A DNA stretch of 64,000 nucleotides from a virus: IMG/VR virus record IMGVR_UViG_3300031578_009495, positions 3,128 through 67,127 of that record; one strand, given 5' to 3'. The position numbers and the translations under genes were made by a program. Below are positions 1 through 64,000 of the stretch, in pieces. How positions within the stretch are numbered: position 1 is the first letter of the stretch; each line of letters opens with the position of its first letter. Below the pieces are notes generated by a model. The model was not told where the DNA came from and did not search any database. It saw only the letters and a program-made list of their open reading frames with translations.

Positions 1-7
1 AATAGAC

Positions 8-421
8 ATGGCGCCGCTTGATACCCACTATATTAACACACTTGTAAAACAATACTCGTCTGAAATAGATATCTTTAAGGAATTTGTTGTTCTAATAAAT
101 CTACAAAAAACAAGACTTGGCGTTGCTATGGAAAAAGAAGACCAAAAAAAATTCCCAATGGAAATGACTAATAAAATACATGATCAACTTCAAAGTTTAT
201 TGAGAGATCTTTTTGAATTCCAGATAAAAACTGGTAGGTTACCACAGGTCCCGCAAAAATTTGACCTCACACATTCTGTTAATAGATCTGGAGGTAACGA
301 TAGCATAGAGATAAAGAACCAAAAAGAAGAGCTGCAAAGTAAAAGAAGGGTGGCAGAGTTAGCATTGACTTTGATAAATACGGCTTCGCAGGGGAATAGA
401 CAAAAGGCGATAACGATATGA
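8..421 (+). CDS. hypothetical protein (possibly 5'-truncated by the window edge)
   Basis: 137-aa ORF whose stop overlaps the next start (ATGA); no motif recognised. Confidence 0.5.
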   Translation: MAPLDTHYINTLVKQYSSEIDIFKEFVVLINLQKTRLGVAMEKEDQKKFPMEMTNKIHDQLQSLLRDLFEFQIKTGRLPQVPQKFDLTHSVNRSGGNDSIEIKNQKEELQSKRRVAELALTLINTASQGNRQKAITI

Positions 422-699
422 GACAGGTGACATTAAAAGTATTAAGGGGTCGCTTGACTGAAGAATTAAAAAACCTTCCTTTTGAGATTACACGAAATGG
501 GCGGGTTGTTGGAGTGGTTATCGAAAAAGGTTTAAACCTTTCTGCCAAAACGGTCAAAGGCTGTGTACACAATACAACCGAAGCAAAAGAGAAACTAACT
601 GCAATCATTAAGAAAAAGCAAAGCGCTGACAAACCAAAGGCACATTCGTCCACAGGCGTGGGACACTTTAATCCGTGCCCTAAACAGGGCAAGAAATAA
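418..699 (+). CDS. small protein with Phd/YefM antitoxin-like N-terminus
   Basis: N-terminus VTLKVLRGRLTEELKNLPFEITRNGRVVGVV resembles the Phd/YefM pattern (v.i.elr..l....ItRnGrpvavl). Confidence 0.45.
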   Translation: MRQVTLKVLRGRLTEELKNLPFEITRNGRVVGVVIEKGLNLSAKTVKGCVHNTTEAKEKLTAIIKKKQSADKPKAHSSTGVGHFNPCPKQGKK

Positions 700-723
700 T
701 TAGTTTTTATAATTTGGAATACG

Positions 724-738
724 TGCAAACGGATTGCA
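724..738. promoter_or_regulatory. palindromic operator-like site, 1-mismatch copy (TGCAAACGGATTGCA)
   Basis: intergenic, upstream of speD; matches the TGCAATCnGATTGCA palindrome seen at 2334, 9487, 12333 and 46117. Confidence 0.45.
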
Positions 739-763
739 AAAAACCTTAAGAAGGTAAAAATCG

Positions 764-1135
764 ATGAATGGATACGGCCCCCACTTAATACTCGACCTAA
801 GCAATTGCAAATCAGCAGCATTAAACAGCCTGGAGGCCTGCTTTGCGTTCTTAAACGACCTGCCCGGCATGATAGGAATGACAAAAATAACCCAGCCATA
901 CATATTCAGGTACTCAGGTGAGACACAAGAAGACAATGGTATAACTGGTGTAGTGATTATAGCCGAAAGTCATATATCAATCCACACATACCCACAGAAA
1001 CGATTCGTCTTTATGGATATATTTTCGTGCAAACCATTTAACACCGAAATGGCTACAGAATATGCCATAGACTTTTTTGAAGCCGAAACGTTTGTAGTTA
1101 ATACCGTGAATCGGGGGGAACAGTTTCCTTTGTAA
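764..1135 (+). CDS. speD: S-adenosylmethionine decarboxylase proenzyme (pyruvoyl-dependent)
   Basis: GPHLILDL, GITGVVIIAE-SHISIHTYP self-cleavage motif, MDIFSCKPF. Confidence 0.92.
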   Translation: MNGYGPHLILDLSNCKSAALNSLEACFAFLNDLPGMIGMTKITQPYIFRYSGETQEDNGITGVVIIAESHISIHTYPQKRFVFMDIFSCKPFNTEMATEYAIDFFEAETFVVNTVNRGEQFPL

Positions 1136-1141
1136 AGATTA

Positions 1142-1190
1142 ATTGCATTATTTCCTTGACAAATGATATTTAATCATAATATTATAATTA
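1142..1190 (+). promoter_or_regulatory. sigma70-type promoter with conserved phage upstream element
   Basis: ATTGCATTATTTCCTTGACAAATG identical to 56906-56929; TTGACA-18-TATTAT; SD GGGAGG before 1224. Confidence 0.65.
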
Positions 1191-1223
1191 ACAAAACAAC
1201 ATTTAACAGGGAGGTAAAACAAT

Positions 1224-2333
1224 ATGCATAGAAAAATAGAAGAATTGAGCGAACTAAATTTAAATAAAAACCTGGAAGAGATATATTTTTCTGAACACGA
1301 GAATTGTCATTATTCAGAAAAGTTTCATGGGAAATTTGGATATTTTGCAAATAGAGATTTATTTGGTTCAAAACTTACTGACCTACTACTGGTTAATAGC
1401 GGGGTAGTTGCTCTTGAACTGGCAATTAAGGCAGCATTTTACCCTTTGTATTTCGAAAACACTTCAAATGTTAAGATCGGCATTCCTGTACTTGCAGATC
1501 CGATGGTAAAATGGGCCGCTGAAAGAGCTGAATGTGTTGAAGAAATAAGATACCTTGATGTTGATCCGAAGACATTTTGCATTAAAGATATTCCAAGCGA
1601 TCTTGATGCAGTGATTTGGGTTCATACTGGGGGTTTGATATCAGAAAAAACAGAGCAAATGTTCAAAAAATGTAGAAATGACTTTGTAATTATAATTGAA
1701 GATATTTCACTTGCATATGGTTCATCTTTCAATGGCAAGAAAGCCGGATCAACAGGTTTTGTTGCCGGTTCTCTTTTTGGCATTACACGCTTTGAAGGTG
1801 GGATTGTTGGGACACGATCAAGGGAAAATTGTGAATTTGTTAGAGCAATGATAAACCAGACATCGCCTTCTATTTATGCACGGGTAATGGACGGACACGA
1901 TCCTGTAAAGTTGTCCAATAAAGGATATAATTATAGAACAAGTGAATTTACAGCAGCAGTTGCACTTGAAAAACTAAAAAATCTTGATAAAGAAATAGCT
2001 GCAAGGCGAGTAATAGCAGATGAATATGACAATGCCCTTTCCAAGATAGGCATTCAAAGTGTTGAAAAAGAACTTGGATGCGTAACCGGATTGTACAAAT
2101 ACATGGTCAGAACAAAGAGCGCTCACAGGCTGAACGATCTTATGGAGGCAGAAGGCTTTTCGTTTACAGGCTTGGTTCACGATAAGCTTTTAGATGAAGG
2201 AGATTATCCTGGAGCAAAAGAACTGGCCGATGGGTATGTGTGTTTGCAGTTGATTGAGGACGCTGAGAAAAGAATATCTTACATTGAAACATTTAAACGA
2301 CTATGGGAAAAAATAAACCAGGGTAAGACATGA
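1224..2333 (+). CDS. DegT/DnrJ/EryC1/StrS-family sugar aminotransferase-like protein (PLP lysine apparently missing)
   Basis: NSGVVALELAIKA, VIWVHTGG, IIEDISLAYGS, EGGIV, GYNYRTSEFTAAV, RRVIADEYD. Confidence 0.8.
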   Translation: MHRKIEELSELNLNKNLEEIYFSEHENCHYSEKFHGKFGYFANRDLFGSKLTDLLLVNSGVVALELAIKAAFYPLYFENTSNVKIGIPVLADPMVKWAAERAECVEEIRYLDVDPKTFCIKDIPSDLDAVIWVHTGGLISEKTEQMFKKCRNDFVIIIEDISLAYGSSFNGKKAGSTGFVAGSLFGITRFEGGIVGTRSRENCEFVRAMINQTSPSIYARVMDGHDPVKLSNKGYNYRTSEFTAAVALEKLKNLDKEIAARRVIADEYDNALSKIGIQSVEKELGCVTGLYKYMVRTKSAHRLNDLMEAEGFSFTGLVHDKLLDEGDYPGAKELADGYVCLQLIEDAEKRISYIETFKRLWEKINQGKT

Positions 2334-2348
2334 TGCAATCCGATTGCA
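2334..2348. promoter_or_regulatory. palindromic operator-like site TGCAATCCGATTGCA
   Basis: perfect 7-1-7 palindrome directly after the DegT stop. Confidence 0.55.
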
Positions 2349-2371
2349 CTAAAAACCTGGAGGTAGAAAAA

Positions 2372-2557
2372 ATGAGGCGAGTAAATGTTATTGATGCAGA
2401 AAAAATGACAAGGAAACAGATGGAAGAGTTTTTAATGGAGAGAGGTTATCGAAATAGGATTTTGTTAGATAGAAAATTAGATAAAATTTTCATAATATTT
2501 ACCGTTGTGATCTGTTCTGCAGTGTTGATACTGCTTGGCTTGGCATTATTATTTTAA
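2372..2557 (+). CDS. small membrane protein
   Basis: SD GGAGG at 2359-2363 favours ATG 2372 over 2330; hydrophobic C-terminal helix. Confidence 0.5.
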   Translation: MRRVNVIDAEKMTRKQMEEFLMERGYRNRILLDRKLDKIFIIFTVVICSAVLILLGLALLF

Positions 2558-2685
2558 AGGCATTAGGGGGTGATTATGTACGCTGATTATATATGGGGTA
2601 TCGGATGGTTAGCTTTTGTGGTGGCTTGGGGTCGCTTTTTGTATCTTTTGTTTACTGATGTATACGAAATAGAATTGAGCAGATT

Positions 2686-4749
2686 ATGGAAAAGAATACA
2701 GTGTTTTATAAGCATGTAAATGCCAAAGCTGTAATACAAGATGGAAGTCCCATAAATGGGATAATACCAGACACAACGAATCGCTATAGCCAAATAGCCC
2801 AAAACACCACAGACCTAAGACCATTAATAAAATCATTAAACCTGCCGGAAGGCAAAGCTCAAGATCTTATATCGCAGATAGAAACATTGCGTGGAAATGA
2901 GACAGAAATGTTTATGGATATACTCAAAGAATTAAGTGATGGTGGTGAAAGCCAAAGTCTTAATAGTATAGTTAGCGATACATACGATGAGATTCCTGTA
3001 GATATTGAAACATTTTTCAGTAACAGTAACTATCTTGGCAGGGCTGGAGCAGACCTGTATCCTAAGTTAATGGAAGACCTTCTCAGATTGTTTAATGGGA
3101 ACTATACGGAAGTAATTTTAAGTGGAGCGATTGGTTATGGAAAAAGCTATTTAACACAGCTAATAATTTGTAGAATCCTGTATGAAGTCAGTTGTTTGAG
3201 AAATCCACAGTGGGCATACGGCCTTGCAGAAAACTCAACACTATTCTTTCCTAATATATCTGTGACGGAAACACAGGCAAAAAGAGTTATATTTGGAGGT
3301 ATAAAGGAGGCTCTCCGTGTATCACCATACTTTCGAGACCAGTTCCCTTTCGAAATGTATTCAACGGAAATGAAATTCCCTAAAAACATATTACTTGGAG
3401 CCATAGCTATGTCAGGCGCTCTTGGTATGGATGTGTTTGCAGCGGCAATGGACGAAACGAACTTTATGGATGTAGTGGAATCGTCAAGACAGGCCAGGGG
3501 AAAAAAATACGATCAGGCTGAAATAATTTATTCGTCTCTTGCAAGACGAATGAAATCAAGATTTTTAAAAAGAGGTAAGTTGCCTGGGATGCTTGTAATG
3601 CTATCGTCTGTTAACTACCCGAATGATTTTACTGAAAGAAAAAAAGAAGAGGCAAAAGAAAACCCGCTATTATTTGTTCTTGATTATGCACTATGGGAGC
3701 CAAAACCTGCAGGAACATATATGGATGAAAAATTTTGGATAAGCATGGGGACAGAGAACCAGCCCCCAAGAGTGATTGAAGACGAAGAAGAAGCTAAAAT
3801 AGAAATAGAAAGAGGTGTAGAGGTAATTGCACCACCTCTTGATTTCCTTCCTGACTTTAAAAGAGACATAGAGGGAGCGTTAAAGGACATAGCAGGCAAA
3901 AGCAAACTGCTTATTAACAGATTTATTACACAAACCGAAAAGATTTTTGAAAAGATAAACATAAACAGAAAACACCCATTTTCTCAACTACAAACAACGC
4001 TTGTAGATGGTGGTAAGTTTATTAGAGAATTGCTTGCGCATCAAATACCTGGCGCCGAAGGAAGTCCTGTATGGAGACCAATAGTAAGTCCATACACAAG
4101 ACGGTTTGGGCATATTGATCTTGCTGTAACTGGAGATGCGGCAGGATTTTGCATAGGGCATCCTAATGGAGAGATTCAGGTAACAAGAAGGAACGAAAAC
4201 CAGGAATTATATTCAGAGATAATGCCTATAGTTTATATAGATATTATGTTAAAAATTATACCACCGCAAGGGTCTGAAATTAATTTCGGAAATATTCGGA
4301 GTTTGTTATATGAACTACAATCTATGGGTTTTCTTTTTGAAAAAGTTACGCTTGATTCATATCAAAGTGTTGACACTATACAGATATTAAATGGACGCGG
4401 TATAAAGGCTGAAGATCTTTCAGTTGACACGTCTATGGAGCCTTACAATGAAGTTAAAAGTGCATTGTATGAAGACAGGCTTATGATGTATTGGTACGAT
4501 TTTGCATTAGATGAATTAAAAAGTCTTATAGTCTCAAGAAGTGGTAGCAAGGTTAAGGTGGATCACCTGCAAGGAAAGTCGAAAGATGTTTCAGACTGTA
4601 TAGCCGGAGTGGTATATAATTGCGTACAATGGATGCGGAATCCTAAGCGAGCGCCGGCACCTGGTCCAAGCCTGGGATATTTCTCAGGAGATGTTCAGGT
4701 AGAAAAGAAACCGGGAGATCTCGGAGAAGATGATTGGATAGATGGATAG
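2686..4749 (+). CDS. terL: terminase large subunit
   Basis: Walker A SGAIGYGKS, Walker B AAAMDETNF, RNaseH-like nuclease HIDLAVTGDAAGF, VTLDSYQS, DHLQGKSKDVSDCIAG. Confidence 0.9.
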   Translation: MEKNTVFYKHVNAKAVIQDGSPINGIIPDTTNRYSQIAQNTTDLRPLIKSLNLPEGKAQDLISQIETLRGNETEMFMDILKELSDGGESQSLNSIVSDTYDEIPVDIETFFSNSNYLGRAGADLYPKLMEDLLRLFNGNYTEVILSGAIGYGKSYLTQLIICRILYEVSCLRNPQWAYGLAENSTLFFPNISVTETQAKRVIFGGIKEALRVSPYFRDQFPFEMYSTEMKFPKNILLGAIAMSGALGMDVFAAAMDETNFMDVVESSRQARGKKYDQAEIIYSSLARRMKSRFLKRGKLPGMLVMLSSVNYPNDFTERKKEEAKENPLLFVLDYALWEPKPAGTYMDEKFWISMGTENQPPRVIEDEEEAKIEIERGVEVIAPPLDFLPDFKRDIEGALKDIAGKSKLLINRFITQTEKIFEKININRKHPFSQLQTTLVDGGKFIRELLAHQIPGAEGSPVWRPIVSPYTRRFGHIDLAVTGDAAGFCIGHPNGEIQVTRRNENQELYSEIMPIVYIDIMLKIIPPQGSEINFGNIRSLLYELQSMGFLFEKVTLDSYQSVDTIQILNGRGIKAEDLSVDTSMEPYNEVKSALYEDRLMMYWYDFALDELKSLIVSRSGSKVKVDHLQGKSKDVSDCIAGVVYNCVQWMRNPKRAPAPGPSLGYFSGDVQVEKKPGDLGEDDWIDG

Positions 4750-4780
4750 CATAATTATATCTTATATCATGGACAAAATT

Positions 4781-4821
4781 ACTTGACAATACTTGACAAC
4801 AAAAGCTGTAATTGATATGTT
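4781..4821 (+). promoter_or_regulatory. sigma70-type promoter for the accessory block
   Basis: tandem ACTTGACAA x2; TTGACA(4793)-17-TATGTT(4816). Confidence 0.5.
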
Positions 4822-4851
4822 TCTTACCAATCTGGCCGGATTTGACGCACC

Positions 4852-5085
4852 GTGGACATGAAAAATAAACCGGGACTATCATGGGGCATCGATGCTCCAA
4901 TAAATTTATTTCGTACGTCAAAAGGGTGGATAGCAATGTGCTATACTGTTGAACCACCTGTTATTATTGAAATATTTAGTCCAAAAAATATATACCAGTT
5001 TCGTAATATGTTAGAAGAAGGAGCAATATGCAATTATGGTACATGTGAATTATGTCCATTGGTAAAAATGGAACTTGACGACTAA
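4852..5085 (+). CDS. hypothetical protein
   Basis: 77-aa ORF downstream of promoter. Confidence 0.45.
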   Translation: MDMKNKPGLSWGIDAPINLFRTSKGWIAMCYTVEPPVIIEIFSPKNIYQFRNMLEEGAICNYGTCELCPLVKMELDD

Positions 5086-5101
5086 AGATGTAATTGTTTA
5101 G

Positions 5102-5320
5102 ATGTCTTCTAAAATGGAAAAGGGAAAAGAGATGAAAAAGTTCACGAAATGTATAAATTGTAAAAACCTATCGTCTTTGTCTGGTATGGGATATCGGTAT
5201 TGTAAAAAAGAACAGCATTTTGGACATATTCAAGATGTTCGGGTTTTACCTGCCTGGTGTCCAAAACAAAAGCATAACCAAACGCTGGAGCGGACGCCAA
5301 AAGCTGCGCCGCTCAGCTAA
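5102..5320 (+). CDS. small Cys-rich hypothetical protein reading through attC1
   Basis: CxxC...C...WCP pattern; C-terminus NQTLERTPKAAPLS is translated attC sequence. Confidence 0.5.
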   Translation: MSSKMEKGKEMKKFTKCINCKNLSSLSGMGYRYCKKEQHFGHIQDVRVLPAWCPKQKHNQTLERTPKAAPLS

Positions 5321-5330
5321 ATCGTTATAC
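5272..5330 (+). other. integron attC site 1
   Basis: R'' GCATAAC, L'' GCTG(G)AGC pairing with L' GCTCAGC (extrahelical G), R' GTTATAC. Confidence 0.8.
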
Positions 5331-5341
5331 AGCTTGAGATT

Positions 5342-6103
5342 ATGAAACCATATTATGAAACAAAGTTAGGCCGCTTATATTGCGGAAATTGTTTGACCAT
5401 TATGCCGGAACTTGGGCAGGTGGACTTAGTCATTACGAGCCCTCCCTACAATATGCGAACTCGAATTAGAAACGGTGAATATACCACCAGAGAAACATCT
5501 GAGCATTTTAGTAAAAAATATAAATATTTTGATGATGCACTTTCGATTGATGATTATTATTCATTTCACAAAAAAGCCCTATCAGAAATGCTAAAATTAT
5601 CGCCTATTGTATTTTGGAATATTCAAATTGTTACTGGAAGCAAAGAAGCTATTTTTAAAATAATTGGAGATTTTAACAAAGAAATAAAAGATGTTATAGT
5701 TTGGGACAAGGGATTTGGCCAGCCAGCCATGCACGAAGGCGTTTTAAATAGAGGCAGTGAGTTAATATTAATTCTTGAACGAAACGCAACTGCCGGTCGC
5801 CAGTTTAATACAAGCTATTTTAAAAGAGGAACTATGCCAGATATTTGGTGCCTTGGGCGGGGGAGAAATCATAAAGAACACGGAGCTTGTTATACAGAAG
5901 AATTGATCATGAAAATGCTTGAAGGATGGAGTTTGCCTGGCGCCGTTACTTTAGACCCTTTCCTTGGCTCAGGTACAACCGCAGTAGCTTGTGAACGTCT
6001 AAACCGCAGATGGATAGGTATAGAAATAAGCGAAGAATACTGTGCAATAAGTGCCAAACGCATAGAGCGGGAGGCATCACAATTAAAGTTATTCGCTGTA
6101 TAA
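5342..6103 (+). CDS. DNA methyltransferase, N4-C/N6-A beta class (cassette gene)
   Basis: ITSPPY catalytic motif, LDPFLGSGTTAVAC SAM-binding motif, WIGIEISEEY; stop lies inside attC2 R''. Confidence 0.92.
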   Translation: MKPYYETKLGRLYCGNCLTIMPELGQVDLVITSPPYNMRTRIRNGEYTTRETSEHFSKKYKYFDDALSIDDYYSFHKKALSEMLKLSPIVFWNIQIVTGSKEAIFKIIGDFNKEIKDVIVWDKGFGQPAMHEGVLNRGSELILILERNATAGRQFNTSYFKRGTMPDIWCLGRGRNHKEHGACYTEELIMKMLEGWSLPGAVTLDPFLGSGTTAVACERLNRRWIGIEISEEYCAISAKRIEREASQLKLFAV

Positions 6104-6152
6104 CCAGCGGATGCACTCGGACGTAAAACGCCGGTGATCCTAATCGTTATGT
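6098..6152 (+). other. integron attC site 2
   Basis: R'' GTATAAC (complement of attC1 R'), L'' GAT(G)CAC / L' GTGATC, R' GTTATGT. Confidence 0.8.
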
Positions 6153-6164
6153 GCGAGGAACATA

Positions 6165-6335
6165 ATGGATTACGCAACTGAAAAAGAAATGATCAATCAC
6201 TGTAAAAAATATCCATGTAGTACATGCATAATAGCTCATAAATGTAGCATGTTTTATACACTATTTGGATACTTGCCAGATGCACCTAACCAGCCGCTTG
6301 ACTTGACGCCCAAACAGCGGCGCAAGTCAGCTTGA
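6165..6335 (+). CDS. 56-aa Cys-rich cassette ORF (not in the ORF track)
   Basis: manual translation MDYATEKEMINHCKKYPCSTCIIAHKCS...; SD GAGG; lies between attC2 and attC3. Confidence 0.5.
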   Translation: MDYATEKEMINHCKKYPCSTCIIAHKCSMFYTLFGYLPDAPNQPLDLTPKQRRKSA

Positions 6336-6343
6336 TGTTATAT
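6284..6343 (+). other. integron attC site 3
   Basis: R'' ACCTAAC, L'' GCT(T)GACTTG / L' CAAGTCAGC, R' GTTATAT. Confidence 0.78.
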
Positions 6344-6526
6344 TGTTCAGACGGAGGTAAAAAATTGGAAATAGAAAAAAGAACTACGATCAAGATTGAT
6401 CCGGATATTAAAAGGCGACTCAAATCACAGGCGGCATTGTCAGATTTAACATTGTTCGAAGCGTTAGAGCAGGCTTTGTACGACTGGCTGGTTAAACAGG
6501 AGAGGAATAAGAAGCATAATGAATAA
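6332..6526 (+). CDS. ribbon-helix-helix (ParG/CopG-like) DNA-binding protein
   Basis: RTTIKIDPDIKRRLKSQAALSDLTLFEALEQAL pattern. Confidence 0.6.
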   Translation: MMLYCSDGGKKLEIEKRTTIKIDPDIKRRLKSQAALSDLTLFEALEQALYDWLVKQERNKKHNE

Positions 6527-6971
6527 ATATAAGCAATATGAGTACTGCAAAGCTGTTGGCTGTCTAGGGCTCAATGGGAGCGAATGCACATCAAACGGCT
6601 GTTTTAAAACGGCCAAAGACTTCCATACTTGGTTAGACAAGAACGGATACGATATTAGGAAAAAGGAGGAGACTATGACAAAAACTGAGTTCCTGGAACG
6701 AAAATTACAGGTGATGTTACAAGCTAGGGCATTGATCATAGAAGATATCGATATCGACATCGATAGACTTGATGAAAAATTAATAACAGAAAAACAACTT
6801 CACCAGATAAAGATGATGGCCTCTTCGCAAAAGCACACCGAAGAGGAAAAAGTTAAGGTCAAAATCCTTAACCTTATCCGCAACGCTGGATTCGTTTCTA
6901 TGATGTCAATCGCTGACTGGAAAGAGTTAGTGGAAGACCTTGTCGCCAACGGGGTAACGATTGATGAATAG
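6519..6971 (+). CDS. hypothetical protein
   Basis: 150-aa ORF, coupled to its neighbours. Confidence 0.5.
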   Translation: MNKYKQYEYCKAVGCLGLNGSECTSNGCFKTAKDFHTWLDKNGYDIRKKEETMTKTEFLERKLQVMLQARALIIEDIDIDIDRLDEKLITEKQLHQIKMMASSQKHTEEEKVKVKILNLIRNAGFVSMMSIADWKELVEDLVANGVTIDE

Positions 6972-7392
6972 TCAGCTACAAAAAATAGCAATCCTGTGCG
7001 TAATTAAAGCACTTCCGGATTGGATGGAAAACAGCCTGAGTCATGGCCGGCTACGAGTATTAATGTCGCGCCTTCAGAGGGAAGCTGATAAAGAACTTGC
7101 GAAACCCAATCGGTTGAGCGACACAGAGGTTAATATGCTCGCAGATAAGGTTCGTCTCTGGGCTGATAGTGTAGGGTGGGATAAAAAACCTAAACATACC
7201 TGCACTATTGTTTCATTTCTCATTTACTTGGTAGTTGATTTCATGCCTGAGAATACAAAACTGTTGGAGCTTTTGGAACAGATTTACGACTATTTTGCAC
7301 GGGCTGGTCGTGATCCGGTAAGCTGTCAATGGGCAGGGACTCTTTCTGCGGAGCGTTGGTCTGAAATATTCGGAGAGACGGATGAGAAATGA
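6961..7392 (+). CDS. hypothetical protein
   Basis: 143-aa ORF, overlapping start/stop. Confidence 0.5.
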   Translation: MMNSQLQKIAILCVIKALPDWMENSLSHGRLRVLMSRLQREADKELAKPNRLSDTEVNMLADKVRLWADSVGWDKKPKHTCTIVSFLIYLVVDFMPENTKLLELLEQIYDYFARAGRDPVSCQWAGTLSAERWSEIFGETDEK

Positions 7393-7604
7393 ATGAGGCA
7401 AACGCTTACGAGATGGTTGCAGAAATTCTACATCCATTTGATAAAAAGATTGACGTAAATGTCGGCCGAACGTTATCCGACCGCATTGCGTATGCTTTGT
7501 TAAAAGTTTACAAGGAAGGACAAAAAGGAGCTACAAACATAAAACATTGCCATAATTGTGGCAGTATGAATTTGGAAAATAATGGATCGTGTAGAGATTG
7601 CTAA
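7389..7604 (+). CDS. hypothetical protein with C-terminal Zn ribbon
   Basis: CHNCGS...CRDC. Confidence 0.5.
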   Translation: MNEANAYEMVAEILHPFDKKIDVNVGRTLSDRIAYALLKVYKEGQKGATNIKHCHNCGSMNLENNGSCRDC

Positions 7605-7637
7605 TGGAAATCCACAACAGAACCAAGGGAGATCAAA

Positions 7638-8042
7638 ATGACAAGAAAAGAAAAGCTTTTAAACCAAATTGAAATCGAACGGAACCTGCAAACAGCCATG
7701 AACAAAAACATCAACAAAGCCGTTAACAAAATCAACGAGGAAATTAGGCAAATTGAAGCAGAAGAAATGCTGGAAATAGAAAAGTCAAAGAAGCCACGCG
7801 AGGAATGCACCGTAAAAATCATATATGTCAAGACCGATCTTGAGACTATGGTGGCCGACCTGATAGAAATATTGTTGATAGCTGGGGTATATAGCGATAA
7901 AGCGCCCAAGACCTCTGATAGGGCTACATGGTCAAGATACAGAGAGCAGATTGCGCGTGAAATCATTAATCTGTTGCATGTGGAGGCCGAAGATGAAGCA
8001 ACCCAGAAGACTCACGAAAAACGAGAAAAAGAAAAAGTTTAA
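7638..8042 (+). CDS. hypothetical coiled-coil protein
   Basis: SD GGAG; 134 aa. Confidence 0.5.
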   Translation: MTRKEKLLNQIEIERNLQTAMNKNINKAVNKINEEIRQIEAEEMLEIEKSKKPREECTVKIIYVKTDLETMVADLIEILLIAGVYSDKAPKTSDRATWSRYREQIAREIINLLHVEAEDEATQKTHEKREKEKV

Positions 8043-8104
8043 AGTAGTCTCGGCTTGGCTGAGAAATAAAGAAGAGAAGCGCCGGAAAGCCGAGGCGATG
8101 GAGA

Positions 8105-8443
8105 TTGAAAAATTTAGGAAGGATGATACCGGTGATTGAAGAAAAAGAAGAAATAAGCCCATGCCTAACGGTTAAAACATGTGGGCTCCCCTCACTTGAG
8201 CATCAACGTAAACAAATAACCGCCAAGGCAAAAGAGCTAATGGAACAGATAAAAGAGGCTCAAAATGCTGAGAACTGGAAACTATTTGAAAAGCTTAATG
8301 ATAAACTTGATATCCTAAGAAGAAAGCAAAAGAATATTCTGTACAAACTTGGATTACGAGAGTACAATGATGATGAATTTGTAGAGTATGCACCAGGCCA
8401 GTTCATAAAAGCGAGCGAGTATTTTTGGTTAATGAATGATTAA
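8105..8443 (+). CDS. hypothetical protein
   Basis: 112-aa ORF; true start uncertain. Confidence 0.45.
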   Translation: MKNLGRMIPVIEEKEEISPCLTVKTCGLPSLEHQRKQITAKAKELMEQIKEAQNAENWKLFEKLNDKLDILRRKQKNILYKLGLREYNDDEFVEYAPGQFIKASEYFWLMND

Positions 8444-8456
8444 ATGAGGAGATATT

Positions 8457-8645
8457 ATGCAAGAAGTAAGCTATAAGTTCAGTATAGATGATAGGGTTAA
8501 AACTCCATTTGGGAACCCCGGAATAGTTACCATGCTTGGACTTGATGATGGAGGGAATAAGTATTATGTAAAGACGGAGCTGGATTCGCAGTGGTATAAA
8601 GAAAGGGATTTAGATGTGTCTAATGTGACACTCACTGAGGGATAG
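8457..8645 (+). CDS. hypothetical protein
   Basis: SD GAGGAG; 62 aa. Confidence 0.55.
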   Translation: MQEVSYKFSIDDRVKTPFGNPGIVTMLGLDDGGNKYYVKTELDSQWYKERDLDVSNVTLTEG

Positions 8646-8775
8646 TTTTATGGATAGCACATTGGAACACATAACAAGATAAATAAAAGGAGGTGATGTT
8701 TATGTATGTGAAAAACAACCAGAATATTATAAGCTTAAGTTGAGATATAATCGCCGAAGGGCATAAATAAGAAGT

Positions 8776-8815
8776 AAGCCTACCGGGACAGAAAAAGTTG
8801 TTTCGGTAGGCTTTT
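8776..8815 (+). terminator. possible intrinsic terminator
   Basis: AAGCCTACCG / CGGTAGGCTT inverted repeat followed by TT; long loop. Confidence 0.35.
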
Positions 8816-8829
8816 ATCAACACTTCTGA

Positions 8830-9039
8830 TTGAAAGGATATAATATTATGTCATTCTTATCAGAGTACATGAGCCTTCAAACATTTGCAAACCACTGCAA
8901 CGTGACCGAAAGAACAATAAGGACCTGGATCAGCGAAGAACCAATTTTATCAGAAAATGTAATACGGAGGAACAATTCGGTCTTTATCAATACCGGAGCC
9001 GTGGATGAATTTGAAGATAGATATCTTTTTGGTGAATAA
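8830..9039 (+). CDS. small helix-turn-helix protein
   Basis: LQTFANHCNVTERTIRTWI HTH pattern. Confidence 0.6.
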   Translation: MKGYNIMSFLSEYMSLQTFANHCNVTERTIRTWISEEPILSENVIRRNNSVFINTGAVDEFEDRYLFGE

Positions 9040-9054
9040 TTTACGAGGTGAAAG

Positions 9055-9285
9055 ATGAACATATCTGCATTGAGACATAATATGAAATGGGATACAAAAA
9101 TGGGAGATTTGGCAAGAAATGTTGTTACATGGTTTGGAATAAAATCAATGGCATTTGCCAGGCGGTGTTTTAAGTGGTCTTTGGGTAGATGCTCGTATTG
9201 TGGTAAAGATCCAGGCATGTCGTCTTCTGTTAGCAGAAAGGGTCTGCGTTGTTCAACCTTAGAGAGAGATTGTACGGATTGCTAA
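9055..9285 (+). CDS. hypothetical protein
   Basis: SD GAGGTG; CSYCG motif. Confidence 0.5.
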   Translation: MNISALRHNMKWDTKMGDLARNVVTWFGIKSMAFARRCFKWSLGRCSYCGKDPGMSSSVSRKGLRCSTLERDCTDC

Positions 9286-9286
9286 A

Positions 9287-9463
9287 TTGCTAATAACGCG
9301 CAAGAAAGTAGCCGAAATGTTAGGCAAGAGTATAAGTACGGTCAAGCGCCTTATGCAAAATGATCCATCCTTCCCGAGACCATGGCGAAGAAAGAGAACT
9401 ATTCGTTTTAGAAAAGAAGATATTGAAAAGTATCTGGAAAATAAAGTCCAGTCAGATAAATAA
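9287..9463 (+). CDS. AlpA/excisionase-like HTH protein (TTG start, not in the ORF track)
   Basis: manual translation LLITRKKVAEMLGKSISTVKRLMQNDPSFPRPWRRKRTIRFRKEDIEKYL. Confidence 0.65.
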   Translation: MLITRKKVAEMLGKSISTVKRLMQNDPSFPRPWRRKRTIRFRKEDIEKYLENKVQSDK

Positions 9464-9486
9464 TCTTGACTAACTATTTGTTTTAA

Positions 9487-9501
9487 TGCAATCTGATTGC
9501 A
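9487..9501. promoter_or_regulatory. palindromic operator-like site TGCAATCTGATTGCA upstream of portal
   Basis: perfect palindrome downstream of a TTGACT hexamer in the intergenic region. Confidence 0.6.
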
Positions 9502-9547
9502 GTGATATTACAAAATTATTTGCATCCCCAACAAGGAGTTTTGAATC

Positions 9548-12319
9548 ATGGGAATCATCAATAATATAAAATCAGGATTAATAGGCAGAATAAAAAATCT
9601 GATAAGCAAAGGTGGTCAGGATATAGGTGGCGTAGATGGAATAAGTCAGGAAAAGCATTCGTCCGGAGACACAACCGAAATCGGCAGACATGGAGACGAA
9701 AGTGAAGGTACAGGAGCTGGTGATTTTTATTACAAAAAAATGATAGTTGAAAGAACCAGACTTGCATCGTATGTCGATTATGAATTAATGGATGCAGAGC
9801 ACCCAGAACTCTCTTCGAGCCTCGATGTATATTCTGATGTGGCTGTAGCTGGTGAAGAATCAGAAGATCAGCGATTTGCAATAGACAGCGAGGACGATAA
9901 AGTTAAGGAAGTTTTACAAGATATCAACAAACGAACCAGAATAGACCAGGAGCTATGGCCATTAACCCGCGATCTTTGCAAATACGGAGATGAGTTTGAA
10001 GAAATAGTGGTAAGCAGTGCCGGACTTATTGTCCGCCTTAAATCCCTCCCACAAAACGAAATGTTCCGGAATGAAGACAAATACGGCCTATTGCTTGAGG
10101 AAAGAGCTTTCGAACAAAAAGACACCCTTACGACAAAAGTTCTTGCACAATTTGAACCATGGCAGATAGCGCACTTTAGAAATAGGACGAGCAGAAAAGG
10201 ACAATATGGAAGCAGTATATTTTCACCAGCAAGAAGACTATTTAAACAACTTCAAATGATGGAAGATGGAATGATAGTTGGTCGGCTTGCAAGGTCCCAC
10301 ATGAGATATGTGTATAAGATAGACGTAGGAGAATTGCCACCACCAGAGGCCGAAGCTCACGTAGAAAGTGTGAAAAGACGAATAAAGAAAAAGCGCCGGC
10401 TGAATCCAATAACCGGAAAATTTGATGTCACCTCTAACCCTCTGAGCGCGGAAGAGGATATGTTTGTAGGGGTACGAACAGGAAGCCAAGCAGGAATCAC
10501 GAAACTTGAAGGAGCGAGTAGGCTGGATGCGATAAAGGATGTTGAATATTTTCAAAACAAAATGTTCACGGTTGTTAAGGTGCCGAAGTCTTATCTTGGA
10601 TTGGAAAAAGATGTATGTCTTGCTGGTGAAACAAAGATATCACTACTTGACGGAAGGGAAGTAGCGATTAAGGATCTCGTAGAGATGTATCCGGATGGAA
10701 AGAAATTCTATGTATATAGCATAGGGCCAGATAATGTTATGTCTGTGGGTGTGGCGCACAGTGCACGGCCTACAAGACGCAATGCAGAGATGGTTAAAGT
10801 TGTCTTAGATAATGGAGAATCTGTGCGCTGTACGCCAGATCATCTATGGATGAGAAGAGATGGAACGTATGTAATGGCTAAGAATTTGAGACCAGATGAT
10901 TCACTTATGCCATTGTATCGAAAAGTATCTGAAAAGGGTAAAAATCCTATCTATGGATATGAAATGTATAAAAATCCAAGGAGGGGAGCTTGGTGTTATA
11001 CGCATAGGATGGTTGGAAAATGGCTTGGAAGGCCTGAATTTCCCGACTGGACATATGGTGTTCAGCACCATGCAGATTTTAATAAAAGGAATAATTGCCC
11101 AACAAATATTGAATGGATGGAATTTTGGGATCATTTAAAACTTCATCAAGATAATGTCCATAGATTAAATACTCCAGAGATGAAGGCAAGAGCACGTATC
11201 GGAATAATAAATTCTGAAAAATTCAAGAAGAGATTGTTAGAATGGAATAAATGTGAAGAAAAGAGAGAAATATGCAAGCAAGCTATGCTTAAATATCACC
11301 AAGAAAATGATTTTACAGGTGAAAATAACCCGAATTATAAAACAGAACTAACCTTAGAAAAAATCATGAAAATGGTTAAAGAAGCATGTTGTTTAAACAG
11401 ATATGATATGGAGAAGCAATTCAAAATAACATATCCATTGCTTATTAGCAGATTGAAAAAAGAAGGAATGAGCTACAAAGAATTCGCCAATCAGTGTTTT
11501 ATTTATGGCTGGCAACATAAAGGCAATTTGTTTAATGATATTCCAATGGAAGGAATCATTGATCAGACAAGAGAAGGCATGCCATTGAAAAAGATAGCCA
11601 AAAGCTTTGAATGCTCTATAGATACTATCAGAAGAATCTGCCACGATCATGATGTTGATAATTTCAAAGATTTAAAAGAAGCCCCATTCAATCATAAGGT
11701 GGTATCTGTGGAACCTGATGGTATGGATGATATTACATATGACATAACAGTAGAAGGGTTAAATAATTTTGCCTTGAGTGTAGGCGTGTTTGTTCATAAT
11801 TCATCCAAGGCATTGCTTTCGAATCAGGATATTCAATTTTTACGTACCATAAGGCGCATCCAACATGTCACCCTAAAGAACGGTCTGAAAAAGATTTATG
11901 ATGTTGGATTATTACTTCAGGGATATGATTTAACGAAAGCAAAATACGAGATTCTTTTTCCCTCAGTGAAAACAGCGGACGAGGTCCGTAAATGGGAAAT
12001 CGAAAAGGCAAAAGCAGAAGCAGCAAAGATATATGGTCTTGACTTGAATGTAGTAACGGATGATTTTATACTCAGCTATTTCCTCGGGCTGTCGGATGAA
12101 GAAATAAAAGATTTGAATATAGTAAGAGAGAAAGAAACAGAAAAGGCAAAGAAAGCAGCCGATGTAGAGGCCGCAGCACAGATTGCAAAGGCACAGGCTG
12201 CTATTAAAGCTGGCGGTAAGGCAGAAGATACTATCAATCTTATGCGGACATTGAATGAATTAAAAGATGTTGTTGCAATGGAGCTTGAGGGAAAGAAATA
12301 TAACAGGCTGATAGAATAA
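9548..12319 (+). CDS. portal protein (T4 gp20-like), intein-containing
   Basis: IVERTRLASYVDYELMDAEHPELSSSLDVYSD, QIAHFR, MMEDGMIVGRLAR, VYKIDVGELPPPEAEAHV, EYFQNKMFTVVKVPKSYL, QFLRTIRRIQ. Confidence 0.9.
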   Translation: MGIINNIKSGLIGRIKNLISKGGQDIGGVDGISQEKHSSGDTTEIGRHGDESEGTGAGDFYYKKMIVERTRLASYVDYELMDAEHPELSSSLDVYSDVAVAGEESEDQRFAIDSEDDKVKEVLQDINKRTRIDQELWPLTRDLCKYGDEFEEIVVSSAGLIVRLKSLPQNEMFRNEDKYGLLLEERAFEQKDTLTTKVLAQFEPWQIAHFRNRTSRKGQYGSSIFSPARRLFKQLQMMEDGMIVGRLARSHMRYVYKIDVGELPPPEAEAHVESVKRRIKKKRRLNPITGKFDVTSNPLSAEEDMFVGVRTGSQAGITKLEGASRLDAIKDVEYFQNKMFTVVKVPKSYLGLEKDVCLAGETKISLLDGREVAIKDLVEMYPDGKKFYVYSIGPDNVMSVGVAHSARPTRRNAEMVKVVLDNGESVRCTPDHLWMRRDGTYVMAKNLRPDDSLMPLYRKVSEKGKNPIYGYEMYKNPRRGAWCYTHRMVGKWLGRPEFPDWTYGVQHHADFNKRNNCPTNIEWMEFWDHLKLHQDNVHRLNTPEMKARARIGIINSEKFKKRLLEWNKCEEKREICKQAMLKYHQENDFTGENNPNYKTELTLEKIMKMVKEACCLNRYDMEKQFKITYPLLISRLKKEGMSYKEFANQCFIYGWQHKGNLFNDIPMEGIIDQTREGMPLKKIAKSFECSIDTIRRICHDHDVDNFKDLKEAPFNHKVVSVEPDGMDDITYDITVEGLNNFALSVGVFVHNSSKALLSNQDIQFLRTIRRIQHVTLKNGLKKIYDVGLLLQGYDLTKAKYEILFPSVKTADEVRKWEIEKAKAEAAKIYGLDLNVVTDDFILSYFLGLSDEEIKDLNIVREKETEKAKKAADVEAAAQIAKAQAAIKAGGKAEDTINLMRTLNELKDVVAMELEGKKYNRLIE
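10616..11800 (+). mobile_element. 395-aa intein with HNH homing endonuclease
   Basis: block A CLAGETKISLLDG, block B VRCTPDHLW, HNH YTHRMV...HHADFNKRNNCPTNIEWM, block F YDITVEGLNNF, block G FVHN followed by Ser. Confidence 0.92.
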
Positions 12320-12332
12320 AAAATAACCGAAC

Positions 12333-12347
12333 TGCAATCAGATTGCA
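12333..12347. promoter_or_regulatory. palindromic operator-like site TGCAATCAGATTGCA
   Basis: perfect palindrome in the 63-bp gap after the portal gene. Confidence 0.6.
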
Positions 12348-12382
12348 TTGAAACCCAACAAAGTTATAACGAAGCCTCAAAT

Positions 12383-13057
12383 ATGATTCAAGAACAAATC
12401 ATAACAACGATAGATGAGATACAAAAGCTCCTGGCAAAGACTTTGGTAATTGATGTTATTGCCGAAGGTGGCGCAGGTTCCGGCCACTGGGGGCACAAGG
12501 GCAGAAAGGGGCAAAGGGGCGGGAGTATTGGTGGTGGTGGAAAAGCTTTTAGACCAAAAGTTTTTTGGAAGCCTACAATGACAGCAGCAGAATCGTCACA
12601 ATGGTTTAAAAATAGTAAGCTTAAAGACACTTATATTCATGGGACAACAGAAGAGTCAGTGGAATCGATTAAGAAAAATGGATTTGATCTATCAAAGAAA
12701 AGATACGGAAGAGCTTATGGAGATGGCGTATATATGTCTTCCGAAGAGGAGGTACGCAAGAAGGGATTATCCTATGGATCTTCAAGATTAAGAATAAGAA
12801 TAAATGTAAAGAACCCTCTAATTGACATGGATGGATCCATAATGAACACCAACTCGTCTTTAGCTAATGAAATGGATGCATATGCAAAAAAACATAAGAT
12901 AGATATATATGCAAAAGAAAACGATACCGTTGCGTATAAGAAAAATGTAGTTTCAGTATACTTAAAGAAAAAAGGTTACGACTCCGTAGTGACAGAGGAA
13001 GAAGGAGCGCAGGTTGTAGTTGTTTTTAACCCAAAAAATGTAACAGTGTTAAAATAG
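12383..13057 (+). CDS. ADP-ribosyltransferase-fold (PARP-like) protein with N-terminal Gly-rich tag
   Basis: YIHGT..E.IKKNGF, YGDGVYMS, GYDSVV...VVVFNP; tag EGGAGSGHWGHKGRKGQRGGS. Confidence 0.7.
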   Translation: MIQEQIITTIDEIQKLLAKTLVIDVIAEGGAGSGHWGHKGRKGQRGGSIGGGGKAFRPKVFWKPTMTAAESSQWFKNSKLKDTYIHGTTEESVESIKKNGFDLSKKRYGRAYGDGVYMSSEEEVRKKGLSYGSSRLRIRINVKNPLIDMDGSIMNTNSSLANEMDAYAKKHKIDIYAKENDTVAYKKNVVSVYLKKKGYDSVVTEEEGAQVVVVFNPKNVTVLK

Positions 13058-13065
13058 GATTAACG

Positions 13066-14139
13066 ATGTTAAGTTGTAGATATTGTATTCATCTATTAGG
13101 AAAAGATAAAAAGAAAAGGGCTACAGTTTGCAAAGCATTTAATGACGGAATCCCTTTATCTATTTTAAGCGGAGAAATTAGCCATAATAAAAAACTTCCT
13201 ATACAAAACAATAATATAGTATTCGTAAAACTTCCCTCTACAAAAAAAGAGGAACTGATATCAGATATTATCACTTCCATCCTCGAAGGTTCAGCAGGAT
13301 CAGGTCATTGGGGGCACCGAGGACGTAAAGGACAAAAAGGAGGAAGTGTATCTGGTTTTACAGCAATGCCAGGAGAAAGAAAAGACTTACAGGCAGAGAT
13401 AAAAAAGAGAGGCTTAGTAATCCCGCCTATGTATAAAAATGTGAAGCTAAACATAGATCCGGAAGCAGGGTTACAAGCTACAGGTATCGACATGAAAGGG
13501 AGAGAACAACCTATATATTCGGCAAAGCATTGTGTAGAGGCAGATGCAGAAAAGTTTGCGAGACTTAAAGAATTTACGAAAGCAGTGCCAAAGTTACAGA
13601 AAAGGATAGAGGCAGATTTTGATAGTAACGATGGAGCAAAGGCACTATACTTGATTTCACAGACTGGGTTTAGAGTGGGTTCTAATAAGGACACGAAGGC
13701 AGCGGTAAAAGCTTATGGAGCTTCTACGCTTGAAGCTCGACATATTACCATGATATCTGAAAGTACGGTAAAGTTTAATTTTATAGGAAAAAAGGGTGTG
13801 GTTAACAGCGCAACCCTTACAGATAAAAAACTCGCGAAATACTGTAAAGATAAAAAGGCTGGAAAGGTATTCGATACAACCGACTCAAAAATAAGAAGGT
13901 ATCTGAAAAAGATAGATGGAGAATTTAAGGTAAAAGATTATAGGACTTTCATAGGAACATCAGAAGCGATAAAGGCTGTCAATTCTCTTCCAACCCCAAA
14001 AACAGGCAAAGAGCGGAGAGCAGGCATAATGCTTGTATGTAAGCAGGTTGCAAAGAAATTAGGAAACACTCCTGCGGTTGCAAGGTCTGCGTATATCGCA
14101 CCAGAGGTTTTCGATAGGTGGAACTACTGTGATAAATAA
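13066..14139 (+). CDS. DNA topoisomerase IB with N-terminal Cys/His domain and Gly-rich tag
   Basis: IPPMYKNV, LQATGIDMKGREQPIYS, catalytic residues FRVG(R), FIGKKG(K), KDYRT(R), LGNT(N), RSAYI(Y). Confidence 0.88.
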   Translation: MLSCRYCIHLLGKDKKKRATVCKAFNDGIPLSILSGEISHNKKLPIQNNNIVFVKLPSTKKEELISDIITSILEGSAGSGHWGHRGRKGQKGGSVSGFTAMPGERKDLQAEIKKRGLVIPPMYKNVKLNIDPEAGLQATGIDMKGREQPIYSAKHCVEADAEKFARLKEFTKAVPKLQKRIEADFDSNDGAKALYLISQTGFRVGSNKDTKAAVKAYGASTLEARHITMISESTVKFNFIGKKGVVNSATLTDKKLAKYCKDKKAGKVFDTTDSKIRRYLKKIDGEFKVKDYRTFIGTSEAIKAVNSLPTPKTGKERRAGIMLVCKQVAKKLGNTPAVARSAYIAPEVFDRWNYCDK

Positions 14140-15451
14140 AGAATCAATAGATCTTATGAATGAGTTTGTCGGCGGGGTTCTGTATGTAGGAGAAGTCCGG
14201 GACTGGACAAAGGTGAAAGAAACGTATGAGTCTCCTGATGATGATGGTAGCGGTGGGTGGCCATTTGAACTTGTTTCTGAGGAACTTGATGAGGGCGGAG
14301 CTGGCTCAATCAAAGAAACCAAATCATACGGAAAGCGTAAAAAGGTTTACAAAGCAAAGGGGTCACTAACAGCAGCGGCCAGGGAACTTGCAACACCTGA
14401 AGGAGTATTACAAGCAAAAGCAAAAGCGTTTGTTGGATATGCCAAGATGGAGGCCGGAGTTGAAAAACGAGTAGTTGGTATTATGAACCAATATGATGCC
14501 GGCAAGATAGACATAGGCCAGCTTGAGTGGGGACTTAAAAAAGAGCTTGGAGTGGCGTATAGAGATGCTTATTCGCTTGGTCAGCAGTCGGTCGGTTTCT
14601 CAGGTGATTTAATGGATGAGGATATGGCTTTTATTAGAAGCTTTAAGAGGACTGAGAATAAATTTCTTGGTAATTTTATGAAAGCTATAGCTACTGATAA
14701 ATTGGTCATGGAAAAATATAGACGCCTGGACATGTATGTAAAAACTATACGATCTGTGTTCGATCATGCGCGGGTAGAGGCGGCCCCTGACTGGATTAAG
14801 ATTTACTGGACGCCGTCAAGAGGAAGTCAGCATTGCACGGATTGCATGTATTTGGCTATAAACTCACCTTATACAAAAGAAACACTTCCGACAACGCCTA
14901 GAGCTGGAGATACATTATGCGTCTCGCGCTGTGCGTGCAGACTTATGCTAAGATACAAAAAACCAAAAGAAGGCGCAGAAGGTCCAGAGCCGGAAGAAGA
15001 ACTGCCGGGCGAGAAACCACCAGGTGAAGAATATCTCGTCCATCCAGACCTGTATGATAAATTCAAAGGAGACGTGCCAGAGTTTCGCTATTTTATGGAC
15101 AAGAACATAGGCAATCCGATTGCAGCAAGAAAAGAATTTGTAGCCGCAGTAAATAAGGCCGGAGTAGGTTTTGCTCCATCGAATTATGAAGATCCTTTTA
15201 ATTCTAAATTCTTCAAATCAAATAAGCTTTGGATAGACATACAAAACATAAAAGGAATAGAATCAAATCTTCCATTTGACAGCCCTGAAGGAATATTGAC
15301 AAGAAAGAAGCGGCAGGCATTAATGCAAGACCTGTTTAATGCAAACAAAGAGTTAAAAAAGAGCGGACTTCGCTGGATAAGACCTGATGGATATGGAGGA
15401 TATTCTGTTGGAATGGATGGTAGTCCTGTTACGCTTATGCCGAAAGGTTAA
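14129..15451 (+). CDS. head morphogenesis / MuF (SPP1 gp7)-like minor head protein
   Basis: IYWTPSRGSQHCTDC...PRAGDTLCVSRCACRL Cys motif; position after portal; probable GTG start 14129 (track 14078). Confidence 0.6.
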   Translation: MINKESIDLMNEFVGGVLYVGEVRDWTKVKETYESPDDDGSGGWPFELVSEELDEGGAGSIKETKSYGKRKKVYKAKGSLTAAARELATPEGVLQAKAKAFVGYAKMEAGVEKRVVGIMNQYDAGKIDIGQLEWGLKKELGVAYRDAYSLGQQSVGFSGDLMDEDMAFIRSFKRTENKFLGNFMKAIATDKLVMEKYRRLDMYVKTIRSVFDHARVEAAPDWIKIYWTPSRGSQHCTDCMYLAINSPYTKETLPTTPRAGDTLCVSRCACRLMLRYKKPKEGAEGPEPEEELPGEKPPGEEYLVHPDLYDKFKGDVPEFRYFMDKNIGNPIAARKEFVAAVNKAGVGFAPSNYEDPFNSKFFKSNKLWIDIQNIKGIESNLPFDSPEGILTRKKRQALMQDLFNANKELKKSGLRWIRPDGYGGYSVGMDGSPVTLMPKG

Positions 15452-15659
15452 TAATGTCAGACCAATCTAAATAGTTAGTTCCTTGGAAAATAGAGACCAA
15501 ACCCACCCAAAAGTCCTTGACTTAACCCCTACATGTAGTATTTCTTAGACATTAATAGCATATTTTCAGTTCGGCCACCCCATGGCCGCCCCAGGTAGGA
15601 AGTGGAGGAATGCCTCGCCTCCCTTCCTACCATATAAATTTAATTGGAGGAGGAAAAGA

Positions 15660-16247
15660 ATGCCATATTCAAGCCTATCGGCAGCAAGTAAAGCAGGAGC
15701 GATAACAACATTTCGTAAAAGTCCAATGTCACTGGACGCTGTAAATAAGCTTTACAGTATTTATGATGCGCTTAAGGCAGACAAGAAAATATCCAACCCC
15801 ATGTCTGTAGCAATGACAACCTGGAAGGGAACGGTTGCGCTTAAGAATGGTGTTTGGCTTTTAAAGGCTATGCCTAAAAAAGAAAGCAAGAAACAGAAAC
15901 GTGGAAAGACTGAATCAATTGGAGGTTATCCGGAAAGAACAGCGGCAACCTCACTGCCTATGCCTGCTGGGTCTTTGAAAATGGGCGACGGAAGCATGGA
16001 ATCGTTTAAGAACATGCTTAGAGATGCCCTGCTAGTATTATACGGCAAGCAATCGGTATATATTATTGGAACCTATCGAACAAAAGTGGTTATTGAGGTA
16101 TATGCTGACAATAAAGAAACCTACTATGAATTGCCATATACGATAAAGAATGGAAGTTTTAATTTTGGAACACCTGTAAAAGTTATGAAGCTTACCACAT
16201 ACCAGAAGGCTGAACAGAAAAGACTTAAAAAAGAGGTCTTGCAATGA
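15660..16247 (+). CDS. hypothetical head-module protein
   Basis: strong SD GGAGGAGG before ATG 15660; weak ChaB-like MPYSS...KNGVW pattern. Confidence 0.55.
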   Translation: MPYSSLSAASKAGAITTFRKSPMSLDAVNKLYSIYDALKADKKISNPMSVAMTTWKGTVALKNGVWLLKAMPKKESKKQKRGKTESIGGYPERTAATSLPMPAGSLKMGDGSMESFKNMLRDALLVLYGKQSVYIIGTYRTKVVIEVYADNKETYYELPYTIKNGSFNFGTPVKVMKLTTYQKAEQKRLKKEVLQ

Positions 16248-17470
16248 ATAAGCTAATTGAAACAACCGAATGTACATTAGATGTTCTTGAAGAAGAGGAA
16301 TTGTCTGAAAAGGGTAAAGTTGTAAAACCAATGCGAATAGGGGGTGTTGCTTCAAGGGGAAATGTCACCAACGAGAACGGAAGATATTATAAAACGTCAC
16401 TATGGGAGCGAGAGTCTAATAGGTTGCAGGACTCTGTAAATAAGGGCGGCCTGCTTGGCTCGCTTGACCACCCGAATGACGGAAAGGGAAAGCTCAAAGA
16501 AACCGCTATTAAGTTTACTAAACTTTTTATGGATAAAGACTTTCTGAAATTCGAAGGCAACGTGCTTGAGACAAGAGCAGGGAAAGACCTAAAAGCACTT
16601 CTTACCGGTCAAGTGAAAGTCGAAATCAGTACCAGGGGTTTAGGTAGCACAAAAGAGGAAAAGATAAATGGTTCAACCGTAAGCGTTATTCAAGATGATT
16701 TCCGGTTGACAGCAATAGATGTAGTTTCCGGTCACAGCAATACAGACGCGGAAATTCAATATTTCAAAGAAAGAAAAACAGAAAACGAAGGAGGGAATAA
16801 CATGAAAATCGATGAGTTAAGAGAAAAGCATCCGGAACTCGTTGCTATTATAGTAAAAGAGACAGAAGATCGTGTAAGCAAAGAAGTAACGGAGAAGCTT
16901 ACAAAGACCTTCGAGGAGAAGGTCATTGACGAGATCTCTAAAACCCGTACCGAAATGACCGCTGAAATTACAAAAACTGTTACCGAAGAGCTTATGCCAG
17001 AGCACGAAGAGAATCAGGCCAAGCTTGTGGAAATTGCAGACATTGTAAGTGGCCTGATCGAAGACAATCCCACTCCAGACAAAAAGGACGAGGAGTTTAA
17101 AGTCCTTGAGAAAAAGCTCACAGAATCCACCACAAAAATGGACAAACTTGTAGCGGATCTGAAAACAGCGCAGGGCAAGATTTCTCATGCCGAAGTCAAA
17201 GAGTATATTGACGAGACCCTAAAGAACGAACCTTTTAAGGTTGTTTTGAAAGAGAGGCTCGCACTTTGCCTATCCAAGGAAGAGGTTGATAAACAGCTTC
17301 CAAAGGAAAAAGAATACGTCCAGAAAATAGTTCAGGAAAGCGGAATGCCAAAAGGCAAAGGCGAAACCTTGAACGATAACGACAAAGATGCAAAGACCAA
17401 AGAACAGCTCGACGAAGACAAAAAGAGACAGCGAAGACTTGCCGGAATACCAGAGCCGGAAGACAAATAA
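16244..17470 (+). CDS. prohead protease (T4 gp21-like) fused to a coiled-coil scaffold domain
   Basis: NENGRYY, LGSLDHP (His), ISTRGLGS (Ser), DFRLTAIDVV; charged coiled-coil C-terminal half. Confidence 0.9.
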   Translation: MNKLIETTECTLDVLEEEELSEKGKVVKPMRIGGVASRGNVTNENGRYYKTSLWERESNRLQDSVNKGGLLGSLDHPNDGKGKLKETAIKFTKLFMDKDFLKFEGNVLETRAGKDLKALLTGQVKVEISTRGLGSTKEEKINGSTVSVIQDDFRLTAIDVVSGHSNTDAEIQYFKERKTENEGGNNMKIDELREKHPELVAIIVKETEDRVSKEVTEKLTKTFEEKVIDEISKTRTEMTAEITKTVTEELMPEHEENQAKLVEIADIVSGLIEDNPTPDKKDEEFKVLEKKLTESTTKMDKLVADLKTAQGKISHAEVKEYIDETLKNEPFKVVLKERLALCLSKEEVDKQLPKEKEYVQKIVQESGMPKGKGETLNDNDKDAKTKEQLDEDKKRQRRLAGIPEPEDK

Positions 17471-17537
17471 CGAAAGTCAATAATTAAAAGTTCAAGACTT
17501 TGTTCTTGTTACATAAAAAAATGAAAGGAGTGAAACT

Positions 17538-18662
17538 ATGAAAGGACTAATGCCAGACCAGAATCCTTTTATTGACATCGGCGCCAGGCGTGAAAGATGG
17601 GCGCACCTTACAGAAGGGATTGTAGCTTTAGGTAAGCACGATCCGGACGGCGGTGTGCATAGAAGAATATGCTCAGAAATTCTATTAGACAATTCAAAGT
17701 GGCATATGGAAACCACCCCATCGGCAAGCGTGGCGGCCGCGGCCCCGTATATTTTTCCGATGGTAAGACGTATTTTTCCGAAGTTGATTGCGAATGAACT
17801 TGTATCTGTTCAGCCAATGAGCCGACCCGATGGTAAAGTATTCTATCTTGACTTTTACCGGAATGCAACTCCAGGGACAAGAGAAGATACCGATGATGTG
17901 GCATCAAGCATTGATGAAGATTATGCAGATCGTGCCGGTGGTGAAAGTTCTGCTGTCGCAGAGATCACGTTCAAGATCACCAGCGCCACAGTTACCGCAA
18001 AGCAGAAAGCCTTGAAAGCAAAGTGGGAAATTGAAACACAGCAGGACCTCAAAGCCTATCATGGTGAAGACGCTGAAAATATTCTGATGTCTGTCTGCGG
18101 TGATGAAATTGTACGGGAGACCGATCAGGAAATTATACTGGATATTGAAACCAATGTTGGTGCCGGAAATGTGAACTGGGTATATACTGTACCTACCACT
18201 GGTGCATATTCAACATTAGACCCAAAGGTTTACAAGGAAACGCTGTACGATGCAATTACCGATTGCAATAACCTTATCTTCAAAAAGGTTTATCGGAATG
18301 CAACCTGGATTATAGCTGATCCTGATACATGCGCACGCCTCGAGAAACTTGAAAAGTTCAAGCTGTTTGAGGGAGCCGATGACATGACCCAGAATATCGG
18401 TGTTATCAGATTCGGCACGCTTGCACAGAAGTACAAAGTTTACAAACATCCATGGTTTACTGCCAACAAGATCCTTATGGGATACAAGGGCACATCGTGG
18501 ATTGAGACCGGTTATGTTTATTCACCTTACATCCCGCTTTGGGTAACTCCGCTGATCCTGGATCCGAATGATTTTACGCCGAGACGTGGCGTAATGACAA
18601 GATTTGCCAAGCAAATGGTAAACGGTAATTTCTTTGGAACGGTTACATTAGCAGCGAGCTAA
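17538..18662 (+). CDS. major capsid protein (T4 gp23-like, compact)
   Basis: RRIFPKLIANELVSVQPMSRPDGKVFYL, ALKAKWEIETQQDLKAYHG, GYVYSPYIPL, FTPRRGVMTRFA. Confidence 0.93.
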   Translation: MKGLMPDQNPFIDIGARRERWAHLTEGIVALGKHDPDGGVHRRICSEILLDNSKWHMETTPSASVAAAAPYIFPMVRRIFPKLIANELVSVQPMSRPDGKVFYLDFYRNATPGTREDTDDVASSIDEDYADRAGGESSAVAEITFKITSATVTAKQKALKAKWEIETQQDLKAYHGEDAENILMSVCGDEIVRETDQEIILDIETNVGAGNVNWVYTVPTTGAYSTLDPKVYKETLYDAITDCNNLIFKKVYRNATWIIADPDTCARLEKLEKFKLFEGADDMTQNIGVIRFGTLAQKYKVYKHPWFTANKILMGYKGTSWIETGYVYSPYIPLWVTPLILDPNDFTPRRGVMTRFAKQMVNGNFFGTVTLAAS

Positions 18663-18666
18663 AAGC

Positions 18667-19695
18667 GTGTTGTGGATTAACAAAACAGGGATACCTCAAA
18701 TATTCTATGATCCGCATATAGAACCAATAAGCGTGCGTCCAGGCTTTTCAATTAACGATCTCGACGCTGCGGGGGGAAGGCCAAAAGGCTTCTCCCCGCT
18801 AATGTCAATTTATGAGATATTAGACCAGAAACCTAACGCCAGCATTTGTTTGGCAAGGGTATCAAGTATCGGGGATATTCTTTTATTATTCCCGCTATTC
18901 TTTCGCATAAGGGAGCTTTATCCTGAGTGCCACTTAATGTTTGCATCAGTAAAAAGATATCTTGAATTTATTAAGTATATAGATTTCATAGAACCAGTAG
19001 AAGAAAAAAAGCTTAACACAATAAGACCTGATTTTGGATATGATTTCAACATAACGGTAGAGAGAGCAGAGCGCCAGGGCTGGGGGAAGCTCTATCATCG
19101 TTCGGAAATATATGCCAAAATTGTAGGTGTAAGCTTAGAAGAACACTATACTTATACCCTTCCTTATTCTGAGATAGAAAAGATGAAAGTTCTTAATCTA
19201 TTACAGCAAAAAAGTTATATTAGCGGCCCGCCACTTATAGGCTTCCAGCTACGTGGAGCCAGTCCCCAACGAACCATCCCTACTGAAAAACTAAAAAGAG
19301 TTATAAATAGACTTACAGGCATAGGTGCAGCCGTGGTACTGCTCGACGGTGATAAAAACATTGGCTGGGGAGGGCCGAACATTATCAATATGTGCGGCGA
19401 GCTTAATGTTCTTGAACTTGTTGCAATGGTAGATATGTGCGATCTTGTTGTAAGTACAGATAGCGGAGTTACTCATATCGCAGGCGCTATAAATAAAAAG
19501 AATATTGCTTTTTTTGGTGGTATTCCTGCTGAGAATAGGGTAAGATATCCTGAATGTATTGTTGTAGATTTGGCTGGAGAATTTGGATGCTCTCCATGCT
19601 GGGAAAGTGGAGAAAAATGTGTACAAGGTTGGGATTGTCTGGTAAGGGCTAATGAAGATTTAATGTACAATAGAATAGTAGACGGATTAACTTGA
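18667..19695 (+). CDS. glycosyltransferase family 9 (heptosyltransferase-like)
   Basis: ARVSSIGDILL, VVSTDSGVTHIAGA, IAFFGG, CSPC; GTG/TTG start uncertain. Confidence 0.85.
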   Translation: MLWINKTGIPQIFYDPHIEPISVRPGFSINDLDAAGGRPKGFSPLMSIYEILDQKPNASICLARVSSIGDILLLFPLFFRIRELYPECHLMFASVKRYLEFIKYIDFIEPVEEKKLNTIRPDFGYDFNITVERAERQGWGKLYHRSEIYAKIVGVSLEEHYTYTLPYSEIEKMKVLNLLQQKSYISGPPLIGFQLRGASPQRTIPTEKLKRVINRLTGIGAAVVLLDGDKNIGWGGPNIINMCGELNVLELVAMVDMCDLVVSTDSGVTHIAGAINKKNIAFFGGIPAENRVRYPECIVVDLAGEFGCSPCWESGEKCVQGWDCLVRANEDLMYNRIVDGLT

Positions 19696-19714
19696 ACGGA
19701 AAAGGAGATGTAGA

Positions 19715-19978
19715 ATGGCAGTAGAAGCAAACATTAAAGAAACGGAAGACAAGATGCCAGAGTTGATATTCAGAAACAGAACAAAGATAGACCAGGTTGT
19801 TTACGATAAGAGCAATTCGGCTATTACTATTCATTCTGGGGATACGATTACAGGGAATTGGTTTGAAAGGTATGCAAGTAAGAACGGGCCTCTTGTATTA
19901 ACGAACAAAAAAGAAATAGAGGACAGGGAAAAAGACAGCAAGTCCAAAAAGTCAACCGGCAAGAAGCTCATCAGATAA
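19715..19978 (+). CDS. hypothetical virion-module protein
   Basis: SD AAGGAG; 87 aa. Confidence 0.55.
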   Translation: MAVEANIKETEDKMPELIFRNRTKIDQVVYDKSNSAITIHSGDTITGNWFERYASKNGPLVLTNKKEIEDREKDSKSKKSTGKKLIR

Positions 19979-20012
19979 TTTAGCCCTGTTTAAAAGAAAG
20001 GCCTGAAAGATC

Positions 20013-20726
20013 ATGACAAAAACAAAGCAAGAATTAATAGACAAGGCAAGAAGCAACCTTGGTAGCCCGTCAATAACCGAATTAACTGATACACAGATTG
20101 GTGATTCGGTAGATTCGGCGGTAAACGAATACTCAAAGTATAAACCGAAAAAGGTTTATACTGAATTTGAGACCGAGGCCGATATTGCTACGGTAGATAT
20201 AACAACAGTAATTACAGGATCCGCTGTTCTCGGAATAGTTGACTGTTATTATGACCCTACGGGCATGTTTTTTGACTCAGACCTATACTACACCCTTCCT
20301 GAAACCTCAATAGTTGCCCTAAGCGGCCTATCCTTGTTTAACAACCCGTCTTTAGTCGTTCAATTCCAACAAAAACTGGAAGCGTTCAAAGCTCATTTTG
20401 GAGGGGATTGGGATTTTTATGATGATACGCTACGTCTTTTCCCTCCGCCATCGACAACCGGAATAAAGATTGGTATTATAGCTAATTGTGTAAGAACCTT
20501 GGCAGAGGTACCGGACACAGACGAGGATACGCTATTGCTTTGGGTAGAGGCCAAGGCCGGAAAGATATTTGCGACCAAAAGAGCACAGATAGCAAGTTTT
20601 ACAATGGAAGGCGCAAGTGTAAAGTTCGATACAGGAGCGGCAACAATGATCAAAATGGCAGAAAGCAAAGAAAAAGATTTCAAAAAAGAACTCGGTAGTC
20701 ATTTAGGCATTTTTTACAACGGCTGA
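20013..20726 (+). CDS. neck / head-tail adaptor protein candidate
   Basis: position after capsid; ARSNLGSPSITELTDTQIGDSVDSAVNEY resembles T4 gp13-like neck N-termini. Confidence 0.55.
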   Translation: MTKTKQELIDKARSNLGSPSITELTDTQIGDSVDSAVNEYSKYKPKKVYTEFETEADIATVDITTVITGSAVLGIVDCYYDPTGMFFDSDLYYTLPETSIVALSGLSLFNNPSLVVQFQQKLEAFKAHFGGDWDFYDDTLRLFPPPSTTGIKIGIIANCVRTLAEVPDTDEDTLLLWVEAKAGKIFATKRAQIASFTMEGASVKFDTGAATMIKMAESKEKDFKKELGSHLGIFYNG

Positions 20727-20731
20727 TTATT

Positions 20732-21121
20732 ATGGAACTATTTTCAACAGATAGAGAACTGGTAACTGCTGCAATAAAAAGCGGGTGGCAGGCTATCAGG
20801 GTGCTTCAGAACGAGCCGACCATAGACATACTTAGATATGCTATAACAGGTTCGGATGATGCCCTGGTTGAGGAAGGGACTGAAACGCTTGTTGCCGGAC
20901 TGACTTCCATAGATGCAGCTTTATTCCCATTGAAAAGAAGACGAAAATCAGTAGGTGGATTAATAGAATATTCCGAATCGGACACGGTTTTTATCATTTA
21001 CGATGTTGAGGCTTTATTGACAGATAAGATTCTTTATCAGGAAAAAGAATACGAAGTATTAAAAACAGACTATATTTCACATAGCGGACGGTGCCGGATA
21101 GAAGCAAGTAAGGTTGCTTAA
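20732..21121 (+). CDS. head closure/stopper candidate
   Basis: position; TDKILYQEKEYEV beta-barrel-like C-terminus. Confidence 0.5.
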   Translation: MELFSTDRELVTAAIKSGWQAIRVLQNEPTIDILRYAITGSDDALVEEGTETLVAGLTSIDAALFPLKRRRKSVGGLIEYSESDTVFIIYDVEALLTDKILYQEKEYEVLKTDYISHSGRCRIEASKVA

Positions 21122-21124
21122 TGG

Positions 21125-21170
21125 TGCATTATTTTCTTGACAAATTCTATTCCAACTGTTATATATAATT
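21125..21170 (+). promoter_or_regulatory. internal promoter of an inserted (moron-like) block
   Basis: TGCATTATTTTCTTGACAAAT shared with 1144 and 56908; TTGACA-17-TATATA with extended TG. Confidence 0.6.
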
Positions 21171-21215
21171 AATAGGTTTAATTAATATAAATCATTTGGA
21201 ATAGGAGGCAACTAA

Positions 21216-21461
21216 ATGGAAAAAGATGAAAGGATAGAAAGTGAGCAAAGCCAGGCAATTAAAAAAGTTAAACAGATCATGGAAGAGTTTAAAGCAAAAG
21301 GAGGAGGACCTAAAGCAGAAGTTTTTGGGATAGCAGCATATTGCTTTTCGATTCTAAATCCTATTACAAATGAAACGGAAGAAGAAAGACGTGAATATAT
21401 TGCCAAAATTCTGCTTGATCAAAAAAGACAGCGGTATCTTGCAGGCATTGATGAAAAATAG
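21216..21461 (+). CDS. hypothetical protein (moron)
   Basis: SD AGGAGG. Confidence 0.6.
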   Translation: MEKDERIESEQSQAIKKVKQIMEEFKAKGGGPKAEVFGIAAYCFSILNPITNETEEERREYIAKILLDQKRQRYLAGIDEK

Positions 21462-21479
21462 TACAGTTAAGGTTTAAGA

Positions 21480-21668
21480 ATGGGGGCCTATTATCCGCCA
21501 ACAAACGGGAACGATTTTATAGTTTCTTTTATTACTCCATGGGGAACAGTTGAGCGTGAACCGAGATCTGTTGATAGCGTTGATGTCATTGATGTAACAT
21601 GGGATGAATACGAAAGAATAAAAACAGCTCAGGATATTGTTGCAGATGACGGATGCCCGTATAGATAA
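21480..21668 (+). CDS. hypothetical protein (moron)
   Basis: 62-aa acidic ORF. Confidence 0.4.
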   Translation: MGAYYPPTNGNDFIVSFITPWGTVEREPRSVDSVDVIDVTWDEYERIKTAQDIVADDGCPYR

Positions 21669-21725
21669 ATATCTGTATCCACAACACACAAAATTGTTAA
21701 TGTATAATAAATAGATGGTTAAAAT

Positions 21726-22304
21726 ATGCGTGAAAGAGATTTTAAAAAACTTACATATTGGATAGATTACGATAAGCCATTGCTATCAGAGCTTACTAAA
21801 AACCAGAAAGTTGTTTATTTTGAGAAAAGATTAAAAATGGTTGTTTTGATACCTGTCCATGAACTGCATGTAAGTTTTATAAAAAGAAAGAAGCATAGCT
21901 CTACGCTATTATGTTTTGCCACTTGTATTTGCTGTGCAATTGGAACTCTTGGCAGATTTCTTTCAGGAACGATATATCAAGACAATTCGGATATTAATTT
22001 TCTTGCTTTTATTAAAGCATATATGTCTTTTGAATATGGTGAATTACTTTGGGAGAATTTTAGAAATGGACTTATATATGGGTTCACTATAAAACAAGGT
22101 GGATTTCAGAACGGTTCAAATTATTTTAATGTCAAATCAACGGATGAAATAAATAATTTGGAAATAGACCCAACACATTTCTATCAAGATTTTGTTGATG
22201 GTACTTCTAAATATATACTTGATCTCAAAAAAGCAGATATAAACGATGAGATATATCTTAAATTCAATAATGTTTTTGATGCTATTTTTATAAATGGTTT
22301 ATAA
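21726..22304 (+). CDS. HEPN-like helical protein with degenerate RxxxxH motif
   Basis: helical core and LLWENFRNGLIYGF, with Tyr at the usual His position; very AT-rich. Confidence 0.4.
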   Translation: MRERDFKKLTYWIDYDKPLLSELTKNQKVVYFEKRLKMVVLIPVHELHVSFIKRKKHSSTLLCFATCICCAIGTLGRFLSGTIYQDNSDINFLAFIKAYMSFEYGELLWENFRNGLIYGFTIKQGGFQNGSNYFNVKSTDEINNLEIDPTHFYQDFVDGTSKYILDLKKADINDEIYLKFNNVFDAIFINGL

Positions 22305-22306
22305 TC

Positions 22307-22780
22307 ATGCAAATATCAATACAAACAGACTTGAGACAGTTAATAGCAGATGGTAGAAGATCGGAACGAGCCTTGCAATATACATTCGGCAAGCTTGTCG
22401 ATCTTGCTACATGGACATTCGACAGATTGATTGATTTGACTCCAAAAAGTGGGAGATCAAGAGAAGGCGAAAGAGTAGCTGATTCGTGGGAACTAAAATA
22501 TCAAGGTTATGTTTTATGGAGAGAACTGGCATGGAGTGTTGAAAGCGATAATATAATTATCGACTGGTTAGAATTTGGCACAAGAGACCATTGGATAGCC
22601 CCAAGATCACCAGGTGGTACTTTGCATTGGATTGATCCAGCTACTGGAGAGGATCGTTTCAGCAAAGGACATATGGTTTCCGGAATAAGACCAGTGGGCA
22701 TGATTAGGCAGACAGAAGCAGAGCTTGGCGCAAGGCTTCGTAGGATACGAATGACAGCAGAAGCGAGAGTATCGAATTGA
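22307..22780 (+). CDS. HK97 gp10-like tail completion/neck protein
   Basis: WLEFGTRDHWIAPR..GTLHW...HMVSGIRP motif. Confidence 0.65.
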   Translation: MQISIQTDLRQLIADGRRSERALQYTFGKLVDLATWTFDRLIDLTPKSGRSREGERVADSWELKYQGYVLWRELAWSVESDNIIIDWLEFGTRDHWIAPRSPGGTLHWIDPATGEDRFSKGHMVSGIRPVGMIRQTEAELGARLRRIRMTAEARVSN

Positions 22781-22787
22781 GGGAAGC

Positions 22788-23240
22788 ATGGCTTTAGGAG
22801 CATCAGACTTACCATTCAATCTTGAACGGTCTATAAACAAATATCTCTACGAGAATGTAGGCCCAACGCACAAGGTTTATTTCTCGGGTAGGGCACCGGA
22901 AGATCCAACAGTAGATCAATGGATTGAGTTAAACTGGATTTCGGATGGAAAAGGGTGGGGGGAGCCAACCATACTGCAACTTGATTGCAGATCAAAGATA
23001 GCTTCCGATAATATGAGACGTAAACTGAAAGAGATGAGAGATTTTCTTTTAGATAAAATGAATGTAAATGAAATTGTGCTTTATGATTATGCAGATCCAC
23101 AGGCTCCTGTAGCATCAGTAATCCCAATATGTCCGAGATATCAGGGTGGGAAGTGGGGGCCGAATGAGCGAAAGAATAGCATAGCTGTGTATTTTATGAC
23201 GTATCATATTTACGTTTGGAGGCCGCAAATCCTTCCCTAA
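22788..23240 (+). CDS. tail terminator candidate
   Basis: position and size (150 aa). Confidence 0.45.
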   Translation: MALGASDLPFNLERSINKYLYENVGPTHKVYFSGRAPEDPTVDQWIELNWISDGKGWGEPTILQLDCRSKIASDNMRRKLKEMRDFLLDKMNVNEIVLYDYADPQAPVASVIPICPRYQGGKWGPNERKNSIAVYFMTYHIYVWRPQILP

Positions 23241-23256
23241 TTGTAAAAGGTAAGAA

Positions 23257-24120
23257 ATGATACCAGACATAACATACCTGATATTAAATTATAATCCTTA
23301 TGGGGATAGCCAGGCAGAAGGAATTCTTAAACAGACAATAGATTCTTTTTATGCCAGAAAGAGCAAGAGCCTTTCAGCGGATGTATATCTTTTAGATCAA
23401 GGGACTACGGATACGCACAGAAGTTTCATTATAGAACAACAAAAATATAAACTTAATCTGATCCTTTTCCGGAAAAACATTGGTATAGCTGGAGCCATAA
23501 ATTTTATAGTATCTTCAAGTAAATCGCCAGTAATAGGGTTAATAACCTCCGATATCATCTTCACCACAGGAATTGATGAAGACCTATACAACAAAGTACA
23601 AATCCCAGAGGTCTATCAAGCGGTCCCACTTACTGACAAAAGTGATCTTATTTATCAGACCATGCTTCCGGAAGAGGAATACGGAAGTGATAATGTAAAA
23701 ACTCCAGGGAAACCAGGAGAGTATATCAGATGTATAGGATCAGAACTTAATGTTATGTTCTGGAGAAAAAGCATATTTGATCGAGTGGGTTTTTATGATG
23801 AACGATGGAAGGCCGGATATGAAAACATAGATTTTTCTATGCGCTGTTTTTTAGATGGCGGATGTACTGCTGTAAGCAAGAATTCTTTTGTATGGCACTT
23901 CCATAAAATGACACATAAAAACAAAGCTAATGAAAGAAGTTATGAGGGCTACACCGAGGTAAAAGATTGGCAGGCTTATGCAAGGCGATTGTGGGATGAT
24001 AAATGGCCTATGCTAAATAAGTTTATAGATATATATAAACTGCTGGAAGAAAAAGATATAGGGGACTTTCCGGACCTATACGAAACGTTTCACGAAAACA
24101 TTTTTTTGCCATATGCCTAA
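23257..24120 (+). CDS. glycosyltransferase family 2
   Basis: LLDQGTTD, NIGIAGAIN, FYDERWKAGYENIDFSMR. Confidence 0.8.
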   Translation: MIPDITYLILNYNPYGDSQAEGILKQTIDSFYARKSKSLSADVYLLDQGTTDTHRSFIIEQQKYKLNLILFRKNIGIAGAINFIVSSSKSPVIGLITSDIIFTTGIDEDLYNKVQIPEVYQAVPLTDKSDLIYQTMLPEEEYGSDNVKTPGKPGEYIRCIGSELNVMFWRKSIFDRVGFYDERWKAGYENIDFSMRCFLDGGCTAVSKNSFVWHFHKMTHKNKANERSYEGYTEVKDWQAYARRLWDDKWPMLNKFIDIYKLLEEKDIGDFPDLYETFHENIFLPYA

Positions 24121-24874
24121 AGTATCTGTAATAATTCCAACCTATAATAGGAAGGAATATCTCGAAATTGCGATAAGATCAGCAATAAATCAAACTTATC
24201 GAGATGTTGAAGTTTTAATCTTGGACGACTGCTCTACTGATAATACAACTGAGATTTTTGATGATTATGAATACACAAAATTTGTTAGGTGCATAGTAAA
24301 CCAGGAAAATATCGGATTCATAAGAAATTGGAATAAAGGAGTTGGTCTGTCCAGTGGAGAGTATATTAAGATAATGGGCGATGATGATTTACTTGAAATT
24401 AGTTGCATAGCTAAACAGGTAGCGATTCTTGACAACAATCCAGACGTTGGAATTGTTTGCTGTGATTATTTTATAATTAATGAAGATGGAATGATTGAAA
24501 ACAATAATGATTTGTATAGATTGTTCGATAGAGACACGAAAGAAGATGGAATATCCTTTATGTCTAAATATCTTTTAGGAAGGAGACGGGCAGGGTGGCC
24601 AACATCAATATTATTCAGGAGACAAGATTTTGATAAAGTAGGAGGTTTTGATGTTAATGCAGGAGTGGCCGCGGATATCGACATGTGGTGTAGAATTCTA
24701 AGAGATAGTAAATTCTATTACATAGACAAAAAACTTGCATATAACAGGCAGTTTAAGGGCCTTAACAATCTCTCAAAAAGAATGGATAGAAGCGGTAAGG
24801 AATATTTTCTTACCGAGCTCACCAATTATCTAAAAACAGCGAGGGGATTAAATGGCGGAACGAGCACATCCTGA
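24113..24874 (+). CDS. glycosyltransferase family 2
   Basis: VSVIIPTYNR, ILDDCSTD, MGDDD, GGFD, DIDMWCR. Confidence 0.92.
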   Translation: MPKVSVIIPTYNRKEYLEIAIRSAINQTYRDVEVLILDDCSTDNTTEIFDDYEYTKFVRCIVNQENIGFIRNWNKGVGLSSGEYIKIMGDDDLLEISCIAKQVAILDNNPDVGIVCCDYFIINEDGMIENNNDLYRLFDRDTKEDGISFMSKYLLGRRRAGWPTSILFRRQDFDKVGGFDVNAGVAADIDMWCRILRDSKFYYIDKKLAYNRQFKGLNNLSKRMDRSGKEYFLTELTNYLKTARGLNGGTSTS

Positions 24875-25427
24875 AGGAAAGGGTTTTATGGAAGGTTCAG
24901 TATACAGAGATAACTTCTTTAAGAGATACAACTATGCAGCCGAGTATACTAAAGGTAAGGATATTCTAGACATACCCTGTGGAGTTGGATGGGGGACATC
25001 TATCCTTCCTGCTAAAAGTAAAATAGGTATAGATATTTCACCAGAATCTATACGATATGCGTTGACCCACTATACAGACGCAGTGTTTTTAACTGGACGC
25101 ATGGAGGACATACATTTATCGAGTAATAGTATAGATGTGGTTGTATGTTTAGAAGGATTTGAGCATGTATCCAAAGATGTTGGATTGAGCTTTCTAATGG
25201 AGACAGCCCGAATTTTAAGAGAAGACGGGTTATTGGTATTAAGCTGCCCTGTGGTTCCCCCTGGAGGAAAACATTCAGGAAATCCACACCATGTGTATGA
25301 ACCAACTATTGCAGAAATATTTGAAATACTATATTCCGAATTCAGCCTAATAAAGGCCGAAATTTTTCCAAGCATAGACAATCCAATACTGCATTTTGTA
25401 GGGAAACCTATATGCGACAAAAAATAA
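24852..25427 (+). CDS. class I SAM-dependent methyltransferase
   Basis: RYNYA, ILDIPCGVGWGT, GIDIS, VVCLEGFEHV, NPHHVYE. Confidence 0.9.
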   Translation: MAERAHPEGKGFMEGSVYRDNFFKRYNYAAEYTKGKDILDIPCGVGWGTSILPAKSKIGIDISPESIRYALTHYTDAVFLTGRMEDIHLSSNSIDVVVCLEGFEHVSKDVGLSFLMETARILREDGLLVLSCPVVPPGGKHSGNPHHVYEPTIAEIFEILYSEFSLIKAEIFPSIDNPILHFVGKPICDKK

Positions 25428-25960
25428 AAGATTTAGTATCTATAATAAGCGACACCTTTAAAATAGAAGAGCCTATCTATGAGTTTGGGTCTTTACGGGT
25501 TGCAGGGCAAGAAGATTTTGCGGATCTTCGTCCAATGTTTCATGGAAAAGAATATGTTGGGGCAGATATGCGTAAAGGCGTAGGTGTGGATAGAATACTT
25601 GATCTGCACAAAATAGACCTTCCCAATGAATCTGCCGGCACTGTATTATGCTTGGACACACTTGAACATGTGGAATATCCGCACAAAGCTTTAACAGAAA
25701 TACATCGCATATTAAAGCTAAACGGAGTCGTGGTTATAAGTAGCGTGATGCTTTTCCCCATCCATGATCATCCTTATGATTATTGGAGATTCACGCCAGA
25801 AGCCTTTAAGTCTATACTTAAACCGTTTAGCAGATCGTTCGTTGGGCATGCCGGGAGGGATGATTTTCCTCATACAGTAATAGGGATTGGATTTAAGGGG
25901 AATGCTTTGCCTACATTTAAAGAGAACTTTCATCTGCTTTTTGAAGATTGGAAAAAATGA
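25412..25960 (+). CDS. class I SAM-dependent methyltransferase
   Basis: YEFGS, YVGADM, VLCLDTLEHV, HDHPYDYWRFT. Confidence 0.88.
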   Translation: MRQKIKDLVSIISDTFKIEEPIYEFGSLRVAGQEDFADLRPMFHGKEYVGADMRKGVGVDRILDLHKIDLPNESAGTVLCLDTLEHVEYPHKALTEIHRILKLNGVVVISSVMLFPIHDHPYDYWRFTPEAFKSILKPFSRSFVGHAGRDDFPHTVIGIGFKGNALPTFKENFHLLFEDWKK

Positions 25961-26889
25961 TGATAGAAAAACAAAGACTGTTATTTCTAACAACCGGTTG
26001 CGTGACCTACGATTGTGGCATTAACTTTTCCGCAACCTTTGAGCAGATGTTCTCTGAAGTAATCAACTACAATTATGTCGAAAAGGCAAACAGTATAGGA
26101 AATATAGTAACTAATTCAGAAATAATTGAAATAGTAAAAAAAGAAAAACCGGATTATGTATTTTGGACAACCAACTTGCACCAAATAGAAATAGAAACAC
26201 TGGATAGAATTGCAGAAATGGGAATCAAGGTAATCGCTTGGTTTTCTGATGATCATTGGCGATTTGATAATTATTCAAAACATATGGCGGGGCATGTTTA
26301 TTGCTCTGTAACGACAGACAAGTGTGCAGTTGAAAAATATAAAAGGTCTGGTTTAAGAGTTATAAGATCTCAATGGGCCTCGAATCCTAATTACTATAAA
26401 AAAACAAACCACAGGCTTTTGTATGACGTTAGTTTTGTTGGCGGAAAGTACGGGAATAGACAAGAAAAATTAGACCACTTAAAAAGCAAATGCCAATGCC
26501 ATATAAATATTTTCGGGAAAGGATTTTCGAAGTTTTTAGAATTCGATGAAATGATCGAAGTATTTAATTCCAGCAGAATTAATCTGAATCTTAGTGAAAG
26601 TTCTACTAAGGGTTTCGGCTCACAAATAAAAGGCAGGGTTTTTGAAATTACAATGTGCGGAGGGTTCTTATTAACTGAGCATGCAGATGGAATAGAAGAA
26701 TACTTTGAAATAGGAAAAGAAATAGAATGTTTTGAAAGTTTGCAAGAAGCACTTGTGAAGATTGAATACTATCTTAAATATGAAGACAAACGAAAAGAAA
26801 TAGCAGAGGCAGGGTATGCCCGTGCAATGAAAGAACACACATGGGAAAAAAGATTGAAAAATATATTTTATGAATTGGAGGATGTATGA
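25948..26889 (+). CDS. CgeB-like glycosyltransferase (GT-B)
   Basis: WFSDD, DVSFVG, INLN, KGRVFEITMCGGFLLTE, EHTWEKR. Confidence 0.85.
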   Translation: MEKMMIEKQRLLFLTTGCVTYDCGINFSATFEQMFSEVINYNYVEKANSIGNIVTNSEIIEIVKKEKPDYVFWTTNLHQIEIETLDRIAEMGIKVIAWFSDDHWRFDNYSKHMAGHVYCSVTTDKCAVEKYKRSGLRVIRSQWASNPNYYKKTNHRLLYDVSFVGGKYGNRQEKLDHLKSKCQCHINIFGKGFSKFLEFDEMIEVFNSSRINLNLSESSTKGFGSQIKGRVFEITMCGGFLLTEHADGIEEYFEIGKEIECFESLQEALVKIEYYLKYEDKRKEIAEAGYARAMKEHTWEKRLKNIFYELEDV

Positions 26890-27539
26890 TTATACCTGAT
26901 AGAAAACAGTATGAAATAGCTTTTCATGGAGACGCCTATTTTTTAACTATTTTCGATACTGTTCTTGCAAAAAGTGATGTATTTATTGAAACAGGCACAT
27001 ATCAGGGGCACTCAGCGGAATATGTAGCAAGAACGTTTGGGCATCTCAAAATATTCTCTTGTGAACCCAACTATAAACATTTCGAGATCGCCGAAGAGAG
27101 ACTAAAACCATTCAAGGATAATATTACTTTGAGGAGCGAATTGTCGCCTGGTTTCCTTTACAATATTGTTAAGGCACATCCAGATATTATAAATAAAGAT
27201 GTTGTATTTTGGCTTGATGCACATCCATTTAAGGCCGATCCCTATGAATGGCCATTAAAAGAAGAGATAAACTTTATAACAAAGACTTTCAAAAAGGCGT
27301 ACATTTTTATAGATGATTTCAAGGTACCGGGCCGACCTGACTTTCAGTTTAATTCACATCTTGGACAAGAATATTCCTATGAATTTATTCAGAACGAATT
27401 ATGCAAAGATAAAGCATGCTCAATATATTTCCCTAGCTATAAAGAAAAAACTTCTAAACATCATCCCCTTGTAGGATGGATATTAATTGAATTCGGACAT
27501 CCGAAAATTCAAATACCAGATTTCTGTGAAGGATTGTGA
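26886..27539 (+). CDS. putative SAM-dependent methyltransferase
   Basis: FIETGTYQGHS, FWLDAH, IFIDDF. Confidence 0.65.
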   Translation: MIIPDRKQYEIAFHGDAYFLTIFDTVLAKSDVFIETGTYQGHSAEYVARTFGHLKIFSCEPNYKHFEIAEERLKPFKDNITLRSELSPGFLYNIVKAHPDIINKDVVFWLDAHPFKADPYEWPLKEEINFITKTFKKAYIFIDDFKVPGRPDFQFNSHLGQEYSYEFIQNELCKDKACSIYFPSYKEKTSKHHPLVGWILIEFGHPKIQIPDFCEGL

Positions 27540-30373
27540 TAATGACAGGCAAACGAGTCCTTTTAACAACTTCAGCGGCTCCAGATCAAACACCATTTTC
27601 TACAACAGAGAAAAGACCTCCAATAGGTGTAGGTTTCTTAATTTCTGTTTTAAAGGAAGCCGGCCACAGCGTTTTCTTTATAGACAACTATTTAAAGCCA
27701 AACGATTTTCTTGAAACTGATTATCTGCGAATAAACAACATAGACTATGTTGGTATCTATGCAAATACGATTTGCTACAGAGACACGCTTAGAATGTTGC
27801 ATAAGCTTGACTGGTTCAGGCAGATAGGTAAATGGAGAGGAAAGATTATTGTTGGTGGCCCTCACACAACTGTATGCCCGGACACCATCCCTGACTTTGT
27901 TGATTTTATTGTACAGGGAGAAGGAGAGCGGGCGATACTTGATATAGTTTCAGGGAAAGTAGCTGAAAAAATCGTTAAATATCCTCGCATAGAAAATTTA
28001 GATGAACTGCCAATGCCTGCCTGGGATTATTTTAAGGACTTGCCGTATGACTGGGGAGGAACTTTTTTTACAGAAAAACCTGTATTTGTCGTAAACTCTT
28101 CCAGGGGCTGTCCGTTTAATTGCCTATTTTGTTCTGTTGGGTCTATCTGGGGCAAGAAATACACTTATTTCAGCGCGGAAAGAATTGTATCCGATATAGA
28201 ACATCTTATTAAAACCTATGGTGCGAAAGGAATATATTTCAGGGAAGACAATTTTACACTTAAAAAAGATAGACTTAATAAGTTCTGTAACCTGCTTATA
28301 GAAAAGAACATAAAAATCCAGTGGGCATGTGAGAGCAGGGTTTCAAGCATAGATAGAGAAAATATAGAACTTATGAAAAGATCCGGGTGCTGTGGATTTT
28401 ACTTTGGAGTTGAAAGTGGCTCCCAAAGAGTTTTGGATTTTATAAAGAAAGATATCACTATTGCTCAAACCAAAGAAGTATTTAAACTATGCCATGAATT
28501 TGGAATAAATGCCGCGGCCAGCATCGTAGTTGGAATCCCAACAGAAACTGAGGAAGAGCTTAAACAAACCCTTACCCTAATAAATGAAATCAAGCCAACT
28601 GTGACGTGGTTCAATGTTTTTACTGGCATTCCTAATAGCAAACTCTACAAGTATACGATAGAAAATAACCTCCACAAATTTATAGATGACAGGGGATTGG
28701 TATATTTGCCAAAGCATAATGAATTAACTCAAAGATTTTATGGTGAAAGCTGGGATGCAGCCATACCTGCACAAACCCCCAAAATAAGCGTTGTCATGTC
28801 TGTGTATAATGGAGAGAAACATATACGGAAAGCCATACAAAGCATCCTTCGGCAGACCTATCAGGACTTTGAATTTATTATAGTAAACGATTGTTCTACC
28901 GACAAGACCGTAGAAATTATAAAAAGTTTCAATGATAATAGAATCATAATTATAGAAAATCCGGGAAATATAGGACTTACCAAATCCTTAAATAAAGGGG
29001 TTAAAGAAGCTAAGGGAGAGTATATTGCGCGTATGGATGCGGACGATATTTCACTCCCGCATAGATTCGAAACACAGATTAAATTCTTGGAAGAAAACAA
29101 AGATCATGGTTTGGTTGGCAGTTCGTATTATAAAATGGATGACTCCGGAAAAACTGTATTTTGGGTAAAAGTATTAACGGAAGATTCCGAACTTAGACAA
29201 GGTTTAAAAAGACAAAACTGGTTTGGTCATGGCAGCGTCTTAATAAAAAAATCAGCATTTATAGAATGTAATGGATATGATGAAGATTTTAAATATGCAC
29301 AGGATTATGACCTGTGGGTAAGAATATCTGAGCGTTTTAAAGTAGCAAACATAGAAGAACCGTTATACCGCTGGAGGCTTTCAACAGATGGTGTTACTGT
29401 AAGTAAACAGAAAGAGCAGAGAAGCTACGCAGATAAAGTTATATCTATGACAAATACAAAAGATAGTTTGGTTTCTGTGATTATGCCCACCTACAACCGC
29501 AGGGAATTACTAAGAGAGGCATTGAAAAGCGTTTTTAACCAAACATATAGAAGTTTTGAGATAATAGTTATAAACGATGCTGGCGAAGACGTTAAAGACA
29601 TTGTAGAAGAATTTAACATAGATATTATTACTTATATTGTTCATATGGAGAATAAAGGACTTGCAGCGACCAGAAATTCTGGGCTTAAGATAGCGAAAGG
29701 CAAATATATTTCTTATCTTGACGATGATGATATATTCTACCCGGATCATTTAGAAACCCTTGTTACTTTTTTGGAAGGAAGCGAATATAAAATAGCTTAC
29801 ACAGATGCAGTTAAGATAGATCAGATTTTAGAAAAAGATGGAAAATATACGAATCTAAGCCGTGGATTATATATGTCCATGGACTTTTCAAGAGAACTTT
29901 TATTGTGGAATAATATATCTCCCGTTCACTGCTTTATGCATGAAAAGTCTTGTTTGGATGGTGGTTTAAATTTTGATGATAGCTTTCGGGTTCACGAAGA
30001 TTACGACTTTTGGATGAAGCTGGCCAGGACATATGATTTTAAGCATATAAAAAAAGCCACTGTAGAATATAGGCACAGAACAGAAGGTTTTATCCAGTTA
30101 TCGCGAACTCCACATTTTAAGCTGTCAAGTGTGGTTATAAAAAAAAGACAGGTTGAAGAACGGATACTATATGAACAGAGGCGGAAAGAATTGAATAATA
30201 TTATTAAATCTGACGAAAAGAAAGACATCTCTAATATCACTACACCGGTACAGATACCGGAGCTGGTATCTGTACCTATAGAGCAGAAAAAACATAGGGC
30301 AGATATAGGAGAAAAAAAATCAATACGACAGATAAGATATGACCAAAGAACAATGGAACCGATTTATGAATAA
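27536..30373 (+). CDS. B12-binding radical SAM domain fused to two GT2 domains
   Basis: PPIGVGFL, VGGPH, SSRGCPFNCLFC (CxxxCxxC), FGVESGS; GT2 ISVVMSVYN..ARMDADD; GT2 VSVIMPTYNR..YLDDDD. Confidence 0.92.
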   Translation: MIMTGKRVLLTTSAAPDQTPFSTTEKRPPIGVGFLISVLKEAGHSVFFIDNYLKPNDFLETDYLRINNIDYVGIYANTICYRDTLRMLHKLDWFRQIGKWRGKIIVGGPHTTVCPDTIPDFVDFIVQGEGERAILDIVSGKVAEKIVKYPRIENLDELPMPAWDYFKDLPYDWGGTFFTEKPVFVVNSSRGCPFNCLFCSVGSIWGKKYTYFSAERIVSDIEHLIKTYGAKGIYFREDNFTLKKDRLNKFCNLLIEKNIKIQWACESRVSSIDRENIELMKRSGCCGFYFGVESGSQRVLDFIKKDITIAQTKEVFKLCHEFGINAAASIVVGIPTETEEELKQTLTLINEIKPTVTWFNVFTGIPNSKLYKYTIENNLHKFIDDRGLVYLPKHNELTQRFYGESWDAAIPAQTPKISVVMSVYNGEKHIRKAIQSILRQTYQDFEFIIVNDCSTDKTVEIIKSFNDNRIIIIENPGNIGLTKSLNKGVKEAKGEYIARMDADDISLPHRFETQIKFLEENKDHGLVGSSYYKMDDSGKTVFWVKVLTEDSELRQGLKRQNWFGHGSVLIKKSAFIECNGYDEDFKYAQDYDLWVRISERFKVANIEEPLYRWRLSTDGVTVSKQKEQRSYADKVISMTNTKDSLVSVIMPTYNRRELLREALKSVFNQTYRSFEIIVINDAGEDVKDIVEEFNIDIITYIVHMENKGLAATRNSGLKIAKGKYISYLDDDDIFYPDHLETLVTFLEGSEYKIAYTDAVKIDQILEKDGKYTNLSRGLYMSMDFSRELLLWNNISPVHCFMHEKSCLDGGLNFDDSFRVHEDYDFWMKLARTYDFKHIKKATVEYRHRTEGFIQLSRTPHFKLSSVVIKKRQVEERILYEQRRKELNNIIKSDEKKDISNITTPVQIPELVSVPIEQKKHRADIGEKKSIRQIRYDQRTMEPIYE

Positions 30374-31055
30374 GCCAATAACTTCAATTATCATTTTATG
30401 CTGGAACAATCTTGAATATACCAAACTATGTATAGAGTCTATAATAAAACATACAAAGCAACCATATCAGATTATAGCAATAGACCAGGGCTCTACAGAT
30501 GGGACATCCGATTATCTCATAAAAGCAACGAGGGAATGTAATTGTATTATTATCAAAAATGTAGAAAATAAAGGTTTTGCATGTGGGAATAATCAAGCAT
30601 TAAAATTAGTAGAAAGTGAATATGTATTGATGTTGAACAATGATTGTGAAATAACAGATGATAATTGGTTAGAAATAATGATCAATGCAAGTGGAACAGC
30701 TGATCTTATAGGGGCTGTCTGCAAACAGGTTGCACCGGACTCTATCACAAAAACGTTTAAATATATCGGCGATGGAAAAGAAAATGGCAGATGGAGTTAT
30801 ATAGAAGGATGGTGTTTGTTTGCTAAAAGAGACACATGGCTATCTCTTAATGGATTTGACGAAAAATTTAATCCGGCATTCAGTGAAGATGCAGACCTTT
30901 CTTTCAGGGCAAAGGGGCTTGGCATGAAGATTAAGGCTGTTTCTCTGCCCATTATTCATCATGGAAGCAAATCAATAGGACAAATCCATGGTGGCCATGA
31001 AGCGATGTCGGCTAAAAATAATAGATTATTGTATGGACAATGGATTGGAACATGA
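30339..31055 (+). CDS. glycosyltransferase family 2
   Basis: SIIILCWNN, DQGSTDGT, NKGFACGNNQ, LNNDC, EDADL; start may be 30366. Confidence 0.9.
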   Translation: MTKEQWNRFMNKPITSIIILCWNNLEYTKLCIESIIKHTKQPYQIIAIDQGSTDGTSDYLIKATRECNCIIIKNVENKGFACGNNQALKLVESEYVLMLNNDCEITDDNWLEIMINASGTADLIGAVCKQVAPDSITKTFKYIGDGKENGRWSYIEGWCLFAKRDTWLSLNGFDEKFNPAFSEDADLSFRAKGLGMKIKAVSLPIIHHGSKSIGQIHGGHEAMSAKNNRLLYGQWIGT

Positions 31056-31933
31056 ATACGACTAAAGGATATTGCGAATGCGGATGTGGGAAGCTTACGT
31101 CTATGGCTACAAGGAATAATCGCAATAAAGGACTTAAAAAGGGCGAACCAGTCCGCTTTATTCATGGCCATAGCCATATATTTAAGAAAGGTGGTATCCC
31201 TTGGAATAAAGGGAAGAAAGGTGTAATCCCATCTTGGAATAAAGGTAAAAAAGGTGTAATTCCATCTTGGAATAAAGGGAAGACAAAAGAGACCGATAAA
31301 AGAATCATGGAGGCTTCAAAGAAAGTAAGCATTTCAGTAAAAAAATTATGGGAAAATCCAGACTATCAAGGTGGTAACAAAAAAGGAGTTAAGTTTAATC
31401 TGAGCGATGAACAAAGAAAGCAATATTCAGAAAGACTTAGCGGAGAAGGAAACCCTATGTATGGAATGTCGGGAGAGAAATCTCCTGTTTGGAAAGATGG
31501 TATATCTTTTCTGCCATATCCACCTGAATTTAACAATAAGTTAAGACATAAGATTAAAAAACGAGATGATTTTACATGTCAGTTGTGTGGAATAAAACAA
31601 TATACTTATCAGGCAATTCATCATATTGATTATGAAAAAGACAACTGTAGTGAGTCAAATTTAATAACATTATGCCTGTCTTGCAATGTAAAGGTGAATC
31701 AAAATAGAGATTTTTGGAAACAATATTTTACAGAGATAATAAATAAAGGGAGGATAGAATTATGGACGCGTACCCAAAATTCGGTATCTACTACTAAAGG
31801 CGCCGAATTAAAACCTCTTCTGAATAACGGGAAGGTCTTAACATGTAAAGATGAAGATAACCCGAGGCAAGCCAAGGCAAATGCCTTGTTGCAGCCGCAG
31901 AGCACTGAGCGAAGAGGAACCTTAACAGGTTAA
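31040..31933 (+). CDS. free-standing HNH homing endonuclease with NUMOD3-like repeats, overlapping exon 1 and the intron
   Basis: PSWNKGKKGV repeats, GNPMYG, RDDFTCQLCG, AIHHIDY..NLITLCLSCN. Confidence 0.88.
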   Translation: MDWNMNTTKGYCECGCGKLTSMATRNNRNKGLKKGEPVRFIHGHSHIFKKGGIPWNKGKKGVIPSWNKGKKGVIPSWNKGKTKETDKRIMEASKKVSISVKKLWENPDYQGGNKKGVKFNLSDEQRKQYSERLSGEGNPMYGMSGEKSPVWKDGISFLPYPPEFNNKLRHKIKKRDDFTCQLCGIKQYTYQAIHHIDYEKDNCSESNLITLCLSCNVKVNQNRDFWKQYFTEIINKGRIELWTRTQNSVSTTKGAELKPLLNNGKVLTCKDEDNPRQAKANALLQPQSTERRGTLTG

Positions 31934-32743
31934 ACGACAGTCCGATCTGCATGGAAACATGTAGAGGTTGGCAGAAATGACCAACCCGGCTCTTAGAAAA
32001 GAGCAGGTAACAGAAAAATGGTCTTAGGAACCGTAGAAAGCGAGTCGCATTCATACGCGACCGAAGAATTGGAATATAGAGATGGTTTTAGCACGGATGT
32101 TTTCGATCTCAAGCATGTTGACACAATAACGAGATCAAACCCGAGCTCTTGTGCAGCAACATATGGAATTGGAAAATCTACTGATATAACAAAAAACTCT
32201 TTGGAGGTCCCTCTTGAAACTGTAACTCTTGTGGAGGAAGAAGAAGTAACGGAACCACACATGAGAGCTGTTGATCCAGAGACAAGTCCAGAACTTGGAG
32301 ACAAGTTAACATATACCGATGGCTTGATTTTCCATAGGAAAAAGCAAACGTTGACGATAAACGGAAAAGGCGATCCTCCTGTTGGACTTGGGACTGCCGA
32401 TAGAGGAAATACCTATAGTAGTAGCATTACTCTAAAACCAGCGGTTGGAGGATCTGTCGCCGACATAACAGAAGGATCTGGTTTTTATTTACGGCGCGTA
32501 GAGATTACAAAGGCAAACACCGAATGGCAGAAATTTATGCTTGAACTTGTAAAATATGTGCCAAACACCGCGGATAATGCTCAAGTCAATATGATTACAC
32601 CTGAGTTTTTTGGCGTAGATGCAGGAGACCTCACGGCAATAAGCGCATGGTATAAGCTTAGTCGAACCATTACGCTTAATGGCGAAGGCGCTGCAAATGT
32701 TGAAGAAACAGCAGAAATTTATGACGATGTTGCTGCGGCTTAG
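31762..32743 (+). CDS. major tail protein candidate, join(31762..31785,32021..32743), 248 aa
   Basis: SD GGGAGG before ATG 31762; spliced N-terminus MDAYPKFG-VLGTVESE; position upstream of chaperones and tape measure. Confidence 0.6.
31786..32020 (+). ncRNA. group I intron (ORF-less), 235 nt
   Basis: P1 AAUUCGGU/GCCGAAUU with U-G wobble, P3 CCUCUUC/GAAGAGG, P4 CGGG/CCCG, P7 ACUG/CAGUCC, P8 and P9 hairpins, P10 with the 3' exon, ends ...GGUAACAGAAAAAUG; splicing restores the frame. Confidence 0.85.
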
Positions 32744-32751
32744 GTGATATT

Positions 32752-33030
32752 ATGTCCTACTCAAAAGTAATAGAACCGGCTATTAAAACAAGGCGCGTAA
32801 ATGCAATGCCTCTTATAGGTGGTGCCGGTGTAATCCAGGAATTGGGATATATACAAAAAAAGACGCATAGATTTTTCTGGATTACAACGGCAGAATTGCA
32901 GGCGGAAATAGATACTGAGGTTGCCTTAGGATGGGTTTTGGACGGAGATCCAAGCAGAACGCTTGTCCATGAAGCAATTCCTGATCTGTTTAATGCCGAG
33001 GCTACTTATTTTAGGTACAGCGCTACGTGA
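32752..33030 (+). CDS. hypothetical tail-module protein
   Basis: 92 aa; SD AGGTG. Confidence 0.55.
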   Translation: MSYSKVIEPAIKTRRVNAMPLIGGAGVIQELGYIQKKTHRFFWITTAELQAEIDTEVALGWVLDGDPSRTLVHEAIPDLFNAEATYFRYSAT

Positions 33031-33689
33031 AATTAAAAGAAAGGAAATTTATGCAGGCAGAAAAAATAGAGATACCAGATGAGCTCAGGATATTAAACCC
33101 AGAGTTACAAAAAAAACCAGTAGTAATAGGCACAGAAGCCTACATGATTTATCCGTTAACTGAAGGACAGGCCGAGCGTGTGTCTAAGCTTTTGTCTGAT
33201 GTTATAATAGACATCACGACTTTGGATATGCAATGCCCTAATTGTAAACATGTATTCCAGAATATGCTTGGACGACAGGAAACCTGCAATAGATGTAGGG
33301 TAAAGGGGAAGGGTGGAAGTCAATTAAAAAGTATGCAAAAACCACCCGTAGAAGCATTGACATACGAAGACCGTGTTCCGAGATTAATTGAAGAACTCGT
33401 TGGAATTAAAGTCACGGATGTAAAATCATCTTTGACCGTTAATCAGTGCAAACACATTGCAGGTGTTTTATATGTCCAGAACTTTATGGAAGAAGAAGGC
33501 GGCGGCTTGCCGGAAGAATCAAAAAAAAACTTCAAAGCACTGCTGAATTGGATAAGTCCGGAGGAGAAAGAAAACACAGTAGTAGCCTCGGAGAAATCTA
33601 TGAAGCCTTTGCCCATGAATATGGATTTACAAGAGAATATATCCAGGGAAGATGGGAGACAGGAGGAAGTAACGGAAGACGGCTTGTAG
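33027..33689 (+). CDS. tail assembly chaperone (G-like) with CxxC..CxxC insertion
   Basis: position before tape measure; slippery A AAA AAC at 33524-33530. Confidence 0.65.
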   Translation: MKLKERKFMQAEKIEIPDELRILNPELQKKPVVIGTEAYMIYPLTEGQAERVSKLLSDVIIDITTLDMQCPNCKHVFQNMLGRQETCNRCRVKGKGGSQLKSMQKPPVEALTYEDRVPRLIEELVGIKVTDVKSSLTVNQCKHIAGVLYVQNFMEEEGGGLPEESKKNFKALLNWISPEEKENTVVASEKSMKPLPMNMDLQENISREDGRQEEVTEDGL

Positions 33690-34249
33690 GGCTCACAAGG
33701 CCGCTCCTAAAGTTATATTGGAAGTATTTACAGCAACGCAAGCTTGCAGAGCTTAAAATGCAGATTAGGCTTGCTGGTGGAACGGTACCGGAAGACACTG
33801 AAGCGGAACTCAAATCAGCAGAAGAGGAAGCCATGGAAAGGTTAAAAAATCCGCTTAAAGATTTTCCAAATGATATTAAGTATTTTTCTGCGAATGAATG
33901 TATAAGTAAAATAGAGATAGGTGGACGGTTTAAGGGTAAGATAGCAAAAGAGAAGATCTGGGATAAAAAAAGAATGAACGCCTGCCTTGGGAAACATGGC
34001 ATTGTGGCAAAACGATGTTCGATGAATGATACGTTGTGGGCCAGATATACAAAACATGGTGACTCTCTGACGTTGGATATAATAAAACAGATGATGAAAT
34101 TTGATGCAAAAAGAAGAGAGCTTTATCCACCCAACTATAAGGGTACCGGCGAGGAACAGCCACCGGCAGAATACCTTGAAGAATTGAAATCATCCGGCAA
34201 GCTTGATACAATATACAAAGAAATGAACGAACTTTCAAATTTAGATTAG
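33524..34249 (+). CDS. -1 frameshift extension of the chaperone (GT-like)
   Basis: ORF 33446..34249 is in the -1 frame; LGEIYEAFAHEYGFTREYI typical of T-segments. Confidence 0.6.
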   Translation, partial: KKLQSTAELDKSGGERKHSSSLGEIYEAFAHEYGFTREYIQGRWETGGSNGRRLVGLTRPLLKLYWKYLQQRKLAELKMQIRLAGGTVPEDTEAELKSAEEEAMERLKNPLKDFPNDIKYFSANECISKIEIGGRFKGKIAKEKIWDKKRMNACLGKHGIVAKRCSMNDTLWARYTKHGDSLTLDIIKQMMKFDAKRRELYPPNYKGTGEEQPPAEYLEELKSSGKLDTIYKEMNELSNLD

Positions 34250-34280
34250 TCGCTCCCGATGTGGTGGCATGGATTGAAAC
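34249..34280 (+). CRISPR. solitary, degenerate type I-C-like CRISPR repeat (no array)
   Basis: GTCGCTCCCGATGTGGTGGCATGGATTGAAAC, 32 nt, same ends as the repeat at 54501. Confidence 0.65.
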
Positions 34281-34292
34281 GAGGAAACAATA

Positions 34293-37160
34293 ATGGCAAG
34301 TCAATTCGGAATACGATTTTTCACTTCAGGCTATGAAAGAACAAGCGGTCAAATGGCGTCTATAGGAAGACAGGCCAGTGGGATAAGTACAGGATTTCTA
34401 CGAATGGGAAGGACTGGCGCTTCATCTGGCACAATGGCTGCGGGCGGAATGAGAATTTTAAGCTCCGGAATGTCTGGCGCTATGAGCGTGATGAGAGGAT
34501 TTATTAGTCTAACCATAAGGGCTACAACCGTACTTGCCACTGTTGGCGCCGTAGTTGCTGGAGTCGGGATAGCCCTTGCTACAAAGTTTGCAAAAGGATT
34601 AATGGCTACAAGGGAGAGTTTTTATTTAATAGAGACAGCCCTTACTGGAGTTGTAAAAAATGCTGGGCAGGTGCAAAAGATTTCGGATTGGGCAATGAAA
34701 TATGCAGCAACATATCCTGCAATGTATGGGGACGTTATGGATACGATGAAGGGATTATCAATGATGCCCTCCTTAAAGCCTATGTTCGTTAAGGGCGATG
34801 TTGCTGCCATGGAAAAGGTAATGAATATTGTCCAGAGTCTTGCCGCGATGGACCCACAGCAGGGCGTAAAGGGAGCTCAGCTTGCGATGAGAGAAGCATT
34901 ATCTGGCAACTGGAGGTCATTGCAGATGCGGTTTGAGCTAAGACCGCAGGCGGTTGCTGAAGCGGCAGGGCTGTCAATGGAAGAGTTAAAGACAGACCCT
35001 GGCAAGGCTATCGAGGCCCTGGACGCCTTTACCCGCCTGAATGTTGGGGCAGACACACTTAGGAAGTCAGCAGAAAGTCTCGGTGTTCAATGGGGCAACC
35101 TCGGGGATAAATACGATATATTTTTGAATAAGATAGGAAAGATGGGAGCATATAGAAGGCTTGTCGAATTCCTTATGAAGATGAATGATATGTGGGATAA
35201 GCTTTTGGAAAGTGATGCCGCACAGAAATTTGGTCAAAACATTTCAAGTATATTTGAAAGTGTAATTGGGTCAGTTGAATCAATTATGACTGGAATTGAT
35301 TGGGAGGGTAAGGGAATATTCGATGGTATTATTGAAGCAGGCAAGAAAGCAATGGAAAAACTCCGTAATTTGTTTTTAGATGCAAAGGATTTCCTTGCTT
35401 CTGCCATGAAATTGGTTTTTGTATATATAAAAATGGCCTTAATTTTTTCCATTAAGGAAATCTTTTTCCCTGTTGGAAAGATGATTGCTGAAACAATCGG
35501 TAATGCTTTCATGGAGACCATCCGGGCACATCCTATGCTGGCTTTTATGGCCGCTTTGGTAGGTGGAACGATAATGGGTGGTCTTCCAGGTGGAATTGTA
35601 GCTGGTGGGGCAATGGCTGTAACTTTGGCTGCGCAGGGAACAGGTTTAATAGGAGCGCCAGCTAAATCAAAAGAAGAGTTGATTGCTGAGAAGAAAGCCG
35701 AAATAGAACGAGTACAGAATAAGAAATTTAGAACCCCGATGGAAAGAGTTGAATTTTATGGTAATCGCAATCGGAGGAAGAATCTGGAAAATCTCAAAAC
35801 TGAGTTGGAAGAATTAGAAAAACTGCCGGCTACAAGTAAGTTTTCAGATGCAGATGCAGCTTTAGCAAAATTAAAAGCCGACGCAAAAGCTTTAAAACAA
35901 TTATGGGGCACAGGGCTTGGGCTTGGGACTGGAGACGCGACAAAGGATCCAACCGCTGTAGGTGAAGCAGCAAAAAGGGTAGTTGCGGCACGATCAAGCT
36001 TACGGCTTGCGGAACTTACTGGCGCCAAATCCATGGTAGATGTTTTAAAGGAGCAATTACAATATGAAGAAAGACTTTTGGATTATCACCAAAAAGCTGC
36101 CACATGGGAAAAAGGTCCGACAAAGGGAGTTAGAGAGGCAGAGTTAAAAAAGGAGATAGCAACATTAAAAGAAACGATGTCAATATCCATCGGTAAGGGC
36201 GTAACCCGTAAAGATCCTGCCCTAATTGTCATGGAGGAGAAACTTGCAACAAAACAAATAGAGGCTGAAAAACTTAAAAAGGCAAAAACAACCGAGGTAG
36301 GAGATATAACACGATATACAGGAGCCGAACTCGCAGAAAAAGCAAGAGTTTCTATGGAAAAAGAGAAAAACATCCTGGCTCAAACATTAGCTGTTGAAAC
36401 ACAAATTGCAAAGTTAAAGAAAGAGGGTGGGGAAGATGTAAGTATGCTCGTAGACCTTGAAACCAAGTTGCTTGATTTATCAAAACAAAAAATAGCAATT
36501 GAGCAACAATACACAAATGCAAAAAAACAGCAGGTTGGCTTGCAAAGTCAGATCCAGACAATGGAAGTGCAAAAAGGACTTAGCGCTCTTGATTTAACGA
36601 AGGGAATGTTTCAGACCTTTGGAAAATTTGTAGGTAAACAGGGACGTTATGGCCAGGTTGGAGGAGCTAAAATGCCTGGAATGGGTAAAATGTCGTGGGG
36701 AACGGGCGTGGAAAAATCCACAGGCTATAGAACAAAAGGCATTCCAAAGTTTCTCTTAAAACAAGAAGAAGTGTTAAAAGAAAAGCTTGGGCAAGCAGGC
36801 ATATCTGATGTAGTAAAAAAGTTACTTCTTGAAAAGTTGCATGGCATAAACGTAGAACAGTTTCAAATGGCTAAGGGAGGAGTTGCAAAAGGAGCTCAGT
36901 TTCTTGAGGCTAATAAATTTATGGAGCAATTGCAGGCTGTTGATACTAAACTTCAGGAAGAACAGATCGCGCTTGTGAAAGAGCAAGCTGGGAATATTGC
37001 AAAAATGGTTGTTGAGCTTAAATTGACAAACCAATGGTTGTCTGGAATCAATGGAAAGGTTGGTGGTACTGGCTCGCAGCCTAACGCAACACCTGCATCT
37101 TTAGGAAATAAAAAAATTGGCGAAGCAAATCCATCGACAGCGCCATCTGGTGCATTTTAA
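34293..37160 (+). CDS. tape measure protein
   Basis: 955 aa, Ala/Gly-rich N-terminus, ETALTGVV..SDWAMKYAATYPAMYGDV tape-measure domain, coiled coils. Confidence 0.85.
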   Translation: MASQFGIRFFTSGYERTSGQMASIGRQASGISTGFLRMGRTGASSGTMAAGGMRILSSGMSGAMSVMRGFISLTIRATTVLATVGAVVAGVGIALATKFAKGLMATRESFYLIETALTGVVKNAGQVQKISDWAMKYAATYPAMYGDVMDTMKGLSMMPSLKPMFVKGDVAAMEKVMNIVQSLAAMDPQQGVKGAQLAMREALSGNWRSLQMRFELRPQAVAEAAGLSMEELKTDPGKAIEALDAFTRLNVGADTLRKSAESLGVQWGNLGDKYDIFLNKIGKMGAYRRLVEFLMKMNDMWDKLLESDAAQKFGQNISSIFESVIGSVESIMTGIDWEGKGIFDGIIEAGKKAMEKLRNLFLDAKDFLASAMKLVFVYIKMALIFSIKEIFFPVGKMIAETIGNAFMETIRAHPMLAFMAALVGGTIMGGLPGGIVAGGAMAVTLAAQGTGLIGAPAKSKEELIAEKKAEIERVQNKKFRTPMERVEFYGNRNRRKNLENLKTELEELEKLPATSKFSDADAALAKLKADAKALKQLWGTGLGLGTGDATKDPTAVGEAAKRVVAARSSLRLAELTGAKSMVDVLKEQLQYEERLLDYHQKAATWEKGPTKGVREAELKKEIATLKETMSISIGKGVTRKDPALIVMEEKLATKQIEAEKLKKAKTTEVGDITRYTGAELAEKARVSMEKEKNILAQTLAVETQIAKLKKEGGEDVSMLVDLETKLLDLSKQKIAIEQQYTNAKKQQVGLQSQIQTMEVQKGLSALDLTKGMFQTFGKFVGKQGRYGQVGGAKMPGMGKMSWGTGVEKSTGYRTKGIPKFLLKQEEVLKEKLGQAGISDVVKKLLLEKLHGINVEQFQMAKGGVAKGAQFLEANKFMEQLQAVDTKLQEEQIALVKEQAGNIAKMVVELKLTNQWLSGINGKVGGTGSQPNATPASLGNKKIGEANPSTAPSGAF

Positions 37161-38980
37161 TGGGATACACAAGCATAAACATAAGCTACAATGAAGGTTC
37201 TCTGTGTGAGCAGATAAGCTTCAGTGAACCAGGCGAACAAGGCTATGCTCTTGGTTCTACCATAACCCTATCTGATGAAAGATTGTCAAGGGACCGTGAA
37301 ATGATAGTAATGGCCGTCAATTACAGCGAAGACCAGGATATCGGCACGCTTACAACTGTTTCAGGCTTTTCCCTTGAATATTTATATGCCAGAAAAGCTC
37401 CTGCTTTTGATATTTCATTTCTTACTATGACTCAAGATGATCATGAAAATTATTTAAAACGTTCTCCAAAGCCTGATTCTATATTAAAAATTAGATATGG
37501 AGATGAGTATGGGTCTAACGGATGGACGATGCACTCTATCATAAACGAAATTTGTAGGCTTATGGGCATTTCAGCGGAAAATACTCTTCCAAATTATTAT
37601 ATAAGCGATTTTACAGTAAGCTTAGGCTCTACTTATTTTGAAGCTATCACCAGTCTTGTTTCTATTTTTTCACCCATTATAACTTTGAGTAGAAAAGTAT
37701 TATATATAGTAGATAGAGGAAGCGTTGGTATCCTTCCCTGGGGAAATTGTAGACTTACAAATGTTACTTTAAAAGAAAAAGAACACATAGAAGATGAGGA
37801 TGAACAGCTTCCTTCATCCGGTATTATCTCTAGTATAATATTAAATAGAGAATATGCTCCAATCCCTGGATGTGTTAAAGTCGAAGGACAGGAAGGAAAA
37901 TATATTGGGAGTAAAGACATATCGGCTGTTAATTTTACCCCCACCAAAGGCAGTATAAGCACTTCCGAAGGCGTATCCAATGATGATGGGACTATAGCTT
38001 ATTATAAAAATGCGCTTGATTTTTATAAAGACCCTTATAATAACCAATGGGCAACTTTTTTAAGAGAAGAAGAATGCAGGATATATGATAGATACGGATG
38101 GTTTTTAAGTGCAACAAAAAATACAACTGAGATGGAATACAATCCGGAAACTCTCCAATTTAAGTATGCAAATCCTGTGCTTGATAAAGAAAGCAAAACA
38201 TGTGAAGCTTGGGTGGGTAATCGCTATACTGGAGGCTTAAGAGTATATAATAAAATAGAAAATTCATATACTTATGATGAAGAAGATTGGTCTTTGAAAT
38301 CGCAATTATCAACGAAACAAGAATTGTTTATATATGATGGAGATACTTATACAAAATACGATCCCAGAGATTATGACCCAGAGGAAGATGGTACAACATT
38401 AGAATTAGTACAAACAGAACAAAGAAGTACAATATATACCTATTTAACTGAAGAATCATATTCTGTCGATACCCAAATATCAAGCCAGGTATATAATGAA
38501 GAGGACGAAGAATGGCAGACTATTTATACTTTTGAACACGATGTAGTGCTTGCAGGTGGGCAACAACATGTTGGAGGTTCGAGTGGAATATCTTCTCTTA
38601 GAACATTACAAGTATATGATGGAGATTGCCCAATCTTTCCAACCTATAGTTCATTCAATGAACCTGCTCAAGTTTTTAATATATCTACGCCAGATTGGAA
38701 TTCTATATATTCTTGCTATATTGCTATAAAGACTATGCTTGGTTATGAATATCAAACTGCAACAGTTGAAACTTTAGCAACTAATTGGTATTGGAATGAA
38801 AATAAGGAGGAATATGATAAAACAAAATTTGACCCACTTCCTTTTATGAGCATGACAGGCTTTGAACCTATAATGACAGAAGGGATAAAAGGCAGTTATT
38901 TCATAACAGGATATAATACAAATATTGACCCAACTAAAGGATATACTGTAAGTTTAAATTTGGAGGTAAGACTTGAATAA
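37160..38980 (+). CDS. tail tip/hub protein candidate
   Basis: 606 aa directly after tape measure; beta-rich, Tyr/Glu-rich. Confidence 0.55.
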   Translation: MGYTSINISYNEGSLCEQISFSEPGEQGYALGSTITLSDERLSRDREMIVMAVNYSEDQDIGTLTTVSGFSLEYLYARKAPAFDISFLTMTQDDHENYLKRSPKPDSILKIRYGDEYGSNGWTMHSIINEICRLMGISAENTLPNYYISDFTVSLGSTYFEAITSLVSIFSPIITLSRKVLYIVDRGSVGILPWGNCRLTNVTLKEKEHIEDEDEQLPSSGIISSIILNREYAPIPGCVKVEGQEGKYIGSKDISAVNFTPTKGSISTSEGVSNDDGTIAYYKNALDFYKDPYNNQWATFLREEECRIYDRYGWFLSATKNTTEMEYNPETLQFKYANPVLDKESKTCEAWVGNRYTGGLRVYNKIENSYTYDEEDWSLKSQLSTKQELFIYDGDTYTKYDPRDYDPEEDGTTLELVQTEQRSTIYTYLTEESYSVDTQISSQVYNEEDEEWQTIYTFEHDVVLAGGQQHVGGSSGISSLRTLQVYDGDCPIFPTYSSFNEPAQVFNISTPDWNSIYSCYIAIKTMLGYEYQTATVETLATNWYWNENKEEYDKTKFDPLPFMSMTGFEPIMTEGIKGSYFITGYNTNIDPTKGYTVSLNLEVRLE

Positions 38981-39158
38981 GGATAAACTACGAAGATATA
39001 GGCAGGGATTGAAAAAAGTAATGCCCAAGAAAGTACGTGTATCAGCGAACTTTTGTAAATATGGTAGGGTTTACTCTGTACCAGGAACTACAAACTCATA
39101 CCCCTATGCGTTAATAATGCCAGTTAATGGCAATCCTAATTACAGCCAGCGGACATGA
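38973..39158 (+). CDS. hypothetical protein
   Basis: 61 aa, coupled. Confidence 0.4.
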   Translation: MNKDKLRRYRQGLKKVMPKKVRVSANFCKYGRVYSVPGTTNSYPYALIMPVNGNPNYSQRT

Positions 39159-40486
39159 CTATAAGCAGAAGACATATTTTAGCGTGGACAGGTAAACAAT
39201 ATATAAAACGTACACAGGTCCGTTCAAATGGAGAATGGGTTCCAAAGTATAATACAGAGCCTCCAGCCGTTTCCAGGAGAACAGCATACAGATATGTTCC
39301 GGTTCATCCAGGGATAGAGCGAGAAATATTTTTTAAAATCAAATTTGTAAGAGATGATGGAGTCATCATTGATGAAGATTTAATAGATAATATAGAAATC
39401 CATGATGATGACCCAGGGGTGGTAGAAGGGGGCTACATGACCCATAATCCCCCTATACTTTATATATATAATCTAAGAGAATATTATGAATACCTTACAG
39501 AAGCACAAATAGAAAAATACGAAGATCAGTTTTACAATTTGGATAGAAATGGTGTAAGAAAAGATAAGAGATATAATCCAGATACTGGATACTGGAGTTT
39601 TACTGGATATCAAAGACCAATATCTGAAATGTGGGGAGAGACTGAAACAGACGATTTAACTAAACCGACTTCCCCTCCTTCTTCAAAGAAATATGCCAAA
39701 AAATGGAATGGTACAGAATACATAAAACAAAAGACATCCGGATATTACATAAGAGTATTATACACAAGTGGCCTAAGATGTGTATTCCGAGTATTAAATG
39801 CAGAGGAAAAAGAAGCAAAGCAACTATCTAGAGGATATACTTATATAGATTCAGAAGGAGTAGTACATAATGAAGTAAGTACTTATATGGTTCCTAGAAA
39901 TTTAGTAAAAAAACCCAAAAGGCTTATATTCCGAGTACCGTACCGTACAGCAACCTTGGAATCTTTTTATCCTGATTATGTACACTATTCTTACGAAGAT
40001 AGAAATGATGCAGATTTTAGCAAGCCTTATGTATCTGTAGAACGACTTTTTGCTACGTATTTTTATTCTGTAGATACTCATTTTTGGAAGAAACATACAA
40101 TAAAGAGTTCTATACCTTATGTTTTAACGGAAAACATATTGAATTTTGACTGGGGATTGTACACAGGATTTGCTGCTCTTGGGCAAGCTCCGCCTTACGG
40201 CAACGATATAGAGAGTATTTCAACGAATATCATAGGAAGAAATCTAAATTTTCCTTATACTACTTTTGATGGATCAGATGGGGATAGTGCAGAGGAAGAA
40301 TTTCCAAGAACGTTTGATCCAGTAGATATATCTGTTCCTTTTTCACCTATTACCGAAGAAGAATATAATGAGCAGGAATATCAAATGGATATGACTATAG
40401 AGGGAGGCAGTCATAGAGTATCAGTAGGGCGTGAATTTACTTATTTCTTTAACCTTTCTACAGTATCGTTAGACGAAAATGCTTGA
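39155..40486 (+). CDS. tail-associated hypothetical protein
   Basis: 443 aa in the tail module. Confidence 0.55.
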   Translation: MTISRRHILAWTGKQYIKRTQVRSNGEWVPKYNTEPPAVSRRTAYRYVPVHPGIEREIFFKIKFVRDDGVIIDEDLIDNIEIHDDDPGVVEGGYMTHNPPILYIYNLREYYEYLTEAQIEKYEDQFYNLDRNGVRKDKRYNPDTGYWSFTGYQRPISEMWGETETDDLTKPTSPPSSKKYAKKWNGTEYIKQKTSGYYIRVLYTSGLRCVFRVLNAEEKEAKQLSRGYTYIDSEGVVHNEVSTYMVPRNLVKKPKRLIFRVPYRTATLESFYPDYVHYSYEDRNDADFSKPYVSVERLFATYFYSVDTHFWKKHTIKSSIPYVLTENILNFDWGLYTGFAALGQAPPYGNDIESISTNIIGRNLNFPYTTFDGSDGDSAEEEFPRTFDPVDISVPFSPITEEEYNEQEYQMDMTIEGGSHRVSVGREFTYFFNLSTVSLDENA

Positions 40487-40541
40487 TATTAAAAAATATA
40501 AATTTTAAACAAAAACAAAATAATAAAAGGAGAATAAAATT

Positions 40542-41198
40542 ATGGCAGCACCAAATATTTACTTTTTCGGAAACTCCGGCGTGGGAGACGCGACCCCACA
40601 CGGAGAAGGAAGCGCAGCAAACGATGATTGGTTTGCAATAACGTCTGGCCCTGCCGGGCATACTTTAGTTTTTACAGGCGATGCGGTTTTGGATGGGGCC
40701 GCGACCGGGGAACGGGACACAGTCATAATCCCAGCCGCCGGTTCTCTTGAAGTCGATAAGACTTTTATCGACAACGGGGCAACGATGGAACAGATTCCCC
40801 TCGCTGGTACAGACCAAGGCGGGCAAAGTGGAGGAGACAATCAGTATGTCTTCTGTATCTATTTTGATGGTGAAACTGCTTCGGCCCCCTACTTGGAAGC
40901 ATGGGATGACTCTGATCATGATTCTATCGCTCTTCAGGTTTTAGGTGCTGGAGTTCCGGCAAACTCTATGGTAAAAGGCATTGTAACTACGACAGGCGCT
41001 CCTGGAAGTGCAAACTGGGTAGGGCATCCAGACCAGGTCAACATGGCTGGAACTGGTAACAGGCTTGATCTTAATGCTGCGGCTGCTATTGGTAGCGCTG
41101 GTGGAAATGTCTATTTTAATTTATGCACGAGAATTTTATCGACCAGCACACCTTTCAGTTCGGCTCCGGTGTTTGCTTTGAGGTTCACTTATGTGTGA
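40542..41198 (+). CDS. Gly/Ala-rich virion structural protein
   Basis: SD AAGGAG; 218 aa. Confidence 0.6.
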   Translation: MAAPNIYFFGNSGVGDATPHGEGSAANDDWFAITSGPAGHTLVFTGDAVLDGAATGERDTVIIPAAGSLEVDKTFIDNGATMEQIPLAGTDQGGQSGGDNQYVFCIYFDGETASAPYLEAWDDSDHDSIALQVLGAGVPANSMVKGIVTTTGAPGSANWVGHPDQVNMAGTGNRLDLNAAAAIGSAGGNVYFNLCTRILSTSTPFSSAPVFALRFTYV

Positions 41199-41288
41199 AC
41201 AATATCAAGTACTTACAATCTATATCATGAACTAATACTTGAACAAATTAACCTCCTAAAAATCAAAAAAGATAACAAAGGAGCAAAA

Positions 41289-41681
41289 ATGCAAAAATTA
41301 AGATTCATAGCACACTTCGAAGATGAAACCATCAAAGGGAATCCGTTAGGCAGCAGAGATTCCCTTTGGACATCCTTGCCAAATAAACCTATTAAAGCGC
41401 TTGAATACACACTTCCACACGCGAAAGACTCAATAAAGCTATCAGGATATGAAGAATACCTGCACATGGTAGAGGTATGCCTGCCGATGGGTGGAAATGC
41501 AATGATTGAGCATGTATATTTGATGGGCAGGATAGGAACAAAAGTAACATCCTATAGAATAACCATCTTGCAAAGGAAGGCCAATGACCGGTTTAAAGTA
41601 GGCGATATAACGGTCAGGGTATTGGATAAGGGAAGAGAATATAACGGCGGGGCAACCTCTGGCTGGAGAGTGGGTGGCTAA
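41289..41681 (+). CDS. hypothetical protein
   Basis: SD AAGGAG; 130 aa. Confidence 0.55.
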   Translation: MQKLRFIAHFEDETIKGNPLGSRDSLWTSLPNKPIKALEYTLPHAKDSIKLSGYEEYLHMVEVCLPMGGNAMIEHVYLMGRIGTKVTSYRITILQRKANDRFKVGDITVRVLDKGREYNGGATSGWRVGG

Positions 41682-41683
41682 TT

Positions 41684-42961
41684 ATGGGAGAAGGTATATT
41701 CTATCCTTCAATTAGTAGTGACGATGGGTATTGGTCAGGAACTAATTTTTTTAATAGTCTTGAAGGTTTAACAATAGGAGATATATCTGGAAATCCTTAC
41801 AAAAGTTTTATTAGATTTAAGAATATAACAATACCCCAAGGTAGTAAAATACTTAGTGCATTTATTCGATATACTGCACGTTTTTCTAATTCTGGATTAC
41901 CAGTAAATGCAGGGATTTTTTTCAACAACACGGATAACGCTATTGCCCCTACGAATTATTTAGAGGCAGACAATCTTAACCTGACTATTCCGTCCATAGC
42001 ATGGAGTATAGGAGAATGGACAGAACAAGAGCAATACGATACGCCTAGTATAGTTTCGCATCTACAAACAGTTATAGACCGTCCAGGATGGTATAGTAAT
42101 GTCATGGCGGTTATATGGGATAAAACGTCAAGTAGTGATCGAAATTGCTATTCTTATGATTATAATTACGGTGAAAAATGCCCTGAATTACATGTTACAT
42201 GGTCTTTACCTGAAAACATTACGGATATTCGTACAGAAATAGCTGCCGATTTTTATACAGGTTGGTTGCACTTACCTTCTGAGGTTTCTGCTGGAGTAAA
42301 AGCTTTCCAGTATTTAAAAAGTAGGATCGAAGCTGGAAATATATCTTTATCTGATTTACTCTCCGAAATAAAAGCTGGAAATTTATCTTTTACAGACTTA
42401 CTTTCTGAGGTTTCTGCTGGAGTAAAAGCTTTCCAGTATTTAAAAAGTAGGATCGAAGCTGGAAATATATCTTTATCTGATTTACTCTCCGAAATAAAAG
42501 CTGGAAATTTATCTTTTACAGACTTACTTTCTGAAGTTATAGCAAATGCACAATCACTTACAGACTTACTTTCTGAAATAGATACCAGCGCACTTAGCAT
42601 TAAAGATATCAATAGCTTTATAGAAAGTGAATATCCGACTTGGAGCAAGTTTTTACTTCTAAGCCATGATCATGTTCCTGCGCGAAATGCTTTAAATGTT
42701 AAAATTGGTAAAGCAATGCAGTTTAGAGTCTATAACCCAGATCCTTTATTTGGAATAGACTTAACCACATTTAAAATAAGATTCAATGAAGGCACCTGGT
42801 ACAGATATGGAGATACGAGGCTTACATTTACCGAAGTAAGTTATAGAGAATATTTGGTTTACTTCAATCCGCCGGCCTTCGATTATAATAGTCAGATAGA
42901 TTTGGAACTGTACTGCGAAGACCATAGAAATAACCCTGGAATCAAATTGGAAATTTTATGA
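41684..42961 (+). CDS. tail/fibre protein with 14-aa DLxxEIxA repeats
   Basis: N-terminal beta-sandwich (FIRFKNITIPQGSKILSA..PELHVTW), repeat shaft, C-terminal Ig-like GIDLTT domain. Confidence 0.65.
   Translation: MGEGIFYPSISSDDGYWSGTNFFNSLEGLTIGDISGNPYKSFIRFKNITIPQGSKILSAFIRYTARFSNSGLPVNAGIFFNNTDNAIAPTNYLEADNLNLTIPSIAWSIGEWTEQEQYDTPSIVSHLQTVIDRPGWYSNVMAVIWDKTSSSDRNCYSYDYNYGEKCPELHVTWSLPENITDIRTEIAADFYTGWLHLPSEVSAGVKAFQYLKSRIEAGNISLSDLLSEIKAGNLSFTDLLSEVSAGVKAFQYLKSRIEAGNISLSDLLSEIKAGNLSFTDLLSEVIANAQSLTDLLSEIDTSALSIKDINSFIESEYPTWSKFLLLSHDHVPARNALNVKIGKAMQFRVYNPDPLFGIDLTTFKIRFNEGTWYRYGDTRLTFTEVSYREYLVYFNPPAFDYNSQIDLELYCEDHRNNPGIKLEIL
42277..42534 (+). repeat. exact 126-bp tandem duplication (42 aa) within the CDS
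   Basis: units start at 42277 and 42403; identity continues to 42534. Confidence 0.9.
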
Positions 42962-43206
42962 AAACAGTGTCAAATATTGTAAGCAGTCTCAAAAAAGATT
43001 TATACAATTACACCTGTAATGCTGACGTTCAGGCATCCAGGAACATCGCTGAAGTTGGGCTAAATGCCTCTCTTCAAGAGCGGCCTGACACCGCTCCAGA
43101 TAATGCTGGGACTGAGTTAGAAAGCTCGGTCTGATGTGGTTTAAAAACCACAAACTTTGGTTCTATGTTAGAACCCCACGTGTTTCAACCGTGGGAGTAT
43201 GTCAGA
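42958..43206 (+). mobile_element. TnpB element remnant: 3' tnpB fragment plus omegaRNA/right end
   Basis: YTCNADVQASRNIAEVGLNA matches the tnpB C-terminus FQCNSDYGASRNIAEVGLNA; 43109-43206 matches the reverse complement of 54538-54635 at 95/98 nt. Confidence 0.88.
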
Positions 43207-43373
43207 ATGCTTTTGTTGTAGAGCTTAGAGATGCAGCTTTACTGGTATTGCAAAGCGACCGAAAAGATGAAAAAGAAAAGAGACTTTTGAACAAAAGATT
43301 AGAAAAAGCTGTGAAAAACATTGGCGCAATTAATGGTGATCATGGAGCGATCTCCACTGGATAGGATTTATCT

Positions 43374-43889
43374 ATGCCGACATGCATTCTCATTACAGAC
43401 CTAAAATCTGAGATTTCAGTTGAACAAAGGATCCCTTCCCTTACTGATCTTCTGTCTGAAATATCTGCCTATAACTATCATACCAGCTTTAAAGATTTAA
43501 GCGCTTCAATAGCGGCCAGAGTCCCTTATATTGATTTAAAAACTGAAATCTCTGCCGGCTTTCCTGTAGATACTTCCGGCCCGTATATCCTACCAGAAAC
43601 TTACCCAAGAGACGGGGAGGGCGGTATTGGTATATACGGGCCTATTTTTATAGTAGTTGAAGATTTGATTTCCGGAATTGATTTAAGTTCGCTTGAACTA
43701 ACTGTAAATTCTGTAGTTTATACTCAAGAGGATTCCGAGGTGACGTGTTTGCCTATAACTATTCCATACAGGTATGTGATAAGATATGTCCCTATTATAC
43801 CTTGGAGTTTAGATAGTGAAGTTATTATATCTATTTTTATTAAAGATAGGGCAGGTAATCCAGGAATGGTTGATTTGATATTACACTAA
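43374..43889 (+). CDS. tail protein with DLxxEIxA repeats and Ig-like domain
   Basis: TDLKSEISV, TDLLSEISA, IDLKTEISA; SGIDLSSLELTVN. Confidence 0.6.
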   Translation: MPTCILITDLKSEISVEQRIPSLTDLLSEISAYNYHTSFKDLSASIAARVPYIDLKTEISAGFPVDTSGPYILPETYPRDGEGGIGIYGPIFIVVEDLISGIDLSSLELTVNSVVYTQEDSEVTCLPITIPYRYVIRYVPIIPWSLDSEVIISIFIKDRAGNPGMVDLILH

Positions 43890-43908
43890 ATAATTAAACT
43901 TAAAGACA

Positions 43909-45453
43909 ATGACAACATATTCTCACGATACTGATGATTTAACTGTAGCAATGACGGCTGATAATGCTCCGTCGCCTAATGTAACTAGCGCTAGTTCTAA
44001 GTTAGGTGCTGCTTATGCTGCGTGGAAAGCTTTTATTCACGATATTACAAGTGAATGGATTGCAAATGGTTCGCCTACTGGATGGTTAAAATTTGACTTC
44101 GGGGCAGGCAACACCAAGACTGTAGGTAAATATACCTTATCTGCAATATCGCCTATGGGCGGAAACGCTCCAAATTGTCCTAAAACTTGGACATTTGAGG
44201 GCTCAAATAACGACGTAGATTGGGATATTTTAGATACACAAACTGATGTTCCTGTTTGGGCCGAGCAGGAAATGCGGACATATTTCTTTAGCAATGCAAC
44301 AGCATATCGTTATTATAGGATTAATGTTTCAGCGAGCCAAGGAGGAAATTATCTTACTATAGCCGAACTTGAATTAATGGAATGGGCTGCTGCCGAAACA
44401 ACAACTTTTATAGATTTACTTACCGAAATTAAAGCCTCGGAAACCGTTCTTTATGATCTGTTTTCTTCTATTAAGGCAGGATCGCTAACCATACAAGATT
44501 TAAACTGCTTTATAGATGCTCTTGGCCAATCTCTTACTGATCTAAAATCAGATATAGCAGCAGACTATCTAACAGACTTTAAAAACTTATCAACAGAAAT
44601 ATCTGCAAATGCACAAGAAGTACTTGATCTACTTACTGAGATAAAGGCCAGTAACCAAACTTTAATTGATTTAGATGTTGAGGTTGTAGCAAAAGCCCAG
44701 CAGACAGTAAATCTACTTTCCGAAATAAAAGCAAGTAGTTACTTTTTTTACAATTTAAACACAAATATTGCGGCTGATACTGGTTATACCTATAGAAATT
44801 TATTAACAGAAATAAAAGCAGGGTGTTCTGCAAAATATAGTTTTACAACTGAATGGAATCCAAATAGATTTTTAAGTACCGAAATTGAAGCGAAAAAGCT
44901 ACATGAGTTTAGCTTTAAGACTATGACAGGTGCTTCATATTCTGCAACCTCTCCGAAAATAGAACTACTTCCAAGTGCAGGGACTTACCCCCTCCGAACT
45001 CTCTTTCTCGATTATACTGTTCTGGGAACCGAAAACATATATCCGATGGAGCTACACTGGGCAAGAGGGTTGTACGGTAAAGATGGGTTGAAGAATGCCA
45101 AAGTAAGAGCAGAGTATATAGATACTTCCTATCCAGGGGGTTGGGAAATTGTAACCGGAGACTGGCTATCTTGTTCCATAAACGGCGGTGATTATCAAAC
45201 TGTGAATGCAACGCCATTAAACTTAGGAGAGATACTTTGTGATTCTCATTTAGATTTTGATTTAAAAGTGGTATGTAGGGATTGTGTTTTATCTCGGGGA
45301 CTTGTGTTTTTTAAGCTTATATTCACTGGGGATTTTCAAGAATCTATATATGGAGATTCGATTGTCTATGGGGATGGGAGTAAATACCATGTTGGCATTT
45401 ACGATGATTATGAGTCTAATCCATTTGTATGCAGAATTTACATTGTCGAATAA
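43909..45453 (+). CDS. tail fibre/spike with F5/8 type C (discoidin) carbohydrate-binding domain and 14-aa repeats
   Basis: WLKFDFG, PKTWTFEGSNN..W, YRYYRINV, IAELELM; about ten DL/NLxxEIxA repeats. Confidence 0.78.
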   Translation: MTTYSHDTDDLTVAMTADNAPSPNVTSASSKLGAAYAAWKAFIHDITSEWIANGSPTGWLKFDFGAGNTKTVGKYTLSAISPMGGNAPNCPKTWTFEGSNNDVDWDILDTQTDVPVWAEQEMRTYFFSNATAYRYYRINVSASQGGNYLTIAELELMEWAAAETTTFIDLLTEIKASETVLYDLFSSIKAGSLTIQDLNCFIDALGQSLTDLKSDIAADYLTDFKNLSTEISANAQEVLDLLTEIKASNQTLIDLDVEVVAKAQQTVNLLSEIKASSYFFYNLNTNIAADTGYTYRNLLTEIKAGCSAKYSFTTEWNPNRFLSTEIEAKKLHEFSFKTMTGASYSATSPKIELLPSAGTYPLRTLFLDYTVLGTENIYPMELHWARGLYGKDGLKNAKVRAEYIDTSYPGGWEIVTGDWLSCSINGGDYQTVNATPLNLGEILCDSHLDFDLKVVCRDCVLSRGLVFFKLIFTGDFQESIYGDSIVYGDGSKYHVGIYDDYESNPFVCRIYIVE

Positions 45454-45468
45454 GCGAAAGGTTTAATT

Positions 45469-46227
45469 ATGCCGATTTATGATTTAACATCTGACATATC
45501 CGCAATTTCCTGGAACATAGGTAACCTTAAGGTAGATAAAAGAACCACCTACAGTTTTATAAACCCGGAGAATAAGAAAGTACCGGAGACTTACCCTTTC
45601 AGTATTCTGCTTGAGGAGAAGCCCTATTCGGTAGCTGGGGTTTCTATAGCTGGCTTTACTGAAATATTAGTTCAGCCGACTGCTGGCCTTACCTTTTATG
45701 TGGATTATGAGGATTCAACAATCTACTTTGACTCTAGCGATGCTAGTAAATTAATTGAAATTTACTATATGGGCATGGGATCAGTGGTAAGTGCCAGCAA
45801 TATAAACAAATTCTCTACTTTCCTGACTTCCGTGCGAGACTTCCTCTTATCCTTCAGTATAGAAGAAACCGACCCGGTAAGTACCAATGTTGGTATGACC
45901 GGAGGCTATTTAAACAAAAGCACGTCTTTAGCATTAATTTCCGATAAAATCCTAAAATTTGGCCCAGCTCAGGAATACGTAACTATAGCGATGACTGCGT
46001 TCTACTGGAAGAAGTTATTAATCTCTGTAAATACTGTGACCGAAGCAATTATAGTAACCGAAGGAACACAAGCAGCGACCCAAGCATTAGCAGCTATCCC
46101 TGCGGTGCCAGCCTCCTGCAATCCGATTGCAATTCTATCAGTTCAAGATGACGGATCCGCGGGCGCAGGTACAATAAAAACAATCGCTTCTGCATATATT
46201 CAGGACGTAAGGATTTTAATCAAATGA
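45469..46227 (+). CDS. tail-associated protein (paralog of the next gene)
   Basis: LEEKP..FYVDY..IYFDSS..YMGMGS shared with 46224 ORF. Confidence 0.6.
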   Translation: MPIYDLTSDISAISWNIGNLKVDKRTTYSFINPENKKVPETYPFSILLEEKPYSVAGVSIAGFTEILVQPTAGLTFYVDYEDSTIYFDSSDASKLIEIYYMGMGSVVSASNINKFSTFLTSVRDFLLSFSIEETDPVSTNVGMTGGYLNKSTSLALISDKILKFGPAQEYVTIAMTAFYWKKLLISVNTVTEAIIVTEGTQAATQALAAIPAVPASCNPIAILSVQDDGSAGAGTIKTIASAYIQDVRILIK

Positions 46228-46925
46228 CAACCTTATCAGATACTAAATATCCTGCGCGCATTACGCCGGTTCTGATAACCGACGAAGACCACACCATTTC
46301 GACAGGAGTCCCATATGCCATTACATTAAAGGAAAAGCCAAGCGAAGACCATGCAATCACCATATCAGGGTATACCGAAGTCACGTCTATCCCTACCTCG
46401 GCAACAAACTTTTACGTTGATTTTGCCCGGTCAATTATTTATTTCCATTCAAGCAAAGCGGGGACTCAGGTGCTTGTAAGCTATTGGGGAACAGGCTCGC
46501 CCATAATAGCAGACGATGTAAACAGATTTGCTTCATTGCTTGATAATTTAAAATCAGCCCTATTTGCTTTCAGAGTAGAAGCACTATCCGGATGCAGGGT
46601 TAGAATATATGGCGGAAGGTTTATTTCCGGTACCACGGTATATGAAAAAAAAGAACTGTTTATGAACTTTGGCGTGAATGGTAATTTCCAGATAAATTTT
46701 AATTTTACTGGATTTTTTAAAAAATTGTTGATAGGGATAAATTTAGATACTAACCTCGTAGATATTGTTGAAGGAGATGAGGCACCTAAGTACGATGCAA
46801 CCGTGATACCGTCTTTTACATCCATATTTAAGCCGGTTGCGATAGTGACGGTAGAGGAAAGTGGTGGGTCTGTGGCGGATATAACTCAATCTGATATAAT
46901 TGTGATTAGGAATTCTTTTATTTAA
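46224..46925 (+). CDS. tail-associated protein (paralog of the previous gene)
   Basis: LKEKP..FYVDF..IYFHSS..YWGTGS. Confidence 0.6.
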   Translation: MTTLSDTKYPARITPVLITDEDHTISTGVPYAITLKEKPSEDHAITISGYTEVTSIPTSATNFYVDFARSIIYFHSSKAGTQVLVSYWGTGSPIIADDVNRFASLLDNLKSALFAFRVEALSGCRVRIYGGRFISGTTVYEKKELFMNFGVNGNFQINFNFTGFFKKLLIGINLDTNLVDIVEGDEAPKYDATVIPSFTSIFKPVAIVTVEESGGSVADITQSDIIVIRNSFI

Positions 46926-46935
46926 TGGAGAAATT

Positions 46936-47670
46936 GTGCAAGACATAGATATTTCTATAATTTGTTCTATCTGGAATAGGCCAAAGTTTCTTATCGACGC
47001 ATTACAAAGTATAGTCGATCAAGACTATGAAGGTAAAACCCAGGTAATCCTTTGTGACGATGGTTTGCTTGATGAAACGACAAAAGTAATTGAACATTAT
47101 CAATCCAAGTTTGACCAATTTGATGTAATTAGAGAAAGCCCGGAACCAGAGGAACGAATAAAAACATCACGCCTGGCAATTATGATCAACAAAGCACTTC
47201 CTTTATGTGTAGGAAAATATATAAGCTATCTTCCCGATGATGACCTTTATAAGCCTGAAAGAAACAGACTTATGATAGAATTTCTTGATAAAAAACCGGA
47301 TGTCTTCTTTGCGTATCACTGGATAAAAATGATTACAATATCGCAAGATAAAGCTGTTGTCGGAGATACCGTTGACCTTTGCGATCCATGGGATGAGGCC
47401 ACGAAGTACTGGATTAAGAATATATACAACAGAATAGATCATTCCACTATATTTCACAGAAACCTATTTGCAGACAATATCCTTTGGAATGAAAGCTCTG
47501 AATACAAGCGCTGCCAAGACTGGGGTTTTATTAAACGAATTATAGAAAAAGACTTAAAAATTGATTGCTTGGAAAAACACCTGGCAATAGGAAGAAAGAT
47601 ATCTGGGCAGTCGCTTAACAGGGATGGGGATCAAATGATTGCAAATATGATAGCAAGGGGGCATGGATGA
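46936..47670 (+). CDS. glycosyltransferase family 2
   Basis: ISIICSIWNRP, ILCDDG, YLPDDD, CQDWGF. Confidence 0.88.
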   Translation: MQDIDISIICSIWNRPKFLIDALQSIVDQDYEGKTQVILCDDGLLDETTKVIEHYQSKFDQFDVIRESPEPEERIKTSRLAIMINKALPLCVGKYISYLPDDDLYKPERNRLMIEFLDKKPDVFFAYHWIKMITISQDKAVVGDTVDLCDPWDEATKYWIKNIYNRIDHSTIFHRNLFADNILWNESSEYKRCQDWGFIKRIIEKDLKIDCLEKHLAIGRKISGQSLNRDGDQMIANMIARGHG

Positions 47671-48674
47671 CAGCAGCAAGAAAAAAAAGAATATATTATG
47701 TGAGTCCGAATAGTGGTGGTATATCGTATTACAGATGCACGATGCCGGCATATTATCTTAATCGGGCAGGACTCGCGGAAACCGCTGTTGATTTTGGTAG
47801 ATTTCAAAAAGAATTCGTGGATTGGGCTGATGTGATAGTTGTACAAAGGGTGCTTGGCAAAGGAATCCAGCACCTAATTCATTATTGCCACATGCGAGGT
47901 AAGAAGGTTGTTTTTGAAATAGACGATAATGTTTGGCAGTTTCCAGATAGTCCGGAATACCAGGACGCCCAGGCAAAGGATGTTCCAGCCCAAACAACCG
48001 ACATAATAGATCGCTGTGATGCCGTAACTGTTTCGACACAGGCCATTGCCAACGAAATAGAGAAGACCTCTAAAACACCTGTAACAGTTATTCCTAATGC
48101 CCTTGATTTCGAGCAATGGAAACAACTTGATATAAGGCATGAACATTTTCTTGTTGGCTGGGCCGGTGGCCACTATCATGTACAGGATCTTGAAATGATT
48201 GTACCGGGATTAAAAAAGATCATTGAACAAAACCAAAAGACTACGCTTGTCTTTCTTGGATGCTGCCCGATGCAATTATTAATTGATCATCCGGATAAAG
48301 TATTTATGCAGGAATTTGTAAGCGTAGAAATGTTTCCAAAGACCATGTCTGTAATGAAATTTGATATAGGGCTGGCACCGCTTTATGAAACCGAATTTGC
48401 AAAATCACGATCAAATATCAGATTATTGCAATATAGTGCATTGCAAATTCCATCAGTGGTCAGTTATTATGGGGAATATGGCAAGGCTATTGATGATGGG
48501 TTTCCGGCGGTTTCTGTCACGAAAGATGGAAGTTGGGCAGAGGCTGTACAGTGGTATATTGATAATCCAGAACAAAGGATAGAAATAGGAAAAAAGGCTA
48601 AAGAATATGTGGCTGAACGATATGATATTAAAAATAATGTTCGTAATTGGAACGATGTATATAACTATTTGTAA
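47667..48674 (+). CDS. GT-B (GT4-like) glycosyltransferase
   Basis: YYRCTMP, FEIDD, VTVSTQAI, VIPNALD, VGWAGG, DIGLAPL..FAKSRSNIR. Confidence 0.85.
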   Translation: MTAARKKRIYYVSPNSGGISYYRCTMPAYYLNRAGLAETAVDFGRFQKEFVDWADVIVVQRVLGKGIQHLIHYCHMRGKKVVFEIDDNVWQFPDSPEYQDAQAKDVPAQTTDIIDRCDAVTVSTQAIANEIEKTSKTPVTVIPNALDFEQWKQLDIRHEHFLVGWAGGHYHVQDLEMIVPGLKKIIEQNQKTTLVFLGCCPMQLLIDHPDKVFMQEFVSVEMFPKTMSVMKFDIGLAPLYETEFAKSRSNIRLLQYSALQIPSVVSYYGEYGKAIDDGFPAVSVTKDGSWAEAVQWYIDNPEQRIEIGKKAKEYVAERYDIKNNVRNWNDVYNYL

Positions 48675-48691
48675 TAAAGGAGAATTGGGCC

Positions 48692-51118
48692 ATGCCGACA
48701 TATAGAAACGATTGTGATGAAATTTTAGTCATTCACGGTGAAACATTCCAGCCAGGTGAAGATCAAGCCATTGGATGGTACATAACAAATCCGTGCTTAA
48801 CCTTAGTGTCTGATGACCCACCGGCTGCTTTTTTTGGTAAAAATAATATGTTTGCAACATCTGCGCCTACTGTTAATGATGACTTGGGAGGCGGATATAA
48901 TGTTGGAAGTATGTGGATTGATCGCACCGCAGATAAAGTCTATACTTGCGTTGATGAAACAATAGGTGCTGCTGTATGGGAACAAACTGGCGGAACTGGA
49001 GCAGACGACCAAACTGCCGCTGAAGTACCATTCACTCCCGCTGGCGATATAGTCGAAACAGATACCCAGGGGGCAGTAGTTGGGGTTGACGCAAGAAAAA
49101 TTCCCCACGCAGATTTTACCGCAGCAGACGAAGTGATGGTGGGAACGGGGGCAGGAACTCATGGTCAAGTAACTCTTGGCGCAAGTCAATTTCTCGCCAA
49201 GAAAGCAGCAGGGGCAGTTACAAATATAACAGCGGCTGAAGCTCGTACAATTTTAAACGTTGAAGATGGGGCTGAGGCGAATAATATTAGTGATGTTGAT
49301 GCAACAGATTTGACAGATGGTGGAGACACGACACTCCATGATCACGATGGGATAAGTGAAAATACAGCGGCAAGGCATACTCAAGGAACAGATATAGCAT
49401 TAGGAGCTGTTGCTGCTAAAAATCCGCCTATTGATGCTGACAAAGCATTGTATCGAGATAGTACGGTTACTGATGCTTTGGTAACTTCAACATGGACGCA
49501 AATAAAAGCCTTTCTGAAGACTTATTTCGATTCTTTATATTCTGCAATATCACACAAAGACACTCATGATCCGGAAGATGGTGGAGATAAACTTGATACA
49601 GCAACTGCTTCAGAAATAGCGGGTGTTCAGGCGGCAGCAGTAGGTACTTCACATTCTCTTGCCCGAGCAGATCATGTACATGCTATAAATCATGGTATTA
49701 CAGACAATCACTTATTGACTGTTGACCAGGCAGACGCAGCTGATGACGAGTATGCAAGGTTTACAACTAGTGGTATTGAAAGTAGGAGTGTTGCAGAGAC
49801 TAAGACCGATATGGGATATATGACTGACCTTGTCGATGATACTACCCCTCAACTCGGTGGTGATTTGGATGCACAGGGTAACTACGCAGTAGGATTACAG
49901 AACATCCCTGACCTTGCGGCGAAGGGGCCTGGTTTTTGGTTTGATGGGGTGAATGATTATATAGATTATGGAAATAAGCCAAATTTAGCTTTTGAAAGTA
50001 ATCAGGCATTATCTATGGTGGCAATATTAAAGCTAAATCCTGGCGCTCTTAAGACTACGGGAGACATTATTTCTAAAGGAAACCAGAATACCCCATATCA
50101 AGGTTATGCTATTAGTGTTACTATTGCAGGGAATTTAACGGTAGCATTAATTAACACTGTCGATACGAATAATTTAAGAACACAGTCATTAAGAGCAATA
50201 AATGACGGCATGCATCATTGTGTTGGTGTAACATATAATGGTAGTTTAGATTCTACTGGAGTGAGTATGTATATTGATGGAGACTTAACGCCTCAAACCG
50301 TATTGTTCAATAACCTGTCAGGGAGTCTACTGACAGCATTTCCTTTCAATGTAGGTGCACGCAATAGTGTGGAAAAATACAGTTATGGTTCAGGAGCTAT
50401 ATATAAATGTTTACTTTTTAATTTAGTTCTGACTGAAACTGAAGTAAAAGCCTTTTCATCCGGTGCTCCGGTGCCGTTCAAATATATTGGGGCCTCACAA
50501 ACAGCCCTAACAAGCGGTACTCTGATTGTAGGCAAACAATACATCATAGACACATTTGTTGCAGGGGATAATTTTGTTAATGTGGGTGGTACAAACGTTA
50601 CTGGTAATACTTTTGTTGCAACCGGTATAACCCCTACAACCTGGACAAATTCAAGTTCATTGAGGCGAATAGGCGCAGTCCTCCAACTTGAGAATGACTC
50701 TATTATGAACGGTCAGTGGTTGAATAAGAACCCAAATTTACCATTAGTTTCTGGAACAGTAAACGGAGCATTAACTACCAACTTACCAACAAATCATAAA
50801 GAGCAGTTTATTCAATTAGTGAACATGACGGATGATACAGCTTGGCTTTCAGTAGTGCCGGCAAACTATATTTTAAATTATATTGTCTTTGAGGGAACAA
50901 ACGCAAACGCTTGTATTGTAGATTTAGGAACAACCACTGGAAATTCTGATGTTTTTTCTCAACAAACAATAGTGGCAAATGGATTTACGACCGTAGTCCT
51001 GAATAAATTTTTTAGCAAAACCACTGCGCAGAGCTTGTACCTTTCAGATGACGGAGTAGGGGTATGGAACGGAGCTAGCGTGTTAGCTACTTTGTATATG
51101 TCAAAAATTAGAGGATAA
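48692..51118 (+). CDS. tail fibre protein with LamG/concanavalin-A-like domain
   Basis: PTVNDD..GSMWID motif, DTTPQLGGDLD, FDGVNDYI, HHCVGVTYNG..MYIDG. Confidence 0.78.
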   Translation: MPTYRNDCDEILVIHGETFQPGEDQAIGWYITNPCLTLVSDDPPAAFFGKNNMFATSAPTVNDDLGGGYNVGSMWIDRTADKVYTCVDETIGAAVWEQTGGTGADDQTAAEVPFTPAGDIVETDTQGAVVGVDARKIPHADFTAADEVMVGTGAGTHGQVTLGASQFLAKKAAGAVTNITAAEARTILNVEDGAEANNISDVDATDLTDGGDTTLHDHDGISENTAARHTQGTDIALGAVAAKNPPIDADKALYRDSTVTDALVTSTWTQIKAFLKTYFDSLYSAISHKDTHDPEDGGDKLDTATASEIAGVQAAAVGTSHSLARADHVHAINHGITDNHLLTVDQADAADDEYARFTTSGIESRSVAETKTDMGYMTDLVDDTTPQLGGDLDAQGNYAVGLQNIPDLAAKGPGFWFDGVNDYIDYGNKPNLAFESNQALSMVAILKLNPGALKTTGDIISKGNQNTPYQGYAISVTIAGNLTVALINTVDTNNLRTQSLRAINDGMHHCVGVTYNGSLDSTGVSMYIDGDLTPQTVLFNNLSGSLLTAFPFNVGARNSVEKYSYGSGAIYKCLLFNLVLTETEVKAFSSGAPVPFKYIGASQTALTSGTLIVGKQYIIDTFVAGDNFVNVGGTNVTGNTFVATGITPTTWTNSSSLRRIGAVLQLENDSIMNGQWLNKNPNLPLVSGTVNGALTTNLPTNHKEQFIQLVNMTDDTAWLSVVPANYILNYIVFEGTNANACIVDLGTTTGNSDVFSQQTIVANGFTTVVLNKFFSKTTAQSLYLSDDGVGVWNGASVLATLYMSKIRG

Positions 51119-51120
51119 TT

Positions 51121-51738
51121 ATGGTTAAAATAAATGCACCTTATGGAAGATTGACAGTAATAAAAGATGCTGGACGAACATCATATGGACGTAGACAATT
51201 TGAATGTTTATGTTCATGTGGCAATACCATTATAGCTGAGTCATCAAATATAGAACGAGGTCATACTTCAAGTTGTGGATGTCTTAGAGACGAACTACAA
51301 TTTAAACACGGCATGTCACAATCAAAAGAGTTTATGATTTGGGCTTCTATGCGTGCCAGATGCAATAATAAAAATAGTCAAAATTATAAGTTTTACGGGG
51401 CACGTGGTATTAAGGTTTGCGGGCGATGGGATAAATCTTTTAAAGCATTTTATGAAGACATGGGTTCTAAGCCTGATGGGCATTCAATTAATAGAGTAAA
51501 TAATGATGGAAATTACGAACCTTCAAATTGTGAGTGGTCAACTGCAAAAAATCAAATGAATAATATGCAAGGGAATCATAATATAACATTTAAGGGTATT
51601 ACGAAAACCCTTACTGAATGGTCTGAAAAATTTGGCTTAAAATCTCCAACAGTAAGGCGAAGATTAAAAAAAGGATGGTCGGTAGCAAACGCTTTAACTA
51701 TGCCATTGCGTCCAGGGAGGGCTTTAAAAAATGCCTGA
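51121..51738 (+). CDS. free-standing HNH homing endonuclease
   Basis: YGRLTVI, TSSCGC, WASMRARC, YGARGIKVCGRW, SINRVNNDGNYEPSNCEW. Confidence 0.9.
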   Translation: MVKINAPYGRLTVIKDAGRTSYGRRQFECLCSCGNTIIAESSNIERGHTSSCGCLRDELQFKHGMSQSKEFMIWASMRARCNNKNSQNYKFYGARGIKVCGRWDKSFKAFYEDMGSKPDGHSINRVNNDGNYEPSNCEWSTAKNQMNNMQGNHNITFKGITKTLTEWSEKFGLKSPTVRRRLKKGWSVANALTMPLRPGRALKNA

Positions 51739-52015
51739 AAAAGAACAAGCAACTTCAACAGTAGAAAAGCCGGTCAAAGCAGGCTATAAAGTCCTGACAA
51801 AACCAGTTTCAAAAGTGGAAATCAAAGCAAGATTAACTGATGTGAATAATACACCATATTATGTGTATGACTTATTCAATGAAAATGGTATTTGCATGGC
51901 TTTGAATAGATATGTTCTTACTGATAATAGAGCAGAACAGCCATTTAGTGCACTTACACAAGAAGAGGAGAATATCCTTAATCCACCATATATAGCACCG
52001 GAGGAGACGATATAA
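51731..52015 (+). CDS. hypothetical protein
   Basis: 94 aa, coupled. Confidence 0.5.
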   Translation: MPEKEQATSTVEKPVKAGYKVLTKPVSKVEIKARLTDVNNTPYYVYDLFNENGICMALNRYVLTDNRAEQPFSALTQEEENILNPPYIAPEETI

Positions 52016-52626
52016 TGTCATTCGTGAATGGGATATTTGACTGGGTAACTACTAAGAAATTGTGGTTACTTAGTGAAACACTTGAAGGCACACTTAAACC
52101 TGGAATGATTGAGTATAGTGATGGCAAATTCTATCTCACATCAGCAAATAGGCGTGTGATATCCCGTGCAAGTGATTCACTTATAATACCTGTTACAGTA
52201 GCAGATACAACAGACGAAACAACCGTATGGACTGGCATACTGGCAGCGAATACACTCTTGCCATACAAGGTATTAAGAGTAACCGCAAGTGGTAAATTCA
52301 GCACTGCAAATGCAAACGATAAGCTGACAATTCGGTTGAAGTTGGATAGTACGGTATTGCTTGAACTGGAATCCACAGCAGGTGTAGTATCTGATGCTCC
52401 TGGCCATATGAGTGCTTACGGAACAGTTAGGACGATAGGAGTTTCAGGAACTATCGCATCACACGGTGAATTGGCATTAGCTGCGAAATCCACACATGCT
52501 AATACTAGCAGCACAGTAGTGAACACAACAGCAGCAAATAATCTGGTCATAACTGCACAATGGAGCAATGCTTTGGCTGGTAACACATTCACATTCGACC
52601 AAGGATTCTTGGAAGTGATGAATTAA
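52015..52626 (+). CDS. beta-rich tail fibre-associated protein
   Basis: Thr/Ala/Gly-rich 203 aa. Confidence 0.55.
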   Translation: MSFVNGIFDWVTTKKLWLLSETLEGTLKPGMIEYSDGKFYLTSANRRVISRASDSLIIPVTVADTTDETTVWTGILAANTLLPYKVLRVTASGKFSTANANDKLTIRLKLDSTVLLELESTAGVVSDAPGHMSAYGTVRTIGVSGTIASHGELALAAKSTHANTSSTVVNTTAANNLVITAQWSNALAGNTFTFDQGFLEVMN

Positions 52627-52740
52627 GACAGAACCACGGAGATATCATGGCAAGACAATTCAGAAGAAGCGATGATGATGATTTGAGGCTGTTGGATGTT
52701 TTAGACGAGCGCATAGAAAACATGAGCAGGTTATAATATT

Positions 52741-53031
52741 TTGAAATTTACATTAGAAAAAATTGATCTATCAAAGATTAAAGACCTTTATTTTTTGCGT
52801 GGGTACCAATGCGATGATGAAGCTTATTGTGTTAGCGCAATATTAAGGGTAAACCACAAAAACGAATTGGATGCATCATTATTGCATTCAAATAAGTTAT
52901 TGAGTGTCTCAGACGCAAAAAACTTAATAAAATATCTTAAAAACATGGGCATGAAAGTAACGGCTGAAGTACTAAAAACGGATTTCGATAGGTTTTATTC
53001 GAAGAATTCATTTAAAAAGATTAGTTTTTAG
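52741..53031 (+). CDS. hypothetical protein
   Basis: TTG start, 96 aa. Confidence 0.45.
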   Translation: MKFTLEKIDLSKIKDLYFLRGYQCDDEAYCVSAILRVNHKNELDASLLHSNKLLSVSDAKNLIKYLKNMGMKVTAEVLKTDFDRFYSKNSFKKISF

Positions 53032-53039
53032 GGGATATT

Positions 53040-53381
53040 GTGGAGACTATTAACGTAATTGACTGGAAGATGGTAACGGCAATAGCAACCCTTTTGGTAA
53101 TACAGGGTAGTATTCTCCTTGCCGCTGCGAAATCTATTTTTATTACAAGAAGAGGGCTGTATGACCAACAAGGGATTACAAATTTTGTAACGAGGATTGA
53201 ATGTGAAAAGCATAAGGCTGAAATAGCAGCACAAAGAGTTGAGTTAGATAGGAGAAAAGATTTGACAACTCGTATGATGTGTGTAAAAATGGACGAATTA
53301 AAAAAAGAAATGTTTGAAATAATAAAAAAATTAGACGTTTATATTGCGAGCCAAAAACATGAAAAACATGACCGTACGTGA
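53040..53381 (+). CDS. single-TM coiled-coil protein (lysis-associated candidate)
   Basis: N-terminal hydrophobic helix then coiled coil; upstream of endolysin. Confidence 0.5.
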   Translation: METINVIDWKMVTAIATLLVIQGSILLAAAKSIFITRRGLYDQQGITNFVTRIECEKHKAEIAAQRVELDRRKDLTTRMMCVKMDELKKEMFEIIKKLDVYIASQKHEKHDRT

Positions 53382-53562
53382 ACTTAAAGAAAAACTTGAA
53401 AACGTCCCTGATGATGCTGTAGTGTATTATCAGCGGATTGAGGATCACTACTTCGATTGCGGCTGGAAAACTACCGAGATTGAAACAAGCGACTACATAA
53501 AAGCGTTTACCGCAAAATACCATGAAGATAGTAATGCTTTTGTCGTGAATGCGCATTATTGA
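53362..53562 (+). CDS. hypothetical protein
   Basis: MKNMTVRELKEKLENVPDDAVV, a common small phage ORF pattern; start uncertain. Confidence 0.5.
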   Translation, partial: KNMTVRELKEKLENVPDDAVVYYQRIEDHYFDCGWKTTEIETSDYIKAFTAKYHEDSNAFVVNAHY

Positions 53563-53746
53563 AGTGCTCACGTTGGGATCGCTTCAACTAAGTGAGCGGC
53601 GAAATAGAGAGCGTCGCTCCCTTACGAGAGCAAAGACTGTATCATCAGCATTCTTGCGGTGGATGGAGCAGGCCGGTTGGCGGCATAAGCGAAAATTCTA
53701 TATCAGCATAGCCTATGTCGGCTATGGATAATTCTGAGGGGGGAAT

Positions 53747-54070
53747 ATGAAAAAAATTATAGCAATTCTTATCTTCGCAATTTTATTACTTGGTTGTGGG
53801 GATGATAAAGATTCGATAACACCTCAATGTAGGCACTATAGCGTATTACGGGCTCTGACCTTCAGCGAAAACTATGTAGTTAGGATAGCTTACGGTAAAA
53901 ATAGTACCGGAGCGACTCATTCTCAAGCCCAGGCACTTATAGATGGAAAATGGAAATGGTTGCAGAATGATGAAATGCCTGTTTATGTTGGTGAGCAGGA
54001 AGTTTTAACAATTGCTCATTATGTACCTATAGAGAAGGCTCTGGATTGGACGAAGCAAATCAAAAAATAA
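53747..54070 (+). CDS. lipoprotein with transglutaminase-like Cys/His residues
   Basis: lipobox LLLGC; QCRHYS...HSQAQALIDGKW. Confidence 0.5.
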   Translation: MKKIIAILIFAILLLGCGDDKDSITPQCRHYSVLRALTFSENYVVRIAYGKNSTGATHSQAQALIDGKWKWLQNDEMPVYVGEQEVLTIAHYVPIEKALDWTKQIKK

Positions 54071-54081
54071 AGGAGAAATAG

Positions 54082-54492
54082 ATGTTTGTTAATCCGACAG
54101 GTTTGAGTATTAGAAATGATTCTAAAGGTTTGGGACATCATGGAGCTCCGAGAGGTTTAAGAAAACATAACGGAATAGATCTTCTCTGCACTCCTAACCA
54201 ACCTATTAAAATGCCAGTAGCTGGTATTATCGTAAGAGAATCCTTACCATACAAAGATAACTTAGAATGGAGGGGAGTTCATATCGTTTCGGATAGAATA
54301 GAACTAAAATTATGGTACTTTTTACCGGATTTGAATTTAATAGGTTCTTATGTACGCCTTGGAGATATAATTGGATATGCTCAGGATATAAGTCGAAAGT
54401 ATTCCGGAGTTCTCCCTCACGTGCATTTACGGGTTGTTACAGTCGATCCGATGTTAATTTTTTTTAATGAAACAGGTTTTCTTTCGAAATAA
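54082..54492 (+). CDS. M23-family peptidase (endolysin candidate)
   Basis: HNGIDL (HxxxD) and HVHL (HxH) zinc motifs. Confidence 0.82.
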   Translation: MFVNPTGLSIRNDSKGLGHHGAPRGLRKHNGIDLLCTPNQPIKMPVAGIIVRESLPYKDNLEWRGVHIVSDRIELKLWYFLPDLNLIGSYVRLGDIIGYAQDISRKYSGVLPHVHLRVVTVDPMLIFFNETGFLSK

Positions 54493-54500
54493 CAAACTGC

Positions 54501-54532
54501 GTCGCTCCCGCATGGGGAGCGTGGATTGAAAC
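54501..54532 (+). CRISPR. solitary type I-C CRISPR repeat (no array)
   Basis: GTCGCTCCCGCATGGGGAGCGTGGATTGAAAC; stem GCTCCC/GGGAGC; canonical GTCGC...GTGGATTGAAAC ends. Confidence 0.82.
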
Positions 54533-54538
54533 GAACAT

Positions 54539-54700
54539 CTGACATATTCCCACGGTTAAAACACGTGGGGTTCTAACATAGAACCAAAGTTTGTGGTTTT
54601 TAAACCACATCAGGCCGAGCTTTCTAACTCAGTCCGGCTTAAAGCCGAGGCATATCAGTGTGCCTCTTGAGATTGAGCGTTTAGCCCAACCTCAGCGATG
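54539..54700 (-). ncRNA. TnpB omegaRNA scaffold (5' boundary approximate)
   Basis: structured region overlapping the tnpB 3' end through the right end; conserved in the second copy at 43109-43206. Confidence 0.65.
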
Positions 54701-55773
54701 TTCCGAGATGCGCCATAATCAGAATTGCACTGAAAATCACATTTCTTGCATCGGAAATTAGCTTGAGTTTGTCGATTAGAGCGAGAAGTGAAACCGCATT
54801 TATAGCACCGTCTCGACGTGTTTCTTGGGTCAACCAGCAACACCTCAATGCCAATACGTCTTGATTTATAAATTGTGAAATCAACCAATTGTTTAAAAGC
54901 CCAAGACGACATCATTCGATTAAATCGTTTGGATCCTCTTGCTCGTTCTCTAATGCCTTCAAGTTTCTCAAAACAAATAACAGGGTTGTCATATTGAGCA
55001 GCTATATCGACAATCTCTTTACTAATTTTATGGTTGGTATCAGTCATCCATCTTCGTTCATGGCCTCTCGACATTTTAACCTTGTCAATCCTGCCATGCT
55101 TCTGATACCTTTTACGGATATCAGCAAAATGTTCTCTTTTGTGCCTGATTTCTTTGCCATCAAATATCTTAACCATATCAGGCGTAGAAAGAGTTGCAAT
55201 GCGGACTATTCCAAGGTCAATGCCGATAAAAGTTTTGTCACCGGAACGTCCGGCAGGCATTGTTTTGACTGGAAGCATTGCGTACCACTGGCCATTGCGT
55301 TGAAAAAGCTTAGCGTCACCTTTAACAGATTTAATTCTATCTTTAAACTTTTCTGGCACACAAAGCGGAAGCCAAATATATTCACCACGTTTCCCTGTAG
55401 AGCAGCGCAAGGCAACCCTGTTGTCAGTGGTCTCAATCGAATAAGCATTAACACCAAGTCCAATACCTTGACAACCATTAACCTTCGGAAATTGAGCATT
55501 CTTTTGTTTCTTTCTCAGTTGGAAAAAAGAACGAGCAAGAGAAACCGCAGCATTAACGCTCATTCTTGCATAGTCAGAAGGCAACCCAAGCTTGCGTGCA
55601 GGATAATAAGAAACATTATGTATCTTACCCCTGGAGCTGGTAGAAAGATCGTTTGCAGCATCAAGACCGAGTTGAACAGCATTAGAAAATATATTAGCCA
55701 TATTCTCAAGCCATTCAGCTTTGTGTTTATTTGGTTTGATAATTTTAACTATGACGGCTTCTGTGTTTTGCAT
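54655..55773 (-). CDS. tnpB: TnpB RNA-guided nuclease (RuvC triad intact)
   Basis: IGIDLG (D), ICFEKL (E), CYKC/CKKC zinc finger, CNSDYGASRNI (D); start reassigned to ATG 55773. Confidence 0.93.
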   Translation of the reverse strand: MQNTEAVIVKIIKPNKHKAEWLENMANIFSNAVQLGLDAANDLSTSSRGKIHNVSYYPARKLGLPSDYARMSVNAAVSLARSFFQLRKKQKNAQFPKVNGCQGIGLGVNAYSIETTDNRVALRCSTGKRGEYIWLPLCVPEKFKDRIKSVKGDAKLFQRNGQWYAMLPVKTMPAGRSGDKTFIGIDLGIVRIATLSTPDMVKIFDGKEIRHKREHFADIRKRYQKHGRIDKVKMSRGHERRWMTDTNHKISKEIVDIAAQYDNPVICFEKLEGIRERARGSKRFNRMMSSWAFKQLVDFTIYKSRRIGIEVLLVDPRNTSRRCYKCGFTSRSNRQTQANFRCKKCDFQCNSDYGASRNIAEVGLNAQSQEAH

Positions 55774-55779
55774 AATCAT

Positions 55780-55808
55780 ATTATAGTTACGTAAAACGCA
55801 GTTGTCAA
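55780..55808 (-). promoter_or_regulatory. perfect sigma70 promoter for tnpB
   Basis: TTGACA(55808-55803)-17-TATAAT(55785-55780); ATG begins 7 nt downstream. Confidence 0.8.
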
Positions 55809-55899
55809 GTAATTTTATTAATATTTTTTTAAAAAAAAAAGAAAGGGTGCCGATTCCTCCCACGACTGAAGTACGTGGGCTTCCTCGGCATAAATAATC

Positions 55900-56313
55900 G
55901 TGAGCTTAATAACAACGCTCAAGTCGTTTCTATCAGCCCCAAAGGCTATAGACAAGGCTTTGGATGTCGGAGAGAAAATAACGTCAGGGATCATCTCTGG
56001 ACTGGACAAATTGGTTTTCACGGATGAGGAACTGGCTGACATAAAGCAGAAATCAAACGAACTCTTACTTGAATTCTGGGGGAAAATCGCAAATGAAAAC
56101 ACTGAACAGAGTAAAGCCAGGCGCTCTCTCGCCATGATGACGTTCAAAGTCTATTTCTTTTTGCTGCTGGCCGGTGTGGTGGTTTACAAAATAGATACAG
56201 CTTACTCTCAGTTTATTTTTGACGTGGCTGGTACTTTGACGTGGCTTGTTTCAGGTATTGCAGCGATTTTCTTTGGCCCCCACCAGTTGTCGAAAGTAAT
56301 TAAGAAAAAGTGA
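55900..56313 (+). CDS. holin-like protein (3TM GTA-holin type)
   Basis: LDKLVFTDEE motif and two C-terminal hydrophobic helices. Confidence 0.7.
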   Translation: MSLITTLKSFLSAPKAIDKALDVGEKITSGIISGLDKLVFTDEELADIKQKSNELLLEFWGKIANENTEQSKARRSLAMMTFKVYFFLLLAGVVVYKIDTAYSQFIFDVAGTLTWLVSGIAAIFFGPHQLSKVIKKK

Positions 56314-56351
56314 TTATTTCTGAACCCACCAGCATCAACATCATGATAGTA

Positions 56352-56407
56352 TCTCTTTCTCTTTCTCTTTCTCTTTCTCTTTCTCTTTCTCTTTCTCTTT
56401 CTCTTTC
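56352..56407. repeat. (TCTCTT)n microsatellite, about 9 units
   Basis: read directly. Confidence 0.9.
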
Positions 56408-56412
56408 AGACA

Positions 56413-56454
56413 TGAGTCCTCATTGAATATTCAATGAGGACTCAATGAGTCCTC
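56413..56454. repeat. 32-bp perfect palindrome plus overlapping second palindrome
   Basis: TGAGTCCTCATTGAATATTCAATGAGGACTCA (56413-56444); GAGGACTCA-A-TGAGTCCTC (56436-56454). Confidence 0.9.
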
Positions 56455-56463
56455 CTTCATCCT

Positions 56464-56769
56464 TCGAACGTAAAAGCTCAAAATCAAAAACCGTGCCAAC
56501 TATTCAGCGAAATAAGTAACCTGGCCATTTCAATCTCTGTTTATACAGGCCATCAGTTCCCCTCAGTTAAAAACTCAAAACCCCATATCATCCTATTCAA
56601 TACTTTTGAATTTAGTAATATCTGCAATCAAATCAACATATTACAGTACAAGTAAAATGATGATTTTTGAATAAATCGCTGTTTATGCAGTCTCTCAGTA
56701 AAAGAAAAACTATCGAACGTAAAAGCTCAAAATCAAAAACCGTGCCAACTATTCAGCGAAATAAGTAAC
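56464..56769. repeat. 57-bp exact direct repeat (56464-56520 and 56713-56769)
   Basis: read directly; contains TTGGCACGGTTTTTGAT on the minus strand. Confidence 0.9.
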
Positions 56770-56830
56770 AATTGTATTTTTTAATATATGTAGTTGTCAA
56801 GCAAATAATAAAAAATAATTAACAATTCAT

Positions 56831-56857
56831 CCCACGACTGAAGTGCGTGGGCTTTCT
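56831..56857 (-). repeat. solo IS200/IS605-type end hairpin
   Basis: CCCACGACTGAAGTGCGTGGGCTTTCT, near-identical to 55859-55885. Confidence 0.7.
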
Positions 56858-56905
56858 TGCCTAAAACGTCGTAACTAAAGAAAATAATTAAAATAATTTA
56901 AAAAC

Positions 56906-56948
56906 ATTGCATTATTTCCTTGACAAATGTATTTTTAATCCTTATTAT
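56906..56948 (+). promoter_or_regulatory. early-region sigma70 promoter with conserved upstream element
   Basis: 24 bp identical to 1142-1165; TTGACA-17-TATTAT. Confidence 0.7.
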
Positions 56949-56990
56949 TAAATTAACAAAACAATTAACCTCAAAAATGAAGGAGAGAAC

Positions 56991-57134
56991 ATGAATAACA
57001 CAGAGAGCAAGCTCAAAATAACATGGCACAATGACTACACCACATACCATGAGGGAAGGTATGAAGAATTAGCCGATATGCTGGCCAGGGCGAAGACAGA
57101 CCTGTCATACAGGGATCATCTCTGGATAGCATAA
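56991..57134 (+). CDS. 47-aa hypothetical protein (not in the ORF track)
   Basis: SD AAGGAG; first ORF after the promoter. Confidence 0.5.
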   Translation: MNNTESKLKITWHNDYTTYHEGRYEELADMLARAKTDLSYRDHLWIA

Positions 57135-57251
57135 TAATCTAACAGCACCGGCCTCGGGAGGGGCCGGGAGAGGTAAATATCATGGCAAAAACAGAATAAC
57201 ATGGATATCAAGGAAATAATAAAAAAGGAGGCATTTAAAATCGGAGGCTAT

Positions 57252-57286
57252 GTCAATAACCCACGACTAAAGTACGTGGGTTTCCT
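57252..57286. repeat. solo IS200/IS605-type end hairpin
   Basis: GTCAATAACCCACGACTAAAGTACGTGGGTTTCCT. Confidence 0.7.
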
Positions 57287-57301
57287 GCCCGGAGGTAAAT
57301 C

Positions 57302-57667
57302 ATGAATCTAAGTTGGCAAGAAGGATTAGAAGAGGCAAGTAAAAGAATGTCGGCTCCAAAAGAAAAACCAAAAGAGCAGATAAAAAACTACAATGTCAAT
57401 GGAGCGACAGAGCGGATTATGATAAAATCTTTGTATAACCTTTATGAATTAGATAAACTTGTTAAAAGAACCGGATTGAGCGGACTTGTGTCAAGGATAG
57501 AACCGATTGGAGAGTCATATTATCAAATTGATATGGTAAAGAAACCGGTCCTTGTTAGAGGAGATGAGACACAAAGAAATGTGTTGGAACTTTTGGGGCA
57601 GGTGGTTGCAAGTGCAAACGGATTGCACTGGAGCTTGGAGAAAAAAGAAGACACAGGATATTATTAG
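57302..57667 (+). CDS. hypothetical early protein
   Basis: SD GGAGGT. Confidence 0.6.
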   Translation: MNLSWQEGLEEASKRMSAPKEKPKEQIKNYNVNGATERIMIKSLYNLYELDKLVKRTGLSGLVSRIEPIGESYYQIDMVKKPVLVRGDETQRNVLELLGQVVASANGLHWSLEKKEDTGYY

Positions 57668-57685
57668 AGGAGGCAACGAAACAGA

Positions 57686-58063
57686 ATGATATATACACAA
57701 AATGATATAGATAACAATCCTCTGTACGAGGAAGTAATGGAAGAAATAAATGAATTGCATGAAGAAATGGACGAGCCGGACGAATTTGATCCGGACGAAA
57801 CAAAACGAACAACAACCGGCAACCAACTAGATCCATTTTGGGATGCTGGAAATATCGGCGAATGGGATGAAGAGGAAGAAGAGGTAGTTGAGAATGCACA
57901 AGGGCAGCTCAACTGTGTGTATGCCGGACTCGGGTTATATGGTAATGGTGGGATATCTCACTATTACCGGTCTTCGGAATGGGTTGAGTTTGTTGAGCTG
58001 GCAGAAGATATCATAGATAGATACCACGCAGATGGCGCCTATGAAAATCTGTGTGAGCAATAA
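57686..58063 (+). CDS. acidic hypothetical early protein
   Basis: SD GAGGAGG; Asp/Glu-rich. Confidence 0.6.
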   Translation: MIYTQNDIDNNPLYEEVMEEINELHEEMDEPDEFDPDETKRTTTGNQLDPFWDAGNIGEWDEEEEEVVENAQGQLNCVYAGLGLYGNGGISHYYRSSEWVEFVELAEDIIDRYHADGAYENLCEQ

Positions 58064-58105
58064 CCGACCTCAGCAAGTCTAAACTGCTGGAAAGTAGGGA
58101 ATATT

Positions 58106-58333
58106 ATGCTACCACAAGAATTTTGGGCGGCACGATATAGGGAGACTGAAAGCTACCATATCCGGTCAGCAGGATATGAATTTCTTGGCACCGACAAAAA
58201 AACAGGGAATCTGCTATGGGAGAAAAATGGTAGGGTGATGGCTGAATGCCCCGGCGCTGGACGTAATTGGATATCTACTGGCGGGAAATTTAAAGAAATT
58301 AAAAATAAGGAAGGAGGTGGAGAATATGCATGA
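58106..58333 (+). CDS. hypothetical protein
   Basis: 75 aa. Confidence 0.5.
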   Translation: MLPQEFWAARYRETESYHIRSAGYEFLGTDKKTGNLLWEKNGRVMAECPGAGRNWISTGGKFKEIKNKEGGGEYA

Positions 58334-58796
58334 ATATGTAAGGAGATGCAACGCCATAAAAACGGGAGTTGGAGTTCTCAAAATAGACGATAAAATAGAG
58401 CTATGGACACGTAGCGCAACGGGTGTCGGTTTCCAGATCGATGGGCACAGAGATATTAAAGCAAATAGCACTATAATAATTAAGGCCAAACTCAATGATA
58501 AGTACGTATGCCCTAGAAAGCTGAAAAATAGAAAAGTCTTTTATCGGTTTTATACTGGAAAAGATAAAAACGGCATAAATAGGCGCTATTTATATCTGGC
58601 GGCCAGGAGCAATGATTTTGTGTATCGAGGTAGCAGGCTCATTATGCTAACTAGGAGCAATGGTGCCTCCCTTCTTTTGGAAAAATCATTGAGAGAACGA
58701 TTAAATATCCTGCGTAAAGATTACTATGGAGGTTATCAGCCTGATTTCTCAGCCGATAACCTAGCGGCAGAACTTTTCCCAGAAGAAGGGTATTGA
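58326..58796 (+). CDS. hypothetical protein
   Basis: SD GGAGGTGG favours ATG 58326. Confidence 0.55.
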   Translation: MHEYVRRCNAIKTGVGVLKIDDKIELWTRSATGVGFQIDGHRDIKANSTIIIKAKLNDKYVCPRKLKNRKVFYRFYTGKDKNGINRRYLYLAARSNDFVYRGSRLIMLTRSNGASLLLEKSLRERLNILRKDYYGGYQPDFSADNLAAELFPEEGY

Positions 58797-58934
58797 AAAC
58801 ATGAAATCTCGGACGACCATCTGGAGACACCAGGTTGGGAAAAGCAAGAAATATTATCCTAAAGGGTTGACAGATAGTATCTGATATGATATATTTCATT
58901 AACTTTTATTAATTTGCTTGACAAGGGGGATAAA

Positions 58935-59534
58935 ATGAAATATATTGTAAGTAGAAAAGCGGCAGAAACATTAGGCGTGCATCCAAATACTTTACGAAAA
59001 TGGGCGAAAGAAGGTAAAATTGAATTTATCACAGCAGCTTCAGGACAGCGTAGATACAATGTCGATGGATATCTTGGGACGGCAAAACAACTTGAGACAG
59101 TTTGTTATTGCCGAGTTTCCAGCTACAAGCAAAAAGACGATCTTGAACGACAGGTTGAGTTTATGTCCGAAAAATACCCTGACGCCAGAATCGTTAAAGA
59201 TATCGGTTCAGGGCTTGGATTCAAAAGAAAAGGCCTTTTATCCATTTTGGAATCAGCATGCTCAGGAGATAGCATCTCACTTGTGGTTGCCTATAAAGAC
59301 AGACTTGCAAGATGGGGATACGATATTATCAAATGGATTGTTGAACGCAGCGGTGGAAAAATCGTGGTTCTCAACAGAATTGAATTATCCCCGGAGTCCG
59401 AGCTCACTAATGATTTGTTATCCATACTTCATGTCTTCTCATGCAGAATGCACGGACTTAGAAGCTACAAGCTCAAAATTGCTAAGGATTTCACCGACAA
59501 AGGAACAAAAAAAGATATTCAAAGCATGGACTGA
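58935..59534 (+). CDS. tnpA: IS607 TnpA serine recombinase
   Basis: MerR-like HTH AAETLGVHPNTLRKW, CYCRVSS (catalytic Ser), KDIGSG, DRLARWG. Confidence 0.93.
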   Translation: MKYIVSRKAAETLGVHPNTLRKWAKEGKIEFITAASGQRRYNVDGYLGTAKQLETVCYCRVSSYKQKDDLERQVEFMSEKYPDARIVKDIGSGLGFKRKGLLSILESACSGDSISLVVAYKDRLARWGYDIIKWIVERSGGKIVVLNRIELSPESELTNDLLSILHVFSCRMHGLRSYKLKIAKDFTDKGTKKDIQSMD

Positions 59535-60567
59535 TTGCAGCAGATATGTGTTTAATCAAACTTTTGATTATATCAGATCGTGTATAGGCTGGACACCGAC
59601 ATGGATGGATATTAAAAAAGACATGTTAAAACAGTTGCCTTTATGGTGCAAGCCCGTTCCGTTTCAGATTAAAGGCATCGCTGTTAAAGAAGCCTGTGAT
59701 GCTTTTTGGAAAGCCAAAGGTGATCCTAAGTTTAGATCAAGAAAGAGTCCCGAGCAAAGTTGTTTTATCCCGAAAACAGCATTAAGTTTAAACGGTATTT
59801 ATCCAAGGATATCAGGTAAAGGTTTATATTTCCAGGAAAAATTACCTGATGATCATAAAGACAGCCGGTTAATCTGGCGTTTTGAAAAGTGGTGGATGGC
59901 TGTTCCTTACAAAGAAAAACTATCTATCGGCGAGAACCAAGCCAAAATAGTTTCTCTTGACCCAGGGATTCGATCATTCATCACTTTTTATTCTCCTGAA
60001 TATAGCGGGCATCTTGGCAAGGGAGATTTTAGCAGAATTCAGCGTTTGTGTTTTCATTTAGACAATCTTATTTCAAAAAGAGATTTAACTATCGGTAAAC
60101 AAAAACGCAGATCGCTTACAAAAGCATCCAGGCGAATGCGTGCTAAAATCAAACATTTAATAGCAGAACTTCATCACAAAACAGCTAAATTCCTGACTGA
60201 TAATTTTGACGTGATCTTGCTACCTACGTTTGAAACAAAGCGAATGACAAGCAAAATAGGCCGCAAGCTTCGCAAGAAAAGCGTTCGATCAATGCTGACT
60301 TTTTCGCATTATAAATTCAAACAATTTTTAAAGTGGAAAGCCTTTCAGACAGGAAAAACAGTTGTTGATTGTGATGAATCGTACACCAGTAAAACACACC
60401 CGCAAACAGGCGAAATCAAGAATATTGGTTCAGCCAAGTGGATTAAGTTACTGGACGGGTCAAGAGCAGATAGGGATCAGGTAGGAGCGAGAAATATTCT
60501 GATTAAGTTTTTGTCAGAACATTTCTCTTTGGGAGATACCCCCATGCCAGAAATGGTGTGCAGTTAA
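59431..60567 (+). CDS. tnpB: IS607 TnpB with rearranged RuvC-II (Fanzor2-like); start uncertain
   Basis: SLDPGIRSF (D), ILLPTF in place of the Glu, CDESYTSKT, DRDQVGARNI. Confidence 0.88.
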   Translation: MSSHAECTDLEATSSKLLRISPTKEQKKIFKAWTDCSRYVFNQTFDYIRSCIGWTPTWMDIKKDMLKQLPLWCKPVPFQIKGIAVKEACDAFWKAKGDPKFRSRKSPEQSCFIPKTALSLNGIYPRISGKGLYFQEKLPDDHKDSRLIWRFEKWWMAVPYKEKLSIGENQAKIVSLDPGIRSFITFYSPEYSGHLGKGDFSRIQRLCFHLDNLISKRDLTIGKQKRRSLTKASRRMRAKIKHLIAELHHKTAKFLTDNFDVILLPTFETKRMTSKIGRKLRKKSVRSMLTFSHYKFKQFLKWKAFQTGKTVVDCDESYTSKTHPQTGEIKNIGSAKWIKLLDGSRADRDQVGARNILIKFLSEHFSLGDTPMPEMVCS

Positions 60568-60721
60568 CGTAAGTTAAGAAAAAAGTATCGGAGACCCGTT
60601 TTTTCGTCAGGAGAGAATCCGACTCTTAATGTTGGCAGTCCCTTTTCATTTTCGCCAGACTGTCATCAACGCATAACAAAACTTGGTTTTATCAATTATA
60701 AGAACAATGGGGGATGTGGTT

Positions 60722-60913
60722 ATGGCAAAACAAGACTATCTAAAAAAGGAAGAGCGCAGGGGGTATCAGTGGCCGGCAAGCGGCTTAACTGGGAATGAAA
60801 TGGCTATTTTGGCGGATTGGCGAGAAAAGACAAAAACGCCCATATCAGAATTATTAAGGCAGGCTGTAGAGAAGATAAACAAGATTATTATCAATCAAAC
60901 AACGTGTAATTAA
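60722..60913 (+). CDS. small DNA-binding (RHH-like) protein
   Basis: MAILADWREKTKTPISELLRQAV. Confidence 0.5.
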   Translation: MAKQDYLKKEERRGYQWPASGLTGNEMAILADWREKTKTPISELLRQAVEKINKIIINQTTCN

Positions 60914-60938
60914 ATCAGAGAACAAGGGAGGGAAAACG

Positions 60939-61226
60939 ATGAAAAGAGTTATTAATAGAAAAGTATATGACACGGAAACGGCCACAGCAATTGCAACAAA
61001 TGACTGGAGCGACGGTAGTAATAAATATAATTGCGGACGTTCTGCAAGCTTATACCGGACAAAAAAAGGTAGTTATTTTGCTGTCCACGAAACGTGTTGG
61101 CAGGGGGAGCACGACTCGATGGAACCACTCTCTGTAGGAGATGCTATCAAATGCTACGAAGAAATGCACGATCAGCGTATCGAATTTGAGGAAGCCTTCC
61201 CGGGAGTAGGCATTGAAGAGGCATAA
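60939..61226 (+). CDS. hypothetical protein
   Basis: SD GGGAGG; INRKVYDTETA..LYRTKKGSYF, a common phage ORF pattern. Confidence 0.65.
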   Translation: MKRVINRKVYDTETATAIATNDWSDGSNKYNCGRSASLYRTKKGSYFAVHETCWQGEHDSMEPLSVGDAIKCYEEMHDQRIEFEEAFPGVGIEEA

Positions 61227-61321
61227 TTAAAAATAATTTAACATGACCCGGCCTCGCAAGGGGCCGGGAAGGAGAGAGGGAACAATATCAAGAATATTGG
61301 ATTGACTCAAAACTCAGAACA

Positions 61322-61903
61322 TTGGAGAGATTAAAAATAGTGATAGATATTCCACATATAACTACTGAATCTGGTAGCCTTAAATCTTTCGTGGACGGTT
61401 ATGTTTTGGGTGAACATGGAGGCTCTGTTTATTATCTGTCTATCTTTGGAGCTGTTGGAGCGACACAGGCCGTGGGTGCAAGTATTGTTTCTAATAAGAT
61501 AGTTCGACTATATGGTGCAGGCGAATACGGAAAAGATCTTTACAGGCAATTCGGGAAGGTTAAGTATCGAATGATTAGCCAGAGATTACCGGTATCTAAA
61601 ATGTTGAGTATGGTTATTCTTTCGGAAAGCTGCATGTTATCGGACGAGCAGGACTTCGTAATTATTATCAAAAATGAGGATCCAAAGGATATTTTGTTTA
61701 GAAATCTTATTCACCGTTCGGAAATTCCGCTGCATTCAGCCTGGAAGGAATGGCTTTGGGAAACCTTTGTGCATTTTGAATGGATAAATGAGTTGCCGGG
61801 TTATAAGATGTCTGGATATGAGGTTTCTTTCGATGATGATGAATTGGCAGATAAGATTGAGAGTGGGATTAAGAATGGGACCATGCCGGAGATAAAGAAA
61901 TGA
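61322..61903 (+). CDS. hypothetical protein
   Basis: 193 aa, TTG start. Confidence 0.55.
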   Translation: MERLKIVIDIPHITTESGSLKSFVDGYVLGEHGGSVYYLSIFGAVGATQAVGASIVSNKIVRLYGAGEYGKDLYRQFGKVKYRMISQRLPVSKMLSMVILSESCMLSDEQDFVIIIKNEDPKDILFRNLIHRSEIPLHSAWKEWLWETFVHFEWINELPGYKMSGYEVSFDDDELADKIESGIKNGTMPEIKK

Positions 61904-62142
61904 TCGTAACAGCGCATGAAGGAAACGACAATTCGGACATGACAAAAATAATAGGCTCCAGCGCTTATGTGACAGCCGTAGGAGAGACTATCCCGGATGG
62001 CTGGTCTCTATATGCCAAGAACGGCAATGACATTAGATACAGCGTAATAGTTGCCTCTGATTATGAGGAAGCGAAAAGGATTAAACGAGAATTGGAGGAA
62101 AAAGAAAATGACCAAAGAACAATTAAAAGAAATAGCAAATGA
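61900..62142 (+). CDS. hypothetical protein
   Basis: coupled ATGA. Confidence 0.5.
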   Translation: MIVTAHEGNDNSDMTKIIGSSAYVTAVGETIPDGWSLYAKNGNDIRYSVIVASDYEEAKRIKRELEEKENDQRTIKRNSK

Positions 62143-62506
62143 ATTACAAACACAGGACAATAGGGTCACAGCAGACCCGCTGTTTTGTGTATTTGAAAAA
62201 GAGCGTATTTATGGAGTGGATCCAGATTACACAGATACATGGGACTGGTGCAATTCTGAAGAGCAATGTTCATGTAAACCAAGCGATTTATGCGAATCGC
62301 ATTCAGACGAATGTAGGAAGGTTTATTACGTAGATCGTGATCGATTTGTAAATGCTCATTTTACTGAAAAAGCCGCAAAACAGCATATTAGAATTAATGG
62401 GCACAATCTAATGAAACCGTTTATTTATGTTACGTCTTTATTTAGATGTTACGAGATGATTGAAATTAGGAATGCACTGTATAACAACGAGTTAGGTGAC
62501 TTATGA
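62108..62506 (+). CDS. hypothetical protein (Ead/Ea22-like region)
   Basis: LQTQDNRVTADPLFCV...FVNAHFTEKAA motif of common phage ORFs; SD GGAGG. Confidence 0.6.
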   Translation: MTKEQLKEIANELQTQDNRVTADPLFCVFEKERIYGVDPDYTDTWDWCNSEEQCSCKPSDLCESHSDECRKVYYVDRDRFVNAHFTEKAAKQHIRINGHNLMKPFIYVTSLFRCYEMIEIRNALYNNELGDL

Positions 62507-62727
62507 TTAAAATAGATATTAGTGAATATAAACCATATAAAGAATTTTACGATCTCCGAAAATTTAAATTATCAAACAGATTATTTAGAAGATTATGGAA
62601 AATACAAGGGACGTTATACGAAATGACTAAAAACCAAATCTATTATAAAAAATGGCATCCTACACAATGGGAGAAAGCTAAGGAATTAAGTGCATATTAT
62701 CAATCGCTATTACTGAAACGCACCTAA
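62503..62727 (+). CDS. hypothetical protein ending in attC4
   Basis: stop TAA lies within R'' ACCTAAC. Confidence 0.5.
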   Translation: MIKIDISEYKPYKEFYDLRKFKLSNRLFRRLWKIQGTLYEMTKNQIYYKKWHPTQWEKAKELSAYYQSLLLKRT

Positions 62728-62824
62728 CACAGCACTGGAGATAACGGAAGAAGGTCAGCAGGAAAGCGTGAAATAATTTATCAGAGATACTGCTCGTCGC
62801 CGTATCTCAGTTATATCGTTAGAC
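62722..62824 (+). other. integron attC site 4
   Basis: R'' ACCTAAC, L'' ACTG(G)AGATA(A)CGG / L' CCGTATCTCAGT, R' GTTAGAC. Confidence 0.75.
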
Positions 62825-62843
62825 GTAAAGGCATAGCAAAAAA

Positions 62844-63629
62844 ATGAAACATGAAATTAAGTTGATCTTTTGTGCGTGTGGATGTGGCGAAAAAATTCCG
62901 AACAGAGACAAGAACGGTGTGAAAAGGCGTTATGTGCATGGACATAATATGATAGTTAGCGCTGATAAGCGATTTTGGGCGAAGGTAAAGAAGTCTAAAG
63001 AAAAAAATGGGTGTTGGGAGTGGACTGGTTGCAAGTATAAGTCTGGAGCTGGCCAATTTCGCTATAACAGAAAAAATGTTTTGGCTCATAATTTTGTTTG
63101 GATGCTTAGGTGTGGAGAGATTCCTAAAGGAAAGCGTGTGATGCAGCAGTGTGGAAATAGGAGTTGTATTAGATCAGACCATCTCTTTTTGGAGAACGAC
63201 GATTGGGAGACACGGTTTTGGAAATATGTGAAGAAATGTGAGAACGGGTGTTGGGAATGGAATGGACACAATAGAAACAGATATGGCTTGTTTGCACGGA
63301 TAAGGGGTGTCACCGAATCTGCACATAGGATTATGTGGGAATTGAAAAATGGACCAATCCCTGAAGGCAAACAAGTATTGCATAAGTGTGATAACCCGCC
63401 ATGTTGTCGCCCTGATCATTTATTCTTAGGAACGATAACAGACAATATGGCCGATATGGTAAAAAAGGGTAGACAGTATAAAAAGATAGAAGATGAAGAT
63501 GTCGTTGAAATAAGACAGAGATATGCTAAGGGAGGTATTTCACAAAGGAAATTAGGAGCAGAGTTCGGAATAAAGCAAATGCAAGTATCAGGAATAGTAA
63601 GAAGAGTTCGGCGAAAAGGAGTATGTTAA
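62844..63629 (+). CDS. tandem double-HNH endonuclease
   Basis: two units CWEWTG..AHNF..CIRSDHL and CWEWNG..AHRIMW..LHKCDNPPCCRPDHLFLGT. Confidence 0.9.
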   Translation: MKHEIKLIFCACGCGEKIPNRDKNGVKRRYVHGHNMIVSADKRFWAKVKKSKEKNGCWEWTGCKYKSGAGQFRYNRKNVLAHNFVWMLRCGEIPKGKRVMQQCGNRSCIRSDHLFLENDDWETRFWKYVKKCENGCWEWNGHNRNRYGLFARIRGVTESAHRIMWELKNGPIPEGKQVLHKCDNPPCCRPDHLFLGTITDNMADMVKKGRQYKKIEDEDVVEIRQRYAKGGISQRKLGAEFGIKQMQVSGIVRRVRRKGVC

Positions 63630-64000
63630 TGGCTAGACTGGCAAGCATAGTAAAATGTGGATTCTTTCCTTCACCTCCAGAAGTGATTAAAACAATAAGT
63701 TCATTTTTAAAGGCGGATGAACCGGTTGGTAGATTGTTAGATCCATGCTGCGGCGACGGAATAGCTTTATCGGATATTGCAATTGGATTGCAGATGAAGG
63801 ATGTAAAAACGTTTGGAGTTGAAATAGACAAAGAAAGAGCGAAGCGTGCCGGTAGTATATTGACAAGGGTAATAAGTGGAGATTTGAATAGAATTCGAGC
63901 AAAACATGGTTCTTTTTCATTAATGTTACTTAACCCTCCGTATCACAAGGATTCAGGAGACGACCAAAGGCTGGAGCATAAATTCCTGACCGAGACGACC
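63629..64000 (+). CDS. N6-adenine DNA methyltransferase-like protein (3'-truncated by the window; not in the ORF track)
   Basis: GFFPSP, LLDPCCGDG, GVEID, LLNPPY. Confidence 0.85.
   Translation, partial: MARLASIVKCGFFPSPPEVIKTISSFLKADEPVGRLLDPCCGDGIALSDIAIGLQMKDVKTFGVEIDKERAKRAGSILTRVISGDLNRIRAKHGSFSLMLLNPPYHKDSGDDQRLEHKFLTETT

Follow-up and report, generated by a model that had tools for sequence, protein, structure and literature searches.

Two enzyme genes, encoding an ADP-ribosyltransferase (ART) and a topoisomerase IB, adjoin the head genes of an uncultured, T4-like phage represented by the 64-kb stretch of DNA analyzed here (the window). Their position raises the question of whether the enzymes are capsid cargo, and what is signified by the glycine-rich sequence (the tag) that both proteins carry directly after a glutamate residue. 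The features concerned are the following:

9548-12319, plus strand: T4-type portal protein (PF07230, E 4e-49)
12383-12466, plus strand: leader A (28 aa, MIQEQII...VIAE), the first part of the ART gene, with an I-x-E site at its end
12467-12526, plus strand: tag copy 1, GGAGSGHWGHKGRKGQRGGS, directly after VIAE; a member of the profiled tag family
12527-13057, plus strand: ADP-ribosyltransferase payload (ART-PolyVal; PF18760 at aa 86-219), the end of the ART gene (12383-13057)
13066-13287, plus strand: composite leader of the topoisomerase gene, consisting of a small Cys-rich domain (aa 3-45) and leader B (KLPSTKKEELISDIITSILE), ending in I-x-E; similar to sequences in L004 and L001
13288-13347, plus strand: tag copy 2, GSAGSGHWGHRGRKGQKGGS, directly after SILE
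13348-14139, plus strand: topoisomerase IB payload (PF01028, E 4e-25; PF21338), the end of the topoisomerase gene (13066-14139)
14156-15451, plus strand: conserved portal-adjacent head protein (phrog_24776), with a variable 54-aa leader and a conserved body from 14318
15582-16247, plus strand: small conserved head-module protein, with homologues in the same position in L001, L181 and L315
16244-17470, plus strand: S77 (T4 gp21-type) prohead protease (PF03420, E 6e-15; phrog_207)
17538-18662, plus strand: Gp23-type major capsid protein (PF07068, E 1e-63)

The two full tags are 20 residues long and follow the pattern GG/GS-AGSGHWGH-x-GRKGQ-x-GGS. Together with the preceding Glu, they are identical at 18 of 21 residues, compared to 44 of 63 nucleotides; different codons are used at 10 of the 18 conserved residues, and the flanking DNA matches at the random level (8-11/30). 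The conservation is thus at the protein level, as the first-pass annotation of this locus had argued from the same 18 residues and their diverged codons. The coordinates and sequences in that annotation were also correct. The divergence of the codons led us to reject a DNA-level function of the tag. When all 64 kb were scanned in six frames, the full tag was found at these two places only, and the shorter string G[SG]AGS three times only, each time in one of the three head-block genes.

The ART and topoisomerase IB payloads that had been proposed from the sequence were both recovered by profile matching. The ART payload matched PF18760 with 33.7 bits (cut-off 31.2), and thus contains ART-PolyVal, a signature domain of the polyvalent proteins. 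The match of the topoisomerase to PF01028, the type IB catalytic core family, spans aa 158-341, while that to the PF21338 N-domain was slightly below the cut-off (26.9 bits vs. 27). The first-pass annotation had further stated that three consecutive genes share the tag. This is true of the ART and topoisomerase genes, but not of the third, in which ELDE is followed by GGAGS (14294-14308), only five residues of the tag. Since this fragment is missing from the orthologous protein in the closest relative (P0229), GGAGS was rejected as a functional third tag. In the third protein, the boundary between variable leader and conserved body is located between IKE and TKSYGKR, 8 residues beyond GGAGS, and alignment showed that the body begins exactly after (I/L)-x-E in three phages. 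The label “MuF-like” previously given to this protein had to be abandoned, because there was no Pfam match even at E ≤ 1, no PF04233 match in G000, and a probability of only 2% in hhalign comparisons with 12 genuine MuF proteins. Its homologue adjoins the portal in L181, and one or two cargo genes intervene in the window, L001 and L315. Fold searches were precluded by the low quality of the AlphaFold models (pLDDT 33 for the ART protein and 47 for the portal-adjacent protein).

Comparison with related phages showed that leaders and payloads are exchanged. At least six unrelated payloads carry leader A plus tag (the ART, P0003-P0006 and the topoisomerase IB of L315); in front of the five besides the ART, leader and tag together are 63-77% identical to the window sequence. 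One of these cargo proteins, P0004, has an HExxH-like motif. In P0230 (from L315), the leader and tag of the window’s ART (66% identity) are joined to the window’s topoisomerase payload (71% identity), showing that the modules were exchanged exactly at the tag. Two different leaders precede the topoisomerase payload, leader B in the window and leader A in P0230, and a homologous ART in P0002 carries a different leader with Lys before the tag. The topoisomerase leader is itself composite: aa 3-45 resemble a separate 68-aa ORF of L004 (E 9e-9), and aa 38-72 share 49% identity with the leader of L001's portal-adjacent protein. The modular arrangement of a leader and tag with interchangeable enzymes, suggested in the first-pass annotation, is strongly supported by these combinations. 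We propose that leader A may serve as a capsid-targeting propeptide.

The first-pass annotation had recommended a profile search with the tag, looking for payload diversity and synteny with the head module, and both were found. The tag was present in 6,794 protein clusters at E ≤ 1e-3 and in 189 at E ≤ 1e-30, with up to about 10 copies in one protein, and has the general form GGxGSG[NH]xGHxGR[PK]GxxGGS. (In the L315 tag, Val replaces the “invariant” Arg.) Tags are located either after short N-terminal leaders or between the domains of polyvalent effector proteins. The first tag was ≤60 aa from the ORF start in 97/167 cases, and the payload almost always follows the tag, with the end of the ORF ≤25 aa from the tag in just two of 154 complete ORFs. 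The linked payloads are effector-like and include ARTs, topoisomerase IB, zeta-toxin kinases, GNAT, ParB, 2H, PBECR2, CdiA_C and Ntox50, as well as metallopeptidase-like domains (ATLF and DUF6782). Tags lie close to portal, MuF and protease genes, and were ≤6 kb from MuF in 17 of 19 records. The gene order portal, cargo genes, protease, capsid protein is shared by the window, L181, L182 and L315, which are of the S77 type, and by L024 and L041, of the HK97 type. Linkage to head genes thus holds for homologues found by profile in S77-type, HK97-type and other phages.

Nearly all tag proteins are from uncultured phages. In tblastn searches with the leader plus tag and with a D-type cargo protein, there were no matches among 50,697 cultured phage records, and Faecalibacterium phage FP_Brigit, the closest cultured relative of the D-type group, lacks the tag. 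The tag is also almost absent from reference bacterial genomes, where four of 120 pattern matches were true tags; the other 116 were rejected as chance G-rich sequence. Pfam, NCBIfam and PHROGs contain no model of the tag, the exact window-type DNA pattern had no match in IMG/VR, and a literature search with the motif strings returned no relevant paper. What the first-pass annotation had overlooked is that the motif is very widespread among phages and occurs together with several types of protease. It follows that it is not a T4-specific device.

The residue immediately before the tag (P1) differed between phages in a characteristic way. P1 identity was 0.79 within a phage vs. 0.15 between phages, while within-phage identity was 0.32 at P3 and 0.08-0.17 at P5-P10; 2000 shuffles gave a mean P1 identity of 0.16 and a maximum of 0.25. 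In its pattern of variation, this position resembles the P1 subsite of a protease. In the S77-encoding phages, P1 was Glu at 16 of 16 tag sites, and P3 was Leu or Ile at 14 of these and Phe at the other two. VIAE and SILE had been described as T4-protease-type sites, which fits these data. The E sites of S77 phages match the T4 gp21 motif, including P3 (PMC9026906). Elsewhere, Lys, Asp, Arg, Leu or Asn precedes the tag. The CBASS response to T4 gp21 requires an LPE motif in a disordered loop (PMC12991175). A cleavage role alone leaves the near-invariant pattern of His, Arg and Gly in the tag unaccounted for.

The S77 protease was found only in E-type records (3/3: the window, G001 and G002) and the S78 protease only in K-type records (4/4). 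Strong DUF2213 matches occurred in 17/17 D-type records and in none of the K, R, E or N type. DUF2213 owes its label “head maturation protease” solely to automatic or author annotation, and PDB entry 9B40 names it a scaffolding protein; hhalign revealed no relation between DUF2213 proteins and the S77 domain. P1 agreed with the head-maturation gene family in all 24 records with a recognised gene, which are not phylogenetically independent of each other. Most tag records had no S77, S78 or ClpP protease among the families searched, and no S77 was detectable in L148/G003, a complete E-type phage. The predicted complex of the S77 protease domain with the leader and tag had a score of 0.08, which weighs neither for nor against the proposed cleavage.

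Taken at a probability of roughly 0.6, our preferred reading is that leader, cut site and tag constitute a cassette for capsid-packaged effectors that are processed by the prohead protease. Each cargo gene would then encode a leader, an (I/L)-x-E site, the 20-residue Gly-rich tag and an enzyme, in that order. The amphipathic leader would bring the protein into the core of the assembling prohead, like the T4 capsid targeting sequence, and the prohead protease would cut after the Glu, for which we propose the S77 protease at 16244-17470 as the candidate enzyme. By analogy with T4 Alt, the mature enzyme, with the tag as its new N-terminus, would stay in the capsid, leave with the DNA and act early in the host. 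The tag may present the site to the protease or, once cleavage has placed it at the N-terminus, may signal retention or ejection. In other phages, the P1 residue (Lys, Asp, Arg, Leu or Asn) would suit the maturation machinery of each, the tag being a generic, phage-wide module, and tags between the domains of giant polyvalent effectors would lead to cutting into tagged units. As far as comparative sequence analysis can indicate, the tag on thousands of proteins from uncultured phages probably marks those that are transported in the capsid and delivered to the host by injection.

Several known systems resemble this arrangement. In T4, IPI-III and Alt have a capsid targeting sequence, are processed by gp21, and have a propeptide that is interchangeable between payloads (PMC9026906). 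Similarly, the N-terminal propeptides in the window end in (L/I)-x-E and appear interchangeable by sequence comparison, one of the cargoes is an ADP-ribosyltransferase, as is Alt, and the S77 protease and Gp23-type capsid protein expected with T4-type cargo are both encoded in the window. Unlike those of T4 (10 aa), however, the leaders here are 20-76 aa long, and the site is followed by a conserved 20-residue tag, without equivalent in T4, which would remain on the mature protein; the same tag is also employed with non-T4 maturation systems. In phiKZ and SPN3US, a prohead protease related to that of T4 cleaves many of the packaged proteins after Glu before they are ejected; the motif there is S/A-x-E, with no report of a common tag downstream of it (PMC9026906; PMC10052503). 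The window’s phage is not a phiKZ-like jumbo phage.

Phage-type polyvalent proteins were described by Iyer, Burroughs, Anand, de Souza and Aravind in 2017 (PMC5512222), who noted their late or head-gene context and proposed delivery by the virion. The set of payloads is the same (ART-PolyVal, ParB, zeta toxin, GNAT, 2H, PBECR and MuF), and the multi-tag proteins found here are polyvalent proteins; P0007, P0009 and P0014 are tag-bearing proteins with multiple effector domains. The window proteins, in contrast, carry a single payload each instead of the two to fifteen effector domains of polyvalent proteins. That account (PMC5512222) does not mention a glycine-rich motif or linker, whereas here a defined tag delimits the domains, and the residue in front of it varies with the type of prohead protease. 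The MuF polymorphic toxins of temperate phages (Jamet et al. 2017, PMC5576092), for which no linker or cleavage motif was described, likewise have effector domains on a head-morphogenesis protein beside the portal, and L004 and L041 contain ORFs in which MuF, tag and payload are combined. The window differs in that its portal-adjacent protein is not detectably MuF, and the tag differs in its near absence from reference bacterial genomes.

A broader role of the tag can be suggested tentatively, namely that the capsid cargo of tailed phages almost universally bears it as an address label, which a conserved partner (the shell interior, the portal channel or the packaged DNA) would recognise and which would be accompanied by a cut site specific to each phage. 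Every protein with leader, P1 and tag would then be loaded, trimmed and injected, and P1 would predict the specificity of several prohead protease families, with Asp expected for DUF2213 and Arg, Leu and Asn for unrecognised families. It is less likely still that capsid loading or retention is signalled by the tag instead of the leader, through binding to a conserved partner (the inside of the HK97-fold shell, the portal or packaged DNA), with P1 as the trimming point for the upstream part. Such a signal would be analogous to the cargo-loading peptides of encapsulins, which are short and bind the interior of an HK97-fold shell. Consistent with this idea, the conservation of the tag far exceeds that of any leader and extends across phages of different protease types, and each internal domain of the polyvalent proteins has its own tag. 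Variable tag positions are also closer within than between phages (t7, 0.86 vs. 0.47; t8, 0.64 vs. 0.27), as expected from co-evolution with a phage-encoded partner, although gene conversion between copies could yield the same similarity. The G-R-P/K core loosely resembles the DNA-binding peptides known as AT-hooks. However, the leaders, too, are conserved within a genome and travel together with the tag.

We also considered that the sites might be cut by another agent: a metallopeptidase of the cargo or polyvalent proteins, a host protease, or some enzyme acting only after injection. The scarcity of recognised S77, S78 and ClpP proteases in the tag-bearing records would agree with this, as would the HExxH-like motif of P0004, the ATLF and DUF6782 payloads, and the assignment of polyvalent-protein processing to MPTase domains by Iyer et al. 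(PMC5512222). Nevertheless, this is improbable, considering the agreement of P1 with the head-maturation family in every recognised record and the match of the E sites to the gp21 motif, and a Pfam scan detected no metallopeptidase in the window’s cargo block. It is more improbable again that the tag only serves as a flexible linker or domain boundary, helping modular proteins to recombine and fold, with no targeting or cleavage role: the Gly-rich composition, the location between domains, the exchange junctions at the tag and the scar-like GGAGS of the third gene would suit a linker, but a passive spacer needs neither an invariant spacing of His, Arg and Gly over thousands of proteins nor a phage-specific residue exactly one position upstream, and the codon differences make the DNA-level homology of the window copies poor.

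If leader, cut site and tag do form a cassette for processed capsid cargo, a simple sequence rule would name the proteins carried into the cell with the DNA by thousands of uncultured phages. Effectors of early host takeover and counter-defence could then be catalogued on a large scale, about 70% of them lacking a known domain, and cleavage specificity could be read out directly for poorly known prohead protease families. The current assignment of polyvalent-protein processing to the metallopeptidase domains of these proteins would need revision, and a compact cassette would become available with which to load foreign proteins into the capsids of phages other than T4. The topoisomerase IB of poxviruses is encapsidated, and a virion-borne phage enzyme would, if real, be a parallel case.

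The genes flanking the cargo block have some further features. The small head-module ORF at 15582-16247, which had no match in Pfam, PHROG or NCBIfam, probably starts at the Met at 15660, and in every relative its homologue separates the protease from the cargo block. In the S77 protease, the His of DHP and the Ser of S-x-RG are invariant across three relatives, and a long, charged C-terminal extension has a scaffold-like appearance. The portal gene, which forms the upstream edge of the cargo block, contains an intein with an HNH endonuclease at aa 364-751 (PF14890 intein; PHROG HNH matches).

In the window, four ORFs lie between the portal and S77 prohead protease (T4 gp21-type) genes:

9548-12319, T4-type portal (PF07230), interrupted by an intein
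12383-13057, ORF with an ART-PolyVal (ADP-ribosyltransferase) domain, 224 aa
13066-14139, topoisomerase IB ORF, 357 aa
14156-15451, portal-adjacent ORF, 431 aa (phrog_24776; no Pfam family)
15582-16247, small ORF of unknown function, before the S77 gene
16244-17470, S77 prohead protease, followed by a Gp23-type capsid gene

The first-pass annotation had described a common tag in three head-module genes, two of which carry it. In the ART and topoisomerase IB ORFs, a 20-residue Gly-rich tag, GG/GS-AGSGHWGH-x-GRKGQ-x-GGS, lies directly behind VIAE and SILE, respectively, while the third ORF (14156-15451) has only GGAGS, behind ELDE. No third copy of the full tag was found in the 64-kb window by a six-frame scan, or in the whole 94-kb virus record. 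Counting the Glu before each tag, the two copies are identical at 18 of 21 residues, compared to 44 of 63 bases; ten of the conserved residues are encoded by differing codons, and the flanks are alike only at the random level.

Leaders and payloads are exchanged at the tag. Four proteins recovered with the ART protein as query (P0003-P0006) were ≈63-77% identical to it over leader plus tag (48 residues together), followed by four unrelated payloads. A fifth protein (P0002) has a homologous ART, but a different leader and a Lys before the tag. A close relative (L315/L316) has its genes in the order portal, topoisomerase IB, portal-adjacent protein, small conserved protein, S77 protease and Gp23. 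In P0230, the topoisomerase of this relative, leader and tag are 66% identical to those of the window ART protein, and the sequence from the tag onward is 71% identical to the window topoisomerase. Thus, the topoisomerase payload occurs behind two leaders and the ART leader before six payloads, with the junction at the tag, which bears out the modular leader-plus-tag on interchangeable enzymes proposed earlier. In record G001 (locus L182), three genes start with the near-identical leader ...IKDISSEVLT-x-LFE, then the tag; a fourth has the leader without the tag, and two longer ORFs have internal tags. In the tag of the L315 topoisomerase (7078-8001), Val replaces the otherwise invariant Arg (GVKG, not GRKG), so this Arg is not absolutely required.

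The tag family has the general form GGxGSG[NH]xGHxGR[PK]GxxGGS. IMG/VR loci matched by degenerate DNA patterns numbered >116 for GHxGRPGxxGGS and 64 for GHxGRKGxxGGS, often with several matches per contig. The profile search for payload diversity suggested at first pass, with a profile built from 112 copies, retrieved representatives of 6,794 clusters at E ≤ 1e-3 (1,047 at E ≤ 1e-10; 189 at E ≤ 1e-30). Among 140 non-redundant payload segments, 13 were ADP-ribosyltransferases, others were topoisomerase IB, zeta toxin, MuF, DUF3626, GNAT, Ntox50, CdiA_C and PBECR2, and ≈100 had no Pfam match. Some tag proteins reach 3,154 aa and ≈10 tag copies; the multi-copy ones belong to the polyvalent proteins and contain ParB, GNAT, zeta toxin, 2H, PI3/4-kinase-like and ART-PolyVal domains. 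Neither Pfam nor NCBIfam has a model for the tag, the motif was not found described in the literature searched, and no carrier was found among the cultured phages searched. All 82 word-search matches were of metagenomic origin, and four of 120 pattern matches in reference bacterial genomes were true tags. In 97 of 167 ORFs, the first tag lies no more than 60 residues into the reading frame. Only 2 of 154 complete ORFs stop ≤25 residues after the last tag; thus, the tag belongs to its downstream payload. Some leaders have just 8-13 residues (e.g., MK-x-T-x-R-x-K before GG), the same size as the T4 capsid targeting sequence.

The tag is linked to head genes, contrary to what would be expected had its homologues been scattered. 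In the window, L181, L182 and L315, the order is portal, cargo genes, S77 protease and capsid protein; in L041, it is portal, MuF followed by a Lys-preceded tag, and S78 (HK97-type) protease. In 17 of 19 records (22-113 kb each), a tag lies ≤6 kb from a MuF domain. In the HK97-type phage L024, terminase and HK97-type portal are followed by a two-tag ART-like ORF, an S78-domain ORF and the HK97-type capsid protein. Its S78-domain ORF (1788-3956, minus strand) contains two Lys-preceded tags, then further domains; the protease would be fused to cargo, which it could release by self-processing.

The residue directly before the tag (P1) is shared within phages. Per-position identity was compared over 59 contigs with 183 tag copies.

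Identity upstream of the tag, within and between phages
P10-P5: within 0.08-0.17; between 0.06-0.07
P4: within 0.22; between 0.11
P3: within 0.32; between 0.09
P2: within 0.22; between 0.09
P1: within 0.79; between 0.15

In an independent P1 shuffle, the observed value was 0.80, whereas 2000 shuffles averaged 0.16 and reached 0.25 at most. Duplication of whole leaders is ruled out as the cause by the confinement of the peak to P1 and P3. In these comparisons, the residue behaves like a protease P1 subsite. Among 245 copies, P1 was Lys in 71, Asp in 50, Leu in 28, Arg in 26 and Glu in 20.

P1 also covaries with the head-maturation gene, surveyed in 94 records, most of which had no recognised protease. 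The HK97 protease cleaves after Lys, and all four records with S78 have Lys at P1. S77 was confined to three records (the window, G001 and G002), all with Glu; in one complete Glu-type phage, S77 was not found. Hypergeometric estimates that ignore relatedness were ≈1e-3 for S77 with Glu and ≈8e-3 for S78 with Lys. Leu or Ile occupies P3 at 14 of 16 tag sites in the S77 phages, as in the T4 gp21 motif (PMC9026906; PMC12991175). DUF2213 was found in every phage with tags behind Asp, with strong matches (E ≤ 1e-32) in 17 of 17 Asp-type records tested and none in Lys, Arg, Glu or Asn types; weaker, partial matches were mostly in Leu/Ala-type records. DUF2213 (PF09979) occupies the protease/scaffold position in G013-G023, G045, G048, G055, G056, G062, G064 and G065 (loci L317-L324). 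[quoted passage not shown] DUF2213 may represent a prohead protease family, so far uncharacterised, that cuts after Asp. L148, L167, L170 and L175 share a variant start of the tag, E-[VAS]-GTASSGD..., behind L-R-E, and S77 was not detected in them; this group may use a different Glu-specific enzyme.

The model with the best support joins three parts in one cassette: a leader, a protease-specific site and a generic tag. The leader would target effectors for incorporation into the prohead, where the prohead protease would trim them, and the retained, tagged enzyme would be ejected into the host. A role in cleavage does not explain the invariant His/Arg/Gly spacing of the tag, or the within-phage likeness at its variable positions; the tag may bind a partner.

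The third protein had been called MuF-like, which neither Pfam nor profile alignment to 12 genuine MuF proteins supports. Alignment with its L001 and L181 orthologues showed that the conserved body starts exactly at (I/L)-x-E before TKSYGKR, eight residues past GGAGS, behind leaders unrelated among the three. GGAGS is missing from P0229, the closest orthologue, whose leader is of the same type. Residues 38-72 of the topoisomerase ORF, a part of its leader, share 49% identity with the L001 orthologue's leader. Judging from these alignments, the simplest history would be insertion of a tag-topoisomerase cassette at the third gene's putative cleavage site, with GGAGS as a leftover scar.

At its N-terminus (≈45 residues, 13066-13200), the topoisomerase ORF has a small Cys-rich module, CxxC...C...H. 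In an unrelated phage (L004, 3174-3380), this module is a stand-alone 68-aa gene (E = 9e-9) that adjoins a tagged ART gene. The 15582-16247 protein, with a probable start at 15660 (MPYSSLS...), is kept before the protease in four of four relatives and had no family match in Pfam, PHROGs or NCBIfam. The stretch that separates the portal gene from the cargo block contains a palindrome, TGCAATCAGATTGCA (12333-12347), located 36 nt ahead of the start codon of the ART gene. The portal intein (aa 364-751 of the 9548-12319 product) contains an HNH endonuclease; that of the L001 portal (1-2394) is at a different, N-terminal site, and the L181 and L315 portals have none, which points to independent invasions of one gene in the window and L001.

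What the first reader, a model, noticed from the sequence alone, without database searches (positions are those of the whole stretch)
31040..32030. ORF-less group I intron in the major tail gene, overlapped by an upstream free-standing HNH gene
Seen: a strong SD and ATG at 31762 give an 8-codon exon that hits TAA at 31795 if unspliced. P1 (with U-G), P3, P4, P7, P8, P9 and P10 pairings define intron 31786-32020, and splicing gives in-frame MDAYPKFG/VLGTVE. The HNH ORF has no stop until 31933, so it runs through exon 1 and over half of the ribozyme. P7 has one extra C (GAGCACUG). Known: collaborative homing between an ORF-less intron and an adjacent endonuclease. Inference: an intermediate stage of endonuclease invasion of the intron; ribosomes translating HNH could gate splicing and hence tail production.
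Basis: partly seen in the sequence, partly recalled or inferred. Interest (0 to 1): 0.8.

Follow-up and report, generated by a model that had tools for sequence, protein, structure and literature searches.

The report
Self-splicing intron in phage tail-tube gene
An uncultured soil phage has a small self-splicing RNA intron eight codons into its tail-tube gene, with a selfish HNH nuclease gene just upstream whose reading frame runs on into the intron; this is a well-documented new example of a known kind of mobile-element partnership, not a new mechanism.

Summary
Window 31786-32020 is a 235-nt ORF-less group I intron. It has an 8-bp P1 with U·G at the 5' splice site, a terminal G at 32020 and a 5-bp P10. 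Its core belongs to a large covarying family: 93% of cells paired against 58% in shuffles, and 45 of 46 pairs show double changes. Splicing joins MDAYPKFG to VLGTVE. More than 50 intron-less homologues start M-x-YPKFG-[VA]-x-G, so the junction restores a conserved N-terminus. The host gene has a tail-tube fold and sits before the chaperone-like ORFs and the tape measure. The HNH ORF (31052-31933) does read through exon 1 and the 5' half of the ribozyme. Relatives show all four states: HNH present or absent, intron present or absent. The same HNH family also overlaps intron-less tube genes. Its stop falls at different places in the intron. The same open frame is already present in an intron with no HNH. 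The overlap is therefore most likely a by-product, not a captured invasion step or a splicing gate. The arrangement most resembles T4 mobE/nrdB trans homing and cyanophage collaborative homing. Splicing and cleavage are untested. This is a new member of a known kind, of moderate interest.

The parts
31050..31770 (+). HNH cassette: a 721-nt insertion relative to HNH-less relatives. It carries the HNH gene, a new SD and the first three codons (ATG GAC GCG) of the tube gene.
   Evidence: A DNA contig of another soil sample joins 31049 to 31771. The window and L002 differ at only 5 positions over the 2.7 kb upstream and are colinear again from 31771.
31052..31933 (+). Free-standing HNH homing-endonuclease gene, 293 aa from ATG 31052. 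That ATG overlaps the GT2 stop as ATGA; the frame is open from ATG 31040. It has a CxCGCG N-terminus, three PxWNKGKK (NUMOD3-like) repeats and an HNH motif at about 31577-31699. Roughly the last 60 codons are read-through of the SD, exon 1 and intron P1-P8.
   Evidence: Pfam HNH 24.7 bits (cut-off 21.4) and NUMOD3 weak. PHROG HNH families score down to 2e-12. Homologues start at the MKxCxCGCG position. General relatives end 10-15 aa after the NRxYWxxYF motif.
31748..31753 (+). Shine-Dalgarno GGGAGG of the tube gene, 8 nt before ATG 31762, lying inside the HNH ORF.
   Evidence: Sequence.
31762..31785 (+). Exon 1 of the tail-tube gene, MDAYPKFG. The last base, U31785, is the 5' splice site.
   Evidence: Intron-less homologues start M-x-YPKFG. 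P1 pairing.
31786..32020 (+). ORF-less group I intron, 235 nt. It has no P2 and no P7.1/7.2, and it has P9.1 and P9.2.
31778..31809 (+). P1 hairpin: exon AAUUCGGU (31778-85) pairs with guide GCCGAAUU (31802-09). The 16-nt loop holds the exon-frame stop TAA 31795-97 and the P10 guide 31797-31801.
   Evidence: Sequence; MFE fold.
31814..31917 (+). P3 (31814-20 with 31911-17) enclosing P4 (31828-31 with 31861-64), P5 (31835-39 with 31854-58) and P6/P6a (31866-31896).
   Evidence: Pair list; every pair shows covariation across 129 relatives.
31902..31942 (+). P7 pseudoknot: G31902 and 31904-07 pair with 31938-42. An extra bulged C31903 lies next to the presumed guanosine-binding pair.
31918..31931 (+). 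P8 hairpin. The HNH frame's stop TAA 31931-33 starts at its 3' edge.
   Evidence: compensatory differences in L003, L004 and L189.
31946..32004 (+). P9 (31946-65, GAAA loop), P9.1 (31966-86, with the family-conserved loop CAGAAAUGA) and P9.2 (31989-32004).
   Evidence: the motif is shared by hundreds of contigs.
32020..32020 (+). Terminal G (omega-G), which is also the G of the in-frame ATG 32018.
   Evidence: Sequence. Relatives end AUG, UUG or UAG before the same junction.
32021..32743 (+). Exon 2 of the tail-tube gene, VLGTVE... to the stop. 32021-25 form P10 with 31797-31801.
32104..32104 (.). Mosaic boundary. The window and L002 are identical for the first 83 nt of exon 2, then show 130 mismatches over the remaining roughly 640 nt.

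Best explanation
Window 31786-32020 is a functional, ORF-less, self-splicing group I intron placed 24 nt into the tail-tube (major tail) gene of an uncultured siphovirus-like soil phage. Ribosomes start at the strong SD and ATG 31762. On unspliced RNA they stop at TAA 31795 in the P1 loop. After splicing (U31785 joined to G32021) they make the full tube protein with its conserved N-terminus, MDAYPKFG-VLGTVE. The HNH gene just upstream (31052-31933) is a separate selfish element: a 721-nt free-standing homing-endonuclease cassette inserted between the glycosyltransferase gene and the tube gene. This cassette family has no stop codon of its own. It always terminates in whatever lies downstream, which is the tube coding sequence in intron-less phages and the ribozyme in intron-bearing ones. 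The overlap is therefore a by-product. Inferred, not shown: the HNH nicks or cuts HNH-less tube alleles near their 5' end, and repair copies the cassette into the cut genome. The intron begins only 15 bp from the cassette edge, so it is carried along or protects the site, as in T4 mobE/nrdB trans homing or cyanophage collaborative homing.
For: Intron. RF00028 gives E 7.8e-9 and the fold z-score is -6.3. The family model gives 231 bits in the window, with strong covariation in all nine helices and in P7. P1 with U·G, the terminal G and P10 are read directly from the sequence. The decisive point is that 55 of 65 homologues begin M-x-[YF]P[KR]FG-x-x-G, for example P0003 MSYPKFGVLGTVEN, which is exactly the spliced junction. 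The intron-less allele L006 reads ATGGCTTACCCAAAATTCGGA|GTTTTAGGA. In relative L189 the codon before exon 2 is UAG and the next Met lies more than 25 residues in, so that lineage needs splicing.

Host gene. An AF2 model (pLDDT 86.9) has a top-50 match list that is almost entirely tail-tube, Hcp and related tail-hub proteins: R4C tail-tube protein Z 7.4, phiCD508, pyocin tube, GTA, SPP1 and lambda gpV. The gene is followed by 92-, 220- and 267-aa ORFs and a 955-aa tape measure.

HNH as an independent element. L001 and L002 carry the same intron (99.5% identical) without the HNH. L009 carries the HNH with an intron-less tube gene and a 67-nt overlap. L004, L187 and L189 carry both. DNA contigs in a second soil sample show an HNH-less form and an HNH-plus, intron-less form. 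The stop position and the exon-1 frame vary. The same open frame is present in the HNH-less L002. A sharp mosaic boundary lies 83 nt into exon 2, and the P1 loop is a divergent patch. Both fit gene conversion centred here. Precedent comes from PMC2790892 (mobE) and PMC3984707 (collaborative homing).
Against: There is no experimental or transcript evidence of splicing: the one RNA-library contig spans 31610-31862 unspliced and may be DNA. Rfam's curated threshold is not reached (40.7 against 50 bits). P7 carries a rare extra C beside the presumed G-binding pair, which could slow splicing. An in-frame ATG sits at the 3' splice site with a weak AGGU 9 nt upstream, so a truncated tube protein could be made without splicing. 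HNH activity and its target site are unknown. Genomes with the HNH but no intron show that the intron is not needed for self-immunity. That weakens strict collaborative homing, in which the target is the intron insertion site, relative to simple trans homing.
Confidence: 0.8

Rival explanations
1. One reading: the overlap is functional. Ribosomes translating the HNH frame through P1-P8 unfold the ribozyme and gate splicing, and hence tail production, and the arrangement is a caught intermediate of the HNH gene moving into the intron.
For: The HNH ATG overlaps the GT2 stop (ATGA), so translation could be coupled to an upstream gene. Reviews report that ribosomes entering a group I core interfere with splicing and that an early in-frame stop is the usual safeguard (PMC3984707). 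At least nine HNH homologues read through into the intron.
Against: The stop position is not conserved: P5 in L004 and L189, P8 in the window, and P9.1 in P0077. Exon 1 is read in two different frames. The same cassette overlaps intron-less tube genes. The open frame is already present in the HNH-less L002 and is common by chance, about 20% of frames. The endonuclease found inside this intron elsewhere is a LAGLIDADG gene in P6.
Confidence: 0.1
2. The intron is a decaying, non-splicing relic, and the tube protein is translated from ATG 32018 without its first eight residues.
For: There is an in-frame ATG exactly at the 3' end. A rare extra C lies in P7. Residues 1-8 are predicted disordered, pLDDT 45. 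Gene callers annotate the 241-aa form.
Against: All helices, P1, P10, the strong exon-1 SD and the conserved exon-1 codons are intact. The same P7 variant persists in three independent samples with intact genes. F6 and G7 of the N-terminus are invariant in 35 homologues. Relatives have UUG or UAG instead of AUG at this spot.
Confidence: 0.05
3. The HNH protein is not a homing endonuclease acting at this locus. It could be a domesticated or packaging-associated HNH, and its position next to the intron could be coincidental.
For: No cleavage data exist. HNH proteins also serve in phage DNA packaging (general knowledge).
Against: It shows presence/absence polymorphism between phages that are about 99.8% identical in the upstream flank. 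It always abuts the tube gene 5' end, whatever the upstream neighbour. It has the NUMOD3 plus HNH architecture typical of homing enzymes. It sits at a mosaic boundary.
Confidence: 0.05

Closest known systems
Phage T4 mobE and the nrdB group I intron (trans homing; Wilson and Edgell 2009, PMC2790892)
   Same: A free-standing HNH gene lies immediately upstream of an intron-bearing gene. It has no evident promoter of its own and follows the upstream gene directly. In T4 it nicks the 5' region of the downstream gene in HEG-less phages and drags along an intron that cannot move by itself.
   Different: Here the intron has no ORF at all, whereas T4's holds the defunct I-TevIII. It lies only 24 nt into the gene, so the HNH frame runs through exon 1 into the ribozyme. 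The host gene is structural (tail tube) rather than nucleotide metabolism. Cleavage is untested here.
Collaborative homing: cyanophage S-PM2 F-CphI with the ORF-less psbA intron, and the Aeromonas/T-even nrd system (Zeng et al. 2009 and Bonocora and Shub 2009, as summarised in PMC3984707; F-CphI in PMC6083498)
   Same: [quoted passage not shown]
   Different: F-CphI is an Endo VII-type enzyme encoded downstream of the intron-bearing gene. Its target was shown to be the intron insertion site. Here the target is unknown, and genomes with the HNH but no intron exist.
Group I introns in Staphylococcus phage Twort orf142, later recognised as the tail-tube gene (mentioned in PMC11878797)
   Same: Self-splicing group I introns interrupt a phage tail-tube gene.
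   Different: Twort has three introns well inside the gene of a myovirus. Here there is a single intron eight codons from the start, with a different architecture: no P2, no P7.1/7.2, and a P9.1 with a conserved loop.
Intron-encoded endonuclease ORFs that extend into ribozyme core sequences (PMC3984707, Fig. 2b)
   Same: A nuclease reading frame overlaps catalytic-core helices, so the same bases serve both RNA structure and coding.
   Different: Those ORFs start inside the intron. Here the ORF starts outside, upstream of the exon, and the overlapping tail is not conserved as protein.
Bacterial 23S rRNA group I introns sharing the ACAGUCCGA...GGCAGAAAUGACC (P7-P9.1) signature
   Same: They share the P7 3' strand, P9 and P9.1 with its conserved loop. 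The motif is found in more than 120 bacterial genomes, mostly Actinomycetota, and lies inside LSU rRNA genes in the three examined.
   Different: They sit in rRNA rather than in a protein-coding phage gene. The subgroup was not assigned here.

Membership tests
Group I intron (Rfam RF00028) | Conserved core helices P3-P9, including the P3/P7 pseudoknot | tested here: met
   The pair list fits the window. Across 129 relatives 93.1% of cells pair, 45 of 46 pairs show double changes, and the controls give 38-58%. P7 is 96.9% paired with covariation.
Group I intron (Rfam RF00028) | P1 formed by the 5' exon and an internal guide, with U·G at the 5' splice site | tested here: met
   An 8-bp P1 ends in U31785·G31802. 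The same pairing occurs in L002, L003, L004, L187 and L189.
Group I intron (Rfam RF00028) | Terminal G at the 3' splice site, with P10 aligning the 3' exon | tested here: met
   G32020 is terminal, and 32021-25 pair with 31797-31801.
Group I intron (Rfam RF00028) | Score at or above Rfam's gathering threshold (50 bits) | tested here: not met
   The score is 40.7 bits, E 7.8e-9 on 801 nt, with no hit at gathering. The shortfall comes from the absent P2 and a misaligned P1. The core aligns well.
Group I intron (Rfam RF00028) | Removal restores an intact, conserved host gene | tested here: met
   The spliced N-terminus MDAYPKFG|VLGTVE matches M-x-YPKFG-x-x-G of the intron-less homologues.
Group I intron (Rfam RF00028) | Guanosine-dependent self-splicing | not testable with these tools
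   No spliced joint was seen in the one RNA library that holds part of the region.
HNH homing endonuclease (PF01844 with NUMOD3 DNA-binding repeats) | HNH catalytic motif with flanking Cys pairs | tested here: met
   Pfam HNH 24.7 bits, above the 21.4 cut-off, at residues 180-220. PHROG HNH families score down to 2e-12. CQLC...HHID...N...CLSCN is seen in the translation.
HNH homing endonuclease (PF01844 with NUMOD3 DNA-binding repeats) | Sporadic presence or absence at one genomic site among close relatives | tested here: met
   It is absent in L001, L002 and L006 and present in the window, L004, L009, L187 and L189. An HNH-less joint 31049/31771 occurs in a second sample.
HNH homing endonuclease (PF01844 with NUMOD3 DNA-binding repeats) | Site-specific nick or cut in the allele that lacks it | not testable with these tools
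   Only indirect evidence: a mosaic boundary at 32104 and a divergent P1-loop patch.
Collaborative / trans homing pair (free-standing endonuclease plus ORF-less intron) | An ORF-less intron and a free-standing endonuclease gene adjacent at the same locus | tested here: met
   The right edge of the HNH cassette (31770) is 15 bp from the 5' splice site. No ORF of 30 codons or more starts and ends inside the intron on the + strand.
Collaborative / trans homing pair (free-standing endonuclease plus ORF-less intron) | [quoted passage not shown] | not testable with these tools
   The target is unknown. Genomes with the HNH and no intron (L009) show that the intron is not required for immunity.
Siphovirus tail-tube (major tail) protein | Tail-tube / Hcp beta-sandwich fold | tested here: inconclusive
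   The best Z is 7.4 (8gtb R4C tail-tube protein, 112 residues aligned, rmsd 3.2), and the top 50 are almost all tail-tube, Hcp and related tail-hub proteins. Z is below the tool's stated confidence level of 8. Foldseek against PDB has no hit at E<=0.001. BFVD's best hit is a Salinibacter phage structural protein at 2e-8. There are no Pfam or PHROG hits.
Siphovirus tail-tube (major tail) protein | Gene position: after the head and neck genes, and before the two chaperone-like ORFs and the tape measure | tested here: met
   The order is tube, 92 aa, 220 aa and 267 aa (overlapping), then a 955-aa ORF. The order is the same in all related loci. In L009 small neck-like ORFs directly precede the HNH and tube gene.

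The most novel reading that the evidence does not exclude
The conserved lack of a stop codon in this HNH cassette is selected. Translation of the nuclease through the tube gene's ribosome-binding site, the 5' splice site and the ribozyme core would couple nuclease expression inversely to splicing and tail-tube synthesis. This would be a translational switch between selfish spread and virion production.
Probability: 0.1. Interest if true: 0.7.

Novelty: new member of a known kind. Interest (0 to 1): 0.42.

Why it matters
For annotation, gene callers truncate this tube protein (241 aa from ATG 32018) and miss exon 1, and Rfam at its default threshold misses the intron. The same error probably affects many metagenomic phage genes, because this intron class occurs in hundreds of contigs. 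For mobile-element biology, one site in one phage lineage shows all four combinations of free-standing HNH and ORF-less intron. It also shows a version invaded by a LAGLIDADG gene and a version holding only a remnant of that gene. This natural series could be used to test the collaborative or trans homing model and the gain-decay-loss cycle of homing endonucleases. Conceptually the pieces were all described by 2009-2014.

Tried and rejected
The Rfam gathering-threshold scan of the whole window gave no hit. The intron appears only in E-value mode.

Pfam and PHROG gave nothing for the tube protein or the downstream ORFs. Foldseek against PDB gave no match at E<=0.001, so the fold call rests on VIA-align and synteny.

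Transcript evidence was sought and not obtained. One metatranscriptome (X5) holds only short contigs over 31000-31062 and 31610-31925. They are unspliced or DNA, and there is no cover of the 3' splice site, so they say nothing about splicing.

Deposited phage genomes (INPHARED) gave no tblastn match to the tube protein and no blastn match to the intron. No cultured relative or host was found.

An alternative P7 extension (31898-31901 with 31946-31949) was rejected, because 31946-65 form a covarying P9.

The idea that the HNH is intron-encoded, with a 5' splice site upstream of it, was rejected. Exon 1 with the conserved YPKFG codons lies downstream of the HNH domain, and P1 uses it.

The idea that the read-through tail is a conserved protein extension was rejected. 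Exon 1 is read as TQNSV in some lineages and LPKIRY in others, and the ends differ.

One Rfam call with 12 loci failed internally and was repeated with 6. The intron's subgroup (IA/IB/IC...) was not assigned.
Full report
**1. What is in the sequence**

- A GT2 glycosyltransferase gene ends at TGA 31053-55.
- An ORF in another frame is open from ATG 31040. Its likely start is ATG 31052, which overlaps the GT2 stop as ATGA and matches where homologues begin. It has no stop until TAA 31931-33.
- Inside that ORF lie GGGAGG (31748-53) and ATG 31762. These open an 8-codon frame, MDAYPKFG, which runs into TAA at 31795-97.
- ATG 32018 opens a 241-aa ORF that ends at 32743.

**2. The intron is real**

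Rfam finds nothing at gathering score. On the 801-nt region RF00028 scores 40.7 bits, E 7.8e-9, with P3-P9 well aligned and P1/P2 misplaced.

Reading the sequence directly gives the following.
- P1 pairs AAUUCGGU (31778-85) with GCCGAAUU (31802-09) and ends in U31785·G31802.
- There is no P2.
- P3, P4, P5, P6/6a, P7, P8, P9, P9.1 and P9.2 are all present (pair list).
- The terminal G is G32020.
- P10 is 5 bp: 32021-25 with 31797-31801.

The MFE fold alone reproduces all nested helices, with z = -6.3 and 0 of 200 shuffles as good.

The 3' core signature ACAGUCCGA...GGCAGAAAUGACC occurs in 54 viral contigs. A covariance model of P3-P9.1 finds 129 copies in 100 sources. It finds exactly one in the window (231 bits) and one in the whole 94-kb record.

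On that alignment 93.1% of cells pair, against 57.7% in shuffles and 38-45% when partners are slid. Forty-five of 46 pairs show changes on both sides. P7, given as a pseudoknot, is 96.9% paired with 18 G-C to A-U double changes. The alignment was fitted to the model, so these figures lean towards the structure, but the margin over both controls is very large.

**3. Splicing restores a conserved protein**

Of 65 homologues of the 241-aa ORF, 55 are 242-247 aa (one is 266 aa) and begin M-x-[YF]P[KR]FG-x-x-G. P0003, for example, begins MSYPKFGVLGTVEN, and F6 and G7 are invariant. That is exactly MDAYPKFG|VLGTVE.

The intron-less locus L006 reads ...TACCCAAAATTCGGA|GTTTTAGGA..., with the GT2 stop 20 nt upstream.

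The few homologues that lack this N-terminus all carry the intron:
- L001 and L002: the same intron, 99.5% identical outside the P1 loop.
- L004 and L005.
- L003.
- L189.

P8, P9, P9.1 and P9.2 differ between these copies by compensatory changes. In L189 the triplet before exon 2 is UAG, and the next Met is more than 25 residues downstream. That lineage cannot make a near-full-length tube protein without splicing. The in-frame AUG at the window's 3' splice site is therefore probably incidental, since relatives have AUG, UUG or UAG there.

**4. The host gene**

Neither Pfam nor PHROG matches it. An AlphaFold2 model of the intron-less homologue has pLDDT 86.9, with only residues 1-8 at low confidence.

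In an exhaustive structural comparison the top 50 matches are almost all tail-tube, Hcp and related tail-hub proteins:
- R4C tail-tube protein, Z 7.4, 112 residues aligned, rmsd 3.2
- phiCD508 tail
- R-pyocin tube
- GTA tube
- SPP1 tail-tube protein
- lambda gpV

These Z values are modest, and Foldseek E-values are weak. The gene order supports the same reading: tube, 92 aa, two overlapping ORFs of 220 and 267 aa, then a 955-aa tape-measure-like ORF. The order is conserved in all related loci. In L009 the gene follows small neck-like ORFs with no sheath gene. I read it as the major tail (tube) protein of a siphovirus-like phage.

Twort orf142, the classic three-intron gene, is also a tail-tube gene (PMC11878797). 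An intron in such a gene therefore has precedent.

**5. The HNH gene**

The protein has these features:
- a CxCGCG N-terminus
- three PxWNKGKK repeats (NUMOD3-like)
- an intact HNH motif (Pfam 24.7 bits against a 21.4 cut-off)

General relatives end 10-15 residues after the NRxYWxxYF motif. By that measure the window's protein is complete by about 31750, and its last 60 or so codons are read-through.

The gene is a discrete cassette. A DNA contig from another soil sample joins 31049 to 31771. L002 differs from the window at only 5 positions over the 2.7 kb upstream and is colinear again from 31771. The cassette brings its own SD, ATG and first codons for the tube gene, which is why the window has MDAY where L002 has MAY.

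**6. Why the overlap is most likely a by-product**

- All four states exist:

| HNH | Intron | Examples |
|---|---|---|
| absent | absent | L006 and most others |
| absent | present | L001, L002 |
| present | absent | L009, where the HNH ORF 2174-3058 overlaps the intron-less tube ATG 2992 by 67 nt; also P0071, P0073, P0076 |
| present | present | window, L004/5, L187/8, L189/190, and P0067, P0069, P0075, P0077, P0080 by their C-termini |

  A second soil sample also holds an HNH-plus form in which about 238 nt, matching the intron, are missing.
- The HNH stop is not conserved. It lies in P5 in L004 and L189, in P8 in the window and P0067, and as far as P9.1 in P0077.
- Exon 1 is read as TQNSV in some lineages and as LPKIRY in others.
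- The HNH-less L002 already has the same 66-codon open frame ending at the same TAA. About 20% of frames in this intron family are open over 120 nt, against 16% in shuffles.
- The endonuclease that did enter this intron is a LAGLIDADG gene in P6 (L003). L187 and P0077 keep only its first codons, MEMGIDSEL, which is a decayed remnant.

**7. Signs of gene conversion at the site**

The window and L002 are identical through exon 1, through the intron apart from the P1 loop and one base, and through the first 83 nt of exon 2. They then drop abruptly to about 80% identity, with 130 mismatches from 32104 onward. The 16-nt P1 loop is a divergent patch between two otherwise identical sequences.

Both features fit repair tracts centred on the 5' end of the tube gene. 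That is what a nuclease acting there would leave. This is inference; ordinary phage mosaicism could give the same pattern.

**8. Mechanism**

Shown by sequence and comparison:
- an exon-frame stop in the P1 loop, the usual arrangement in phage introns (PMC3984707)
- an independent HNH cassette 15 bp from the splice site

Inferred:
- The HNH gene is expressed from upstream transcription. No promoter-like or terminator-like site lies on the + strand in 30300-32900, and the start is an ATGA overlap.
- It nicks or cuts HNH-less tube alleles near their 5' end.
- It is copied in by repair, together with the neighbouring intron.

T4 mobE shows exactly this behaviour. It is a free-standing HNH gene upstream of nrdB that nicks the 5' region of nrdB and mobilises the nrdB intron in trans (PMC2790892). 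Whether the target equals the intron insertion site, which would be strict collaborative homing (PMC3984707), cannot be told here. Genomes with the HNH but no intron show that the intron is not needed for immunity.

**9. Open points**

- There is no direct evidence of splicing.
- The extra C31903 sits between the presumed guanosine-binding G-C pair and the next pair of P7, and it is almost unique to this lineage. It recurs in three independent samples and in an RNA-library contig. It is therefore not an assembly error and is presumably tolerated.
- Ribosomes translating the HNH frame would pass through P1-P8 and could transiently block folding. This is plausible in principle, but nothing found here shows it is selected.

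**10. Verdict**

[quoted passage not shown] It is not a new mechanism.

Noticed in passing
window 9548-12319 (+): The T4-like portal gene (Pfam Portal_T4, 4e-49) is interrupted by an intein. The Intein_splicing domain spans residues 364-751 (E 2.8e-16), and HNH-endonuclease PHROG matches lie inside it. This is a second self-splicing mobile element in an essential structural gene of the same phage.
   Followed up: partly
L013-L186 (viral and metagenome contigs); for example L025, L029, L020, L033 and L084: The intron class defined by ACAGUCCGA...GGCAGAAAUGACC (P7, P9 and P9.1 with the conserved loop CAGAAAUGA) is very widespread. It occurs in 54 viral contigs and more than 120 metagenome contigs, and some phage contigs carry three to six copies within a few kb. 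Host genes and subgroup were not determined.
   Followed up: partly
L192-L271 (bacterial genome contigs); L192, L194, L203: The same motif occurs in more than 120 bacterial species, mostly Actinomycetota MAGs (Acidimicrobiia, Solirubrobacterales, Gaiellales). In the three loci examined it lies inside 23S rRNA genes. In L203 the LSU match spans 5.1 kb for a 2.9-kb model, so it holds more than one insertion.
   Followed up: partly
L003 2094-3003; L187 2855-2905: In a relative, the same tube-gene intron carries a 233-aa LAGLIDADG_2 ORF inserted in P6 (910-nt intron). Another lineage, which also has the HNH, keeps only about 40 nt of it, including the codons for MEMGIDSEL. This looks like a gain-and-decay series for a homing endonuclease gene.
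   Followed up: partly
window 31789-31800 and 32104 onward, compared with L002: Two otherwise almost identical phages differ in a 12-nt patch of the P1 loop. They switch abruptly to about 80% identity 83 nt into exon 2. This is a sharp mosaic junction beside the nuclease gene.
   Followed up: yes
window 31190-31291 (+): Three tandem near-identical 11-residue repeats (IPWNKGKKGV, IPSWNKGKKGV, IPSWNKGK) lie in the HNH N-terminal half. Relatives have two. They are probably NUMOD3-type DNA-binding modules that vary in copy number.
   Followed up: no
window 27536-31055 (+): A B12-binding radical SAM, GT2, GT2 fusion (945 aa) and a further GT2 gene sit directly upstream of the tube gene. Related phages have other glycosyltransferase, GHMP-kinase and SIS-domain genes at the same place. 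This suggests a variable sugar-modification module next to the tail genes.
   Followed up: no
window 31610-31925: A marine-sediment metatranscriptome library holds short contigs nearly identical to the HNH 3' end, exon 1 and the intron 5' half, with the L002-type P1 loop. This would place close relatives outside soil, but the share is small and the contigs may derive from DNA.
   Followed up: partly

Follow-up and report, generated by a model that had tools for sequence, protein, structure and literature searches.

Among the repeats of type I-C CRISPR systems are those of the GTCGCTCCC...GGGAGCG type. The canonical substrate of Cas5c is a repeat of 32 nt with GTCGC at the 5′ end, a 7-bp stem, a pentaloop and a 3′ UGGAUUGAAAC handle with the triplet U22-G23-G24 (PMC8524198; Nam 2012 and Garside 2012, cited there). 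Cas5c cleaves this repeat after G21 and leaves a handle with a 5′-OH, on which it remains after cutting and nucleates Cascade. [quoted passage not shown]

Two described systems are close to the locus reported here. RacrIC1 inhibits type I-C and shares a transcript with its preceding gene (Camara-Wilpert et al. 2023, PMC10651486). With RacrIC1 and the viral solitary repeat units (SRUs) our unit shares that it is a lone repeat mimic of a phage, without cas genes in the neighbourhood, that it lies intergenic a few nucleotides behind a co-oriented preceding gene, and that it has an I-C sequence with an 11-nt handle (PMC10651486). Unlike RacrIC1, our unit has a degenerate stem and an A at position 21, and it is located in a late structural operon on the ribosome binding site of a tape-measure gene and has no acr gene as a neighbour. 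The second system is Cracr (Liu et al., bioRxiv 10.1101/2024.10.29.618823) together with the host CreA/CreR, which also have degenerate (psi) repeats; these recruit Cas proteins and I-C examples exist. However, Cracr and CreA/CreR are built as repeat–spacer–repeat, and their spacer matches the promoter of a cas or toxin gene, whereas the phage unit is a single repeat and what follows it as a "spacer" is the ribosome binding site and start that the phage already had.

The window, the 64,000-nt stretch of DNA from an uncultured soil phage that was analysed (IMG/VR record IMGVR_UViG_3300031578_009495, positions 3,128 to 67,127), carries the unit between a putative chaperone gene and a tape-measure-like gene (Table 1). 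The initial annotation had placed it exactly between stop codon and ribosome binding site, and this is confirmed: the first base of the unit is the G of the TAG stop (34247–34249) of the upstream ORF, GAGGA (34281–34285) follows immediately behind it, and the ATG (34293) lies 12 nt past its 3′ end, so that the unit fills the intergenic gap of 43 nt. The further description as a repeat with an imperfect stem and with the length and ends of the intact repeat at 54501 also holds. Both are identical at 25 of 32 positions, including the first 10 and the last 11 bases, and share orientation and the position behind a stop codon; the 54501 repeat has the stronger stem (perfect, 7 bp, −14.3 kcal/mol, z = −3.0, against −6.2 kcal/mol for the unit).

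Table 1. Features of the chaperone/tape-measure junction and of the reference repeat (window coordinates)
Feature	Position	Strand	Basis or remark
Putative frameshifted tail assembly chaperone, two overlapping ORFs	33027–33689 + 33446/33758–34249 (−1 frame)	+	
Sigma-70-like site TTGAAA-17-TACAAT with TG	34184–34212	+	inside chaperone gene, ~35 nt upstream of unit
Type I-C CRISPR-repeat-like unit, 32 nt, "Form B" allele	34249–34280	+	25/32 to 54501 repeat
Weak hairpin region	34249–34268	+	shifted register G1-C20 −6.2 kcal/mol; canonical register −4.9 kcal/mol
A at repeat position 21 (canonical G21, Cas5c cuts after)	34269	+	sequence; PMC8524198
Intact 11-nt I-C 5′-handle TGGATTGAAAC, including U22-G23-G24	34270–34280	+	sequence; PMC8524198
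SD GAGGA, 7-nt spacer, tape-measure ATG	34281–34295	+	alignment with relatives without unit
Tape-measure-like protein, 955 aa	34293–37160	+	nearest language-model clusters TMP_3, TMP_2, PhageMin_Tail
Intact solitary I-C repeat, reference	54501–54532	+	CRISPR-DR9 match weak: 19 bits, E 0.079

When the nine 5′ bases and the eleven 3′ bases common to both repeats were used as a search pattern, exactly two sites matched in the window and none in 100 shuffles, and there is no third site across the 94-kb contig, where the two units lie 20 kb apart. A chance match to an I-C repeat is thereby excluded, and the earlier statement that two such units are unlikely to arise by chance is borne out. The unit starts with GTCGC and ends with (G)TGGATTGAAAC, as is typical for type I-C repeats (32–33 nt, in some families ~37). 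Compared with canonical I-C repeats from other loci it is identical at 23–28 of 32 positions, and canonical repeats among themselves at 23–31. A recent copy of the 54501 repeat can be excluded, since the unit is no closer to that repeat than to unrelated I-C repeats. From these comparisons we take 34249–34280 to be a genuine, diverged I-C repeat derivative, sense-oriented and located at a gene junction.

In Rfam the unit of the window had no match even at E ≤ 10, and at gathering score there was no match anywhere in the window; the CRISPR-DR scores of the 54501 repeat (19 bits) and of the alleles in the related contigs L038 (15.9) and L023 (12.9) are all far below the gathering score of 45. 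When the 18-mer GGTGGCATGGATTGAAAC of the 3′ arm was searched in species genomes for an authentic repeat family carrying this arm, nine unrelated single sites and no array were found, and a 20-mer of the arm had zero matches in viral contigs. No second repeat lies within one spacer length on either side of the unit, which sets it apart from a mini-array and from Cracr. The unit is viral and intergenic, has no second repeat within ~100 bp and no adjacent cas gene, as SRUs are defined (Faure 2019; Camara-Wilpert 2023). Its bit score in SRUFinder is probably under the cut-off (≥ 41.1), because its best identity is only 28/32. Current SRU finders demand high identity and would thus miss such diverged mimics.

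The labels of the flanking genes are plausible, short of proof. Pfam and PHROG gave no matches for the 955-aa protein or the upstream ORFs, and a search of viral contigs with the tape-measure protein found no relative. An A9 run (33521–33529) lies within the overlap of the frame 0 and frame −1 ORFs, as in chaperones of the G/GT type, and the chaperone/tape-measure synteny is kept in all relatives. Sigma-70-like sites in the region are no more frequent than in shuffles, and the site at 34184–34212 is a lead at most. Among the sequencing runs listed for the stretch four are of DNA and none is of RNA. No Cas5d or Cas7 was found in the 94-kb contig, which at ~52% completeness does not amount to proof of their absence.

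The handle and the hairpin of the unit are preserved to a different degree. Like the canonical substrate the unit has 32 nt, the 5′ GTCGC, the 3′ handle and U22-G23-G24. Unlike it, the unit forms at best 5–6 pairs including wobbles, and in place of the stable 7-bp stem with a loop of 4–5 nt closed by C3-G21, C3 is opposite A21. The fold is weak: the minimum free energy has z = 0.0 against shuffles. In the canonical register the energies are −10.0 kcal/mol for the L023 allele and −7.9 for the L038 allele, and the window's allele has the weakest hairpin in the family. A21 is found also in an otherwise intact solitary repeat of another phage (L014).

Comparison with relatives reveals an insertion polymorphism. 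The unit is present in L023, L038, L053 (a contig that breaks off within the unit) and X2 record 9. It is missing from at least eight relatives that are more distant, X2 record 8 among them, and in these the chaperone stop overlaps or abuts the tape-measure start. The alignments indicate that the unit was inserted in the ancestor of a small phage clade from soil and groundwater and that the stretch 34281–34295 is what is left of the ancestral 3′ end of the chaperone gene, where stop and start overlapped. Two alleles exist. Four close relatives carry a longer one, in which the unit measures 38 nt and is accompanied by ~20 extra nucleotides, the hairpin is better and one pair has changed in a compensatory way. 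Since a soil contig with flanks ~99% identical to the window also has the longer allele, the 32-nt form of the window is a recent patch replacing the clade's 38 nt. Pattern searches of IMG/VR with the 38-nt form and with the window's left junction found no further alleles. A 19-mer from the 5′ flank of Form A matches three related giant-virus MAG contigs, and the adjoining 8-mer matches two of the three as well; with ~1 chance match expected by rough estimate and an unrelated context we regard this as coincidence.

The initial annotation had suggested to check the conservation of the junction across related phages. The outcome is divided, as the unit is kept within the small clade, is absent outside of it, and is unstable in its central part. 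The flanks of L023 and L038 are 84% and 70% identical, and these contigs differ at only one position over the 22 nt that precede the unit and the first 9 nt of the unit itself. Of the nine differences at the junction seven are located in the stem–loop, and at one pair A-U is changed to G-C. In the stem–loop alignment of three sequences 86% of the cells are paired, although a covariation test on these three does not reach significance (the same level is attained by 330 of 500 shuffles). The L038 unit aligns end to end, stem included, with Rfam CRISPR-DR9. The handle is retained in every copy seen. For L038, which was retrieved with a pattern requiring the handle, this conservation is ascertainment; L023 was found via protein homology and not via the handle.

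These data bear on the possibility, which we consider real but clearly secondary, that the unit is a non-functional relic, i.e., a captured piece of a CRISPR array of spacer-plus-repeat size or a solitary repeat of another phage, now decaying, with the 32-nt form as a further step of erosion or patchy recombination. The insert of the long allele measures ~69 nt, about one I-C spacer-plus-repeat period, and genomes with ~99% identical flanks differ in its centre by indels of 6 and 20 nt. L038 has at the same spot an extra insertion of ~190 nt with a duplication, so that the junction tolerates junk. The chance-level hairpin, the loss of G21 and the many relatives without the unit fit a relic as well. 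Nevertheless, the unit persists across backgrounds diverged by 16–30% with conserved ends and a hairpin that is maintained and partly compensated, and the handle is present in all copies seen, that of L023 included.

Our preferred reading, to which we give about an even chance, is that the unit is a second, diverged Racr-type SRU in the tail operon, probably attenuated in the phage of the window. In the clade ancestor an I-C repeat entered the chaperone/tape-measure junction, where it took the place of the last few chaperone codons and broke the ancestral overlap of stop and start. While the origin from a repeat, the polymorphism of the insertion, its two alleles, the weak fold and the kept handle are observed, we infer transcription, Cas5c binding and any anti-CRISPR effect as follows. 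Given its sense orientation in the late tail operon, the unit would be transcribed as RNA in crRNA orientation. Host Cas5c could then bind the UGG and the 11-nt handle, both of which are intact, and might also cut at the hairpin base, and Cas proteins would be sequestered on phage RNA, away from the host crRNAs. Because of its weak hairpin and the A at the cut-site position the allele of the window is likely to be a decoy that is attenuated or in partial decay, and the intact repeat at 54501 would be the main one. Phage contigs frequently carry solitary I-C repeats, several of which lie between co-directional genes. In favour of a decoy, the Cas5c determinants are intact and the primary sequence falls within the range of canonical I-C repeats. 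Against it, the hairpin is no better than shuffled, G21 and the C3-G21 closing pair are lost, and a decoy should act early, which makes the location in a late structural operon odd. As at least eight relatives do without it, the unit is dispensable.

The initial annotation had offered two interpretations, a second decoy RNA or the use of host Cas5c as an mRNA-processing enzyme that tunes tape-measure expression. The former is reasonable for a real, sense-oriented I-C derivative; the latter, in which a cut before the SD would uncouple the tape-measure mRNA from the upstream genes, we consider unsupported and unlikely. It is true that the SD starts exactly where the unit ends, that the 5′-OH handle would be fused to the tape-measure ribosome binding site (PMC8524198), and that I-C repeats are found 4–29 nt ahead of starts in other phages. 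Yet the ancestral and commonest state, kept in the relatives without the unit, is a translationally coupled overlap with no repeat, and Cas5c, which stays on the handle and nucleates Cascade (PMC8524198), would cover the ribosome binding site and not free it. Moreover, the allele of the window, with the weakest hairpin and A21, is the poorest predicted substrate, and the model requires a host factor absent from many hosts. Several unrelated phages have intact solitary I-C repeats between stop and start, and RacrIC1 is co-transcribed; thus, such a position is no particular argument for mRNA regulation.

A regulatory element acting in cis without Cas proteins is rather improbable too. Here the hairpin, in the long allele together with a small ORF, would set the translation ratio of chaperone to tape measure or the mRNA stability, and the repeat origin would be incidental. 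This ORF of 20 codons (MKNSVAS...WIETRK-Q/R) has a stop that overlaps the tape-measure ATG in the sequence TAATG. It is uninterrupted in L023 and L038, and L053 contains its start; furthermore, the hairpin is retained with differing 5′ arms. However, the ORF lacks a clear SD and does not occur in the allele of the window. It is not conserved as a peptide, since 6 of 20 residues differ between L023 and L038, and the retained I-C handle would be left unexplained.

More speculative still, and in our view very doubtful, is a mimic kept on purpose on the ribosome binding site of an essential low-copy late gene, where, in hosts whose I-C system is active, loading of Cas5c or Cascade would couple tape-measure translation to the state of CRISPR immunity like a riboswitch-type sensor, with the 32- and 38-nt alleles tuned to different I-C repeat families. 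We find it extremely improbable that the handle and the next ~34 nt (SD and tape-measure start) form a crRNA-like guide against rival phages free of the insertion, with the carrier protected by the repeat, which takes the place of the PAM. This "spacer" is conserved in sister phages, but it is older than the repeat, and a downstream repeat or hairpin for the 3′ end of an I-C crRNA is lacking. In the relatives inspected a TTC PAM in register is lacking and the PAM-proximal bases are different; with neither PAM nor seed match among them, the single-guide reading was rejected.

The unit extends the class of viral solitary repeats (Racr-type RNA decoys) described in 2023 and opens no new class. 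If it is active, one phage can hold two I-C repeat mimics that differ from each other, considerable decay of the stem is tolerated in such mimics provided that the Cas5c handle stays, and they can occupy structural operons. The genomes without the unit, with the 38-nt and with the 32-nt allele, some of them near-identical, form a natural series for the minimal needs of an I-C decoy. If the unit is inactive, it would be a dated example of phages gaining and losing pieces of CRISPR arrays.

The junction between the chaperone and tape-measure genes carries a 32-nt stretch resembling a type I-C CRISPR repeat (here the unit), arranged between stop codon, GAGGA and ATG as the initial annotation had described (see table). 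It is as long as the intact solitary I-C repeat of the same phage (the 54501 repeat) and has, as was claimed, the same ends: 10 bases at the 5′ end and 11 at the 3′ end are equal, 7 of the 11 middle bases differ, and overall identity is 25/32. A pattern of nine 5′ and eleven 3′ bases common to both matches the window at these two places only and matched none of 100 dinucleotide-preserving shuffles, which supports the claim that two such units are not due to chance. No third copy was found in the 94-kb virus contig containing the window, itself about half a genome. The 8-mer ATTGAAAC occurs 11 times in the whole window (10 on the plus strand; 4.9 expected; 11 reached in 2 of 100 shuffles), and outside the two repeat units no occurrence has repeat-like sequence upstream.

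With canonical I-C repeats gathered in the analysis the unit shares up to 28 of 32 bases, and these share 23–31 with one another. The imperfect stem noted earlier could be confirmed, as the RNA folds with −6.2 kcal/mol (z = 0.0 versus shuffles) compared with −14.3 kcal/mol (z = −3.0) for the 54501 unit, and in the canonical register the hairpin has just −4.9 kcal/mol. With Rfam CRISPR models the 54501 repeat scores 19 bits and the unit of the related contig L023 12.9 bits; that of another relative, L038, aligns over its full length, including the stem, with CRISPR-DR9 (37-nt model) at 15.9 bits, far under gathering. The window's unit gives no Rfam match even at E ≤ 10. It is deficient in stem compensation and not in primary sequence, which lies within the canonical range and is no outlier.

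Coordinates of features at the junction, elsewhere in the window and in compared contigs
Feature	Sequence	Position	Strand	Remark
I-C repeat-like unit, 32 nt	window	34249–34280	+	sequence reading and pattern search
TAG stop of upstream ORF	window	34247–34249		last base is base 1 of unit
A at unit position 21	window	34269		
UGG and full handle	window	34270–34280		
GAGGA	window	34281–34285		directly 3′ of unit
ATG of 955-aa ORF	window	34293	+	tape-measure-like gene
A9 run	window	33521–33529		
Promoter-like site	window	34184–34212	+	inside chaperone gene
HNH segment	window	31058–31768		compared with L023 412–457
54501 repeat, 32 nt	window	54501–54532	+	intact
Degenerate 32-mer	window	54442–54473	+	inside ORF 54082–54492
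HgcC family RNA	window	54526–54642	−	downstream of tnpB
20-codon sORF	L023	2930–3003		
20-codon sORF	L038	1311–1384		
20-codon sORF	L053	1880–1902 (sORF start)		
Extra sequence, ~190 nt	L038	1100–1320		
GAATGAAGAATTCAGTCGC	L056	10473–10491		giant-virus MAG
GAATGAAGAATTCAGTCGC	L057	414–432		giant-virus MAG
GAATGAAGAATTCAGTCGC	L058	5309–5327		giant-virus MAG

The flanking genes obtained no Pfam or PHROGs name. Their labels are nevertheless reasonable, because the families nearest to the 955-aa protein by language-model features are tape measures, the two ORFs upstream, in frames 0 and −1, overlap around an A9 run as is typical of a frameshifted tail assembly chaperone, and the gene order is preserved across all relatives examined. 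About 35 nt 5′ of the unit lies a promoter-like site with an extended −10 element (TTGAAA, 17 nt, TG-n-TACAAT; 10 of 12 positions); L023 preserves it, and L038 and L053 have a weaker version. Sites of this type are not more numerous than in shuffles. L023, the closest relative, lacks a segment of ~710 nt bearing an HNH endonuclease gene, with flanks of 95–98% identity, consistent with a mobile HNH or intron cassette in the region of the major tail gene.

Contigs of related uncultured phages were identified with the tape-measure and chaperone proteins as queries. More distant relatives have no repeat, and their chaperone stop either directly adjoins the start of the tape measure or overlaps with it (L024, L025, L026, L028, L054 and L055 by junction reading, one Logan contig, and record 8 of soil run X2, 82% identical, in which the chaperone tail runs straight into a TAGTG overlap). 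The unit is thus an insertion, and the GAGGAAAC...TAATG stretch 3′ of it is what is left of the chaperone tail in its ancestral form, with overlapping stop and start. A longer allele, Form A, has ~20 nt after the chaperone stop and then a 38-nt unit with I-C repeat ends. It is carried by the close relatives L023 (95% nucleotide identity), L038 (84% upstream, 70% downstream), L053, which terminates just within the unit, and X2 record 9, which differs from the window by 1 letter over ~450 nt outside the junction and by 27 additional letters at it. The window's Form B therefore is a very recent replacement of a ~50-nt patch, with its right boundary within the repeat, at ATG; an IMG/VR pattern search with the window's left junction did not find the donor. 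In all, four or five alleles of the junction are known. L038 has ~190 nt of extra sequence before its unit, flanked by a ~25-nt duplicate from the 3′ terminus of the chaperone gene, with ATGGACGAACTTTCGA as core, and giving no Rfam match. The site has the appearance of a hot spot for insertions.

L023 and L038 differ at 9 of 75 junction positions, 7 of them within the stem–loop, and only once in the first nine bases of the unit together with the 22 nt preceding them. In the predicted helix 86% of cells are paired and one pair changes from A-U to G-C, a covariation which with three sequences is not significant (equalled by 330 of 500 shuffles). Handle (the 11-nt 5′-handle at the repeat 3′ end) and SD are conserved in L038 by ascertainment, as it was retrieved with a pattern demanding both; L023, retrieved through protein homology, has an intact handle. 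The long allele also contains a 20-codon sORF (MKNSVAS...WIETRK-Q/R) reading through the repeat, its TAA stop and the ATG of the tape measure overlapping. Peptide conservation is poor, with 6 of 20 residues changed, but frame and overlap are maintained; the window's allele has lost the start. A Cas-independent hairpin or sORF element is a very improbable reading of the unit. The 19-mer GAATGAAGAATTCAGTCGC (Form A 5′ flank and unit start) also occurs in three giant-virus MAG contigs, at the border of a conserved block with an A10 run after it, in two of the three directly preceded by AAATGCAG, probably a coincidence.

Solitary repeat units act as RNA anti-CRISPRs, and RacrIC1, 11 nt 3′ of acrIC5 and co-transcribed with it, inhibits type I-C (Camara-Wilpert et al., PMC10651486). 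Solitary I-C repeats of this sequence type are frequent in viral contigs, with exact matches in 20 stretches, mostly single, and several are placed just as tightly between genes of the same direction: L016 has its repeat abutting a stop with a start 22 nt 3′, and L006, L008 and L010 are similar. Stop-to-start placement is thus ordinary for the class and by itself no pointer to mRNA tuning. Like RacrIC1 the unit lies closely 3′ of the preceding gene, which in its case is a putative chaperone instead of acrIC5. That the unit would be a one-guide weapon is hardly to be expected.

Cas5c cuts after G21, the 3′ base of the 7-bp stem, recognizes chiefly U22-G23-G24 and the 3′ overhang, is insensitive to loop and 5′ overhang, and after the cut remains on the 11-nt handle as a Cascade member; BhaCas5c is sensitive to stem-base changes and SmuCas5c tolerates C20G, G21U and G23U (PMC8524198, which also summarises earlier Cas5d work). 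Since the unit retains UGG and the full handle but has A at position 21 and a weak helix, binding appears plausible and cleavage uncertain; another phage, L014, also has A21, in a solitary repeat that is intact in other respects. The initial annotation had offered a second decoy or Cas5c-dependent tuning of the tape measure. The decoy is plausible. Tuning is unsupported and very unlikely, as the coupled junction of the ancestral state functions with no repeat at all and Cas5c with Cascade, remaining on the handle, would cover the ribosome binding site and not free it.

Elsewhere, a degenerate 32-mer (from GTCGATCCGATG to AATGAAAC) lies 27 nt 5′ of the 54501 repeat in the same orientation; its score of 15/22 outer positions is at chance level genome-wide, and from its position it may be a decayed partner with which that repeat once formed a mini-array. 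The Rfam HgcC match (25 bits, E 4e-4) fits the omega RNA of tnpB; at its 3′ end it shares the final 7 nt of the 54501 repeat, and the natural guide of this TnpB would thus have complementarity to the handle region of the I-C repeat. Record 2 of run X1, from the sample that is the probable source of the window (644 nt; aligned to window 34249–34286), begins with an I-C-like repeat with 6 differences in 38 nt and continues GAGGAA-CAA-ATG; it may be another solitary repeat directly before RBS and start, or an array spacer.

Most likely, we suggest, the unit is a second, diverged solitary repeat of the Racr type, which would be transcribed in sense orientation inside the tail operon and whose handle would remain able to engage Cas5c; the allele of this phage is weakened and may be in the course of being lost. 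We consider the chances about even that the unit is a decoy with some activity left, and a pure relic is clearly less probable. The unit would add one more case to the known class of solitary repeats, and the main gain is the insertion polymorphism with its two alleles, a ready series on the minimal needs of a type I-C RNA decoy.

Follow-up and report, generated by a model that had tools for sequence, protein, structure and literature searches.

A standalone TnpB omegaRNA scaffold inserted in a small gene of a phage tail module

The stretch of DNA analyzed here, referred to as the window, comprises 64,000 nt of a virus genome (positions 3,128 to 67,127 of IMG/VR record IMGVR_UViG_3300031578_009495) and includes a module of tail genes that are tightly packed, are all encoded on the + strand and show no strong terminator between them. 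A 425-aa gene (41684-42961) and a 171-aa gene (43374-43889) in this module flank a small gene, orfX, the ATG of which overlaps the stop codon of the 425-aa gene. The two flanking genes have a common domain (28% identity over 190 aa), which suggests that they may represent paralogous tail-fibre or baseplate modules on either side of orfX. The 425-aa gene also contains a 126-nt tandem duplication (42270-42521, 99% identical) that encodes a repeated 42-aa unit, and because of this duplication the 425-aa protein is approximately 80-90 aa longer than its orthologues (335-345 aa). Relatives of the 171-aa gene numbered 40; orfX is rare and is without a known family. In six relatives (L017, L018, L019, L023, L025, and L026; 77-90% identity), the gap between the tail gene and the 171-aa gene is 4-26 nt long, and in L021 (90%), one of the two closest relatives as judged by the 171-aa gene, an intact orfX is located between both neighbors. 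Genes for other TnpB proteins were also observed at this locus; in L020, a TnpB with 27% identity (2534-3996) takes the place of the first two thirds of the tail gene, of which 108 aa remain at the C-terminus, and in L017 an HTH-type tnpB (409-1551) is located approximately 380 nt upstream of the tail gene. With related phages carrying other, unrelated tnpB genes there, this part of the tail module has the appearance of a TnpB insertion hot spot.

When compared with L021, the window contains 194 extra nt inside orfX (Table 1), with the orfX alignment continuing on both sides of this insert, hereafter the orphan. Excision of these 194 nt puts orfX back in frame and yields a junction that matches the L021 gene codon for codon. 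The left edge of the insert lies directly 3' of a TTAC tetranucleotide, the right edge coincides with the right-end terminus of a family of insertion sequence (IS) elements described below, and no target duplication is present. As the insert begins after TTAC and ends with the terminus of the family, its position is that of a genuine insertion by this IS family. Uninterrupted orfX alleles were found in four cases, including one available as DNA (L021, 74 aa) and three available as proteins only (P0165, P0168, and P0169), while the insert is known from one genome. A first-pass annotation of this DNA had placed a tnpB C-terminal fragment within a 58-aa open reading frame (ORF) at 42958-43134. 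This ORF exists and does hold the tnpB remnant, as it matches the last 25 residues of TnpB, with residues 19-40 aligning to a C-terminal segment of TnpB in which the last RuvC motif is found; its first 18 codons, however, are the N-terminus of the interrupted orfX. The idea that the ORF retains the tnpB start codon, as an internally deleted element in L032 does (see below), was rejected since L021 and P0165-P0169 show that this N-terminus is orfX's own.

Table 1. Features of the interrupted orfX locus and of the intact tnpB element in the window
Feature	Position	Strand	Basis
orfX N-terminal part, 18 codons	42958..43011	+	aligned to L021 (246-470), P0165, P0168, P0169
TTAC, target / transposon-adjacent motif (TAM), immediately 5' of the insert	43008..43011	+	L021 junction; IS608 parallel (PMC3201880)
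194-nt insert: tnpB 3' part and right end, together a complete omegaRNA scaffold	43012..43205	+	absent from L021
Right-end subterminal hairpin, TnpA-type imperfect palindrome	43175..43195	+	motif search; IS608 CR geometry (PMC3201880)
Putative 16-nt guide AATGCTTTTGTTGTAG, orfX sequence 3' of the insertion point	43206..43221	+	flanks diverge after ...GTCAG
orfX C-terminal part, 52 codons and stop	43206..43364	+	L021 and protein-allele alignments
16-nt cognate guide ATGTTCGTTTCAATCC	54523..54538	-	right-end boundary from alignment
Intact tnpB-only IS200/IS605 (IS608-like) element	54539..55899	-	end alignments with 8 relatives
Cognate omegaRNA scaffold	54539..54737	-	model R1, 187.1 bits
tnpB, 372 aa, RuvC D/E/D motifs and zinc-finger cysteines	54655..55773	-	Pfam PF07282, PF01385; PDB 8j3r_A alignment
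Sigma-70-type promoter TTGACA-17-TATAAT in left end, upstream of tnpB	55780..55808	-	conserved in family
Left-end subterminal hairpin	55859..55879	-	left-end alignment, motif search
TCAC motif at left end, 20 nt 5' of hairpin foot	55900..55903	-	left-end alignment

The orphan is related to an intact tnpB element that lies on the same genome, with the orphan and tnpB being 11 kb apart. A repeat search of the window identified the inverted arms 43109-43206 and 54538-54635 (98 nt, 97%, 95/98), i.e., the same arms for which the first-pass annotation had described a copy of the intact right end in opposite orientation, as well as a second, weaker inverted pair (43015-43080 and 54664-54729; 66 nt, 73%). 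The orphan and the intact element are the only two scaffold copies in the virus record (94,313 bp). The 372-aa TnpB encoded by the intact element matches the Pfam families Cas12f1-like_TNB and OrfB_IS605, and its TnpB motifs were read from an alignment to PDB 8j3r_A, a solved TnpB-family (IS605 OrfB) chain; judging from these motifs, the resident TnpB appears to be catalytically intact. With regard to the surroundings of the intact element, TnpB with the cognate guide would target TCAC-flanked copies of a repeat junction at 54501-54538.

TnpB relatives are many, with the closest ones (68-85% identity) found on metagenomic contigs; portal, terminase or other virion-type genes are located beside tnpB in 5 of 8 independent contigs. 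Searches of GenBank phages with blastn in near and distant modes yielded no match to either locus, single-protein scans of IMG/VR with TnpB or the 171-aa neighbor identified no relatives, and an exact scaffold 26-mer was not found in IMG/VR. Rfam and tRNA scans of the window also yielded nothing. On contig L007, the omegaRNA model gave a weak full-length match (16 bits, E 0.004) at 9756-9936, just upstream of the L007 tnpB, which may represent a decayed second copy or a reflection of the left-end hairpin.

Alignment of eight relatives and both window copies defined the ends of this family. At the right end, the scaffold extends from the tnpB 3' end to ...GTCAG, after which the flanks diverge; this divergence places the right-end boundary at 43205 for the orphan and at 54539 for the intact copy. 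In the orphan, the terminal TCAG at 43205 lies 10 nt 3' of the hairpin foot, exactly where the family flanks diverge. The left end consists of a subterminal hairpin (CCCACG-N9-CGTGGG) followed by a conserved TTGACA-17-TATAAT just before the tnpB start. Across independent insertions, TTAC is found 19-20 nt 5' of the foot of the left-end hairpin (TCAC in the intact copy and CTAC in L009), preceded by AAAG or GAAG at the hairpin foot. This organization matches that of IS608 from Helicobacter pylori, for which cleavage has been reported to occur after a TTAC located 19 nt 5' of the left hairpin, with the guide tetranucleotide AAAG, and at a right site located 10 nt 3' of the right hairpin (PMC3201880). 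The family described here likewise inserts 3' of TTAC, with a left site 19-20 nt 5' of the hairpin foot, an AAAG/GAAG guide tetranucleotide and 10 nt from the foot of the right hairpin to the right site; it differs from IS608 in that its right end is TCAG rather than TCAA, in that the hairpin sequences are unrelated, and in that the intact element in the window carries tnpB only and no tnpA. Given this IS608-like geometry and the position of the orphan directly after TTAC, the target motif is TTAC-like and not TTTAT, the TAM proposed previously. TTTAT is found inside the left end (element positions 6-10), and a TTTAT at 42955-42959 is part of the last codons of the tail gene, with the true junction located 50 nt downstream.

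A number of observations bear on the integrity of the RNA that the orphan would encode. In an RNAalifold consensus of 10 sequences, compensatory changes are seen at 25 of the 65 pairs; among pairs that can be aligned, 55 of 57 are preserved in the orphan and 54 of 56 in the intact copy. A covariance model (R1) built from nine family members, with the orphan left out, matched the orphan over its full length (model positions 1-220; 188.7 bits, E 3e-55), as compared to 187.1 bits for the intact copy. Relative to nine relatives, the orphan has 5 unique substitutions and the intact copy 14, and two of the five in the orphan form one compensatory pair (C-G to G-C). Homology of the orphan to the family sets in approximately 12 nt upstream of where pairing in the consensus starts, and the truncation thus spared the whole scaffold. 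As judged from this sequence and structure conservation, the insert is a real and structurally complete standalone omegaRNA scaffold, consistent with the identification of an omegaRNA scaffold at this site in the first-pass annotation. Cleavage by the ISDra2 system has been reported to require no more than the 3' 116-nt scaffold, with the 5' region and a flexible stem being dispensable (PMC10097598); the functional core would, by analogy, be the segment common to the orphan and the cognate RNA.

The orphan fold is also much more stable than that of shuffled sequence (about -80 kcal/mol; MFE z-score -4.96), and the scaffold contains two weak terminator-like hairpins. Both observations would fit a co-opted cis-acting RNA, i.e., a guide-independent mRNA processing, stability or attenuation element between tail genes, as would the finding that TnpB processes its own transcript into omegaRNA by cutting at the omegaRNA 5' end (PMC10278001), an activity that would split the late polycistron at this position. 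We consider a role of this type very improbable, however, as the same hairpins are found in every family member and are hence not specific to this site, and as related phages either have the short intergenic gaps described above or, in the case of L021, an intact orfX.

The two copies in the window differ in relatedness along their length. Identity between the orphan and the intact copy is 63/104 in the 5' part and 94/97 in the 3' part (Fisher p 7.5e-11), with 97% identity over the 3' 122 alignment columns. The nearest sequences to the 5' part of the orphan are found elsewhere in the family (91% to L003 over columns 19-72 and 77% to L005 over columns 73-104). The orphan is thus, on the basis of these alignments, a mosaic with a 5' part like that of other family members and a 3' part like that of the resident copy. 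The coding remnant had previously been described as diverged; while it does differ from the intact copy, its 91% identity to L003 places it near the family consensus and identifies the intact copy as the divergent one. The abrupt rise in identity at alignment column 105, from 61% to 97%, could reflect a recent gene conversion involving both copies of this genome, as could a deletion of approximately 20 nt in a hairpin, since this extension is present in 8/8 tnpB-linked relatives and missing from both window copies. The short hairpin might be taken as proof of such a conversion, but this argument is weakened by the recurrence of the same variant in the unrelated L032 mini-element, which is located on a bacterial metagenome-assembled genome (MAG) contig; the short form is hence the mark of a sub-lineage, not of an event confined to this genome. 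In addition, L012 is 98% identical to the intact copy over the last 56 columns, which indicates that much of the 97% identity in the 3' part represents family-wide conservation. An explanation of this identity by recent conversion, with no bearing on function, is rather unlikely in our view, and conversion as such concerns the origin of the orphan and would be compatible with either a functional or a fossil scaffold.

The orphan has no apparent means of transposition. In agreement with the earlier claim that a left-end hairpin is missing, no such hairpin was found near the orphan; CCCACG-N9-CGTGGG occurs in the window only at 43175, where it is the right-end hairpin of the orphan, and at 54549, 55859, 56831, and 57260. 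Upstream of the orphan, the stop codon of the tail gene is 50 nt away and the gap is filled by orfX sequence. No match to PF01797 (TnpA) was found in the 94-kb record, which is about 52% complete, and a copy in the host is possible. Without a left end and with no tnpA, encoding the Y1 transposase, in the record, the orphan cannot transpose, and because it lacks a left end it is neither a complete IS200/IS605 element nor a palindrome-associated element of the PATE type.

With regard to the origin of the orphan, we infer that an IS608-like tnpB element of the IS200/IS605 group inserted 3' of TTAC in orfX, between two tail-module genes, and that the left end and nearly all of tnpB were subsequently lost through an internal deletion. 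This deletion probably occurred between the flanking TTAC and a TAC or TTAC in the 3' end of tnpB, which would create the junction TTAC|ACCTG, and may have involved either microhomology or cutting of a TTAC by TnpA acting in trans. In relatives, the stretch of tnpB that corresponds to the left junction reads GG(G/A)-TA(C/T)-ACC-TGC, and the TAC or TAT that precedes ACCTGC in these relatives would supply the microhomology. Internal deletion recurs in this family, as L032 (a Deltaproteobacteria MAG contig, DAOUSD010000024.1) carries a 260-nt mini-element (3311-3570) beside a phage-type integrase; this element consists of TTAC, a left-end hairpin, a promoter, and an ATG with five tnpB codons fused to 135 nt from the omegaRNA 3' end, and it possibly hints at the host range of the IS family.

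Two further remnants were observed on the - strand of the window. A solo left end (LE2, 56760-56874) comprises a TTAC (56871-56874), a 19-nt linker, a hairpin (56831-56851) and a TTGACA...TACAAT promoter that is not followed by tnpB and that would drive transcription into 57-nt direct repeats (56713-56769 and 56464-56520). A third left-end-type hairpin (57260-57280, within 57260-57298) has a TTAC 14 nt upstream; on the + strand, this hairpin is located immediately before the ribosome binding site of a gene starting at 57302. The possibility that an inversion split one element into the orphan and LE2 (at 56.8 kb) was rejected, as it is the right-end fragment, and not a left end, that abuts the TTAC of orfX.

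The presence of these two solo left-end hairpins indicates that decay by deletion is common in this genome and that the orphan may simply be young. The orphan could hence be a neutral fossil, i.e., the undeleted tail of a dead IS copy that is perhaps transcribed and bound by TnpB without having a selected role, with its intactness explained by youth together with either recombination with the resident short-hairpin lineage or a shared descent from it. This explanation also draws on the independent internally deleted derivative in L032, on the family-wide conservation that accounts for much of the 97% identity in the 3' scaffold, and on the target searches described below, in which no target allele was found in viral_contigs, in genome_contigs or in L021. 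On the other hand, the endpoint of the deletion leaves the scaffold whole, no disruptive change is present in any of the 194 nt, the orphan has accumulated fewer unique changes than the active copy, and retention of the right end is not explicable by mobility once the left end is gone. We regard a fossil origin of the present sequence as a possibility that deserves serious attention, although we hold it at clearly less than even odds.

The reading that we favor, to which we assign a probability of roughly 55%, is that transcription of the late genes would also produce the orphan RNA, which the resident TnpB would take up as a second guide directed against uninterrupted orfX alleles that carry TTAC. 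Window scans identified no convincing promoter or terminator of the orphan's own; since it lies in sense orientation among the packed + strand late genes, read-through transcription with the tail genes is expected. A compatible effector is encoded in the same genome, with a scaffold of its own that is 97% identical to the orphan over the 3' 122 columns, and this TnpB could process and load the orphan RNA, given that standalone omegaRNAs (PMC10691335) and those encoded by PATEs (PMC10055086) are documented to work in trans with compatible effectors, in line with the statement in the first-pass annotation that TnpB can use omegaRNAs in trans. That annotation was also right in deriving a different guide from the flank; the sequence AATGCTTTTGTTGTAG that begins at 43206 is unlike the guide of the intact element, and it is unique in the window, where only four chance matches with 3 mismatches were found beyond its own site. 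A second TnpB ribonucleoprotein carrying this guide would cut TTAC followed by AATGCTTTTGTTGTAG, which corresponds to the uninterrupted orfX of co-infecting relatives, and repair from the present genome would then copy the insert along with nearby tail-gene sequence, which would amount to RNA-guided homing with the guide supplied in trans. The phage's own copy would be safe from the orphan guide, as the match there follows ...GTCAG and not a TAM.

The proposed target was evaluated against the available alleles. The suggestion that the guide matches an empty allele fits the sequence in that TAM and guide, when joined, reconstitute the uninterrupted orfX of the window type; it does not extend to L021, in which orfX has ATAT instead of TTAC as well as 5/16 guide mismatches (positions 6, 8, 9, 12, and 15). 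As TAM-proximal mismatches of this type have been reported to abolish cleavage by ISDra2 (PMC10097598), the L021 allele, with no TTAC and five mismatches, would not be cut under ISDra2 rules. The closest alleles, P0168 and P0169, for which only proteins are available, have D-Y|N-A-S at the junction, so that TTAC would be present if these residues are coded by GAT-TAC. The 20-nt guide alone had no match in viral_contigs, and TTAC with the 16-nt guide had no exact match in genome_contigs.

Standalone omegaRNAs of OMEGA systems have been described by Altae-Tran et al. 2021, as summarized in PMC10691335. Consistent with the cases outlined in that summary, the orphan has no adjacent effector or transposase, an effector locus of the same family is present in the genome, and the orphan guide differs from that of the effector locus; use in trans has been shown for published ones. 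The published standalone omegaRNAs, to the extent that this summary covers them, are evidently mobilized copies in bacterial genomes, whereas the orphan has lost its left end, is fixed in a phage gene that belongs to a late operon, and lacks its own promoter. The orphan also resembles the PATEs described by Meers et al. (PMC10055086) in being a tnpB-less IS200/IS605 derivative that keeps the omegaRNA and would depend on TnpB in trans; PATEs, however, keep both ends and are moved by TnpA, while the orphan has a right end only. The L032 mini-element, which has both ends, is the PATE-like case in the same family. The concept of standalone omegaRNAs acting in trans is thus already published, and what is new here is a well-resolved phage example.

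TnpB has been characterized as an RNA-guided homing endonuclease (Meers et al., PMC10055086; Zedaveinyte et al., PMC10690162). As in TnpB homing, the guide at the orphan corresponds to the DNA beside the right end and TAM plus guide corresponds to the vacant site, such that a cut followed by recombination would restore the element; the element in the present case, however, would be a 194-nt viral guide cassette, and the rival allele would be found in a co-infecting phage rather than on a sister chromosome. Taken further, the guide-only cassette might represent a transposase-independent RNA-guided homing element that functions in phage-phage competition, with one TnpB serving two or more loci, and with the orphan guide cutting the intact orfX of rivals and carrying the neighboring, highly variable tail genes into the progeny by co-conversion. 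Such an element would explain why related phages have acquired, at one and the same tail locus, three tnpB insertions that are unrelated; we nevertheless consider this extended role decidedly unlikely and put it forward as speculation.

The biological role of standalone omegaRNAs has been called unknown (PMC10691335), and the case described here is unusually well resolved in that it includes insert boundaries, a TAM, the empty allele of a relative, a nuclease in the same genome and no route for transposition. From this family also come a compact omegaRNA model that is supported by covariation and, for a clade of phage-borne TnpB proteins, a TAM of the TTAC type. If the orphan RNA is used, recombination triggered by TnpB would be its only route of spread, and the locus would allow RNA-guided homing between co-infecting viruses to be tested cleanly in a natural setting. 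It would also illustrate how the reach of a single phage nuclease can grow to several loci, for about 200 bp per locus.
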